From Syntrophaceae bacterium UBA5744 (GTDB taxonomy: Bacteria > Desulfobacterota > Syntrophia > Syntrophales > UBA2192), in NCBI GenBank assembly GCA_002419215.1, contig DIFQ01000127.1:5332-37331 (forward strand): a stretch of DNA of 32,000 nt, read 5' to 3'. The notes beneath the pieces were generated by a model. It was not told where the DNA came from, searched no databases, and saw only the letters and a program-made list of their open reading frames with translations. A program made the translations under genes and the position numbers. Position 1 is the first letter of the stretch, and each line of letters starts with the position of its first letter. This document shows positions 1-32,000 of this stretch, in pieces.

Positions 1-697
1 GCGTCTCCCCCAGGTAGCGGGAGACGTAGGGCACGGACTCCTTGCCCGGTGTCAACCCCTCGAACTCGCCGGCGTGGGACGCATGCACAACGGGCACGCC
101 GAGCATCCGCGCAAGATGCGCCGGCGCGTTTCTGAGCAGGCCTGCCAACCGCGCCTGATCCCCGGCATATTCGGGCGACACCGGGAGGCGCAGATCCCAC
201 CAGCAGGAGCCGCCGACGACCAGGTCCACTCTGCCCGACAATCTGCGCGCTGTCCGGGAGCGAATGAGCTCCCAGCACATGGCGACGCCGACCGAACCGG
301 CGGGTGTGCCGAGGATCCCGTCATCGGAGCCGCCGATGTAGTAGCTGTTCTCCCACATGGTGGGTAAATCCTTGTCGTGACGGAAGTACCGGCCATCCGG
401 GAATACCAGCAGGAAGCTGTTGAAGCAGTCCTCCCCGGACTGTGCGATGAATGAACCCCCTACGACGCCGTCGTGTTCGCGCGCAAGTCTGCGCATAAGC
501 TGGAGAGCAGGACCTTCCAGCGGTTGCCACGCCGAAAGCATCGCCGGTGTGAACGCGACTGCGGAGGGGAAGAACTCGGGAAGGATGACCCATCGGGCGC
601 CTTGCCGGAAGGCTTCTCTGGCCAGCGCCTCGGCCGATGAGAGGTTCCGTGCAACGGCGCCGACCCGGGCCCTCATCTGTACTGCAGCGACTCGCAC
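1..697 (-). CDS. Carbon-nitrogen hydrolase (nitrilase superfamily) protein; C-terminal part lies beyond the left window edge
   Basis: Absent from the ORF track because it runs off the edge. Manual minus-strand translation from GTG at 697 gives MRVAAVQMRARVGAVARNLSSAEALAREAFRQGARWVILPEFF...YFRHDKDLP...VGVAMCWELIRS. This matches the Glu (PEFF) / Lys (HDK) / Cys (MCWE) layout of CN hydrolases. GGAGG lies 7 nt upstream of the GTG. Confidence 0.75.
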   Translation of the reverse strand, partial: MRVAAVQMRARVGAVARNLSSAEALAREAFRQGARWVILPEFFPSAVAFTPAMLSAWQPLEGPALQLMRRLAREHDGVVGGSFIAQSGEDCFNSFLLVFPDGRYFRHDKDLPTMWENSYYIGGSDDGILGTPAGSVGVAMCWELIRSRTARRLSGRVDLVVGGSCWWDLRLPVSPEYAGDQARLAGLLRNAPAHLARMLGVPVVHASHAGEFEGLTPGKESVPYVSRYLGET

Positions 698-990
698 GCC
701 ATGTCCTCCTTTTTGGTCTCATGCCTGGGTGTAAATCGTCGTCATCCTGGCGTCTTTGCGCCCCGGAGGCTTCCGGACCCTTCGTGTCTCAGCCGCCGCA
801 GTGCGATAGAACTATACACGGGTTTGCGGGTTGTTGTAAAAGATATTTCAGAAAATGCTCGATCGGCAAACGGCGCACGCACCGGCGGGACGGATGAATT
901 GCGGTTGAGATCGGCCGGAAATCGTCCTATGATAGCGGGCCCTCCCGGAGCGTGCAGTCAGCCGCGGGGCATCGTCACTTACGGGATTTC

Positions 991-2286
991 ATGAATCAGT
1001 CTTCCATAACGCCCGAGCCGTTCTCCGATCGCCGCCGCTGGGTCCTTTTCGCCGCGATTTCGGTTCTCTTCGGGCTTTCGATGTTTTACCGGTCCTCCAT
1101 CGCCGTGCTGACGACGGAGCTGATGCGGGACGTCCCCATGGACATGGGGGCCCTGGGCCTCATGTCGGCGGCCTTCTTCTACACGTACGGCCTGTTTCAG
1201 ATCCCCGGGGGCCTCCTGCTGGATCGTTTCAGCCCGGCAAAGGTCATGGCGGCCTTCTATCTCTCGGCCCTCGCCGGTGTGATCCTCTTTTCGATTGCCG
1301 ACTCGCCGGGCGTCATGGCACTCGGCCGTCTGCTCATGGGGGCCGGCATGGCCTGCGGGTTCATCGGCGCCCTGAAGATCATCTCCCTGCAGTTCCCGCC
1401 GGACCGATTCGCAACCCTTTCCGGTATTGTCGTGTCCGTGGGCAACATGGGCATCGTCGCGGCCACGACACCGCTTGTGCTCTGGGCGCAGGCCCTGGGG
1501 TGGCGCACGACCTTCCTGCTCGTGGGGCTCTTCCACCTGGCGGTGACCCTGACCTTTGTTTTTGCGTTCCGGGACGGGCGGGGAGGCCGCCGGGACGTGC
1601 CGGCGGCAACCGGTGCGGACTGGGGGAAGCAGCTGCAGGGACTTCGCCTCGCCCTGCGGGACCGACAGGTCTGGCTCATCTCCGGGTCCGCCTTCATCCG
1701 CTACGGGATCCTCGCTGCCGTCCAGGGCCTCTGGGCGGGGCCTTACCTCATGGACGTGATGGGCTTCTCCCCCATGGCGACGGGCAACCTGCTCTTTCTT
1801 CTTACTCTCGGCGTCGTCATCGGGAATCCCGTCAGCGGTTTCCTGTCGGATCGAATCTTCAGGAAAAGAAAGGGGATCATGGTCGTTGCCCTGGCGGGGC
1901 TTTCCCTTACGCTGACAGCCCTGGCCCTGGTTCCCGTCGGTGCGCCGCTCTGGCTTGTGGCGGTCCTTTTTTCGGCCTTCGGAATTCTGGCCGGCACCGG
2001 GAGCATCCCCTACGCCCATCTCAAGGAACTCTCGCCGCCGGAGCGCTCGGCGACTACCTTGACGGTACTCAATTTTTTCGCTATTGTCGGCGCCGGTGTC
2101 TTCATGCAGGGGCTGGGATTTCTCATGGAGGCCCTCTACCCCGAATCGATGCTGAGTCATCAAGCCTTCGTCACGATGTTTCTCGTCTGTGCGTCCGTGA
2201 TGGCGGTGGGCGTCGTTCTCTATGCCTTCACACGGGAAAGCGCTATCGGGGCGGGAGACAGGGGTGGAAAAACAACGACACCATGA
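991..2286 (+). CDS. MFS (major facilitator superfamily) transporter
   Basis: ORF 952..2286 is very hydrophobic with about 12 predicted TM segments, a central charged loop (FRDGRGGRRDVPAATG) and an MFS-like loop motif (GGLLLDRFSPAK). ATG at 991 (MNQSSITPEP) is preferred over GTG at 952, whose SD-like GGAG is only 1 nt away. Confidence 0.8.
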   Translation: MNQSSITPEPFSDRRRWVLFAAISVLFGLSMFYRSSIAVLTTELMRDVPMDMGALGLMSAAFFYTYGLFQIPGGLLLDRFSPAKVMAAFYLSALAGVILFSIADSPGVMALGRLLMGAGMACGFIGALKIISLQFPPDRFATLSGIVVSVGNMGIVAATTPLVLWAQALGWRTTFLLVGLFHLAVTLTFVFAFRDGRGGRRDVPAATGADWGKQLQGLRLALRDRQVWLISGSAFIRYGILAAVQGLWAGPYLMDVMGFSPMATGNLLFLLTLGVVIGNPVSGFLSDRIFRKRKGIMVVALAGLSLTLTALALVPVGAPLWLVAVLFSAFGILAGTGSIPYAHLKELSPPERSATTLTVLNFFAIVGAGVFMQGLGFLMEALYPESMLSHQAFVTMFLVCASVMAVGVVLYAFTRESAIGAGDRGGKTTTP

Positions 2287-2298
2287 AGGGGCGGAAAA

Positions 2299-3138
2299 AT
2301 GATCGCTTATTTCAACGGCAGTTTCCTGCGCAAGGAAGAAATATCCATCTCTCCCGATGACCGGGGCTTCCTGTTCTCCGACGGGGTGTACGAAGTCGTC
2401 CGCGCTTACGGCGGCAAACCCTTCAAGATGGCCGAGCACATGGACCGGCTGGCCCGCAGCCTGCGCGAGACGCGCATCGATTTCCCGGGGGTCGCGGAAC
2501 TGGCAGTGGCCGGTGCGAAACTGATCGCCCGCAACGGGCTGGAGACGGCGGACAGCATTCTCTATTTCCAGATCACCCGCGGTGTGGCCCCGCGCAAGCA
2601 TGCCTTTCCCGATCCGCCTGTCCCTGCAACGGTCATGGTGCTCATTTCCCCGGCCCCGTCGTCCGTGGAGATGCGCGAGAAGGGCGTGGCCGCCATCCTC
2701 GTCCCTGAATTCCGATGGTCCCGCTGCGACATCAAGGCAATCGGGCTGCTGGGCAGTGTCCTGGCCGTTCAGCAGGCAAAAGAGAAGGGGGCCGAGGAGG
2801 CCCTGTTCGTCCGGGACGGCGTGGTCACCGAGGGAACGCACACCAACGTGCTGGCCGTATTCGGCGGCAACATCCTGACGCACCCGCTCGGCAACTTCAT
2901 TCTTCCCGGGGTTACCCGGGGTGTCGTGCTGGATATCTGCCGAAAGACTGGAATTGCCTACAAAGAGCAGGCCTTCCGGGGGGAGGAGCTGAACCGGGCA
3001 AGCGAGATCATGATCACGGGCACAAACAAGGAGATCACGCCCATCGTCCGCCTGGACGGTCGGCCCGTCGGCACAGGCGCCCCCGGCCCCGTGACGCGGC
3101 GCCTCCAGGCCGCCTATTCGGAACTGGTGCGGGGTTGA
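2299..3138 (+). CDS. Class IV (fold type IV) aminotransferase, D-amino-acid / branched-chain aminotransferase-like
   Basis: 279 aa. N-terminus MIAYFNGSFLRKEEISISPDDRGFLFSDGVYEVVRAYGG and later ...KAIGLLGSVLAVQQAKEKGAEEALF...EGTHTNV are typical of Dat/IlvE-family PLP enzymes. Confidence 0.8.
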   Translation: MIAYFNGSFLRKEEISISPDDRGFLFSDGVYEVVRAYGGKPFKMAEHMDRLARSLRETRIDFPGVAELAVAGAKLIARNGLETADSILYFQITRGVAPRKHAFPDPPVPATVMVLISPAPSSVEMREKGVAAILVPEFRWSRCDIKAIGLLGSVLAVQQAKEKGAEEALFVRDGVVTEGTHTNVLAVFGGNILTHPLGNFILPGVTRGVVLDICRKTGIAYKEQAFRGEELNRASEIMITGTNKEITPIVRLDGRPVGTGAPGPVTRRLQAAYSELVRG

Positions 3139-3181
3139 ACCCGGGGACTCGGGTATTGGGTCTCGGGTCTCGGAAAACAAA

Positions 3182-3214
3182 AAAGGATCGTGGAATTAAG
3201 TTCCGCGATCCTTT
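3182..3214. terminator. Bidirectional rho-independent terminator between convergent genes
   Basis: 12-bp stem aaaggatcgtgg / ccgcgatccttt (one G-U pair) with a 9-nt loop. It is flanked by an A-run upstream and a T-rich tail downstream, so it can act on both strands. Confidence 0.6.
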
Positions 3215-3254
3215 TCGTTTCTGAAGCCTGGCCCCTGAACCCTTGACCCTGTCT

Positions 3255-3755
3255 TCACCGTTTTGTCGCGATGACCTGCTCGAACCAGCGGAAGGTCTCC
3301 TCGTCGGCGATGCCGAGCTTTCGCGCCGAATCCGACGTGAAGGTGGCCCAGAGCCCCGTAGCCCGCGTGCAGATCTCCCCCTCGTCGTTGGTGATGAGGC
3401 CCTCGGCCGAGGCTTCCCGCTCGCTGCGGACCTCCAGGATCCTTCCCTCCACCTTGAACTCCCGGCCGAGCGGCACGGGCTTCCGGTATTCGATCGTGAT
3501 CGACTTGGTGAGAACGAAGCGCTGCAGCAGGTAGATCATGGAGCGGCCCATGATCTCATCGAGCGCCGTGAAGAGGATGCCGCCGTGGGCCAGATTGCTC
3601 CACCCGCAGAGGTGGGGCGGAACGGTAACCCACGAGGCGACCGTCTCGCCGTTGGTGTAGAACTGCATCTGCAGACCCACGGGGTTGGCGGGCCCGCAGC
3701 CGAAGCACTTGTGATCTTGGCGGTTGGGAAGCAGGGTGTAGCCGCTCTTGTCCAT
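3255..3755 (-). CDS. PaaI-family hotdog-fold thioesterase
   Basis: 166 aa. N-terminal CFGCGPANPVGL motif followed by the hotdog core (HGGILFTALDEIMG), typical of PaaI/YbgC-like acyl-CoA thioesterases. Confidence 0.7.
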   Translation of the reverse strand: MDKSGYTLLPNRQDHKCFGCGPANPVGLQMQFYTNGETVASWVTVPPHLCGWSNLAHGGILFTALDEIMGRSMIYLLQRFVLTKSITIEYRKPVPLGREFKVEGRILEVRSEREASAEGLITNDEGEICTRATGLWATFTSDSARKLGIADEETFRWFEQVIATKR

Positions 3756-3784
3756 GGGTTGCTGGTCCTTTCTCCACAGGAAAG

Positions 3785-3938
3785 GTCATTGCGAGCCGAG
3801 CCCCAGAAACCCTCTACCGTTTTGGCTCCCTCTCCCTTGAGGGGAGAGGGTCGGGGTGAGGGTGGATTTCCCGAGGCGTGGCAATCCACGGATTCACATC
3901 CGAAGATGCAGAGATGGCTTCACTTCACTCACAATGAC
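3785..3938. repeat. Intergenic MITE/REP-like element with terminal inverted repeats and an internal hairpin
   Basis: gtcattgcgag (3785-3795) is the near-perfect reverse complement of ctcacaatgac (3928-3938). An internal hairpin ccctctccc-ttga-ggggagaggg lies at 3828-3850, and a second stem gtggat/atccac at 3862-3889. Only one copy is visible, so repetitiveness cannot be shown from this window. Confidence 0.3.
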
Positions 3939-4095
3939 GATTGTGCAGACTGGCTGCGATTCTTCTCGTGAGACTTGCCGTAATTTATAAACCTGCAGGC
4001 CCTGAAGTGCAAGAGATGTCGCTTGGGGGTCATGGGCAGTGGCGAAAAAAGCCCCCTTCCGCCGGGCAGGCGAGGGGGCAGTTGGGTGCGTCAAT

Positions 4096-5589
4096 TTAAA
4101 CTTGCATCTCGCCGGCGAGCCTGGGTGTCGTCGGGGGCACAAGGCGCCTTTTCGTGCCCTGCTCGTAGGCGTAGCCGATCTCGATGAGCAGCCCTTCCGT
4201 CCAGGGCCGCCCGAAGAACTCCACTCCCACCGGCACGCCGATCCTGGCCGTCTCCGTGGGCTTCGTGAACCCCCCGGGCACCACGATGGAGGGGAAGCCC
4301 GTCACGGAGCCGAGGCTGCCGTTGCGCTCCGCCTGGTTCTCGCCCACGGGGACGACGGGCCGTTTCTGGTGCGGGAAGATGAGAGCGTCGAGTTTCTGCT
4401 CGGCCATGAGCGCCATGACGCGGTCCTGGAGCCTGGTGCGCTTCGCCAGGCGTTCATGGTAGATCGCGTCGCGCTTCAGGGTCATGGCCTCCCGGATGTT
4501 CTTCTCGATGCCGGGGTGATACTTGCCCGAGGCGATGATCTCGCCGAGGGATTTCACGGGGGTGTTGGCCTTCGGGTCGCCCAGGTACGAGTCCAGGTCC
4601 GGCCTCAGGTCGTAGAGGTGGACGCTGATCTCGTTTGCGATCTTCCCGGAGTCGATGTCCGGCGTGCTGAGATCGACCATCGTGGCGCCGAGCTTCCTGC
4701 AGTCCTCGATGGCCCTGTTCGTGACGGCATTCACTTCCTCGTGGATGGGCTGTGTGCCGAAGAAGCTCCGGAGGATGCCGATGCGCCTGCCCTTGAGGCC
4801 GTTCTTGTTCAGATGCTTCGCGTAGTCCTTCTCGACGTGGCCGACGCTCCAGGCCGTGGCGGCATCTCCGGGGTCATAGCCGGAAAGGACGTTGAGCATC
4901 TTTGTTGCGTCCGTCACGGTTCTCGCCATGGGGCCCGCGGCGTCCTGCGTGAAGGAGTAGGGGATGATGCCGCCGCGGCTCACGAGGCCGATGGTAGGGC
5001 GGATGCCGACGATGCTGCAGGCCGAGGCGGGGGAGCGGATGGAGTTCACCGTGTCGGTGCCGATCCCGAGGATGCCGTAGTTGGCCGCCAGGCCCGCGCC
5101 GGTGCCTCCGCTCGATCCGCCGGGTGTCCGGGTCAGGTCATAGGGGTTCAGGGTCTGGCCCAGCATGGAGCTCACCGATTCGCCCCACACGGCGAACTCG
5201 TGCAGGTTCACCTTGGCGAGGAGGATGGCGCCCGCCTCTCGCAGCTTCTGCGCGATTGCAGCATCAGAAGGCGGCACATAGCCCTCGAGGCTCTTGGAGC
5301 CGCCCGTCGTGGGCAAGTCCTTCGTGTTCACGTTGTCCTTCAGAAGGACGGGGATGCCGTGGAGCGGGCCCGTGGGGCCGGACTTCCTGAATTTCGCGTC
5401 CAGCGCGGCGGCCTTTTCCAGGGCCCCGGGATTGACGGTGATCACGGCGTTGAGCCCCGGGCCTTTCCGGTCGTAGGCCTCGATGCGCTTGAGGTACATC
5501 CCGACGAGCTTCTTCGCCGTCAGTTCGCCGGACTTGAACGCCTTGTGAACGTCCGCAATCGTAGCTTCTTCGAGTGTAAACTTTGCCAT
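4096..5589 (-). CDS. Amidase-signature (AS) family amidase
   Basis: 497 aa with GGSSGG (TPGGSSGGTGAGLA), the downstream GTDTVNSIRSPAS block and a Lys-containing N-terminal block (PVLLKDNV). This is the canonical Ser-cisSer-Lys amidase signature. Confidence 0.85.
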   Translation of the reverse strand: MAKFTLEEATIADVHKAFKSGELTAKKLVGMYLKRIEAYDRKGPGLNAVITVNPGALEKAAALDAKFRKSGPTGPLHGIPVLLKDNVNTKDLPTTGGSKSLEGYVPPSDAAIAQKLREAGAILLAKVNLHEFAVWGESVSSMLGQTLNPYDLTRTPGGSSGGTGAGLAANYGILGIGTDTVNSIRSPASACSIVGIRPTIGLVSRGGIIPYSFTQDAAGPMARTVTDATKMLNVLSGYDPGDAATAWSVGHVEKDYAKHLNKNGLKGRRIGILRSFFGTQPIHEEVNAVTNRAIEDCRKLGATMVDLSTPDIDSGKIANEISVHLYDLRPDLDSYLGDPKANTPVKSLGEIIASGKYHPGIEKNIREAMTLKRDAIYHERLAKRTRLQDRVMALMAEQKLDALIFPHQKRPVVPVGENQAERNGSLGSVTGFPSIVVPGGFTKPTETARIGVPVGVEFFGRPWTEGLLIEIGYAYEQGTKRRLVPPTTPRLAGEMQV

Positions 5590-5592
5590 GGC

Positions 5593-6054
5593 CTATTTCT
5601 GTTTCGGCAGGATCATCTGGGTGCAGCGGAACAGGGCAATGTCGCGGCCGGTCTTCTCGTCCCACACGCGGGCATCCCAGACCATGGTGCGCCTCCCGAT
5701 GTGGGCGGGAGTTCCCTCGCTGAGGATGGCCCCGTCGCGGGTCGTGCCGAGGAAGTTGGTCTTCAGCTCGATCGTGGTGAAGCCTCCCGCATCTTCGGGC
5801 AGGTTCATGATGGTTGCATAGCCGCAGACCGAGTCGGCCATGGCGACGACGGAGGCCGCGTGCAGGTAATCGTTGGGCGCCAGGTGGTGCTTCTTGATCT
5901 CCATGCGGGCCCGGACGCTCTCCTTCGACACCGAGGTGAGCGTGAAGCCGAGAAGCGACATCAGGTACCCCTCGCTCTTGCGGTTCATGAGGGTGGCCAG
6001 CTGCTCCGGCGGCAGGTCCTTCCAGTTGGTCGGTTTCTCCGTGTAATCGGTCAT
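5593..6054 (-). CDS. PaaI/4HBT-type hotdog thioesterase
   Basis: 153 aa. ...HHLAPNDYLHAASVVAMADSVCGYA...TIELKTNFLGT... matches the phenylacetic-acid-degradation-type thioesterase pattern. Its stop is 4 nt upstream of the amidase start, so the two are probably co-transcribed. Confidence 0.7.
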   Translation of the reverse strand: MTDYTEKPTNWKDLPPEQLATLMNRKSEGYLMSLLGFTLTSVSKESVRARMEIKKHHLAPNDYLHAASVVAMADSVCGYATIMNLPEDAGGFTTIELKTNFLGTTRDGAILSEGTPAHIGRRTMVWDARVWDEKTGRDIALFRCTQMILPKQK

Positions 6055-6196
6055 GGGTTGTAAGGTAGGCGATTGCGGTGCTCAAGTCAAGGCAGCAAAC
6101 GACCGGGACAGCAGCCCGAGCCCTATCTGACCTTTCAGATCACTCTTTGCGCGAGTGGTCGATAAATGTCAATAATCAGGCCTGACCCCAACATCG

Positions 6197-6237
6197 CGAA
6201 AAGAGAAAAGGGGGCCGGCTGCGGCAACCGGCCCCCT
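6197..6237 (-). terminator. Rho-independent terminator downstream of the 6244 gene
   Basis: On the minus strand, GGGGGCCGG-ttgccgcag-CCGGCCCCC is followed by TTTTCTCTTTTCG, immediately after the TAA stop at 6244. Confidence 0.7.
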
Positions 6238-6243
6238 CTCTGA

Positions 6244-7077
6244 TTACTTCAGGTAGCCGGGCAGATCCTTGTCGTCCTTTCCCTTGAAGCTGCAGACGCC
6301 GATCGGGCAGGTCTTGCAGGGGCCCTTGACGCCGGGCAGGGCGGGCTCGCCCTTGATCTTCCCCTCGATGAATTCCATGCACTTCGTCACGCCGTCATCG
6401 GGTCCCTCGACGATGATCGTCACGCAGCCTTCGGCGCCGCCCCAGCCGCCCGAGGCGTAGTGAACCGCGGCCACGTCGAAGAGGGTTTCCAGGGCGTCGA
6501 TCTCCGTGAAGGGCCTCCCGTCGGCCACGCAGGCCATGCCCACCCGGCATCCGATCGCCTTTTCGAGGGCCATGGTTCCCCCATAGCGCGCCGCCTCCTC
6601 CACGGAGGGGATGAGTTTCTCGAGGCCCACGGGATAGATGATCTCCAGGCCGCGAGCCTTCATGCCCATGTAGAAGGCGCCCATGGTGCCGCCCGCCGGG
6701 TTCGCCATCAGGACGCCCACGTTGCCGAAGGCATCGAGGGCATTGCCTCCCTTGAGAAGGACGTCACCGGGGCCGAGCTTGTCTGCCACGGTGTTCGGTT
6801 CGACGGGGAGCACATCCCCCTTGTGGAAGGTTACGGGCTTGGCGCGCTCTCCGGCGTCCAGTACGCAGAGGACGCCCCGGATGGTCTGGCCGGCGAGGTA
6901 GCGCTCCTTGGCGACTTTCTCGCCCAGGATTTCCTCGAGGCAATAGGCCGTCGTGGAGCCGCGGCTCACGAGGAGGTAGCCGTTCTTCTTCGCGTTCTGC
7001 ACCTCGGGGAGGGCTGCGATGCCTTTCCCGATGAGCCGTTTCGATTCCGCCGGTGTAAGGGTGAACAGAGCCTGCAT
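6244..7077 (-). CDS. Conserved hypothetical protein with a Cys-rich C-terminus
   Basis: The frame is open to 7095, but AAGGAG sits 8 nt upstream of the ATG at 7077 (MQALFTLTPAESKRL). Composition is globular and coding-like. The C-terminus is GPCKTCPIGVCSFKG. I do not recognise a family. Confidence 0.55.
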   Translation of the reverse strand: MQALFTLTPAESKRLIGKGIAALPEVQNAKKNGYLLVSRGSTTAYCLEEILGEKVAKERYLAGQTIRGVLCVLDAGERAKPVTFHKGDVLPVEPNTVADKLGPGDVLLKGGNALDAFGNVGVLMANPAGGTMGAFYMGMKARGLEIIYPVGLEKLIPSVEEAARYGGTMALEKAIGCRVGMACVADGRPFTEIDALETLFDVAAVHYASGGWGGAEGCVTIIVEGPDDGVTKCMEFIEGKIKGEPALPGVKGPCKTCPIGVCSFKGKDDKDLPGYLK

Positions 7078-7424
7078 CGCTGAAACTCCTTTCATGCTTT
7101 TTCAGTGAAATCTTGTGTAGATCGGGGACGGGATCCAATGTGACAGGCTTTTTTTCTACCATAATTCGCAGGGCGCGAACAGGTGGAAATTCGGCGTGTC
7201 GCGAAACCTGACGGCTGCCATCTATTTATGGTTGCAAGGCAGACCCCTTTTTTGATATTTTGACGCCCTGCAGTCAAATACCACTCCCGGAAGGAGGGGT
7301 TCCCGAAAGGGTGACGTCCGGGATGGCATCGGGCTGTTGCCTCCTTCCGTCTCGGTATCAAAAAACAAGATATTTCAAACTGTTGACAGGGTAGAGTCTG
7401 CCGCCGTCTTCCGGCGCCCTTTTT

Positions 7425-7457
7425 TTGCTTTTGTGCCATTATGGCACTATGATTGCA
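7425..7457 (+). promoter_or_regulatory. Candidate pgaA promoter: sigma54 -24/-12 element TGGCAC-N5-TTGCA overlapping a sigma70-like TTGCTT-N17-TATGAT
   Basis: tggcactatgattgca at 7442-7457 matches the TGGCAC-N5-TTGC(A/T) sigma54 consensus with exact GG-to-GC spacing. TTGCTT (7425-7430) and TATGAT (7448-7453) with a 17-nt spacer overlap it. The site is about 100 nt upstream of the pgaA ATG. Confidence 0.5.
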
Positions 7458-7557
7458 AGTGTCACAGTGAAATGCCATTGCTCGAGATCGAGCCTGGATT
7501 GCGCGTGAGACACAGAGCCCTTAACCGAATCAAAGAGCCCCCGAAATTAGGGAAACC

Positions 7558-9882
7558 ATGCCCAAGAGAGCTGTAACAGCAGCCCTTGTCCTGGCCCTCG
7601 CTTTTGCGCTTCTGCCCTCTCCTGTCCTTGCCGCTCCCCCTGAATCTCCTGCTCCCACGGACCCGGCGGCCCAGGCGAAAGCGGACTATCAGGAAGCCCT
7701 GAAGCTGATCCAGGCCGGACGCAACGACGATGCGATCCCGCTGCTGGAGCGGGCCCTGAAGGCCCTTCCGGACGACAGGCACCTCCAGGCCGACTATGCC
7801 CTGTGCCTGGTCTGGACGGGGGCTTACCAGAAGGCCGTAGAATTCTTCGGCGCCCGCGATAAGGACCTCCGGCAGATCCGCTATCTTCCCCGCCACATGG
7901 GCAGGGCCTACTACGAATTGAGGGAGTACCCGAGGGCCCTCGAGATGTATCGCCTTGGCCTTTCCTACGACCGGTCGGATGACGAGGCCTTCAAGGGCAT
8001 CGTGTACACGCAGATGCGCATGGGCGACGGCGCCGGGGCCTATGCGTCGTGGCTCGAGGCGAAAAAGGGCGGCCAGGTATCGGGGCCGGCGCTCGAGGCC
8101 GTCAAGGTGGCCCTGCTGGAGCAGTACGGCGCAAGTCTCGAGGCCCTCGCGGTCGCAAAGGAGGGCAGGGTGGGCGGGCCTGCGCAGCTGCAGTCTCTCG
8201 AACTCGACAGGGCCGTGACGAAGCTGCGATGGGGGCTCGTTGACGAGGCGATCGCGGAGATCGAGGCGATCCTGGTCAAAGACCCCTCGAATCTCAGGGC
8301 CCGGGGGGACTACATCGTCGCCCTGCGGCAGAAAGACCGGATGACGGAGGCCCTGCGTGAGTTCGGGACCTACAGGCAGGCAGGCCAGCCCATCCCCTCC
8401 TGGGTGAGCCAGGCCGTGGCCGACGCCTTCCTCTATCTGCACAAGCCCGAGGAAGCTGAAACGTACTATAAACTGACCCTGGAGCAAGACCCCGACAACT
8501 TCGGGGCGACGATGGGGCTCTATCACGTCTACTCGGATCTGAGGCAGTGGGAAAAGGCCTCGCAGACCCTTGGACGCCTCGAGGAGATCGTCGAAAAGGA
8601 AAAGAAAGCCCTCGCCTGGAACGAGTCGGTCCTGGCAAAACAGCGCTACCTGGCCGATTCCAACAGCCTGATCAACACCCGGGGATGGTTCCTGCTCTAC
8701 CAGGACAAACTCGAGGAGGGCCAGGCGTATTTCGATTACTACCTGGGCGAGGCGGCCTCCGAGACGGGCCTGCGCTCGGGTCTTGCCCACGCGTACCTCT
8801 GGCGCCATTGGCCCAGGCGGGCCCTCGAGCAGTTCGAGATCAACCGCAACCTCGATCCTCAGGATGTCGGCAGCCTTACCGGCCTGGGCTGGACGCTCAA
8901 TGCCCTGAACTACAAGCGCGAGGCGAGGGCTCTGGCCGACGACCTTCACCGGAAACACCCGACAAATCTCAACGTCTACGATCTCCGGGAGACCCTGAAG
9001 GTGGAGGACATGTGGCGGCTCCAGCCCGAATTCCGCTTTACCAAGGAGTTCGACGGCGCCACGGAATACTGGGCCTCGCTCACGCTGGAGAAACCGATCA
9101 CCCCGATCTTCAGCCTCTATGCCCAGATCCTCCGCGAGGAGGTCTGGGGGGACGACGACGGCACGACAAACCGGGAGGACTGGGACCGGTTCGGCCTGGG
9201 GTTCCGCTGGATCGTGATGCCGGAGCTCATCTGGTGGCAGTCGGTGAGCCTCGATTACACCGGGGGCGATGATTTCGGCTTCGACACGCGCCTCTTCTGG
9301 TGGCCCACGGACCCCCTGCGCATCTCGGCGGGGTACAACAGCTTCAGCTTGAGCGTGCCCATCCGGGCGAGAGTCCGGGGAATCACGGCGGACAGCGCCT
9401 ATGCGGATGTCCTGTACCGCGAGAGCGACCTGCGCGAATACGGCGCGGCGGTGGGCACCCAGTGGTTCTCGGACGACAACCTCTATGTTGCCGGTACGGC
9501 CCGTTACGATCAGAATGTCTACCTCACGCCCGACCTGAAGGTCCGGGGCGGGTTCGCGCTGGGGATCGGCACCTATTCCAAGCAGGACGTGGACTATTAC
9601 AGCCCGCAGTACGAGTGGAGCGCCCTGCTGACGTCGGCCATCCAATGGGTCAACCACATCCGCTACGAGAAGAAGTGGACGTCGGCCGTCTACCTCCGCG
9701 CAGGGGTGAGCGGCGAATACGACTACGGCGCCTACCCCGTGGCGGGGGTCACCTTCGAGCAGAGCTACGTCCACTCGAAGACCTTCAACATTACGGGAAA
9801 CGTTTCCTATGATCTGAGAGTATACGATGGGGATTACACGCATGTCGTTGGGGCCTATGTCACGCTCAACTGGTACTTCTAA
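7558..9882 (+). CDS. pgaA: PgaA-like poly-beta-1,6-N-acetylglucosamine export porin (TPR domain plus C-terminal beta-barrel)
   Basis: 774 aa. Signal peptide MPKRAVTAALVLALAFALLPSPVLAAP, then TPR-like repeats, then a Tyr/Gly/Asp-rich alternating C-terminus ending in ...YVTLNWYF, typical of an outer-membrane barrel. It is followed by pgaB, pgaC and pgaD homologues in the canonical order. Confidence 0.85.
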   Translation: MPKRAVTAALVLALAFALLPSPVLAAPPESPAPTDPAAQAKADYQEALKLIQAGRNDDAIPLLERALKALPDDRHLQADYALCLVWTGAYQKAVEFFGARDKDLRQIRYLPRHMGRAYYELREYPRALEMYRLGLSYDRSDDEAFKGIVYTQMRMGDGAGAYASWLEAKKGGQVSGPALEAVKVALLEQYGASLEALAVAKEGRVGGPAQLQSLELDRAVTKLRWGLVDEAIAEIEAILVKDPSNLRARGDYIVALRQKDRMTEALREFGTYRQAGQPIPSWVSQAVADAFLYLHKPEEAETYYKLTLEQDPDNFGATMGLYHVYSDLRQWEKASQTLGRLEEIVEKEKKALAWNESVLAKQRYLADSNSLINTRGWFLLYQDKLEEGQAYFDYYLGEAASETGLRSGLAHAYLWRHWPRRALEQFEINRNLDPQDVGSLTGLGWTLNALNYKREARALADDLHRKHPTNLNVYDLRETLKVEDMWRLQPEFRFTKEFDGATEYWASLTLEKPITPIFSLYAQILREEVWGDDDGTTNREDWDRFGLGFRWIVMPELIWWQSVSLDYTGGDDFGFDTRLFWWPTDPLRISAGYNSFSLSVPIRARVRGITADSAYADVLYRESDLREYGAAVGTQWFSDDNLYVAGTARYDQNVYLTPDLKVRGGFALGIGTYSKQDVDYYSPQYEWSALLTSAIQWVNHIRYEKKWTSAVYLRAGVSGEYDYGAYPVAGVTFEQSYVHSKTFNITGNVSYDLRVYDGDYTHVVGAYVTLNWYF

Positions 9883-11896
9883 GAAAAGGGTCCAGGGTCC
9901 AGGGTCCAGGGTTCAGGAAATCCTGCTTATCGCCTTGGCGGTCCTGTTTCTCGCGGTGTCGCCTGTGCAGGCGGCGGAGAGCTTCATCACGCTTTGCTAC
10001 CACGACATCCCCGAAACCCCCGTCGAGAAGGACGACATCTCCCGGAAGGACTTCATTAACCAGATCGAGTACCTCCGCACCCACGGCTTCACCTTCGTGA
10101 GCCCGGCGGACATCCTGGCGGCCTCGCGGGGCGCGAGGGCGCTTCCCGAAAAAGCCGTCCTGGTGACCTTCGATGACGCCTACGAGAGCTTCTACCGGTT
10201 CGTCTACCCGGCCCTGCGTCTCTACAACATCCCCGCAGTGCTCTCCGTCGTGACCTCCTGGATCGACAACCCCGAGACGTCGGGCTACAAGACGAAGCGT
10301 TTCATGAGCTGGCAGCAGATCCGGGAGGTCTCCGACTCGGGCCTCGTGACGGTCGCATCGCACAGCGCCCGGCTCCACCGGCTGCTGCAGGCTAACCCCG
10401 TCGGGAACATCGAGCCGGCGCCGTCGGCCTTCCTCTATTTTCCCGAAAGCAGGCGCTACGAGACGGAGCCCGAGTTCCGCGACCGCATCGGCGGGGACCT
10501 GGCCGCAAGCATCGAGGTCCTGACGGCGAAGCTGGGCCGAAAGCCCGCCATCCTCACCTGGCCCTACGGGAGCTACAACGCGATCGGCGTCGAGGAGGCG
10601 AAGAAGCTCGGCTTCGAGATGATCCTCACCCTCGATGACGGGTATTCCAGCATCCTCCGCCTCGACCGGGTCAACCGCTATTACCTGGAATCGCACCTCG
10701 ACTGGCTTGCGGCCTTCAAGGACTCGCTGAAGCGCGGCCTGCAGGAGGATTACCGCATCCGGGGCGTGCAGGTCGATCTCGACCCGATCGTCAGCAAGAG
10801 CTCCGCCGGGGAGAGCGACAAGAACCTGGGGCTTCTGCTCGACCGCCTCGTCCGGATGGGCGTGAACACCGTGTTCCTCCAGGGTTTCTGCGACCTGGGT
10901 GCCACGGGAAACGTGAAGTCGCTCTACTTTGCCAACTCGGTGCTTCCCGTCGAGATGGATTTTCTCAGCCACGCCGTCAACCGGATCCGGTCCCGCGAGA
11001 TGAAGGTCTTCGTCTGGATGCCGGCGCTTGCCTATGAACTGCCGGACCCCGTCCTGAACGAGGCCCTCAAGGTCCGGGAGTGGAAGGGCGGCAAGCCCGA
11101 AGTGACCTCGTCGTGGTACCGGAGGCTCTCCCCCTTCGACCCCAGAAGCCTGGAGGCAACCCGGAAGATCTTCGCGGAGCTGGCGGCACGCGTGCAGTTC
11201 GACGGCATCCTGATCCAGGACGACGCCTACCTGGCCGAGACGGAAGACTTCCACCCCGCAGCCGTCGAGGCCTTTCGAAGTCGGTACGGTATTTCGCCGG
11301 AGCCGGAGACGCTCAAGGCGGACAGGGAGCTCAACGCGAAGTGGGTCGCCTTCAAGACGGAGGCACTCGAGCGCCACGTCGGCGAGATCGTCAAGACCGT
11401 CCGGGCCTACCGTCCCGGGGCCGCCGTCGCCCGCAACCTCTACAGCTCCGTCGTGACGAACCCGGATGCGACGACATGGTTTGCCCAGGATTTCAAGGGC
11501 TACCTCGAGACCTACGATTACACGGTGGTGATGGCCTACGCCTCCATGGAAGGCAGGAAAGACAGCCGCAAGTTTTACCGCGAGCTCTTCGAGGCTGCAG
11601 GCGGCCGGGAGAACGCCTCCCGGGTGATCTTCAAGGTGCAGGCCTACGACTGGAAGGGCGAGAAGTGGGTGAGCGACAAGGCGATGAAGGACGACCTGAC
11701 GTTCCTTCTCTCCCTGGGCGCCCGGCACGTGGCCTACTACCCGGACGACGTTTACCGGAACAGGCCGGACGTCGATGCGGTGGCCGTGATCCTCTCGGCC
11801 CGGGATGAAGTGAAGAGAATGGGGACGCCGCCGGAGATTGCACCGGAGGGCGCACTCGAGAGGCTGTTCAGGAGGCTGTTCAGCCAAAACCCGTAA
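9857..11896 (+). CDS. pgaB: PgaB-like PNAG N-deacetylase (NodB/CE4 domain plus C-terminal glycoside-hydrolase-like domain)
   Basis: Signal-peptide-like ILLIALAVLFLAVSPVQA. NodB motifs are LCYHDIP...VLVTFDDAYESFY...ASHS. The long C-terminal domain (GVQVDLDP...VFLQGF...ILIQDDAYL) matches the PgaB C-terminal fold. The start is uncertain, with in-frame ATGs at 9827, 9842 and 9857. Confidence 0.85.
   Translation: MSRSTGTSKKRVQGPGSRVQEILLIALAVLFLAVSPVQAAESFITLCYHDIPETPVEKDDISRKDFINQIEYLRTHGFTFVSPADILAASRGARALPEKAVLVTFDDAYESFYRFVYPALRLYNIPAVLSVVTSWIDNPETSGYKTKRFMSWQQIREVSDSGLVTVASHSARLHRLLQANPVGNIEPAPSAFLYFPESRRYETEPEFRDRIGGDLAASIEVLTAKLGRKPAILTWPYGSYNAIGVEEAKKLGFEMILTLDDGYSSILRLDRVNRYYLESHLDWLAAFKDSLKRGLQEDYRIRGVQVDLDPIVSKSSAGESDKNLGLLLDRLVRMGVNTVFLQGFCDLGATGNVKSLYFANSVLPVEMDFLSHAVNRIRSREMKVFVWMPALAYELPDPVLNEALKVREWKGGKPEVTSSWYRRLSPFDPRSLEATRKIFAELAARVQFDGILIQDDAYLAETEDFHPAAVEAFRSRYGISPEPETLKADRELNAKWVAFKTEALERHVGEIVKTVRAYRPGAAVARNLYSSVVTNPDATTWFAQDFKGYLETYDYTVVMAYASMEGRKDSRKFYRELFEAAGGRENASRVIFKVQAYDWKGEKWVSDKAMKDDLTFLLSLGARHVAYYPDDVYRNRPDVDAVAVILSARDEVKRMGTPPEIAPEGALERLFRRLFSQNP
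9888..9917 (+). repeat. Heptanucleotide tandem repeat (GGGTCCA x3 plus GGGTTCA), also a G3N4 G-quadruplex motif
   Basis: Read directly: gggtcca gggtcca gggtcca gggttca gg. It starts 6 nt after the pgaA stop and lies inside the predicted 5' end of pgaB. Confidence 0.9.
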
Positions 11897-11962
11897 CGGA
11901 CCCATTCAGGAAAGCCGGCGGGACGGGACCCTGCACCACGCCCGCCCCCGCTGACAGGAAAC

Positions 11963-13279
11963 ATGTCGATATACGAAATCATAGGGCTCTTCGTTTTCCT
12001 CTACCCGCTCTACATGAGCATCGTGTGGATGATCGGGGGCATCATCTTCTGCCTGCGGCGCGAGGGCAAGACGGAGCCGGGCCTGGAGTATTTCCCGTAC
12101 TTCACCGTCATTGTCCCCGGCCACAACGAGGAGCAGGTCATCGAGGAAACGGTCCTCAACCTGAAGGACCTCAACTACCCGAACTACGAGGTCATCGTAG
12201 TCAACGACGGCAGTTCGGATGCCACGCGGGAGATCCTCGACCGGCTCGTCACGGAGAACTCGAGCTGGCTCCGGATCATCCACCTGGAGCCCAACAGCGG
12301 CAAATCCAAGGCCCTCAACGCCGGCATCCTGGTGAGCCGGGGCGAGTTCATGCTCACGATCGACGCCGACTGCCTCGTCGACAAGGACGTGCTGCAGTGG
12401 ATGGCGGTGCACCTGGTGAACTTCCCCCGCGTGGGGGCCGTCACGGGCAACCCGCGGGTGCGCAACCGCACGTCGCTTCTGGCCAAGATCCAGGTCGGCG
12501 AGTACTCCAACATCATCGGGCTCATCAAGCGCACACAGCGGATCCTCGGGAAGGTCCTCACGGTTTCCGGCGTGATCGCGGCCTACCGCAAGAGCGCCGT
12601 CATCGAGTGCGGCCTCTTCGACAGCGACACCGTCACCGAGGACATCGACATCACCTGGAAGCTCCAGCGCAAGTTCTGGGACATCCGCTACGAGCCGCGG
12701 GCCATCTGCTGGATCCTCGTCCCCGAGACGCTCAAGGGCCTCTGGCGCCAGCGCGTGCGATGGGCCCAGGGCGGCGTCGAGGTGCTCAAGAAGCACCGCG
12801 ACCTCTGGAAGGACCACCGCCACCGCCGGCTCATCCCGGTCTACATCGAATACTGCCTGGGCCTCCTGTGGGCCCACACCTTCATGGCCATGGTGTTCCT
12901 CTGGCTCTCTTTCGTCGTCATGGACGGCGTGTGCCGCTACACCCAGGTGCCGATCTGCCCGCCCGTTCTCGATGTCTACCAGACGTTCTTCGTCGGCTGG
13001 AACCCCCTGTTCCCCCGATGGTACGGGGCCATCCTGGGGTTTGCGTGCCTCTGCGAGTTCCTGACGAGCTTCCTGATCGACTATCGATACGAGAACAAGG
13101 CCTTCGCAAAGTATTATTTCTTCGTGATCTGGTACCCCGTGGGATACTGGATCCTCGCGTCGCTTGCGGCCATCAAGGGCGTCTACAATTTCACATTCCG
13201 GAGCAAGGAGGTTACAGTCAGATGGAAAAGCCCGGACAGGGGCCTCCACACCCTGAAATCTTCGTCAAAGACGAAGTAA
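11963..13279 (+). CDS. pgaC: PgaC-like poly-beta-1,6-N-acetylglucosamine synthase (GT2 family)
   Basis: 438 aa. GT2 motifs VIVPGHNEE, VVNDGSSD, TIDADC, VSGVIAAYRK and QRVRWAQG (QxxRW), flanked by TM helices. Size and order match PgaC. Confidence 0.9.
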   Translation: MSIYEIIGLFVFLYPLYMSIVWMIGGIIFCLRREGKTEPGLEYFPYFTVIVPGHNEEQVIEETVLNLKDLNYPNYEVIVVNDGSSDATREILDRLVTENSSWLRIIHLEPNSGKSKALNAGILVSRGEFMLTIDADCLVDKDVLQWMAVHLVNFPRVGAVTGNPRVRNRTSLLAKIQVGEYSNIIGLIKRTQRILGKVLTVSGVIAAYRKSAVIECGLFDSDTVTEDIDITWKLQRKFWDIRYEPRAICWILVPETLKGLWRQRVRWAQGGVEVLKKHRDLWKDHRHRRLIPVYIEYCLGLLWAHTFMAMVFLWLSFVVMDGVCRYTQVPICPPVLDVYQTFFVGWNPLFPRWYGAILGFACLCEFLTSFLIDYRYENKAFAKYYFFVIWYPVGYWILASLAAIKGVYNFTFRSKEVTVRWKSPDRGLHTLKSSSKTK

Positions 13280-13689
13280 AATCACCTCTCCGGAGGGTCG
13301 TCGAGGACTTCATCACAATCGTCTGCTGGGGCATCTACCTCTACCTGCTGCTGCCGATCTTCACGCTGGTGTTGTGGGTCTTCGGCATCCAGACGATCTA
13401 CGACCAGATCATCGGGGCGAAGGGCTACGAGGAGCTCATCCGGCTGCTCGCAAACGGCGGGATCACCGTGCTGGTGGTTCTCCTGATCGTCACGGGCTGG
13501 ACGTACTACAACTACCTCTGGTTCCTGCGACGGGGGGAGAGGCGCGGAGGCCAGGTGCGGATCAGCAGCGACGTGGAGATGGCGGGGCTCCTTTGCACGG
13601 ACATCGATGCCATGGAAGAGATCCGCAAGTCCCACCGTATGGAGGTCCGCGTCGAGGGCCCCAAGTACCGGATCACCGCCAGGGATTGA
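13222..13689 (+). CDS. pgaD: PgaD-like small inner-membrane PNAG biosynthesis protein
   Basis: This is the last 155 codons of track ORF 12025..13689. ATG at 13222 is preceded by AAGGAGG, and the gene overlaps the pgaC 3' end. It has two N-terminal TM helices (FITIVCWGIYLYLLLPIFTLVLWVFGI and ITVLVVLLIVTGWTYYNYLWF) and a charged tail, like PgaD. Confidence 0.7.
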   Translation: MEKPGQGPPHPEIFVKDEVKSPLRRVVEDFITIVCWGIYLYLLLPIFTLVLWVFGIQTIYDQIIGAKGYEELIRLLANGGITVLVVLLIVTGWTYYNYLWFLRRGERRGGQVRISSDVEMAGLLCTDIDAMEEIRKSHRMEVRVEGPKYRITARD

Positions 13690-13719
13690 CGGGCCGCGCG
13701 TTCAAGGCCGCTCAGCTGA

Positions 13720-13750
13720 AAGACCCCGAGCGATACGGGGTCTTCTTTTG
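13720..13750 (+). terminator. Rho-independent terminator of the pga operon
   Basis: aagaccccg-agcgata-cggggtctt followed by cttttg, 30 nt after the pgaD stop. Confidence 0.7.
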
Positions 13751-14025
13751 CAAATCATCGCCCGGTGTTTTGTGGTCTGCGACGGTTGCAACCAATACGA
13801 CGATATTAGTTGAAATCGACTGCTTGATGACCGCTTTCGAAAACGAGACGAAAATCATCCGAGCCAGCCCGTGCACAGAAGTTAGGAAGCTTTGAAGTTG
13901 AGAAGTTCGGAGAAGCGGGAAGCGTGATATGGACATTCAACTCGTCCAAGCTTCTCAACTTCCCAGCTTCACAACTTCTCTTCACAAGGGTAACAAAAAG
14001 ATTTCAGCCCGAGGAAAGGCGTTCC

Positions 14026-15153
14026 ATGACCAGACGTCCCCCGTCCATCATCACCGAATTCATCGTCATGATCATCGCGGTCGTTCTCGTTGCCGCGGGG
14101 CTCGAGGCCTACCTCCGGGTTACGGCCGGCCAGAAGTCGAAGCTCTACGAGGGCATCGAGACCGTCCCGGATATCGCCGACACCTACTTCAAGCTCGTCT
14201 TCCTGGAGAAGCACGCCACGAAGGACGCCTGGAACAACGCCAATTACGACCCGCAACTCGGATGGGACTACCAGATCGCGGCCTCCCGCATCCGGGGCCC
14301 GCGCAAGACCGGCCCCAAGCCGGCCGGCATGTTCCGGGTCATCACCCTGGGCGACAGTTTCACCTGGGGCATCGAGGCGGGAGAGGATGAGCACTTCCCC
14401 CACTACCTGGAGAAGATCCTCCAGGGCCGGCGGACGGCGGAGGTCTTCAACATGGGCGTGGGCAGCTACGGGATCGACCAGATGCTGCTGAAATACGAGC
14501 GGCACGGCCGGCCGCTGCGGCCCGACGTGGTCGTCCTGGGGATCTTCCCCCACGACTACGACCGCACGCGGCTCTCCTTCTACTCCTACAGCAAGCCTAT
14601 CTTCAGACCCGGAGGGAAAGACGGGCCATACACTCTCGAGAATGTCCCCGTACCGCCTCCGAAGGAGGTCTACGCGTCCCTGAAGAATTCCCTCGACGGC
14701 ACCGGGAGCCATGCCTGGGTATTCGTGAAAAACCGGGTGCGCAAGCTGCTGTCGACCCTGCCCGGCGGCAACGGCTACTACGCGGAGACGGACCGGCTCG
14801 TGGAGTACCTGATCACGCGCCTGAAAAGTGATCTGGACAGGACGGGGACGAAACTCCTCGTCGTCCACATCCCCCGCGGAAACGCCTTCGAGAACGGTGA
14901 TTCCCTCTTGCGCGCCCGAAGCGAGCCCCAGACCGCCCATCTGAGAGCCCTGTACGAGAAGCTGAAGATTCCCTGTGTCGATCTGCTCGATGCGCTCCCG
15001 GCGAAACACAAATCGGCGGTGATCTACAAGGAGTTTTACACCCACCGTCCCGACGGCTCCATCGGCCACTTCACACCCCGGGGCAACGCCGAGGTGGCGA
15101 AGATCATCGCCGAGGCGCTGAAGGAGAAAGGCATGCTGAAAAACGGCGGCTGA
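14026..15153 (+). CDS. SGNH/GDSL-family hydrolase with an N-terminal membrane anchor
   Basis: ATG at 14026 (MTRRPPSIITEFIVMIIAVVLVAAGL) is preceded by gaggaaagg. Block I is VITLGDSFTWG, followed by NMGVGSYG and a late ...HFTPRGN block, consistent with SGNH esterases or acyltransferases. Confidence 0.7.
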   Translation: MTRRPPSIITEFIVMIIAVVLVAAGLEAYLRVTAGQKSKLYEGIETVPDIADTYFKLVFLEKHATKDAWNNANYDPQLGWDYQIAASRIRGPRKTGPKPAGMFRVITLGDSFTWGIEAGEDEHFPHYLEKILQGRRTAEVFNMGVGSYGIDQMLLKYERHGRPLRPDVVVLGIFPHDYDRTRLSFYSYSKPIFRPGGKDGPYTLENVPVPPPKEVYASLKNSLDGTGSHAWVFVKNRVRKLLSTLPGGNGYYAETDRLVEYLITRLKSDLDRTGTKLLVVHIPRGNAFENGDSLLRARSEPQTAHLRALYEKLKIPCVDLLDALPAKHKSAVIYKEFYTHRPDGSIGHFTPRGNAEVAKIIAEALKEKGMLKNGG

Positions 15154-15314
15154 TCCTCAGAAGAAGCGTCTGACGTGACTCGGTGATCCCCTTTCCTGTC
15201 GACTTGATCCTTGTCCTTCCCTCCCGGATTTGATCATCCAGATATTCACATTCCGAATGCCCGATCGGTATCAGATTTGCATCATCTTATTGATCAATAT
15301 CGGTTCCGCAAGGA

Positions 15315-16961
15315 GTGAAAAAGGTGAAACGTTCAATGGGCAATAAACGCGAATTCGGGTTCTTATCGAACATGTTGGCACGAATGATATGGGCTGTCAG
15401 TCTGCTGGCCATGCTGGCGTCATGCAGTGGCGGAAGCGATCCGGTGCCCAGCTTCCTGGTCGGGGGCACGGTCAGCGGCCTGGCAGGCAGCGGGCTGGTC
15501 CTGCAGAACAATGGCGCAAATGATCTGAGTATTTCGGCCGACGGTACGTTCAGCTTCACCGCGCGGGTAGCGAACGGCGGCGCGTACGCCGTGACAGTGA
15601 ACACACAGCCGTCCGGTCCGTCGCAGACCTGTACGGTCACCAGCGGCAGCGGAACCGTCTCCGGTTCCGATGTGACCAATGTGACCGTAGCCTGTTCGAC
15701 CAACACCTACACGATCCGCGCCGCGGTCAGCGGCCTGACGGGCAGCGGGTTGGTGCTCCAGAACAATGCAGGCGATGATCTGAGCGTCGCAGCAAACGGC
15801 ACCTACGCCTTCACGACCCTGGTGGCCAGCGGGGCTGCCTACGCCGTCACCGTGAAGACACAGCCGACGGGTCCCATGCAGACGTGCACCGTCACCGGCG
15901 GCACCGGCACGGTCGCCGGCGCCGATGTGACCGCCTCCGTTCAGTGTGCAGCCGCCTACGTGCTTCCCACAACGGCCACCGACGTGAGCCTGGGGGCGAA
16001 CAGCGTGCTGGTTGACGGCAACAGGGCCTACCTCATCGCGGGGACGGACTTCAAGGTGGTCGATGTCACAGATCCGCTCAACCCGTCCGTGCTCGGCACC
16101 GTCAACCATGGGTTCACCGAACTTCGCGTCGAACCGCAGGCCATACACGACAACATCGTCTGGTGCGTGCGGTCATCGTCCGGCGGAATGGGAGCGGCCA
16201 CGCACGTATTCGGCGTCGATGTCAGCAATCCGGCAAACCCCGTCGTTCGGGGTTCTCTGACCCTGCAGGCGGCGACGTCGCTGCTCTCAACGTCTTCGCT
16301 CATCTATTCGGGGTACTGGCTCGTTCACGACTACAGCGACAACCTGATCTACGTCATCAACATCAGCAATCCGGACGCGCCGTCCGTCTACAGCCAATGG
16401 GGAGTCCCCAACATGGTCAGCGGCGGCCCGGGCCGCATGATGGTCGATGGAACATTGCTGTATCTGCCCTGCGGGGAAGACGAGACTTTACGGATATACA
16501 ATCTGGCAAACCTGGCGTCCGTTGTCCAGTTCGGCTCCGTTTCGACCGTGGCGGAGGCTTATGGGAACGCTGTCAAGATCGGGTCATACGTATATGTCAT
16601 TGCAAGTGTCTGGGGGGGAGGCTCTTCGATGCAGATCATCGATGTTTCCAACCCCGCAGCCCCGGTCAACGCAGGAAGTGTGGTGGTCAACAACGGGGCG
16701 GTTATTCGGGCGAGAAACGGCAAGCTCTTCCTGTTTGAGGCCACCACGCCGACCGTCCGCGTCTATTCGCTGGCGAACCCCCTGGCTCCCGCGGTGGAGG
16801 CATCCTCGACCGTCACCTTTTCCGGTCCCACCGCTACATTGAGCATCACTACGTTGACCTGGTCCAGTGCCGACTGGGTCGGGAACTATCTCGTCGGCAT
16901 GACGTACGGGAGCGCCGCTGCGTACCACGGGGCACGAGCTCTGGACTTTACGGTGAATTAA
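15315..16961 (+). CDS. Lipoprotein with two tandem repeats of about 90 aa and a C-terminal LVIVD-repeat beta-propeller
   Basis: Lipobox LLAMLASC. Duplicated module: VSGLAGSGLVLQNNGANDLSISADGTFSFTARVANGGAYAVTVNTQPSGPSQTCTV and VSGLTGSGLVLQNNAGDDLSVAANGTYAFTTLVASGAAYAVTVKTQPTGPMQTCTV. Five or more LVIVD-type repeats follow (VVDVTDPLNPSV, VDVSNPANPVV, INISNPDAPSV, IDVSNPAAPVN, VYSLANPLAPAV). The start is uncertain (GTG 15315 or 15324, ATG 15336 or 15372). Confidence 0.75.
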   Translation: MKKVKRSMGNKREFGFLSNMLARMIWAVSLLAMLASCSGGSDPVPSFLVGGTVSGLAGSGLVLQNNGANDLSISADGTFSFTARVANGGAYAVTVNTQPSGPSQTCTVTSGSGTVSGSDVTNVTVACSTNTYTIRAAVSGLTGSGLVLQNNAGDDLSVAANGTYAFTTLVASGAAYAVTVKTQPTGPMQTCTVTGGTGTVAGADVTASVQCAAAYVLPTTATDVSLGANSVLVDGNRAYLIAGTDFKVVDVTDPLNPSVLGTVNHGFTELRVEPQAIHDNIVWCVRSSSGGMGAATHVFGVDVSNPANPVVRGSLTLQAATSLLSTSSLIYSGYWLVHDYSDNLIYVINISNPDAPSVYSQWGVPNMVSGGPGRMMVDGTLLYLPCGEDETLRIYNLANLASVVQFGSVSTVAEAYGNAVKIGSYVYVIASVWGGGSSMQIIDVSNPAAPVNAGSVVVNNGAVIRARNGKLFLFEATTPTVRVYSLANPLAPAVEASSTVTFSGPTATLSITTLTWSSADWVGNYLVGMTYGSAAAYHGARALDFTVN

Positions 16962-17089
16962 GCGCTCAGCGGTGCCCCGGGCCGCCTCGGGAGAAGGGGA
17001 TGATGAAGAACGGCAGCCTGGCCGCTGTCCGGCAGTGATCGCTGACCGGCCTGCAGGGCCCGGTCAGGTTGCATCGTGATTGATCTTCC

Positions 17090-18496
17090 TTACAGCGGCG
17101 GCCACCGGTCCGCCCAGGGGCTGGCTTCCTCGAAGCGGGCGGAAGCCCGCAGCACCGTCTGTTCATCGTATTTGCGCCCGACAATCTGGAGCCCCACCGG
17201 CAGGCCGTCTTCCGTGAAGCCTGCGGGGATGCTGGCCGCCGGCTGCCCCGTCAGATTGAAGGGGATCGTGAAGCAGAAGGGGAGCAGGGGGGGCACTCTC
17301 TGGCCGGCGACTTTCTTCGGCCCGGCAGCCCCCAGTTCATACGCGGGAGTCGGGAGGACCGGCGTGAGCAGCAGGTCATAGGTTGCGAAAAAGACATCCA
17401 TCTTGTCCCGCAGCGCCTCCGCGTCATGGATCGCCCCGATGATGTCGCGGGTTGAGAGGGCATTCATCAGGGGGATAAACACCGCGAGCATGGGATCGAG
17501 CTTCTCGCGGAAATTCTCCGGCAATTCACGCTCGAGCCAGACGACCATCCGGGAAACCAGGATGTTCTGGAAGATCCTGTCCGGGCAGGGGATCTCCGGC
17601 CGGGCCTCCTCCACCAGGCAGCCCGACTCTTCAAAAACCTTCACCGCCTTCTCACAAATCCCCCTGACGCGCCGGTCCACTTTTTCATACCCCATGTCGG
17701 GGCTCCAGGCCACCTTGAGCCCCCGGATGTCCCCATCGCAAGCCTGCAGGTAGTTTGCTGTCGACAAGGACAGGCTGGTACGGTCCCGCCCGTCGGGCCC
17801 GGCCAGAATATCCAGGAGGGCTGCGGCATCCCGCACCGTCCGGGCAATCGGGCCTTCGTGGATCAGGGAACTCCAGCCGTCGTGACGGGGCCAGGAAGGG
17901 ATGCGCCCGAACTGCGGTTTCAACCCGTACACGCCGCAACAGGACGCGGGGACCCGGATGGAGCCGCCGCCATCGTTGCCCACGGCCAGAGGGCCCATCC
18001 CGGCGGCAACCTGGGCCGTGGCACCTCCGGAAGAGCCTCCCGGACTCAGCTTCAGATTCCAGGGATTGAGGGTGGCGCCAAAGACGAGGTTGTCGGTTGC
18101 AAACTTGCAGCCGAACTCGGAGGTATTGGTCTTCCCGATGATGGGACAGCCCGCGGACCGCAATCGCTCTACCAGCACCGCATCCGCCTCGGGAACGTTT
18201 TTCTCGAAGTGAAGGGAACCGAAGGTGGTTCGCAGGCCCCGGGTCGCAATCAGGTCCTTGATCGAAACGGGGACGCCGAAAAGCGGCCCCGCGGCCTCTC
18301 CCCGAACGATCCGCTCATCCGCTTTCCGGGCTTCCGCCATGGCCCGGGCTCGATCCACCGTGCAATAGGCGTTGATCTGCGGATTCGTCCGGTCGATCCG
18401 ATTCAAGACGGCCTGCATCACCTCGGAAGGCTTGATCTTGCGCGATGCGATCATTCGGCCCAGATCCAAACCCGACAGTCTGCAGAGGTCTGCCAT
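17090..18496 (-). CDS. Amidase-signature family amidase (second paralogue)
   Basis: GGSSGG (SPGGSSGGATAQVAAG), GNDGGGSIRVPAS and VSIKDL blocks. The ORF is open to 18517, but AAGGAGAG lies 5 nt upstream of the ATG at 18496 (MADLCRLSGLDLG), so that start is preferred. Confidence 0.85.
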   Translation of the reverse strand: MADLCRLSGLDLGRMIASRKIKPSEVMQAVLNRIDRTNPQINAYCTVDRARAMAEARKADERIVRGEAAGPLFGVPVSIKDLIATRGLRTTFGSLHFEKNVPEADAVLVERLRSAGCPIIGKTNTSEFGCKFATDNLVFGATLNPWNLKLSPGGSSGGATAQVAAGMGPLAVGNDGGGSIRVPASCCGVYGLKPQFGRIPSWPRHDGWSSLIHEGPIARTVRDAAALLDILAGPDGRDRTSLSLSTANYLQACDGDIRGLKVAWSPDMGYEKVDRRVRGICEKAVKVFEESGCLVEEARPEIPCPDRIFQNILVSRMVVWLERELPENFREKLDPMLAVFIPLMNALSTRDIIGAIHDAEALRDKMDVFFATYDLLLTPVLPTPAYELGAAGPKKVAGQRVPPLLPFCFTIPFNLTGQPAASIPAGFTEDGLPVGLQIVGRKYDEQTVLRASARFEEASPWADRWPPL

Positions 18497-18559
18497 GGGA
18501 TCTCTCCTTTCTTTCATTTTCTATCCGTAATCTTCGATCTCCATCGCCGGCCCTGTTCC

Positions 18560-19567
18560 CTAGAACGACTGAATGACGAAGAGCAGCACCGGCAGGACGA
18601 TGGCCAGCAGCGCCGTGGTGACGAACCAGCAGGAGTTGGCCAGGTCCAGGTCCAGATCGTAGATCGAGGGCGGGATCAGGGCGTTGAAGGCCACGGGCAT
18701 CGACGAGAGGATCATGACGACCTTCAGCGGAAGCCCCCCGTCGATTCTGCCGAAGCCGAGACCCCAGGCCACCGTCGACGCCAGCACGGGCACCGCGGCG
18801 AACTTGATGGCGGCCACGACAGCCGATTCCCTCAGGTAATTCCCCACCTTCCGGAACCGCAGGGCAAGCCCGACGGACACGAGAAGCATGAAGGCTTGCA
18901 GCGGGATGAAGACGGCGTTGACTGTCCCGTAGATCGCGGGCCGCTCGAGGCCGCCGAGGTTGAGGGCGCCGCCCAGGAGGAGGCTCGAGACCGAGACGAT
19001 GATGAGGGGATCCCGCGCCAGGCTCTTCACTCGGTCCCAGCGCCCTTCCGCCAGGCTGCTCCCGCTGTAGTACTTCGCGATGGGGAAGCCCGTGGAGTAG
19101 TACGAAAGCTCCTCGAAGATCTTGTAGATGGGCACGAGAGCAAAGCCGGGCTCTCCCAGGAACATGTAACAGACGAGTGCGCCGATGGAGCCGATGTTGG
19201 TGAAGGAGCCGCAGCAGAAGAGCGACCCCTTCTTTTTCGGGGGAAGCCGAAGGAGCCTTGCCGCCCCCAGGGCCAGCACGCCGCCCGTGACGATGGCGAA
19301 TAGGCCGACGAGGGGCAGGGCCGCGAGGGCCGCGTCCCGGATGCTCACGATCCAGGTGGCGCCCACGATGGCCACGGGGTTCACGACGAGGAGCGCCGCG
19401 CGCTGGAGACCCTTGCGCAGGGCGTCGATGGAGAGGGGGAGCCGGATGACACCGCGGACGGCCAGCGCCTGGAGGGCGTAGCCCAGAAAAAGCCCCGCCA
19501 GGATGATGGCGAAGGAATAGAGGAGTCTGGAGACGACCATCTGCGCGCGCACCCGCCGGGGAGACAC
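18560..19567 (-). CDS. AEC (auxin efflux carrier / membrane transport protein) family permease
   Basis: About 10 TM segments in a two-halves arrangement, with a charged central loop (RLLRLPPKKKGS). Likely in an operon with the downstream amidase. The start may be GTG 19567 or ATG 19540. Confidence 0.6.
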   Translation of the reverse strand: MSPRRVRAQMVVSRLLYSFAIILAGLFLGYALQALAVRGVIRLPLSIDALRKGLQRAALLVVNPVAIVGATWIVSIRDAALAALPLVGLFAIVTGGVLALGAARLLRLPPKKKGSLFCCGSFTNIGSIGALVCYMFLGEPGFALVPIYKIFEELSYYSTGFPIAKYYSGSSLAEGRWDRVKSLARDPLIIVSVSSLLLGGALNLGGLERPAIYGTVNAVFIPLQAFMLLVSVGLALRFRKVGNYLRESAVVAAIKFAAVPVLASTVAWGLGFGRIDGGLPLKVVMILSSMPVAFNALIPPSIYDLDLDLANSCWFVTTALLAIVLPVLLFVIQSF

Positions 19568-19701
19568 CCCGCCCGTGTCTTATACCCCGGCTGCCGCGCC
19601 GTGTGCAACTCAAACATGACGACCTGCAGTGCGGACGTAACAAAGGGGCCCGCCGATATCCGGCCAACCCCTCTGTTTTCTGACGCCGATTGTCGGATTG
19701 C

Positions 19702-20565
19702 TCAGTTGGCGGCGGGCTGCACGATCCCGATCAGCTCGCGCGCCGTGTCCATTTCCCTGACCAGCCGGGCCAGGGCTTCCTCGAAGTCCTGCTGCGACAG
19801 GCCGAGACGGCCCAATGCCCCGTCCATCCCGTCGTAGGCCAGCCCGTCCGCACCCCGGCCGATGCCCAGCATGAGGCAGCCCTGGTCGGCAAGGTGGACG
19901 ATCCACGGCATCGTGGCCGTTTTGTCCGGCAGGCGGTCCGGCCGGTGATGGTAGGCGATGGCGTTCCGGATGTCCTCCGGGAATTTCCAGGAGGCGGCAA
20001 TCATGCCGCCCAGCGTGGCGTGGTTCATGCCCAGGACTTTCTCCTCCGCCTCGAGAAACGAGCGGGATTGTTCCGAAACGATCTTCTTGATCTCGGCGTA
20101 CTTGTCCTTCACGAACTCGCCGAGTACGATCTTCCCGATGTCGTGCAGGATCGCCGCCGTGAAGAGGCTCGCATCATCCCGCCTCGAGATTTTCCTCGCC
20201 AGGATCTGCGCCATCAGGGCCGTTCCCACGGCGTGCTCCCAGAGCTCTCTCGCCTCGGTCTCGTAGCCCGGGGTGTTCTTGAAGAAGCGCGACGTGCCGG
20301 CGGCCAGGACGGCCCGGACGACATTCTGCCTGCCGAGGTACAGGATCGCGTCCTGGACGTTGTCCACCTTGTGCCTGAGGCCGAAGTAGGCCGAGTTGCA
20401 CATCCGCAGGATGTTGGCCGTGATGGACTGGTCGAGCCGGATCACATCCACGAGTTCCGTCATGGACGAATCGGGGTCGTTGATGAGGCTCGTCACCCTG
20501 TGCACCGTGGCGGGAAAGGCCGGAAGCTTGGTCATCGAACTCTTGATTGCACTGTCCAGGTTCAT
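19702..20565 (-). CDS. HDOD domain signalling protein
   Basis: LPAFPATVHRVTSLINDPDSSMTELVDVIRLDQSITANILRMCNSAYFGL...VQDAILYLG...HDIGK...HHRP is a typical HDOD pattern. ATG at 20565 overlaps the cheD TGA (ATGA), with GGGAGGAG upstream. Confidence 0.8.
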   Translation of the reverse strand: MNLDSAIKSSMTKLPAFPATVHRVTSLINDPDSSMTELVDVIRLDQSITANILRMCNSAYFGLRHKVDNVQDAILYLGRQNVVRAVLAAGTSRFFKNTPGYETEARELWEHAVGTALMAQILARKISRRDDASLFTAAILHDIGKIVLGEFVKDKYAEIKKIVSEQSRSFLEAEEKVLGMNHATLGGMIAASWKFPEDIRNAIAYHHRPDRLPDKTATMPWIVHLADQGCLMLGIGRGADGLAYDGMDGALGRLGLSQQDFEEALARLVREMDTARELIGIVQPAAN

Positions 20566-21047
20566 CGAAACTCCTCCCAACTCCCGTTGGGTCCTTTCAG
20601 GAAGGTTTTCCCCGTCGCGATTTCCAGCCGGACGGCGCGGTTGTGATTGCCGCCGGTGTCTTCCGTCGTCAGGGGGATCGAGAAGCCGGCGAGGATTTTT
20701 CTGGCTGCGGCAATGTTGCCCTCGCTGATGCTGCGGGAGATCCCCTGGCCCATCAGGATCGAGCCCCCGGCCAGCCTTGCCGTGAGCGACTCCCTGCGCG
20801 CGCCCTGCCCGATGCAGGACTCTACGAGCAGCGGGATCGCCACGTCGGCATACATGGCCGGATAATCCGTCGCCCTGCGGGACTCCGACGCGGAATTCGG
20901 AAGCATGAAGTGGACGATGCCGCCTACCCGGGCCCCGTCGTCGTAGAGGATCACGGCCGCGGTGGACCCCAGCCCGTAGACGACGAGCAGGTCCTCCGGG
21001 TTCTTGCTCACGGCGAGATCAGCCAGTTTGACGAGGATCTGGGGCAT
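20562..21047 (-). CDS. cheD: CheD chemoreceptor glutamine deamidase
   Basis: 161 aa. ...LLVVYGLGSTAAVILYD...GGIVHFMLP...ARLAGGSILM...SEGNIAAARKIL...EDTGGNHNRAV matches CheD family conservation, including the catalytic Cys/Thr-His region layout. Confidence 0.8.
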   Translation of the reverse strand: MPQILVKLADLAVSKNPEDLLVVYGLGSTAAVILYDDGARVGGIVHFMLPNSASESRRATDYPAMYADVAIPLLVESCIGQGARRESLTARLAGGSILMGQGISRSISEGNIAAARKILAGFSIPLTTEDTGGNHNRAVRLEIATGKTFLKGPNGSWEEFR

Positions 21048-21108
21048 TGGGCACCCTGGTTCGGTTGTGGCCGCGTTGGCCTGTGTCCGGAACGGTTTTC
21101 CGTGTCGA

Positions 21109-21492
21109 TCAAGCGCCGCACGTCCCGGCAGGGATGAGCTGATGGATCGCGGCTTTCAATTCATCCATCTTCACCGGTTTCTCGAAGGCGAAGGCTGCGC
21201 CCAGGATCTTCGCCATCTTGAGGTACTTGGAGGGCCCGAGCTGGCCGCCCCCCGATATCGCGATGATCTTGACGCCGGGGTCGTCGCGGCGGAGCTCCAT
21301 GATGGTCTCCAGGCCCTCCTTCTCCGGCATGATGATGTCCAGGATGATTACGTCCGACGGGCTCTCCCGCTGCAGCCTGCCGGCCACGAGGCCGTTTTCG
21401 GCCGTGAGCACGTCATGCGAGTCCCTCTCGAGAGCCCTCTTGAGCATGAAACGCACATGATCGTCATCGTCTACTACCAGGATCCTTGCCAT
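21109..21492 (-). CDS. Single-domain response regulator (CheY-like receiver)
   Basis: 127 aa. MARILVVDDDDHVRFML...VIILDIIMPEKEG...VKIIAISGGG...AFEKP has the acidic pocket DD, a phospho-acceptor D in ILDI, and the conserved K in EKP. Confidence 0.85.
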   Translation of the reverse strand: MARILVVDDDDHVRFMLKRALERDSHDVLTAENGLVAGRLQRESPSDVIILDIIMPEKEGLETIMELRRDDPGVKIIAISGGGQLGPSKYLKMAKILGAAFAFEKPVKMDELKAAIHQLIPAGTCGA

Positions 21493-21683
21493 CGGTCTCC
21501 CGTGTGTTCCTTCCGGTCCGGTTGCCCGGCCGCGCAGTTCTGAGAAGCTTACAGAATATTTGCATCGTTCGTGCCACGCCTCACTGTTAAATCTGTCTAT
21601 CTTGGCAAAACCTAATTTCCTCTACCAACCTAAATCGTCTTAAGAAATATCCATCTTTTTCTTTGAGATTGAGATATATCTCC

Positions 21684-21726
21684 AAAAAAGAGAGGGCTTG
21701 CCGGAATATCGTAACCGTGCAAGCCC
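21684..21726 (-). terminator. Rho-independent terminator immediately 3' of the tRNA-like fragment
   Basis: On the minus strand, GGGCTTGC-(17 nt)-GCAAGCCC is followed by TCTCTTTTTTGG, 11 nt after the CCA end at 21738. Confidence 0.6.
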
Positions 21727-21737
21727 TTGATTTTATA

Positions 21738-21785
21738 TGGCACCGGAGGACGCAATCGAACCGTCGCGCCCCCAGGGGACGGGGG
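21738..21785 (-). other. 3'-terminal tRNA-like fragment (variable-arm hairpin, T-arm, acceptor 3' strand, CCA); candidate att site at the island border
   Basis: The minus strand reads CCCCCGTCCCCTGGGGG-CGC-GACGG-TTCGATT-GCGTC-CTCCGGT-G-CCA. That is a GTTCGATT T-loop, a 4-5 bp T-stem (one G:G mismatch at the 53:61 position), a 7-nt acceptor strand, a discriminator and CCA. No matching 5' acceptor strand, D-arm or anticodon arm could be folded upstream. Confidence 0.45.
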
Positions 21786-22007
21786 ATTTTGAGTTCAAAC
21801 CCGCATCCCGGGCGATTTTTCCATGATTTCAAATCTTTGCATATCAAGTGGTTGCAAGAGAGCATGTTTGGTTCCGTTTGTTCCCATATGGGACTATTTT
21901 GCTTGGTCGGTGACGAATAAGTTACAGGTAATGGATGTTAAGGCAGGCCGAAAACGATGGCATCGCATGATTTCACGCAGGCGAATAGTCACTTTCGAAA
22001 GATAGGA

Positions 22008-23192
22008 TCAGACATGACCTTGTGTTATGTAATCCATCAAGAGGCTATAACGAAACGTATGCTTATCATCGCCTGCCGACTTGAAGCGATCCAGTTCGCT
22101 GGCAACGAAGTCGCTGATTCGCTGCATGCCTATTACCATAGGTGATTTTGACAAGTCGACGACCTTCATCCAATCAAGAATCAGGCAACCATCATGGTCT
22201 TTTATTATCATTTTACTGCAAAGTTCGATCAGTCCCTTCGCAGTGCGGGCATAGTCATCATTGATGATCTCGCAGTCCCTGAGGGATGAATCCAGCAAGT
22301 TGACGATGTTCTCTCCCACAACTATTCGGGGATATCCTGCCTTCCGGCTTTCAAGCTCGTAGGCTTCAAAGGGGGCCCTTCCGTAAATGCCCGTCTTATG
22401 CATCTCCAAGGATATGCCGAGATCGATCCCCCCTCTAACAGGCTTCTTGTCCATCAACTGAAGGTACATTACGCTGGCGCATAGACGAAGCATGCTTTGG
22501 ATTCCTTCGAAAATGGTTACAAGGTTGATGCCCGTCGAAATATCCTTGCTTTGATACAAAGGAATGTAGATGACAAGACCATCTGCTAAACTATGAATCC
22601 CCATTTTTCTTCGAGGGATGTGAAGCTTGGCTGTTTTTGTTTTCGTCCAGTATTGACCGTAAAGCTCTTCAAATCTATCTCGCAGCTTGATTACAGCACC
22701 GAATGTTTCCGCCCAGATGCTTTTATGCTCGCCGTATTCTTCTTCCGGCTTGGGAAGGGTATTGAGCTTTCGCAGTCTGCTGCGTTGCCCCAAGAGGTCG
22801 ATGTAAGCGGCAACGTAAAAAGCAATGCTTCTAAATTCCTTTTTAATTGATTGCTTGATTGCGTTCCGGACATCCTTAATGAACTGATCAACCTCGGACA
22901 GCTCCAACGTTATCATATCGTTCGACAGGTTGTCGAAGTGGCGGATAACGATCTTCTTCCCGGCGACGCTCACTTCTTTGAGATGAAAAATAGGATCAAG
23001 AGGGCAGCCGCTGGATGCGTTAGTTAATGCGTTTTCAATCGAAAGTATAAGATCGTCCGATCTGTTCATCGGAACATGGATAAGATTACCTCCTCGCTTC
23101 ACCATTAATAGGCCATTCCCCATCTTGATTTCGATAGCCGGCGAGGCATTTGGGGGTCGTTTTCCTTTTTTCGTATGCTTTTTTGCGGTCAT
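22008..23192 (-). CDS. Hypothetical protein with a divergent palm-fold nucleotidyl cyclase-like domain (class III cyclase / GGDEF / Cas10-palm type)
   Basis: 394 aa. Three ordered motifs resemble the cyclase homology domain. IAFYVAAYIDLLGQRSRL resembles FxDIxGFT. HSLADGLVIYIPL resembles the K-x-GD-x-hhhF second metal Asp strand. VRGGIDLGISLEMHKTGIYGRAPFEAYELESRKAGYPRIVVGENI resembles R-h-G-I-H-x-G...G...VNxAxRLES...I-x-VS. The transition-state Asn/Arg of VNxAxR are not conserved (PFEAYE). Assigned from memory, without a search. Confidence 0.45.
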   Translation of the reverse strand: MTAKKHTKKGKRPPNASPAIEIKMGNGLLMVKRGGNLIHVPMNRSDDLILSIENALTNASSGCPLDPIFHLKEVSVAGKKIVIRHFDNLSNDMITLELSEVDQFIKDVRNAIKQSIKKEFRSIAFYVAAYIDLLGQRSRLRKLNTLPKPEEEYGEHKSIWAETFGAVIKLRDRFEELYGQYWTKTKTAKLHIPRRKMGIHSLADGLVIYIPLYQSKDISTGINLVTIFEGIQSMLRLCASVMYLQLMDKKPVRGGIDLGISLEMHKTGIYGRAPFEAYELESRKAGYPRIVVGENIVNLLDSSLRDCEIINDDYARTAKGLIELCSKMIIKDHDGCLILDWMKVVDLSKSPMVIGMQRISDFVASELDRFKSAGDDKHTFRYSLLMDYITQGHV

Positions 23193-23229
23193 CGTATCAT
23201 TCCTGCTACATGCGTTGCATCATGGCTAG

Positions 23230-24018
23230 TTATGACTTTCCGACTTCCCCCTCACCGGCGTTGAATTGGATGATCTCAGGACTTATTGAATTGGCGACTT
23301 TCAAGATCGCGATCGGGAACTCGGATGGCGATCCTATTCCGCCTTCCATCCTACTTATCTCCCGACCTCCAAAAACCCAGAACCCCGCATCACTGAGCTC
23401 CTGAAGCATTTCGCTCATTCTATATGCTGCTTTGACTCGATCATAAGGTTCAAGAACGTGCGAGAGATCCCCCCAATCCTGTGCCTCTTGAAAAAAATTA
23501 CCAAACATTTCAGCCTCTGATTCTGATTTGGGCTCGTCGTGGACGAAAGAGTAGGCCATAGCACTATCAATAATATTGATGACGTCTTGTCCCGTAGTTA
23601 ACCGAACGAGGTGGCTGGGAATATTCTCCTTGATCCTGCGGATCCGGACTGGAGGCGGTTCTTTGCGGTCGTTAAGGCTTGAGGATACCCATTTTTCGTG
23701 GTTTGACTTAATTTTTTGGAGTAACTCTGCAATATATGTATCGCATTGGTCATCGACCATCTTGTGGTGGACCCGGCAGAGAAGGATAAGATTATCGAGT
23801 TCATTGAAGCGATCTCCTGGGAACGCCGGATCGTATCGCGGCCCTTGGGTTTTAGATGACAAAATGTGGCATTCGTCGCCGACAACTGACTCATCATCTC
23901 CTGCCGAGGAATCTATCACGAGTTCACGTCGGCAAAAGGCGCACCTGTTACCCGAACGGCCCCATAGAATTTTTCTTGTCTTATCGGATATCGGCATCGT
24001 TTCTGACAGACCTGGCAT
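23230..24018 (-). CDS. HNH endonuclease-domain protein with an uncharacterised C-terminal domain
   Basis: 262 aa. N-terminal GNRCAFCRREL...GDECHILSSK...NLILLCRVHHKMVDD gives the CxxC...H...N...CxxHH zinc-finger HNH layout. About 150 aa of C-terminal sequence has no motif I recognise. Confidence 0.75.
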   Translation of the reverse strand: MPGLSETMPISDKTRKILWGRSGNRCAFCRRELVIDSSAGDDESVVGDECHILSSKTQGPRYDPAFPGDRFNELDNLILLCRVHHKMVDDQCDTYIAELLQKIKSNHEKWVSSSLNDRKEPPPVRIRRIKENIPSHLVRLTTGQDVINIIDSAMAYSFVHDEPKSESEAEMFGNFFQEAQDWGDLSHVLEPYDRVKAAYRMSEMLQELSDAGFWVFGGREISRMEGGIGSPSEFPIAILKVANSISPEIIQFNAGEGEVGKS

Positions 24019-24069
24019 TTGGTTTTGCTCCGCCGCTGTCGATCTTGATCAACTCAACGGGGAGCGTGT

Positions 24070-24930
24070 TCAGAAATTTTCTATACGACCAAGCTTTCGG
24101 AGAATCATCTCACCAAGTTGCTGGGGCGATGTATCTCGGAGATCGACATGCCCGATCGTCTTCCGTACACCAGGAACTTCAGTAGCGTCGAAACGAGCGG
24201 GTAAGATATACTCACCCTTCTCTTCGACTGCACGAGCCAAAGCACTCCTTCTCTCATGATTCGGCCATACCTTTTTGGCGTATGCACCCGAGATGAACAT
24301 GACGCAGTACCGAGCCGAACGATAAACTATGTCAAGGTGCTCTGTCAGTTCCTTGCCCCACATTGTAACGTCCTCATAGCGATCATAGAAACACCTGACG
24401 TCATGTTCTTTCAAAAAAGCTGCTACCTGTTCTACGTAAGCTCGATCTTCTCCGGCAAAAGACAGCACGATTTCATACACATCAAGATCTCCGGATCCTC
24501 CAGCTTCAAATAGGTCGACTGCTTTATAGATAGGTCGTCCCGATATGTGGGATGCAACGACCAACTTCACGCCGTCTTTCTCGAGAAAGGAATTGAATTC
24601 TTTTGACAGTGACGACGCCTCTGCATCATCTTTAACTGATAACGGATGGAGACAGGTTTCCAGGAATCTCAAGAAGATTGCATCGTCACAACCGAGAAGA
24701 TTCAATCTTTCGCACAGAAGGTATTGATGATCCCAGTCATCATTCCTGATCATGTGTTGCCAGATATCACCGTCCGCATTGTTGAAGCGATGATCAGTTG
24801 ATGGCATCTCTGATAAATTCCATATACGTTTCAGGAATGTCATAAGATCCATCCGCCCATGAAATGATCTCCGACCGCCGAGTAGTATGTGATCAATAAT
24901 TGAAGAGCGCGTGATTTCTGTCAGCTGCAT
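24070..24930 (-). CDS. TIR-domain protein with an uncharacterised N-terminal domain
   Basis: The C-terminal half YEIVLSFAGEDRAYVEQVAAFLKEHDVRCFYDRYEDVTMWGKEL...ARYCVMFISGAYAKKVWPNHERRSAL matches bacterial TIR_2-type domains (FxSxxxED, h-W-D strand, candidate catalytic Glu in WPNHE). ATG at 24930 (MQLTEITRSS) has GAGG 6 nt upstream and lies 13 nt after the upstream stop. The track start at 25026 would overlap the upstream gene by 83 nt. Confidence 0.8.
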   Translation of the reverse strand: MQLTEITRSSIIDHILLGGRRSFHGRMDLMTFLKRIWNLSEMPSTDHRFNNADGDIWQHMIRNDDWDHQYLLCERLNLLGCDDAIFLRFLETCLHPLSVKDDAEASSLSKEFNSFLEKDGVKLVVASHISGRPIYKAVDLFEAGGSGDLDVYEIVLSFAGEDRAYVEQVAAFLKEHDVRCFYDRYEDVTMWGKELTEHLDIVYRSARYCVMFISGAYAKKVWPNHERRSALARAVEEKGEYILPARFDATEVPGVRKTIGHVDLRDTSPQQLGEMILRKLGRIENF

Positions 24931-24943
24931 AAATTCCTCATTA

Positions 24944-27900
24944 TCAGAGTTGACTGGCCCACTTGAGATACTCGTCCATTCCGGGAATGTCCATGCGCAG
25001 AAATTGATCCTGCAGAAGAACGGCACGGCGAATCAGTTCTTTATCATCAGTTTCATCCGCCTCCCGAAGAATACTGGACAAAGCAGCAACAAGGGGCTCG
25101 GTGTGCCATATCCGATGAGGCGGGTCCACTTCACTCAGCTTAGTAAAAAGGTGTTCACAGATATCGATAGCAGAGACCGGATCACGTCCAGCAAGGTCTG
25201 CAAGCCAGTCTAAAAAGGAGTGAAGATTGAAGTTGCTAAGATCTATGGCACTGAGGAAATTGAGAGCGAAGTCTCGATCTAAGCGCCGGCCCTGAATCTT
25301 TGGCGCAAAAGCATGCTCAATAGAGCCGTGTATCCTCATGTCCAGTTTGTCCCATTTTAAAATGCGTTTCAGACCATTTACACAGGCATTGTTGTATTGA
25401 TCCAAATTGGCCGTAAAAACCTGAGCAACTCCAAGCAACGCCGTTTCAAGATTCATTGATTCCAGATGGGAAAATAGGACATCATGCTCTATGTGGCCAG
25501 ACAGGGAGGACAGTGCTGCAATTCTCCCCCAGGCTTCGCCTGCTTCGGCAGGCGCTTCAAGGCGCATTCTCTCCAGATAAGGAGCTACTTCGCTAAAATG
25601 TTCATGGTACTGATAGTATAGGTGTCTTTCAGCAAGGGGCCACAAATGGATTTGAGGTTCGCGGAAGATTTTGTGAAACAGTTGCCAACCCAGTGCATGA
25701 CGTCTGGCCGTTAGGTACGGCAAATGCTCCAACAAGGCGGCCCGGACAGCCCCTACAGGGTCATATGTAAAAAGGCATATGAGGGAGAACAGGCTTTCGG
25801 GGGGATCTATATCCTTTTCCAGTAGACGATTATACAGCATTATTGCCGAGCCAGCGGTAATTCCTCGTATACTGCTTATGGCGTCACTCCGGAGATCCTC
25901 TGCTGTTATCCCTTTCTTGTTCTGACTGAAGATTCTCTGCCGTTCTCCTTCCGGATCAGGGTGCTTGGAAAGACGGAATAGCTGTAGGACGAGTCGCCTT
26001 ACTGAATCGCTGTCCTCTAGGACTTCGCAACAGGCTTCCAGAATCCGGACTACTGCATGGCCATCCTGCAGTAAATACGGTCTGCTTTCTATGATGTCCA
26101 GCAATGAGCCGGCCAGGGCTGCCCCATCCGGCAGAGGCTCGGTCGCTTGCCACTTTTCAGGCGGTCTCAATCGTCCGAAGCGGTAACGAAGGTGGTCGGC
26201 CGCGCCGTTGAGCAGACTGCTTATATAGCCGGTCTTGAGGTATTCCCGCTCAACTTTGGGCAACAGGGTGAGGAAGCGCATCGGATTTCTTGAGGTTGCC
26301 TCATCCAGCGTGCGCTCTACCATGTCACGACCGCCCTTATTTATATCTGCGGGATGACTGCTGTGATCACTATAATCGTTGTAGTAAAGGAACAACCGGA
26401 GCAGATCGCTATCATTCAGCATCATGAAATTCTCCAGAGGGACCGGAGAACCTACCCAGCCACCCCGAGAATAGATGCGTGCCCTCGGTGTATATGGACC
26501 GAAGTGGGGTTCGAAGCGCTCGATGAATTCTTGGCCAGTAGGAAGCCGGAATATCGAGGGTATCCAGATAAGGTAGTTGTAAATGGGGCGGTAATCCCAT
26601 ATTGTCACTTCAGCACTCCAATTTTTCTCATCGTAAAGCGCGAGAATAGCTTTCTGATTTGTTTCTTGAATTTCCGGCGTCAGAAGGTGGTATCCGGTAC
26701 GTATCAATTCGCCCAATTCATGCTCGATGTGACCGTAGCGGAGCAGTTTCTCGTTCGTAAGAAGGGCACTCATTCCATCAATATTCGCTTCGGGATTTTC
26801 CTTATAGGCCTGTATGAGAAAGTAGAGTAGTACCTCCTCCTGGGAGGATCTAAGCTCCGGCTCTCGCCTACGCCACCACTCGTCATTTTTCCGGGCGTGG
26901 TGCTTGAAGGCATGCTCAACGGCAGACAGAAAGATAGTGAAAGCGTCAGCCGGGTGCATGTCATAATGGCAGTGGCTGTATTCCCAGGACGAGCTATGGA
27001 GAAAAGTCATTCTTTGATACCTTGCAGATATTGCGCTATCGCTGGTCGCCCACTCCTCCAAGGCATTTGTGGCGGTATCCAAAAGCCATTCTGAATAGAG
27101 CATCCTATTAAGAAAGAATTCTTTTTCATGAAAGACATGGGGTTCGCAGTGCAGCTTTTTTCCTACGTCATAGGATTTAATATCACTCGGGTTTACATCC
27201 TTGATGATGTATCTCCACAGCAATTCGTCGCCCTGATTAGTTGCATCAACATAACGGCTGATCACAGTCCCAAGAAAATCTCTTTGGGCCTTGCTCTCTG
27301 CGAATAACGTTTCCATCAGATCAGGGGTCCCTTCAATATCCCAGTGCTGAAAGTTGCTGAGCTGGAAGGTGACTTGTAAAGCGAGTTCGCTCGCATCCTC
27401 CCATCCGTCGGAGAATGCCCTCCTCCATAAGGAGACCACCTCGCCGGGATGGGAGTTCATCCAGCGCTCGAATTGTCTCACGAATAACTTGTACCACTCA
27501 CCATCCGATGTAGGTGGTGCGAGCGATGGAAGCCATCGATCGAGGAGCATCTTAAACCACGCGTCACCATTAATCCTCCAAAACAAACGGCGGAATAGCT
27601 CCGGTTCCAGACGAAAAAGCCGCTGCAATAAGGGCCAGTCCTCACTCTCAGGATTAATTTCAGCAAGTGATTCAGCAATCAGACGTCTAAAGTGATAGGC
27701 AATCTCCGTGTCGTGTAAGGCAGCCCATATTTGTCTGGGGAACAGGTCAGGGGCGTGAGTCCGCAAGTGGAATACGAAGGTGCGCACAGCAGCACGTAGA
27801 AATGGGAAGGGAGGATGGGCTTTTATGAACGCAGCAAGATCTTCATTGCGTGCGATAGAGGAATAGACCGCCATGTTGTCAAGCAGGGTCTGATGACTGA

Positions 27901-29521
27901 ATCCGAAATTGCCATTTGGATCTTCATATAGAACTCCATTGCTGACTAGGGACCGGCGGATATATTCCCCACCTGAAAAGGCTGCAGGATGGATAAGGTT
28001 AGTACGATCACGAAGCAACCGAGAGGCCAACGCTTGCAATGCTGCAATTGCCGGTTGTCCTAGGGCAGGATCTTTGCTGACCACCTCTTGGAGGTAAACT
28101 TCGTGTAATTCATAGGCCGTGTGTATGTCGCATCGACCGCCGCGCGATACGATTGCTTCAAACAACCGCAGATTCTGCGGGAGCAAAAGGAGACGCCGCA
28201 ATTCCGCGTCCACCTGTATTTCTTGAATGCCCCATTCTTTCAACAGCGGGGCCACAACTGCGTCATAGTCGAAGTCTGCAATGTGAATTTTATGATCCCA
28301 TTTTCGATCACGGAGTTGCTGATCGTACTGAAGATCAAATGTACGGCATGCCGCGACTACTGTTACGTTCCGCATCGGATTCAGACGGTCAATGAGTCGC
28401 AGGAACATGCCAAGAGCCCCATGCTCGCGGTTCATCGACAAAACATCCAGGGAATCAATTATCACAATCACACGGCGGTGCTCAGAGAGTCTACCGCAGA
28501 GACCGACGATATCTCCCGGCAAGCCGGCGCTCTTTAGATCCCCTTCGTTGCCGAGCCGCGCGAAAAGGTCTCCTTTAATGAACAACAGGCCGAAACGAGA
28601 GTCCTGCTCAATGCGGTCTGCAAGATCCAGCAGAAGGCAGGTTTTTCCGCTACCTGGTCGGTCGAGTACAAGCACGGTGTCGGCGCCACCTTCTATCAAC
28701 TGGGCTAATTTTTCTAATTCAGCTCTCTCGATCCGATGTCCCCCGACCGCTCGTTGCCACTGTCGACCAATGCAGGATGCCTGTTCAAACTGTTTAAGAA
28801 TTACGACCTCGCTTATCATGGGCGCCTGCACTAGGCCTTTCTGAGCGAGATGTTGGATAACGTCGTTTCGACGAATGGTCCATGTTGTGGCCTGAATCTT
28901 GGACTGGTGTGCATTGAGAAATGATTCGAGAACCGGTAGGGCCAGGTCGGCGTGGGAGACCAATTGTTTCAGGTCCCACTTATTTTGCCGATCCCAATCA
29001 TCAAAAGAATGGTGCGCCCCGAATTCGAGACGGCGTAAGAGATGGAGAGATTTTGCCTCGGAACATTCCCATTTAGTGGCTATTGCTGTCAGAGCGGCTT
29101 GCAGTTTCTCGCCGCTTTGTCGTTTGAATGATGCAAGATCTGGGTACTCTCTGCTTGCCTCCGCAAGGGACTGAATGTCTCCAAAGGGTGTACGGGAATA
29201 AAGTTCGACAACGGTATTATCGTTGCTTTCCAGTTGACTTCGGATTTTGGGCAATTCATCAGCCAGGCTCTGGTCGGATAATGACCATGCGCGATTTTGC
29301 GGCTGATTTTTCTTGGCTTGTATGTGGCGTCGCCGACCATTGGTGTAAACGACCACTACATCATCGACACTGATTTGCTCGTCGACACCCGGAAGGCCAT
29401 TCGATTCAGCCTGAATGAAGTCGATTCCATCGTCGTCTTTAATGAGACGGATAATCCAGTGCAGCGCTATCACACGTTGATAGTCATCCCCTTGGCTCGA
29501 TTTAGTGCCGGCTCTACTCAT
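24944..29521 (-). CDS. Large P-loop NTPase (STAND/AAA-like) with an N-terminal Cap4/DUF4297-type PD-(D/E)xK nuclease domain and a helical-repeat C-terminal region of about 1,000 aa; Avs-like architecture
   Basis: 1,525 aa. The N-terminus QGDDYQRVIALHWIIRL...ISVDDVVVVYTNGRRRHIQAKK has the GxxYQ plus D...QxK motifs of the DUF4297/Cap4 nuclease fold. Walker A is LDRPGSGKTCLL, Walker B is RRVIVIIDSLDVL and sensor-like is VTVVAACRT. The rest is Leu/Trp/His-rich helical sequence with no catalytic motif. Confidence 0.7.
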   Translation of the reverse strand: MSRAGTKSSQGDDYQRVIALHWIIRLIKDDDGIDFIQAESNGLPGVDEQISVDDVVVVYTNGRRRHIQAKKNQPQNRAWSLSDQSLADELPKIRSQLESNDNTVVELYSRTPFGDIQSLAEASREYPDLASFKRQSGEKLQAALTAIATKWECSEAKSLHLLRRLEFGAHHSFDDWDRQNKWDLKQLVSHADLALPVLESFLNAHQSKIQATTWTIRRNDVIQHLAQKGLVQAPMISEVVILKQFEQASCIGRQWQRAVGGHRIERAELEKLAQLIEGGADTVLVLDRPGSGKTCLLLDLADRIEQDSRFGLLFIKGDLFARLGNEGDLKSAGLPGDIVGLCGRLSEHRRVIVIIDSLDVLSMNREHGALGMFLRLIDRLNPMRNVTVVAACRTFDLQYDQQLRDRKWDHKIHIADFDYDAVVAPLLKEWGIQEIQVDAELRRLLLLPQNLRLFEAIVSRGGRCDIHTAYELHEVYLQEVVSKDPALGQPAIAALQALASRLLRDRTNLIHPAAFSGGEYIRRSLVSNGVLYEDPNGNFGFSHQTLLDNMAVYSSIARNEDLAAFIKAHPPFPFLRAAVRTFVFHLRTHAPDLFPRQIWAALHDTEIAYHFRRLIAESLAEINPESEDWPLLQRLFRLEPELFRRLFWRINGDAWFKMLLDRWLPSLAPPTSDGEWYKLFVRQFERWMNSHPGEVVSLWRRAFSDGWEDASELALQVTFQLSNFQHWDIEGTPDLMETLFAESKAQRDFLGTVISRYVDATNQGDELLWRYIIKDVNPSDIKSYDVGKKLHCEPHVFHEKEFFLNRMLYSEWLLDTATNALEEWATSDSAISARYQRMTFLHSSSWEYSHCHYDMHPADAFTIFLSAVEHAFKHHARKNDEWWRRREPELRSSQEEVLLYFLIQAYKENPEANIDGMSALLTNEKLLRYGHIEHELGELIRTGYHLLTPEIQETNQKAILALYDEKNWSAEVTIWDYRPIYNYLIWIPSIFRLPTGQEFIERFEPHFGPYTPRARIYSRGGWVGSPVPLENFMMLNDSDLLRLFLYYNDYSDHSSHPADINKGGRDMVERTLDEATSRNPMRFLTLLPKVEREYLKTGYISSLLNGAADHLRYRFGRLRPPEKWQATEPLPDGAALAGSLLDIIESRPYLLQDGHAVVRILEACCEVLEDSDSVRRLVLQLFRLSKHPDPEGERQRIFSQNKKGITAEDLRSDAISSIRGITAGSAIMLYNRLLEKDIDPPESLFSLICLFTYDPVGAVRAALLEHLPYLTARRHALGWQLFHKIFREPQIHLWPLAERHLYYQYHEHFSEVAPYLERMRLEAPAEAGEAWGRIAALSSLSGHIEHDVLFSHLESMNLETALLGVAQVFTANLDQYNNACVNGLKRILKWDKLDMRIHGSIEHAFAPKIQGRRLDRDFALNFLSAIDLSNFNLHSFLDWLADLAGRDPVSAIDICEHLFTKLSEVDPPHRIWHTEPLVAALSSILREADETDDKELIRRAVLLQDQFLRMDIPGMDEYLKWASQL

Positions 29522-29568
29522 GGACGTAATTCCAATGGTATTTAGATCATAAGGGATGGTCCTTTATG

Positions 29569-30813
29569 CTACAGATATGCTACAGCATTTTTTTGTATAA
29601 GGGCCACGATTTTGCCGATGATCCCATCGTTTTTCTGATTTTTTTCAAAATCCGTTGATACGGGTTCTGCAATAGTGACGATCCGCGAGGCCATATCGCT
29701 GACCATGTTGAGGACGTACCGGCGTTTTAAGGAAACGGCATCAGCGAATCTTTCCCAGTTTCGCGTGTGGAGCCAGCGGGCCCTGTTCTCCCCTCCGATC
29801 TTCATCGCGAACTTTTCAGCCAGGTGCGGGTAAACCTGCGTCGAAAGCAGGTCGTAGAAAGGTGCCAACTGCGGGCCCTTGTCCGTGAACAGGATGGATA
29901 GATTCTTCGCATGGGCGTCGGCATTTCCGACGACGACGTTGAAAATAACCCATCTGAGGAGGGCCCGCTGGTCCGCCGCCGGCCGGATGCTGTGCTCCTT
30001 GAGAAGGGCAAAACATTGCTCGAGCGATGGACCTCCCTCACTCTCGTATTTCTGCTCCGGCAAGATTCCCAAGGCCTGACAAAAGTCTTCCTGATGAAGT
30101 CGGACGACCGTACCGTCCTTTTTTCTTTCCCGGTCATAACGCGTGACGACCAGGATTGTATCCTGATTTTTCCTGATGATCACATCTGCAACGGGAATAT
30201 GCATTCTCCATGCGAGCGTCATGCAGAAGGCCTCATTTTCAACGGATTGCTCTATGCGGGGAATGGGTGGCTTGAGAACGTGCGTGCTGGGGCTGGTCCC
30301 CGTAGCAATATAGATTTTATCCTCGTCATCTATATAAACGGGTAGTTTATTCTGCGCACCGGCAAGTGATAAACGAATACCCTTATCCCCGGCTAAGAGT
30401 GGTCTCCTTGGGAGCTCGGCAAGCATCTTGTGGAATGCCTCTTCATCGAGTTCCCTGTAGCCGGAACGGTCAACAGGCTGTGAGCCCCGCGGGAGAATTG
30501 AGACGGCACCCGCGCATTCTCCTCCTATTTTCTCGAGCAGGGAATAGGCGTTTTGCTCTGAGACACGGAACTGCTTGGCAATCAGCTCCCGAATCTCCCC
30601 TTCGGGCAGGAGGTTCGCAAAAAAAGGACGCGCTGTGTCATCGGAGTAGGGCTCCGGCCGAAGAGGCAGTGATAGAGATAGCGGGAAAATGTGTGACCCC
30701 TTAAGCCATCCGGTATCGTATTGAAAGACAAATCGACGTCGCTCGTCAAGCCAGAGCTTTCCGGCAAGCCGGTCGCGGAAATAAACGTCGAGTCCTGGCG
30801 ATTTCTCACTCAT
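29569..30813 (-). CDS. hipA: HipA-family serine/threonine kinase toxin
   Basis: 414 aa. MSEKSPGLDVYFRDRLAGKLWLDERRRFVFQYDTGWL...FFANLLPEG...GECAGAV...LAGAQNKLP...NADAHAKNLS matches the HipA N-terminal coupling and kinase core motifs. Confidence 0.9.
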   Translation of the reverse strand: MSEKSPGLDVYFRDRLAGKLWLDERRRFVFQYDTGWLKGSHIFPLSLSLPLRPEPYSDDTARPFFANLLPEGEIRELIAKQFRVSEQNAYSLLEKIGGECAGAVSILPRGSQPVDRSGYRELDEEAFHKMLAELPRRPLLAGDKGIRLSLAGAQNKLPVYIDDEDKIYIATGTSPSTHVLKPPIPRIEQSVENEAFCMTLAWRMHIPVADVIIRKNQDTILVVTRYDRERKKDGTVVRLHQEDFCQALGILPEQKYESEGGPSLEQCFALLKEHSIRPAADQRALLRWVIFNVVVGNADAHAKNLSILFTDKGPQLAPFYDLLSTQVYPHLAEKFAMKIGGENRARWLHTRNWERFADAVSLKRRYVLNMVSDMASRIVTIAEPVSTDFEKNQKNDGIIGKIVALIQKNAVAYL

Positions 30814-31036
30814 TCGACCATGTCCTCTCCTTGATTTCTAGTTCGAGGCCGAGGGCCGCAAGGACCTGCAGGACTTTGTCGAGGCGCACCGTCGGTTTCC
30901 CGTTTTCTAGATTCGATAAGAAACGGTAATTCACATTGCACAGACCGGCGGCGTCTATGAGGGTCAAACCGTCCCCCTTACGCTTTCTCCGGACCGCCGC
31001 CCCGATATCCGTGACGGATTTTACGAGCATCATCAC
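30806..31036 (-). CDS. hipB: HipB-like XRE-family HTH antitoxin
   Basis: 76 aa. IGAAVRRKRKGDGLTLIDAAGLCNVNYRFLSNLENGKPTVRLDKVLQVLAALGLEL is a Cro/C1-type HTH. There is an 8-nt overlap (ATGAGTGA) with hipA, and GGAGG lies 6 nt upstream of the GTG/ATG start cluster. Confidence 0.85.
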   Translation of the reverse strand: MMMLVKSVTDIGAAVRRKRKGDGLTLIDAAGLCNVNYRFLSNLENGKPTVRLDKVLQVLAALGLELEIKERTWSNE

Positions 31037-31054
31037 GCTATTCCTCCGAAAATG

Positions 31055-31172
31055 TATTCCCGATCGGGAATATTAATAGAAGAAAAGTGATCTGTCAAGT
31101 GATTTATTCCCGACCGGGAATAAATTGCACCGATCGAGGCAATACGATATTGAATATTCCCGGACGGGAATA
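31055..31172. promoter_or_regulatory. Three phased 18-bp palindromic operators (TATTCCCG-N2-CGGGAATA) upstream of hipB
   Basis: tattcccgatcgggaata at 31055-31072, tattcccgaccgggaata at 31105-31122 and tattcccggacgggaata at 31155-31172. The arms are identical, only the central dinucleotide varies, and the start-to-start spacing is exactly 50 bp. Confidence 0.75.
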
Positions 31173-31319
31173 ATAATTGCCGCATTAAGCACATCGGCAT
31201 TGTGTACCGGGCGGAATCAAAGTTGACATCGCGTGTGGCATTTGTTAACGAATTGAGCGGAATAATTTGGCAAGTCAGGGAGTTATAATAAATAACTTAA
31301 TCGAGGCAGGGTAGGGCAC

Positions 31320-32000
31320 ATGCCAGAAACTCCGGAACAGAAAGCCCGCCGTGAAATCGATTCCGATCTTGCATCGGCAGGCTGGATCGTCCAGAGCCGC
31401 GACGAGCTCGACCTGACTGCCGGGCGGGGCATCGCCATCAGAGAATTCTCGATGAAACCTGGCTTCGGTTCTGCGGACTACCTCCTTTACCTCGATCGTA
31501 AGGCTGTAGGCGCCGTCGAGGCGAAGGCGAAAGGAACGCTTACCGGCGTCGAGGAGCAGACCGCGAAATACGCCGCCGGCTTGCCGGACAATCTGCCCGC
31601 ACACAGACGTCCCCTGCCGTTCCTGTTCGAATCCAACGGGTCGATTACATACTTTACCAATGGTCTCGACCCGACGCCGCGCAGCCGCCAGGTCTTCAAC
31701 TTTCCTCGACCAGAGACCCTCGGTGAACTCGTTACCCAGACCACGCAACTCCGTACTCGCCTGAAGCAACTGCCGCCCCTCGACGAATCACGTCTCTGGA
31801 AGGTCCAGGTACGCGCCATCCTCAAGCTCGAAGAATCCTTCAAGCGCGCCGCTCCACGTGCGCTCATTCAGATGGCCACGGGCTCCAGCAAAACCTTTAC
31901 CGCCATTACGGCTATTTATCGCCTGCTCACTTACGCCAAAGCCGGGCGCGTCCTGTTTCTGGTGGATACCAAAAATCTGGGCGAGCAGGCCGAGCAGGAA
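31320..32000 (+). CDS. hsdR: Type I restriction enzyme R subunit (HsdR)-like helicase-nuclease; N-terminal 227 aa, continues beyond the right edge
   Basis: Not in the ORF track because it is open at the edge. Manual translation from ATG 31320 gives MPETPEQKARREIDSDLASAGWIVQSRDELDLTAGRGIAIREFSMKPGFGSADYLLYLDRKAVGAVEAKAKG..., an HsdR_N / PD-(D/E)xK-like module with ADY...EAK. It is followed by ALIQMATGSSKTFTAI, helicase motif I. Confidence 0.7.
   Translation, partial: MPETPEQKARREIDSDLASAGWIVQSRDELDLTAGRGIAIREFSMKPGFGSADYLLYLDRKAVGAVEAKAKGTLTGVEEQTAKYAAGLPDNLPAHRRPLPFLFESNGSITYFTNGLDPTPRSRQVFNFPRPETLGELVTQTTQLRTRLKQLPPLDESRLWKVQVRAILKLEESFKRAAPRALIQMATGSSKTFTAITAIYRLLTYAKAGRVLFLVDTKNLGEQAEQE

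Follow-up and report, generated by a model that had tools for sequence, protein, structure and literature searches.

The four minus-strand genes examined here, in a window of 32,000 nucleotides (the whole stretch of DNA that was analysed), are very probably four separate defence-type single-protein genes stacked in a horizontally acquired low-GC island (Table 1). The preliminary description had put them forward as a candidate undescribed four-gene defence system and had named four stacked single-gene systems as the alternative. The comparative data bear out the alternative: homologues of the four genes never co-occurred in the loci surveyed, and the novelty claimed for the set is lost for gene 1, which belongs to the named family Avs7, whose Salmonella member defends E. 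coli alone. The low-GC defence island would be bounded by a tRNA-fragment-like sequence, with the block as its distal part and its modules following head to tail: a type I restriction-modification (R-M) module, hipBA, and then four autonomous single-protein sensor-effector genes.

Table 1. Coordinates of the four genes, their domains and the surrounding features in the window.
Feature	Position (nt)	Strand	Size or residues	Remark
tRNA 3′-half-like sequence	21743..21830 (approximate bounds)	-		island end; read directly from sequence
Gene-4 cassette	21927..23229	.		discrete indel relative to L180
Gene 4	22008..23192	-	394 aa	cyclase-like
Gene 4, cyclase-homology-like core and helical C-terminal extension	22008..22835	-	residues 120-394	
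Gene 4, N-terminal domain	22836..23135	-	residues 20-119	two beta-beta-beta-alpha repeats (model), PUR-alpha-like
Gene 3	23230..24018	-	262 aa	HNH nuclease
Gene 3, conserved C-terminal domain	23230..23658	-	residues 121-262	fold without known counterpart
Gene 3, HNH nuclease domain	23659..24018	-	residues 1-120	Cap5/SPARHA type
Gene 2	24070..24930	-	286 aa	AbiJ-NTD3–TIR; from ATG with GAGGAA ribosome-binding site
Gene 1	24944..29521	-	1525 aa	Avs7 orthologue
Gene 1, C-terminal helical-repeat (TPR-type) sensor	24944..27841 (incl. stop codon)	-	residues 561-1525	
Gene 1, STAND NTPase module	27842..28762	-	residues ~254-560	
Gene 1, Cap4-type PD-(D/E)xK nuclease domain	28799..29521	-	residues 1-241	
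hipB-hipA toxin-antitoxin pair	29569..31036	-		directly upstream of gene 1; context
hsdR start (type I restriction)	31320..32000	+		Pfam HSDR_N + ResIII; runs off window; context

The coordinates and packing reported earlier were reproduced: the genes are separated by gaps of 13, 51 and 37 nt, none of which holds a terminator-like site, and the 51-nt gap widens to 72 nt if gene 3 starts at Met8, the start in most homologues. Co-transcription of genes 1-4 is likely, given their common strand, short gaps, similar GC and lack of predicted terminators. Tight spacing does not mark out the four as a unit, since hipA and hipB are packed equally close: 47 nt separate the end of hipA from gene 1 downstream, and the two hip genes overlap. 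hipBA, itself context only, thus illustrates how unrelated modules of this island follow one another at short distances. The GC content of the four genes (0.46-0.50, against 0.63 in window positions 1-21000) and the Pfam matches of the neighbours (Couple_hipA and HipA_C in hipA, HTH_3 and HTH_37 in hipB) agree with the defence-island setting beside hipBA and a type I R-M gene that had been described; the full 947-aa hsdR was called in locus L001. As in HipBA type II toxin-antitoxin systems, the HTH antitoxin gene overlaps the HipA kinase gene, and three palindromic operator-like sites lie evenly spaced over the hipBA promoter. At the other end of the island lies a tRNA-like remnant, a T-arm GGTTCGATT followed by a ...CCGGTGCCA end, which is probably an att remnant and is kept in a sister island (locus L180). 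ARAGORN detected no complete tRNA in the window, L001 or L180, and Rfam none in window positions 20500-32000.

By sequence comparison, gene 1 is Avs7, a named and structurally solved family characterised in 2026 (Lee et al., Nature 2026; PMC13581612; PDB 9N00, 9N01, 9YIX). A phmmer search matched it to SeAvs7 of Salmonella enterica (PDB 9N00/9N01/9YIX, 1523 aa) at E 1.9e-206, residues 1-1522 being collinear with residues 1-1520 of 9N00_A, and the full-length family comprised 499 matches at E ≤ 1e-3. The Cap4-type nuclease and P-loop NTPase recognised earlier were confirmed, and their order, with the helical-repeat C-terminus last, is that of SeAvs7, as is the length (1525 aa vs 1523 aa). In the nuclease domain, residues 5-241 match PADLOC LmuA (E 5e-10), the motif DD...QxKKNQ aligns with VDDVV...QCKKNQ of SeAvs7, and 22 homologues all keep D53, D54, Q68 and K70-Q73. 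The NTPase gave matches to Pfam AAA, nSTAND_NTPase5 and NACHT, all weak; its Walker A motif (GSGKT at 290-294, with K293/T294) aligns with GSGKT of SeAvs7, and Walker B D356, R393 and H543 align with D358, R395 and H545, the gene 1 residues again being invariant in 22 homologues. Equivalents of the SeAvs7 residues named in the paper (Walker A Lys/Thr, D358, R367, R395 and H545) are kept in gene 1. The putative sensor aligns collinearly with the bilobed TPR sensor of SeAvs7 through residue 1522, with a C-terminal helix that is conserved among homologues; the delta-TPR construct of SeAvs7 removes residues 561-1523 (PMC13581612).

Expression of SeAvs7 alone is enough to protect E. coli; what the protein senses is phage major capsid protein, and binding of EF-Tu as a cofactor is predicted for just one clade of 192 Avs7 homologues (PMC13581612). 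By homology to SeAvs7, the helical-repeat sensor of gene 1 would clamp newly made phage major capsid protein, upon which ADP would be swapped for ATP and the NTPase would tetramerise, so that the Cap4 nuclease domains would assemble and cut dsDNA. Gene 1 differs from the enterobacterial homologues, which are ~31% identical to it (tblastn), and its host is an uncultured high-GC environmental bacterium. Its family, as Avs7, stands alone in genomes: tblastn of 80 genome loci with Avs7 homologues at 30-68% identity to gene 1 found no relatives of the TIR protein, the HNH-C-terminal-domain protein or gene 4 within 10 kb, and the most widespread neighbour family occurred in at most 9 of the 80 loci. 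A 72%-identical homologue stands by itself, surrounded by VapBC, SocA, DarTG and AbiE. In acting as a single gene without a conserved partner, as these loci and the protection by SeAvs7 alone indicate, gene 1 agrees with Avs7.

Gene 4 gave no match in any profile library searched (Pfam, PADLOC, NCBIfam). Its AlphaFold model (pLDDT 81) was compared with the PDB by Foldseek, and ~40 of the top 50 matches were adenylyl or guanylyl cyclases of class III, among them 8JSF, a cytidylate cyclase, in line with the class III cyclase-like core proposed in the preliminary description; the other domain assignments made there likewise stand on profile searches (Pfam, PADLOC). The gene is one of a large family without annotation, which counts 7852 clusters at E ≤ 1e-3 and has a typical length of ~295 aa; D132, Q136, D204, R253, G271, E281, P288-R289, D332, D334 and Y382 each reach at least 97% conservation among 157 representatives. 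Both metal-binding Asp positions are kept, and the canonical class III transition-state Asn/Arg pair is replaced. Gene 4 shares with Pycsar/Pucsar and class III cyclases the fold of its core and the Asp at two metal positions, and family members with two domains in tandem are reminiscent of the dimeric active site of cyclases. It differs from Pycsar/Pucsar (bioRxiv 10.64898/2026.08.12.744502; PDB 8JSF) in the replaced Asn/Arg pair, in having no match to either Pfam Guanylate_cyc or PADLOC PycC, in a further helical extension at the C-terminus, which contains an invariant DxDG motif, and in a PUR-like N-terminal domain absent from the family at large. This domain is occupied in only ~8% of the 157 family members, has no Pfam match and gave weak Foldseek matches to PUR-alpha (3K44, 5FGP, 8CHT). 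No effector with a cNMP-binding domain (CNBD-TIR or 3TM) lies beside gene 4, the local TIR protein carrying AbiJ_NTD3 and not CNBD, and its homologues are without a conserved neighbour. No CD-NTase was found for any gene in Pfam, PADLOC or NCBIfam, nor among the top 50 Foldseek matches of gene 4, and CBASS membership was rejected for want of this signal synthase in the operon. We read gene 4 as a divergent class III cyclase-fold enzyme that retains the two metal-binding aspartates and has a PUR-like N-terminal domain, which probably binds nucleic acid; we infer that it would act by itself as a nucleotidyl cyclase or transferase.

That gene 4 is no immune gene at all, being a divergent nucleotide-binding or regulatory enzyme on a cassette inserted at the island edge, is rather unlikely. 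It is carried on a discrete 1.3-kb indel, replaced by 57 bp in the sister island; no PADLOC model matched it or nine other family members; no relatives were found in plasmids or viral contigs; and some homologues adjoin ordinary genes. Against this, a type I R-M operon surrounds one homologue, others adjoin a toxin-antitoxin remnant, a Sel1-trypsin protein and a transposase, gene 4 itself lies inside a low-GC defence island and has a weak PHROG match, and the patchy distribution and variable neighbours of the family are typical of accessory conflict genes. These neighbourhoods amount to seven contexts only, with unrelated neighbours that differ from locus to locus. A family HMM detected no gene-4 family member in 2.17 Mb around Avs7 and HNH homologues.

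Gene 2 had been described as a TIR protein with an unknown N-terminal domain. The TIR part holds (residues 154-272, nt 24115-24471: Pfam TIR_2, E 1.3e-19), with a match to the AbTIR NADase (PDB 8G83, E 1e-6), whereas the N-terminus is not unknown, residues 2-138 (nt 24517-24927) being Pfam AbiJ_NTD3 (E 1.5e-49). The two halves match different plasmid proteins, and each occurs separately with other partners. AbiJ-NTD3 fusions with TIR were already listed in 2013 by Anantharaman et al. (PMC3710099), and our literature search found no experimental work on such a fusion. Like AbiJ, gene 2 joins an AbiJ-NTD3 N-terminus to a toxic effector domain in one polypeptide; unlike AbiJ, whose effector is a HEPN/Abi_C RNase, it carries a TIR. 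Since its C-terminus matches TIR_2 and has no Pfam match to Abi_C (HEPN RNase), gene 2 would work like AbiJ without being a member of it, as an AbiJ-like design with the HEPN effector swapped for TIR. The N-terminal domain would restrain the TIR until infection, when the TIR would degrade NAD+. An assignment as Thoeris ThsB was rejected: the PADLOC match to ThsB is weak (E 2e-6), and no ThsA-type domain (SIR2/Macro-SLOG) was found by Pfam or PADLOC in five neighbouring proteins.

Gene 3 is an HNH nuclease, as previously described; its HNH is of the CBASS Cap5 type, and its C-terminal domain is without a known counterpart. The HNH domain matches PDB 9OM4 (SPARHA HNH-APAZ, E 5.5e-25, the alignment being confined to residues 1-115), Cap5 7RWK (E 1.7e-14) and PADLOC SAVED_HNH (E 2e-28, covering residues 8-144 only), with conservation of C26, C29, E49-C50-H51, N76, C81 and H84-H85. 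It shares its zinc cysteines, its catalytic His and R15/K16 of the N-terminal helix with Cap5 and SPARHA (PDB 9OM4, 7RWK, 8FMF), an HNH type that is switched on by oligomerisation (PMC12738770). In contrast to both, gene 3 has neither a SAVED nor an APAZ domain and neither a CD-NTase nor an Argonaute partner, and its C-terminal 140 aa form a domain that is conserved family-wide, modelled at pLDDT ~90 or more, and devoid of Foldseek matches in PDB or BFVD and of Pfam matches at E ≤ 1. Profile and fold searches found no SAVED in this domain, and no pAgo was found among the island genes or as a conserved neighbour in 80 HNH loci. Gene 3 was accordingly rejected both as a CBASS Cap5 effector, the HNH part matching and SAVED being absent, and as a SPARHA member, APAZ and a short Argonaute partner being absent. 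We propose an HNH nuclease of the type activated by dimer-to-tetramer assembly, fused to a conserved domain, of a fold without known counterpart, that may sense the trigger.

The gene 3 family comprises 1542 matches, the best 120 of which share 55-70% full-length identity, and none of its 80 metagenome loci holds any of the other three genes or a conserved neighbour. A two-gene module, with gene 2 as an AbiJ-like or TIR protein paired with the HNH protein of gene 3 and with Avs7 and gene 4 independent, is improbable. The sister island aligns with window positions 23230-27988 at 90.8% DNA identity and with 21743-21926 at 89%; there Avs7 is fragmented and decayed and gene 4 is cleanly absent, while the TIR and HNH genes are adjacent and intact (92% and 97% aa identity), a natural deletion test in which both are kept without gene 4. 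A same-strand TIR (L175, L129) or AbiJ HEPN protein (L168, L127) also lies directly upstream of the HNH gene, 21-151 nt away, in 4 of the 52 loci with at least 600 nt of upstream sequence. Yet the other 48 have no such neighbour, housekeeping genes, for instance one for a LolE-like permease, are found among those upstream, and the upstream TIR/AbiJ proteins have other architectures, homologous to gene 2 in the TIR domain only. Defence islands commonly contain TIR and Abi genes, and the adjacency in L180 reflects common ancestry at 91% DNA identity and does not count as independent evidence. The likely co-transcription and the adjacency still kept in L180 do run against the reading of four stacked genes, as do the 4 of 52 loci, which hint at a loose association; cooperation specific to this lineage is compatible with absent co-occurrence elsewhere.

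That all four genes form one signalling system, in which gene 4 or Avs7 senses infection and a nucleotide signal switches on TIR, HNH and Cap4, is suggested by their tight, co-directional, terminator-free packing, the cyclase fold of gene 4 and the use of Cap4, TIR and HNH effector types in CBASS, Pycsar and Thoeris (PADLOC matches), but is extremely improbable and already contradicted by the comparative data, as the other genes occur in 0 of 80 Avs7 loci, 0 of 80 HNH loci and none of the seven gene-4 loci, SeAvs7 functions alone, and L180 keeps TIR and HNH intact without gene 4. Nothing supports a signal from a cyclase to either the TIR or the HNH protein: profile searches of both, and a fold search with the C-terminal domain of gene 3, found neither the SAVED, CARF or cNMP-binding sensors whose absence had been noted before nor any other known nucleotide-sensor domain, and gene 4 lacks the Asn/Arg pair.

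With the block read as four stacked single-protein genes, the remaining novelty is genes 3 and 4 as single genes. It is possible, though somewhat unlikely, that each represents a large undescribed family of autonomous defence genes. If so, gene 3 would be a Cap5-type HNH nuclease under a new sensor fold, whose loose recurrent pairing with upstream AbiJ/TIR genes could be functional, and gene 4 would encode an immune enzyme of cyclase fold that stands alone, here with a fused PUR-like nucleic-acid sensor; the enzyme would either produce a signal to which an unlinked effector responds or exert toxicity by using up nucleotides.

The four minus-strand ORFs of the block (see the table) were reproduced by an ORF check with gaps of 13, 51 and 37 nt, and a consensus scan of all three gaps found zero terminator-like hairpins, in agreement with the preliminary description, which had reported terminator-free gaps and proposed the four genes as one undescribed defence system. 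Gene 3 has two candidate starts, an ATG at 24018 preceded at 9 nt by the ribosome-binding site GGAG, and a second Met at 23997; this Met8 start, used by most homologues, would stretch the middle gap to 72 nt. The GC content of the four genes is 0.46-0.50, compared with 0.63 over window positions 1-21000, and the block is probably co-transcribed in part. Since the same spacing criterion would equally absorb the adjoining hipBA genes into the 'operon', close packing here defines no functional unit.

Coordinates of the four genes, their neighbours and the homologous loci discussed in the text
Feature	Position	Strand	Description
Gene 1	24944-29521	minus	ORF, 1525 aa
Gene 2	24070-24930	minus	ORF, 286 aa
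Gene 3	23230-24018	minus	ORF, 262 aa
Gene 4	22008-23192	minus	ORF, 394 aa
hipA	47 nt upstream of gene 1	minus	adjoining toxin-antitoxin gene
hipB	overlaps hipA, GTG start 31036	minus	upstream of gene 1 block
Type I hsdR	starts 31320	plus	beyond hipBA
Sister island L180	6935-11944 of ENA ERZ25039545 contig_95364		in an unrelated, higher-GC genome
TIR gene upstream of HNH gene	L175 3182-4303	same as HNH gene	
TIR gene upstream of HNH gene	L129 1634-2431	same as HNH gene	
AbiJ HEPN gene upstream of HNH gene	L168 8765-9979	same as HNH gene	
AbiJ HEPN gene upstream of HNH gene	L127 1-492	same as HNH gene	

Window positions 31055-31177, just upstream of the hipB GTG (31036), hold three copies of the palindrome TATTCCCG-N2-CGGGAATA spaced exactly 50 bp apart, which overlap a sigma-70-like promoter on the minus strand (TTGACA at 31098, a 17-nt spacer and TAATAT ending at 31070). 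The array looks like a set of HipB operators, and an Rfam match to AaHKsRNA41 was discarded as spurious because it merely reflects these palindromes. A 227-aa ORF on the plus strand (23576-24259), annotated as a 226-aa gene in one metagenome annotation (L001), runs antisense to the HNH and TIR genes; it is most likely a shadow ORF, overlapping two well-supported genes.

The largest gene of the block, gene 1, had been counted as part of an undescribed system, a novelty that falls away as its name, structure and mechanism are already published. PADLOC and Pfam place an LmuA/Cap4-type nuclease at its N-terminus, with weak AAA, nSTAND and NACHT matches, and comparison with PDB sequences aligned its residues 1-1522 with residues 1-1520 of the 1523-aa 9N00_A (E 1.9e-206; also 9N01 and 9YIX). 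These entries are cryo-EM structures of Salmonella enterica Avs7 (SeAvs7; Lee et al., Nature 2026, PMC13581612), which when expressed alone blocks Drexlerviridae phages in E. coli; phage major capsid protein binds to its sensor, EF-Tu serving as enhancer, the NTPase domains assemble with bound ATP into an asymmetric tetramer, and cleavage of dsDNA by the assembled Cap4 nuclease follows (PMC13581612). The Cap4 motif VDDVV...QAKKNQ of gene 1, the equivalent of the SeAvs7 motif, is invariant in 22 homologues, as are the Walker A GSGKT (K293, T294) and D356, R365, R393 and H543, which correspond to SeAvs7 D358, R367, R395 and H545. Judged by sequence, gene 1 is Avs7, and it shares every Avs7 feature testable here. 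The family is conserved full-length in Desulfobulbales, cyanobacteria, Thiothrix, Bacteroidota and Enterobacterales. Three homologues of 1700-1820 aa (P0202, P0248 and P0249) carry a caspase domain (PF00656) in place of the nuclease, which agrees with reports of effector swapping in Avs7.

Gene 2 consists of a Pfam AbiJ_NTD3 domain (E 1.5e-49) followed by TIR_2 (E 1.3e-19), so that its earlier TIR assignment stands and its supposedly unknown N-terminal domain has a name. AbiJ-NTD3 was defined by Anantharaman et al. (2013, PMC3710099), who listed proteins that join it to a TIR, REase, kinase or ABC ATPase domain and regarded these as architectural counterparts of AbiJ, an abortive-infection gene that works as a single protein. 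Gene 2 would work like AbiJ, but the absence of a HEPN domain sets it apart from AbiJ itself. Its TIR half resembles NADase TIRs, AbTIR among them (E 1e-6), and by analogy E226, within WPNHE, is the likely catalytic glutamate. On plasmids the two halves match different proteins, the NTD3 being found with 'abortive infection family' and Shedu SduA-domain proteins and the relatives of the TIR half having other N-termini, and no HNH gene lies near these plasmid matches. One viral-contig scan found no match to the TIR gene.

The first ~120 residues of gene 3 form an HNH domain of the CBASS Cap5 / SPARHA HNH-APAZ effector type, a nuclease call on which PDB (9OM4, E 5.5e-25; 7RWK, E 1.7e-14) and PADLOC (SAVED_HNH, E 2e-28) agree. 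HNH domains of this type are inactive until the N-terminal helix is freed (Kanevskaya et al. 2025, PMC12738770). The gene-3 family keeps helix residues R15/K16, CxxC, E49-C50-H51, N76 and H84-H85; 1542 hits were obtained for it, the best 120 being 55-70% identical over their full length. The C-terminal 140 residues are conserved as strongly as the HNH part and modelled with high confidence; they gave no match in Foldseek searches of PDB and BFVD, in which the HNH half of the query model was poorly predicted (pLDDT <50), or in Pfam at E<=1. As the gene has no conserved partner, this domain is most simply read as a built-in sensor, in place of SAVED or APAZ.

No match to gene 4 was found among Pfam, NCBIfam and PADLOC models, and a word-indexed search returned only 10 relatives. 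A profile search of 1.84 billion representatives uncovered 7852 clusters at E<=1e-3 and 1199 at E<=1e-30 (median length 295 aa), and ten of the family members so found, longer fusion forms included, had no Pfam match. Foldseek comparison of its AlphaFold model (pLDDT 81, pTM 0.69) with the PDB bore out the 'palm/cyclase-like' fold proposed earlier, about 40 of the 50 top matches being class III adenylyl or guanylyl cyclases, the Pycsar-type cytidylate cyclase 8JSF included (E-values 2e-4 to 3e-2; target-normalised TM-scores up to 0.59); for signalling to its neighbours no evidence emerged. D132 (IDLLGQ, end of strand 1) and D204 (beta2-beta3 hairpin) occupy the positions of the two metal-binding aspartates of class III cyclases and are 99% conserved among 157 representatives, in which R253, G271, E281, P288-R289, D332/D334 and Y382 are conserved as well. 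A weak profile alignment with the Ma1120 cyclase places Ala and Glu at the positions of the transition-state Asn and Arg, so the chemistry of gene 4 may differ from canonical cNMP synthesis.

Residues 20-119 of gene 4 are modelled as two beta-beta-beta-alpha repeats with weak PUR-alpha similarity by Foldseek; about 92% of the family has no residues in this N-terminal region, which gave no Pfam match at E<=1. Small ORFs upstream of gene-4 homologues were rejected as a split-off form of this domain, being similar neither to it nor to each other. The family profile was matched in more than one stretch by 3 of 150 listed representatives (P0254, P0356 and P0370, of ~600-640 aa, in two or three stretches), which apparently have tandem cyclase-like domains and recall the dimeric active site of class III cyclases. 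Two viral-contig scans found no member of the family, and tblastn against plasmids found no match for gene 4, a central family member or the N-terminal domain of gene 4. A PADLOC PDC-M01 link between the TIR protein and gene 4 was rejected: the matches are weak, PDC-M01A falling on the N-terminus of the TIR protein and PDC-M01B on that of the gene-4 family member P0332, and gene 4 itself has none. Weak matches to COQ8B kinase, a designed helical bundle and prefoldin were set aside as chance or low complexity.

In the loci sampled for genes 1, 3 and 4, homologues of the four genes do not travel together. A single-sequence scan of genome contigs with gene 1 gave no match; an alignment-based rescan, one genome per species, yielded 80 Avs7 loci (30-68% identity, most with 10-kb flanks). 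In these, tblastn with each domain of genes 2-4 as its own query gave a single weak HNH match and nothing else, and when the flanking ORFs were clustered all against all, no neighbour family was shared by more than 9 loci. The closest Avs7 homologue (72% identical) stands alone, with VapBC on one side and SocA, DarTG and AbiE on the other. In a Thiothrix genome a HipA homologue (37% identity; L033 16065-17273) lies 1.5 kb downstream of an Avs7 homologue, which we take as coincidental island clustering. The 80 metagenome loci of the HNH family contain zero relatives of genes 1, 2 or 4, and neighbours common to HNH loci come solely from 5-6 syntenic contigs. The seven sampled loci of gene-4 homologues have neighbours unrelated to one another: a type I R-M operon with a 788-aa protein, a transposase, a toxin-antitoxin remnant with a Sel1-trypsin protein, an XRE regulator and an FRG-domain protein. 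In the first (L009 4535-7713), the homologue (284 aa) sits inside the R-M operon after hsdM, hsdS and a 173-aa ORF, and overlaps by 43 nt the 788-aa protein, which has no Pfam domain and is a possible partner in that lineage only. The gene-4 family HMM found no relative in 2.17 Mb around Avs7 and HNH homologues.

A sister island, L180, was found because TIR, HNH and Avs7 proteins that cluster at 90% with those of the window lie on a 51-kb contig from another sample. Its DNA is 90.8% identical to window 27988-23230 and 89% to 21743-21926, amid genes and GC (0.66-0.74) unrelated to the window. The intervening 21927-23229, gene 4 with short flanks, is replaced by 57 bp, indicating that gene 4 is a separate cassette. 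Avs7 starts only at about residue 512 in L180 and is broken across frames, and the TIR and HNH genes are intact (92% and 97% aa identity); TIR and HNH are thus retained in an island with neither gene 4 nor a working Avs7. The 184 bp common to both islands at 89% identity (L180 11761-11944) include, at window ~21743-21830 (minus) on the low-GC island boundary, a sequence resembling a tRNA 3' half, with T-arm GGTTCGATT and a ...CCGGTGCCA end. A complete tRNA at the island edge was sought and rejected, ARAGORN finding none in the window, L001 or L180 and Rfam none in window 20500-32000; the fragment probably represents an att remnant left by an integrative island or element.

We conclude that the locus is a defence island of independent single-gene modules arranged head to tail, the alternative of four stacked single-gene systems that the preliminary description had allowed; we infer the triggers and activities of genes 2-4. 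A pairing of TIR or AbiJ with HNH as a functional module is an unlikely rival: among 52 HNH-family loci with upstream sequence, four have a TIR or AbiJ HEPN gene as the direct neighbour 21-151 nt upstream, on the same strand, in an order echoing the TIR-HNH order of the window. We treat these four as island clustering; type I and IIG R-M, Avs1, LmuA and other PADLOC families also neighbour HNH-family members, showing that a defence-island setting is common for this family. The four genes as one new system are not supported, nor does the block correspond to any of the known systems compared: it has neither the CD-NTase nor the SAVED required of CBASS, no cNMP-binding-domain effector or conserved cyclase-effector pairing as in Pycsar/Pucsar (cf. 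bioRxiv 10.64898/2026.08.12.744502), no ThsA as in Thoeris, and no Argonaute or APAZ as in SPARHA.

This removes a false lead, in that short gaps and common orientation within a defence island are no evidence of a multi-gene system. The novelty left is moderate and lies in two large, so far uncharacterised families, the HNH family with its new C-terminal domain and the ~295-aa cyclase-fold family, and in the unusual PUR-like fusion on the latter. L180 offers a ready natural control because gene 4 is absent from it and Avs7 has decayed. Two single-gene targets stand out: a widespread, unusually conserved HNH protein (55-70% identity across phyla for the best 120 of 1542) whose regulatory domain has no known fold, and a cyclase-fold family of more than 1000 sequence clusters covered by no profile library (Pfam, NCBIfam, PADLOC). 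The sensed input of gene 3 or gene 4, if shown, would extend known effector classes by a new type of input.

Follow-up and report, generated by a model that had tools for sequence, protein, structure and literature searches.

The gene at positions 22008–23192 on the minus strand of the window (the whole 32,000-nucleotide stretch of DNA analysed) appears to encode a divergent protein from a large and still unnamed family, which would represent a new lineage within the class III nucleotidyl-cyclase superfamily. Our best explanation is that the protein is an NTP- and metal-dependent stand-alone enzyme with non-canonical chemistry that would need no partner gene. We estimate the probability of this explanation as a whole, family placement and function together, at about 0.5. 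Few signalling enzymes have been studied as thoroughly as the class III cyclases, for which a set of six canonical active-site residues serves as a diagnostic mark. The family described here has retained the part of the cyclase site that handles metal and triphosphate, differs in the remaining part and carries an additional conserved subdomain of its own. It is widespread in bacteria and escapes Pfam, NCBIfam and PADLOC. If its members are active, they would extend the known chemistry or architecture of the cyclase superfamily, possibly with a new nucleotide product in bacterial physiology or immunity.

The open reading frame is complete. It encodes 394 amino acids, starts with ATG, ends with a stop codon at 22008–22010 and is preceded by an AGGA 8–12 nt upstream of the start. 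Contigs from metagenomes or genomes, 14 in all, encode a protein identical to the window copy. The first-pass annotation had recognized a Lys-rich tip and a cyclase-like succession of motifs in this protein, and we find all of them in the proposed order: KKHTKKGKRPP (residues 4–14), YIDLLGQ (130–136), SLADGLVIYI (201–210), VRGGIDLG (252–259), GIYGRAPFEAYELES (268–282) and RIVVGENI (289–296). The pattern is more than a chance resemblance because true homologues exist (a phmmer match to family member P0002 at E = 7.6e-24; at least 228 profile matches), because the two proposed metal-binding aspartates are invariant, because its 50 best structural matches are class III cyclase domains only, and because a profile comparison aligns the motifs in the register first proposed.

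The family is large and unannotated. Its members are typically about 290 aa long and form about 1,200 clusters (50% identity) at E ≤ 1e-30 and 7,852 at E ≤ 1e-3; our sample comprised 51 genomic loci and the best 150 matches of about 7,800 representatives. In Pfam, the window protein has no match at E ≤ 1. Searches of Pfam, NCBIfam, PADLOC and the PDB sequences produced nothing meaningful, whether the query was the single protein, each of 120 members or the family profile. The 120 members match Pfam only weakly, and these matches are scattered over 47 families, none of which is hit by more than 3 members, and no cyclase family is among the 25 most frequent. Similarly, the family profile found no cyclase among the PDB sequences. 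A match to COQ8B (E = 0.0013) was discarded, as it spans only a short stretch of 48 residues. Mobile elements offered no further clues: tblastn searches of phage and plasmid collections with two members returned nothing, pattern scans of IMG/VR found no family member, and in PHROG only the distant phrog_23933 (function unknown) matches the family. Our literature searches found no description of the family.

What sequence searches miss, the predicted structure suggests with some clarity. The AlphaFold2 model of residues 115–394 has a pLDDT of 90 and a pTM of 0.89, and the best 50 PDB matches that Foldseek returns for it are all catalytic domains of class III adenylyl or guanylyl cyclases. The match probability is 1.00 for 49 of the 50 and 0.99 for the remaining one; the best E value is 1.1e-4, 28 matches have E ≤ 1e-3, and TM-scores, normalised to the target, do not exceed 0.66. 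A model of the full-length protein yields the same class III result. The proposal of a class III cyclase-homology fold is thus borne out by both the model and its top 50 PDB matches. The cyclase-homology core, with its class III palm-like fold, corresponds to residues 120–293 (22314–22835, minus strand; model pLDDT 90), and the family shares it with, for example, Rv1900c of Mycobacterium tuberculosis (1ybt/1ybu) and Ma1120 of M. avium (5d15).

In the model, D132 ends the first strand (beta1, residues 120–133), D204 lies in the turn between strands 198–202 and 205–211, R253 begins beta4, and the YG..LES motif is located on the helix that follows beta4. Two aspartates and a beta4 arginine are placed alike in class III cyclases, Spirulina CyaC (1wc1) and Pseudomonas aeruginosa CyaB (3r5g) among them, and the cyclases also have the G...A..LES helix, after which comes a short hydrophobic strand. 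Our residue equivalences are based on the predicted fold and the order of the motifs, not on a residue-by-residue or atom-level superposition. The register agrees with the only local match that hhalign finds against a cyclase alignment (IYGRAPFEAYELES..RIVVG opposite VVGAQVNLTYRIES..QIFIS), which is also the one first proposed. At the sequence level the similarity is below significance (E = 0.022, probability 2%), and such sub-significant matches to our hand-assembled cyclase and GGDEF alignments were used for the register only.

The first-pass annotation had also pointed to GGDEF, Cas10 and mCpol palm domains as relatives. Here the resemblance is weaker than to the class III cyclases. None of the top 50 structural matches is a GGDEF, Cas10 or polymerase structure, Pfam gives no GGDEF match, and hhalign against the hand-assembled GGDEF alignment gives only E = 0.25 (probability 0.2%). 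Moreover, the hairpin carries LADG (family consensus WSDG) and not GG(D/E)EF or GGDD.

The conservation of individual residues tells us which parts of the cyclase site have been kept. Among 262 diverse members, seven residues are invariant (numbered by the window protein): D132, D204, R253, G271, E281, P288 and R289. The proposed metal-binding aspartates in YIDLLG and LADG are hence conserved in 262 of 262 sequences. D132, the putative first metal ligand, lies in the IDLLGQ motif (residues 131–136; 22785–22802, minus strand), where G135 is found in 253 and Q136 in 257 of the 262 members. Judging from the model, G135-Q136 is the counterpart of the phosphate-binding turn of the cyclase motif D-x-x-G-F-T. 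D204, the putative second metal ligand, is encoded at 22581–22583 (minus strand) in the turn of the beta-hairpin. R253 (22434–22436, minus strand), in the context P-V-R-G-G-I, is the counterpart of the arginine in the cyclase strand R-x-G-I-H-x-G. The pattern of conservation favours a working metal and NTP site.

The other half of the site looks very different. In the hhalign register, the helix YGRAPFEAYELES (residues 270–282; 22347–22385, minus strand) is equivalent to the cyclase helix G-D-T-V-N-x-A-x-R-L-E-S. The canonical asparagine and arginine of this helix had been described as not evident in the window protein, and they are in fact missing from the family as a whole. Residue 275 occupies the position of the transition-state asparagine; the window protein has Phe there, and 183 of 262 members have Ala. 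At residue 279, the position of the transition-state arginine, the window protein and 149 of 262 members have Glu, and only 13 have Arg. By motif order only, one can also locate the base-specifying positions: the lysine position, four residues before D204, is Gln in 219 of 262 members and His in the window protein, while the aspartate position, three residues before G271, is Glu in 232 of 262 and Gly in the window protein. Compared to class III cyclases the family has Ala for Asn, Glu for Arg and, judging by motif order, Gln for Lys. It further differs from them in that it lacks any Pfam or profile match and that its typical members carry no sensor domains.

Another difference from class III cyclases is an extra helical subdomain of about 100 aa at the C-terminus (residues 294–394; 22011–22313, minus strand), which is specific to the family and missing from canonical cyclase domains. 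It contains two conserved motifs: a DxDG hairpin (D332, D334 and G335; codons 22188–22199, minus strand) and the pair R381-Y382 (codons 22047–22052, minus strand). These residues are almost as well conserved as the core. D332 and Y382 are each present in 260 of 262 members, D334 in 258, and R381 in 249, with Lys in 11 more.

Three tandem-duplicated members show a coordinated loss of conserved residues. In all three the N-terminal copy is degenerate and has lost D204 (replaced by G, N and N), E281 and D334 (deleted) together, while the other copy is intact; the three proteins may stem from a single duplication event. Since the three residues are lost together in one copy, they would belong to the same half-site, and one intact site would suffice. 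Class III cyclases, too, include pseudo-heterodimers in which one half of a tandem has degenerated, and the tandem members hint that the working unit is a dimer, as is probable for the family by analogy. In the mammalian C1/C2 arrangement, the losses are split between the two domains, whereas the family's tandem forms lose residues all in one copy. There is nevertheless a likeness to mammalian C1, which keeps the metal aspartate pair, is degenerate at the Asn/Arg positions (D and K in AC8; Asn kept and L at the Arg position in AC9) and is a half-site that requires complementation. In the mammalian enzymes this complementation comes from a paralogous C2 in the same polypeptide, whereas typical family members are single-domain proteins and have no partner gene.

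How could such an enzyme work? An NTP would be bound together with two Mg or Mn ions, and catalysis would be retained. As the residues that position the ribose and the transition state are missing, either the site would have to be completed in some other way, for which the protein's own C-terminal subdomain is the candidate, or the nucleotidyl group would be passed to a different acceptor. The product would probably arise by a route other than the textbook 3',5'-cyclisation. The working unit would most likely be a dimer, as in cyclases, and the enzyme would act alone; it would not supply the signal for a conserved signalling system made up of several genes.

One could also argue that the protein is a pseudo-enzyme or nucleotide sensor, which keeps the NTP and metal pocket without turnover and serves as a ligand-binding switch or scaffold. 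The loss of the transition-state Asn and Arg and of the base-specifying Lys is what one would expect of such a protein, and the missing partner or receptor gene is easier to explain than for a signal generator. There are precedents too. Two of our structural matches, AdvA of Acinetobacter baumannii (7sua) and a P. aeruginosa protein (6yii), share with the family the cyclase fold, extra C-terminal helices and a very low sequence identity to canonical cyclases; 6yii is a cyclase-like ATP-binding protein, and AdvA has the fold without cyclase activity. However, AdvA is a membrane-anchored cell-division protein whose catalytic residues are missing (bioRxiv 10.64898/2026.04.03.716176). The family, unlike AdvA-type domains, keeps the metal aspartate pair and the beta4 arginine invariantly and the GQ turn nearly so, and in the model of the window protein there is no long hydrophobic helix of the kind that usually crosses a membrane. 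Furthermore, such conservation, with loss confined to a redundant tandem copy, is the typical pattern of a catalytic site, although it would fit a conserved binding site as well. We consider a sensor somewhat unlikely, with a chance of perhaps one in four.

The window protein differs from the rest of its family by its N-terminus. The first 120 or so residues had been left unassigned, and we can only agree as far as sequence is concerned: the region has no Pfam match even at E ≤ 10. The reading frame itself is unlikely to be accidental. With the local base composition, the 114-codon extension would remain open by chance with p of about 0.0014. Residues 1–19 form a Lys/Arg-rich tail (MTAKKHTKKGKRPPNASPA; 23136–23192, minus strand) that we saw in no other family member and that is probably disordered (pLDDT 40–57). 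Residues 20–119 (22836–23135, minus strand) form a domain of two beta-beta-beta-alpha units, which is found in the window protein only. Foldseek matches it to PUR-alpha repeats I–II (probability 0.94–0.99, TM-score 0.33–0.43, E of about 1e-2) in a region with pLDDT 57–78, for which the model is effectively a single-sequence prediction since the alignment contains no homologues there. The domain also matches phage proteins described as 'T4 y05I-like N-terminal domain', and phrog_14024 matches residues 70–114 (E = 4e-4). Tentatively, we call the domain PUR-alpha/Whirly-like, which would make it a candidate nucleic-acid binder. Two tandem sheet-plus-helix units are common to both, and the basic tail lies ahead of the domain in the window protein; yet the model has three strands per unit and PUR repeats have four, and there is no sequence similarity. 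In the window copy alone, tail and domain would probably tether or gate the enzyme via nucleic acid.

Suppose instead that the palm-type site does not cyclise an NTP but adds nucleotides to a nucleic-acid or protein acceptor, or nucleotidylates it. The family would then consist of nucleic-acid-directed nucleotidyltransferases, and in the window copy the PUR-like domain would supply the acceptor. A palm-like fold with a two-aspartate dyad is indeed followed by a thumb-like helical C-terminal subdomain, the residues that would position the substrate's own 3'-OH are absent, and the window protein does have a PUR-alpha-like domain and a basic tail. But no nucleic-acid-binding extension is seen in typical members, the PUR-like domain is only weakly assigned, and polymerases, GGDEF and Cas10 proteins do not appear among the top 50 structures. 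This makes a nucleotidyltransferase quite improbable.

In the loci sampled, the genomic surroundings do not connect the family to any other gene. The gene had been described as closing a candidate operon, at the place where a signal-generating enzyme would be expected, and locally this looks reasonable: the TIR, HNH and cyclase-like genes are co-directional, with short gaps of 51 bp between TIR and HNH and 37 bp between HNH and the cyclase-like gene, and between them there is no promoter-like or same-strand terminator-like site. The description does not hold for the family: no neighbour is conserved across the 51 genomic loci sampled. Clustering all open reading frames within 5 kb on either side of these loci revealed no recurrent neighbour, and a relaxed search of small flanking frames gave isolated pairs only. 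Most neighbours are unrelated housekeeping genes (mutS, phosphoketolase and others), and the Pfam and PADLOC summaries are heterogeneous.

The view from the HNH gene is the same. It belongs to a well-conserved stand-alone family of its own, and none of 80 loci of that family carries a cyclase-like gene (45 of them include at least 1 kb of downstream DNA). The N-terminus of the HNH protein resembles the HNH domain of PADLOC's CBASS HNH-SAVED effector models (E down to 2e-28), and for its C-terminal stretch of about 140 aa no Pfam model, SAVED included, gives a match. A 261-aa neighbour in a Nitrosomonas locus was considered as an HNH partner and turned out to be unrelated to the HNH protein of the window. 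In the N-terminal part of the distant family member P0200, a CxxC..DH..CxxCN motif resembles HNH on visual inspection; Pfam, NCBIfam, PDB and hhalign give it no support.

What defines Pycsar PycC and related defence cyclases is that their genes are consistently paired with that of an effector or receptor. The family would share with these systems (GGDEF, Cas10 and mCpol included) a palm-type, two-metal nucleotide chemistry, and the window copy lies in an island of defence-type genes, but the defining gene pairing is absent. That the gene is an operon cyclase whose product activates the HNH nuclease, the upstream TIR protein or both, in the manner of Pycsar, CBASS or type III CRISPR, is consistent with the short co-directional gaps, the CBASS-like HNH N-terminus and the motif seen in P0200, but given the absence of a conserved neighbour in the 51 family loci and of a cyclase-like gene in the 80 HNH loci, an HNH C-terminus without SAVED, the unsupported P0200 motif and the lack of any PADLOC cyclase model that matches the window protein, we regard it as very unlikely.

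A stand-alone enzyme of the kind we favour could be imagined more specifically. The family's members might be a previously unrecognized class of single-gene nucleotide converters of cyclase fold, in which the DxDG/RY subdomain replaces the Asn/Arg half-site otherwise provided in trans, and which either make a non-canonical product or consume NTP without a dedicated receptor gene. The window copy might then be coupled to a PUR-like nucleic-acid sensor and act as a one-protein module of its defence island that makes or depletes a nucleotide. This picture is speculative, and we would bet against it at about four to one.

For the window copy, a role in defence is plausible from its location, a low-GC island of defence-type genes. 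At the level of the family such a role is unsupported because most members are found among housekeeping genes. A tRNA 3'-end-like sequence at about 21738–21775 (minus strand), noticed by eye as a potential boundary of the island, has no support from ARAGORN or Rfam. The island also holds a more general lesson, namely that tight spacing and shared direction within a defence island do not ensure a functional operon. Each of the four adjacent genes seems to be a module of its own, judged by comparison with other loci in the case of HNH and the cyclase-like gene and only by domain content in the case of STAND and TIR.

The gene discussed here (22008-23192, minus strand) has 394 codons, starts with ATG and carries an AGGA 8-12 nt 5' of the start codon. 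Its product contains all the motifs quoted in the first-pass annotation, in the order given there: KKHTKKGKRPP (residues 4-14), YIDLLGQ (130-136), SLADGLVIYI (201-210), VRGGIDLG (252-259), GIYGRAPFEAYELES (268-282) and RIVVGENI (289-296). Fourteen metagenome or genome contigs encode the identical protein, flanked by the genes that adjoin it in the window. Searches of Pfam, NCBIfam and PADLOC (E<=1) left the protein unmatched, and PDB sequences gave no meaningful match. It is nevertheless a real, conserved gene, because phmmer and profile searches find relatives. Phmmer returned ten of about 285-313 aa (the identical protein counted in), aligned to residues ~120-394. A profile of these relatives found 228 proteins in a word-indexed search; run exhaustively against 1.84 billion cluster representatives, it found 7,852 (E<=1e-3), of which 2,782 reach E<=1e-10 and 1,199 reach E<=1e-30. 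Every named member is annotated 'hypothetical protein', and our literature searches turned up no account of the family.

When 120 members were scanned singly against Pfam and PADLOC, there was no credible match, no database family matched more than three members, and cyclase families were absent from the Pfam matches listed. A PADLOC 'Cyclase' match in one of the 120 (E 0.035) is at chance level, and an NCBIfam scan of three members gave nothing. All 120 members match phrog_23933, a phage family of unknown function in PHROG, over residues ~218-339 (alpha3 to the C-terminus; best E 1.4e-12). Neither tblastn nor pattern scans found family members in phage, plasmid and IMG/VR collections. Distant phage relatives of the family's C-terminal half may exist. 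The window protein itself is a divergent member (25-32% identity to the others) that deviates at near-invariant positions, for example S203A, E268G, G343K and L378H, and retains all strictly invariant residues.

The cyclase-homology fold proposed in the first-pass annotation is well supported by structure prediction. A full-length AlphaFold2 model, built on a 120-sequence alignment, has a mean pLDDT of 80.9 (mostly >85 in region 120-394), and nearly all its PDB matches are class III adenylyl or guanylyl cyclase domains. A second model of residues 115-394 alone reaches pLDDT 90 and pTM 0.89. Its 50 best PDB matches are all class III cyclase catalytic domains, including Rv1900c, CyaC, CyaB, Cya2, Ma1120, soluble guanylate cyclase, photoactivated cyclases and mammalian AC (probability 1.00 for 49 and 0.99 for the other; 28 at E<=1e-3; TM-score normalised to the target up to 0.66). 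GGDEF, Cas10 and polymerase structures do not occur among these 50. At the level of sequence, homology to cyclases is beyond the reach of current comparisons. With hhalign, a small cyclase alignment assembled from the PDB hits gives a single local match; it lies in the register that the first-pass annotation had chosen, at a probability of only 2% (E 0.022), and GGDEF domains match more weakly still (E 0.25).

In the models the invariant residues would occupy canonical cyclase places. D132 lies at the end of strand beta1, D204 in the turn of the following beta-hairpin and R253 at the start of the next long strand; the YG...LES segment forms the helix after this strand and RIVV a short strand after the helix. 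Conservation was counted over 262 members with a single domain, of which many represent clusters formed at 50% identity. D132, D204, R253, G271, E281, P288 and R289 are present in every one. Hence the two Asp residues proposed to bind metal are conserved, and the claim survives the comparison that could have overturned it. Nearly as constant are D332 and Y382 (260/262 each), A285 (259), D334 (258), Q136 (257), G135 (253) and R381 (249, plus 11 Lys). The canonical Asn/Arg pair is indeed absent: the Asn position is Ala in 183 of the 262 members and Phe in the window protein, the Arg position is Glu in 149 and Arg in only 13. The positions equivalent, by motif order and spacing, to the adenine-specifying Lys and Asp hold Gln in 219 and Glu in 232 members, and His and Gly in the window protein. 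In cyclases, the Asn/Arg half of the site comes from the partner subunit. Given these counts, the family thus keeps the predicted half-site for two metals and the triphosphate, and lacks the half that a partner would supply. Its members further carry a mostly helical C-terminal addition of about 100 residues, in which a small hairpin bears DxDG and a terminal helix bears RY; canonical cyclase domains have neither.

The class III catalytic domain is the closest known kind, sharing fold and metal dyad. The Asn/Arg pair and profile membership were both tested and found lacking, so we would not class the protein as a canonical class III cyclase. The C1 half of mammalian cyclases likewise keeps the metal half-site only, but the family has no C2-like partner.

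Three tandem proteins of ~600-640 aa (P0123, P0224 and P0238) carry two family domains each. In the N-terminal copy of all three proteins, which may descend from a single duplication, D204 is replaced (G, N, N), E281 is Ala and a one-residue deletion removes D334; two also have D132E. The C-terminal copies retain D132, D204, E281 and D334. The pattern is familiar from class III pseudo-heterodimers and suggests a dimeric working unit. Since D204, E281 and D334 are lost together in one copy and not split between copies, they would most simply belong to the same half-site, with one intact site being sufficient. A GGDEF-like mechanism requires two loaded sites, and the joint loss argues against it. 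Both copies retain R253 and P288-R289, nearly always G135-Q136, Y270-G271 and D332, and have Y or F at 278; these residues could be structural or act in trans. The tandem members look like natural pseudo-heterodimers and are a possible guide for mutagenesis.

Our preferred reading, to which we give a probability of about 0.5, is that of a stand-alone member of the cyclase superfamily that is catalytically active and depends on NTP and Mg/Mn. D132 and D204 would bind the metals, and R253 and the G135-Q136 turn the phosphates. In place of Asn/Arg, catalysis would be completed by elements peculiar to the family; candidates for these are E281 and the DxDG and RY motifs near the C-terminus. The working unit would probably be a dimer, and the product would probably not arise from textbook cyclisation geometry. 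We regard the family as a large branch, so far unannotated, of a textbook superfamily of enzymes; its active site is predicted to be altered, and its stand-alone lifestyle is unexplained. One could also argue that it is a non-catalytic NTP-binding sensor or scaffold, for which 6yii and AdvA/7sua are precedents; AdvA-type pseudo-cyclases differ from the family, whose dyad is invariant, and we consider this reading unlikely, if less so than the other alternatives. A nucleotidyltransferase directed at nucleic acids or proteins seems a good deal less probable.

None of the other members seen has anything equivalent to residues 1-119 of the window protein, and an open frame across this stretch has a chance probability of ~0.0014. 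The stretch is modelled as a disordered tail rich in Lys/Arg and, after it, two beta-beta-beta-alpha units, which Foldseek matches to PUR-alpha repeats (probability 0.94-0.99, E ~1e-2) and to phage 'T4 y05I-like' N-terminal domains. These PUR-alpha matches (repeats I-II) are the second match group of the full-length model, attributed to this region from aligned lengths of ~120-140 columns. In addition, phrog_14024 matches residues 70-114 (E 4e-4). With a pLDDT of 57-78 and no Pfam support, nucleic-acid binding is a lead, not a result. Under the preferred reading of an active enzyme, the PUR-like domain would probably couple activity or localisation to nucleic acid in the window copy, which fits its place in a defence-type island.

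This island is a block of co-directional minus-strand genes (21900-31100); GC content is 46-52% between ~21.9 and 30 kb and climbs to 54% at the end of the window (32 kb), against ~63% for the host genome. The target lies at its edge, after three same-strand genes with short gaps: a STAND-type NTPase of 1,525 aa (24944-29521), matched at its N-terminus by LmuA/Cap4-like PADLOC models, a 286-aa AbiJ_NTD3-TIR protein (24070-24930) and a 262-aa HNH protein (23230-24018). HipBA (HipA at 29569-30813, minus strand, HTH partner upstream) and a type I restriction subunit lie further along, the R subunit on the continuation of a matching metagenome contig. In its longest form, from a GTG at 25026, the TIR frame overlaps the STAND gene at the latter's 3' end (stop 24944); on the matching contigs, gene callers chose the ATG (~24930) as start, which gives 286 aa and a 13-bp gap.

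We compared 51 family loci drawn from 51 species genomes (Betaproteobacteria, Nitrospira, Desulfobacterota and others). Clustering of all ORFs within 5 kb revealed no recurrent neighbour, nor did a relaxed search of small flanking ORFs. The only adjacency seen that hints at a link to DNA metabolism is mutS, which in two betaproteobacterial MAGs (L011, 5246-8873, and L029/L142) is full-length, on the same strand and followed after 10 bp by the family gene; this is two of the 51 loci. Other neighbours include phosphoketolase, a range of regulators and, as a minority, genes of defence or toxin-antitoxin type (MADS, restriction-modification, Dsr1, PIN, STAND). Integrases, transposases or a conjugative element occur close to some copies. 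The HNH neighbour is part of a separate family that is far better conserved (1,542 hits, ~250-270 aa; the 120 best at 55-96% identity over full length). Its N-terminal HNH domain is similar to the one in CBASS HNH-SAVED effector models and in the PADLOC candidate PDC-M68A; its conserved C-terminal ~140 aa have no Pfam match. Eighty metagenome loci of this family, 45 with at least 1 kb downstream, contain no recurrent neighbour and no cyclase-like gene. Hence, HNH gene and target occur independently of each other and of fixed neighbours elsewhere. The HNH protein looks like a single-gene module, and the STAND and TIR genes look, from domain content, like separate modules. Comparison of the HNH and target loci does not support the operon that the four genes appear to form, so the earlier idea that the target is an operon's signal-generating enzyme is very improbable. 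Unlike Pycsar, CBASS and type III CRISPR palm cyclases, the family has no effector partner, and a defence role for it as a whole is not supported.

One 569-aa member (P0200) fuses the family domain to a 270-aa N-terminal region with CxxC...DH...CxxCN, which by eye resembles an HNH zinc-finger nuclease; searches of Pfam, NCBIfam and PDB do not support this, nor does hhalign run with the HNH family of the window. In the 515-bp gap between the target and a response-regulator gene, near the break in GC content, a stretch at ~21738-21775 (minus strand) resembles the T-arm and acceptor 3' end of a tRNA (GGTTCGATTGCGTCCTCCGGTGCCA). ARAGORN reports no tRNA in the window and Rfam nothing in this stretch; it might be the remnant of an integration site.
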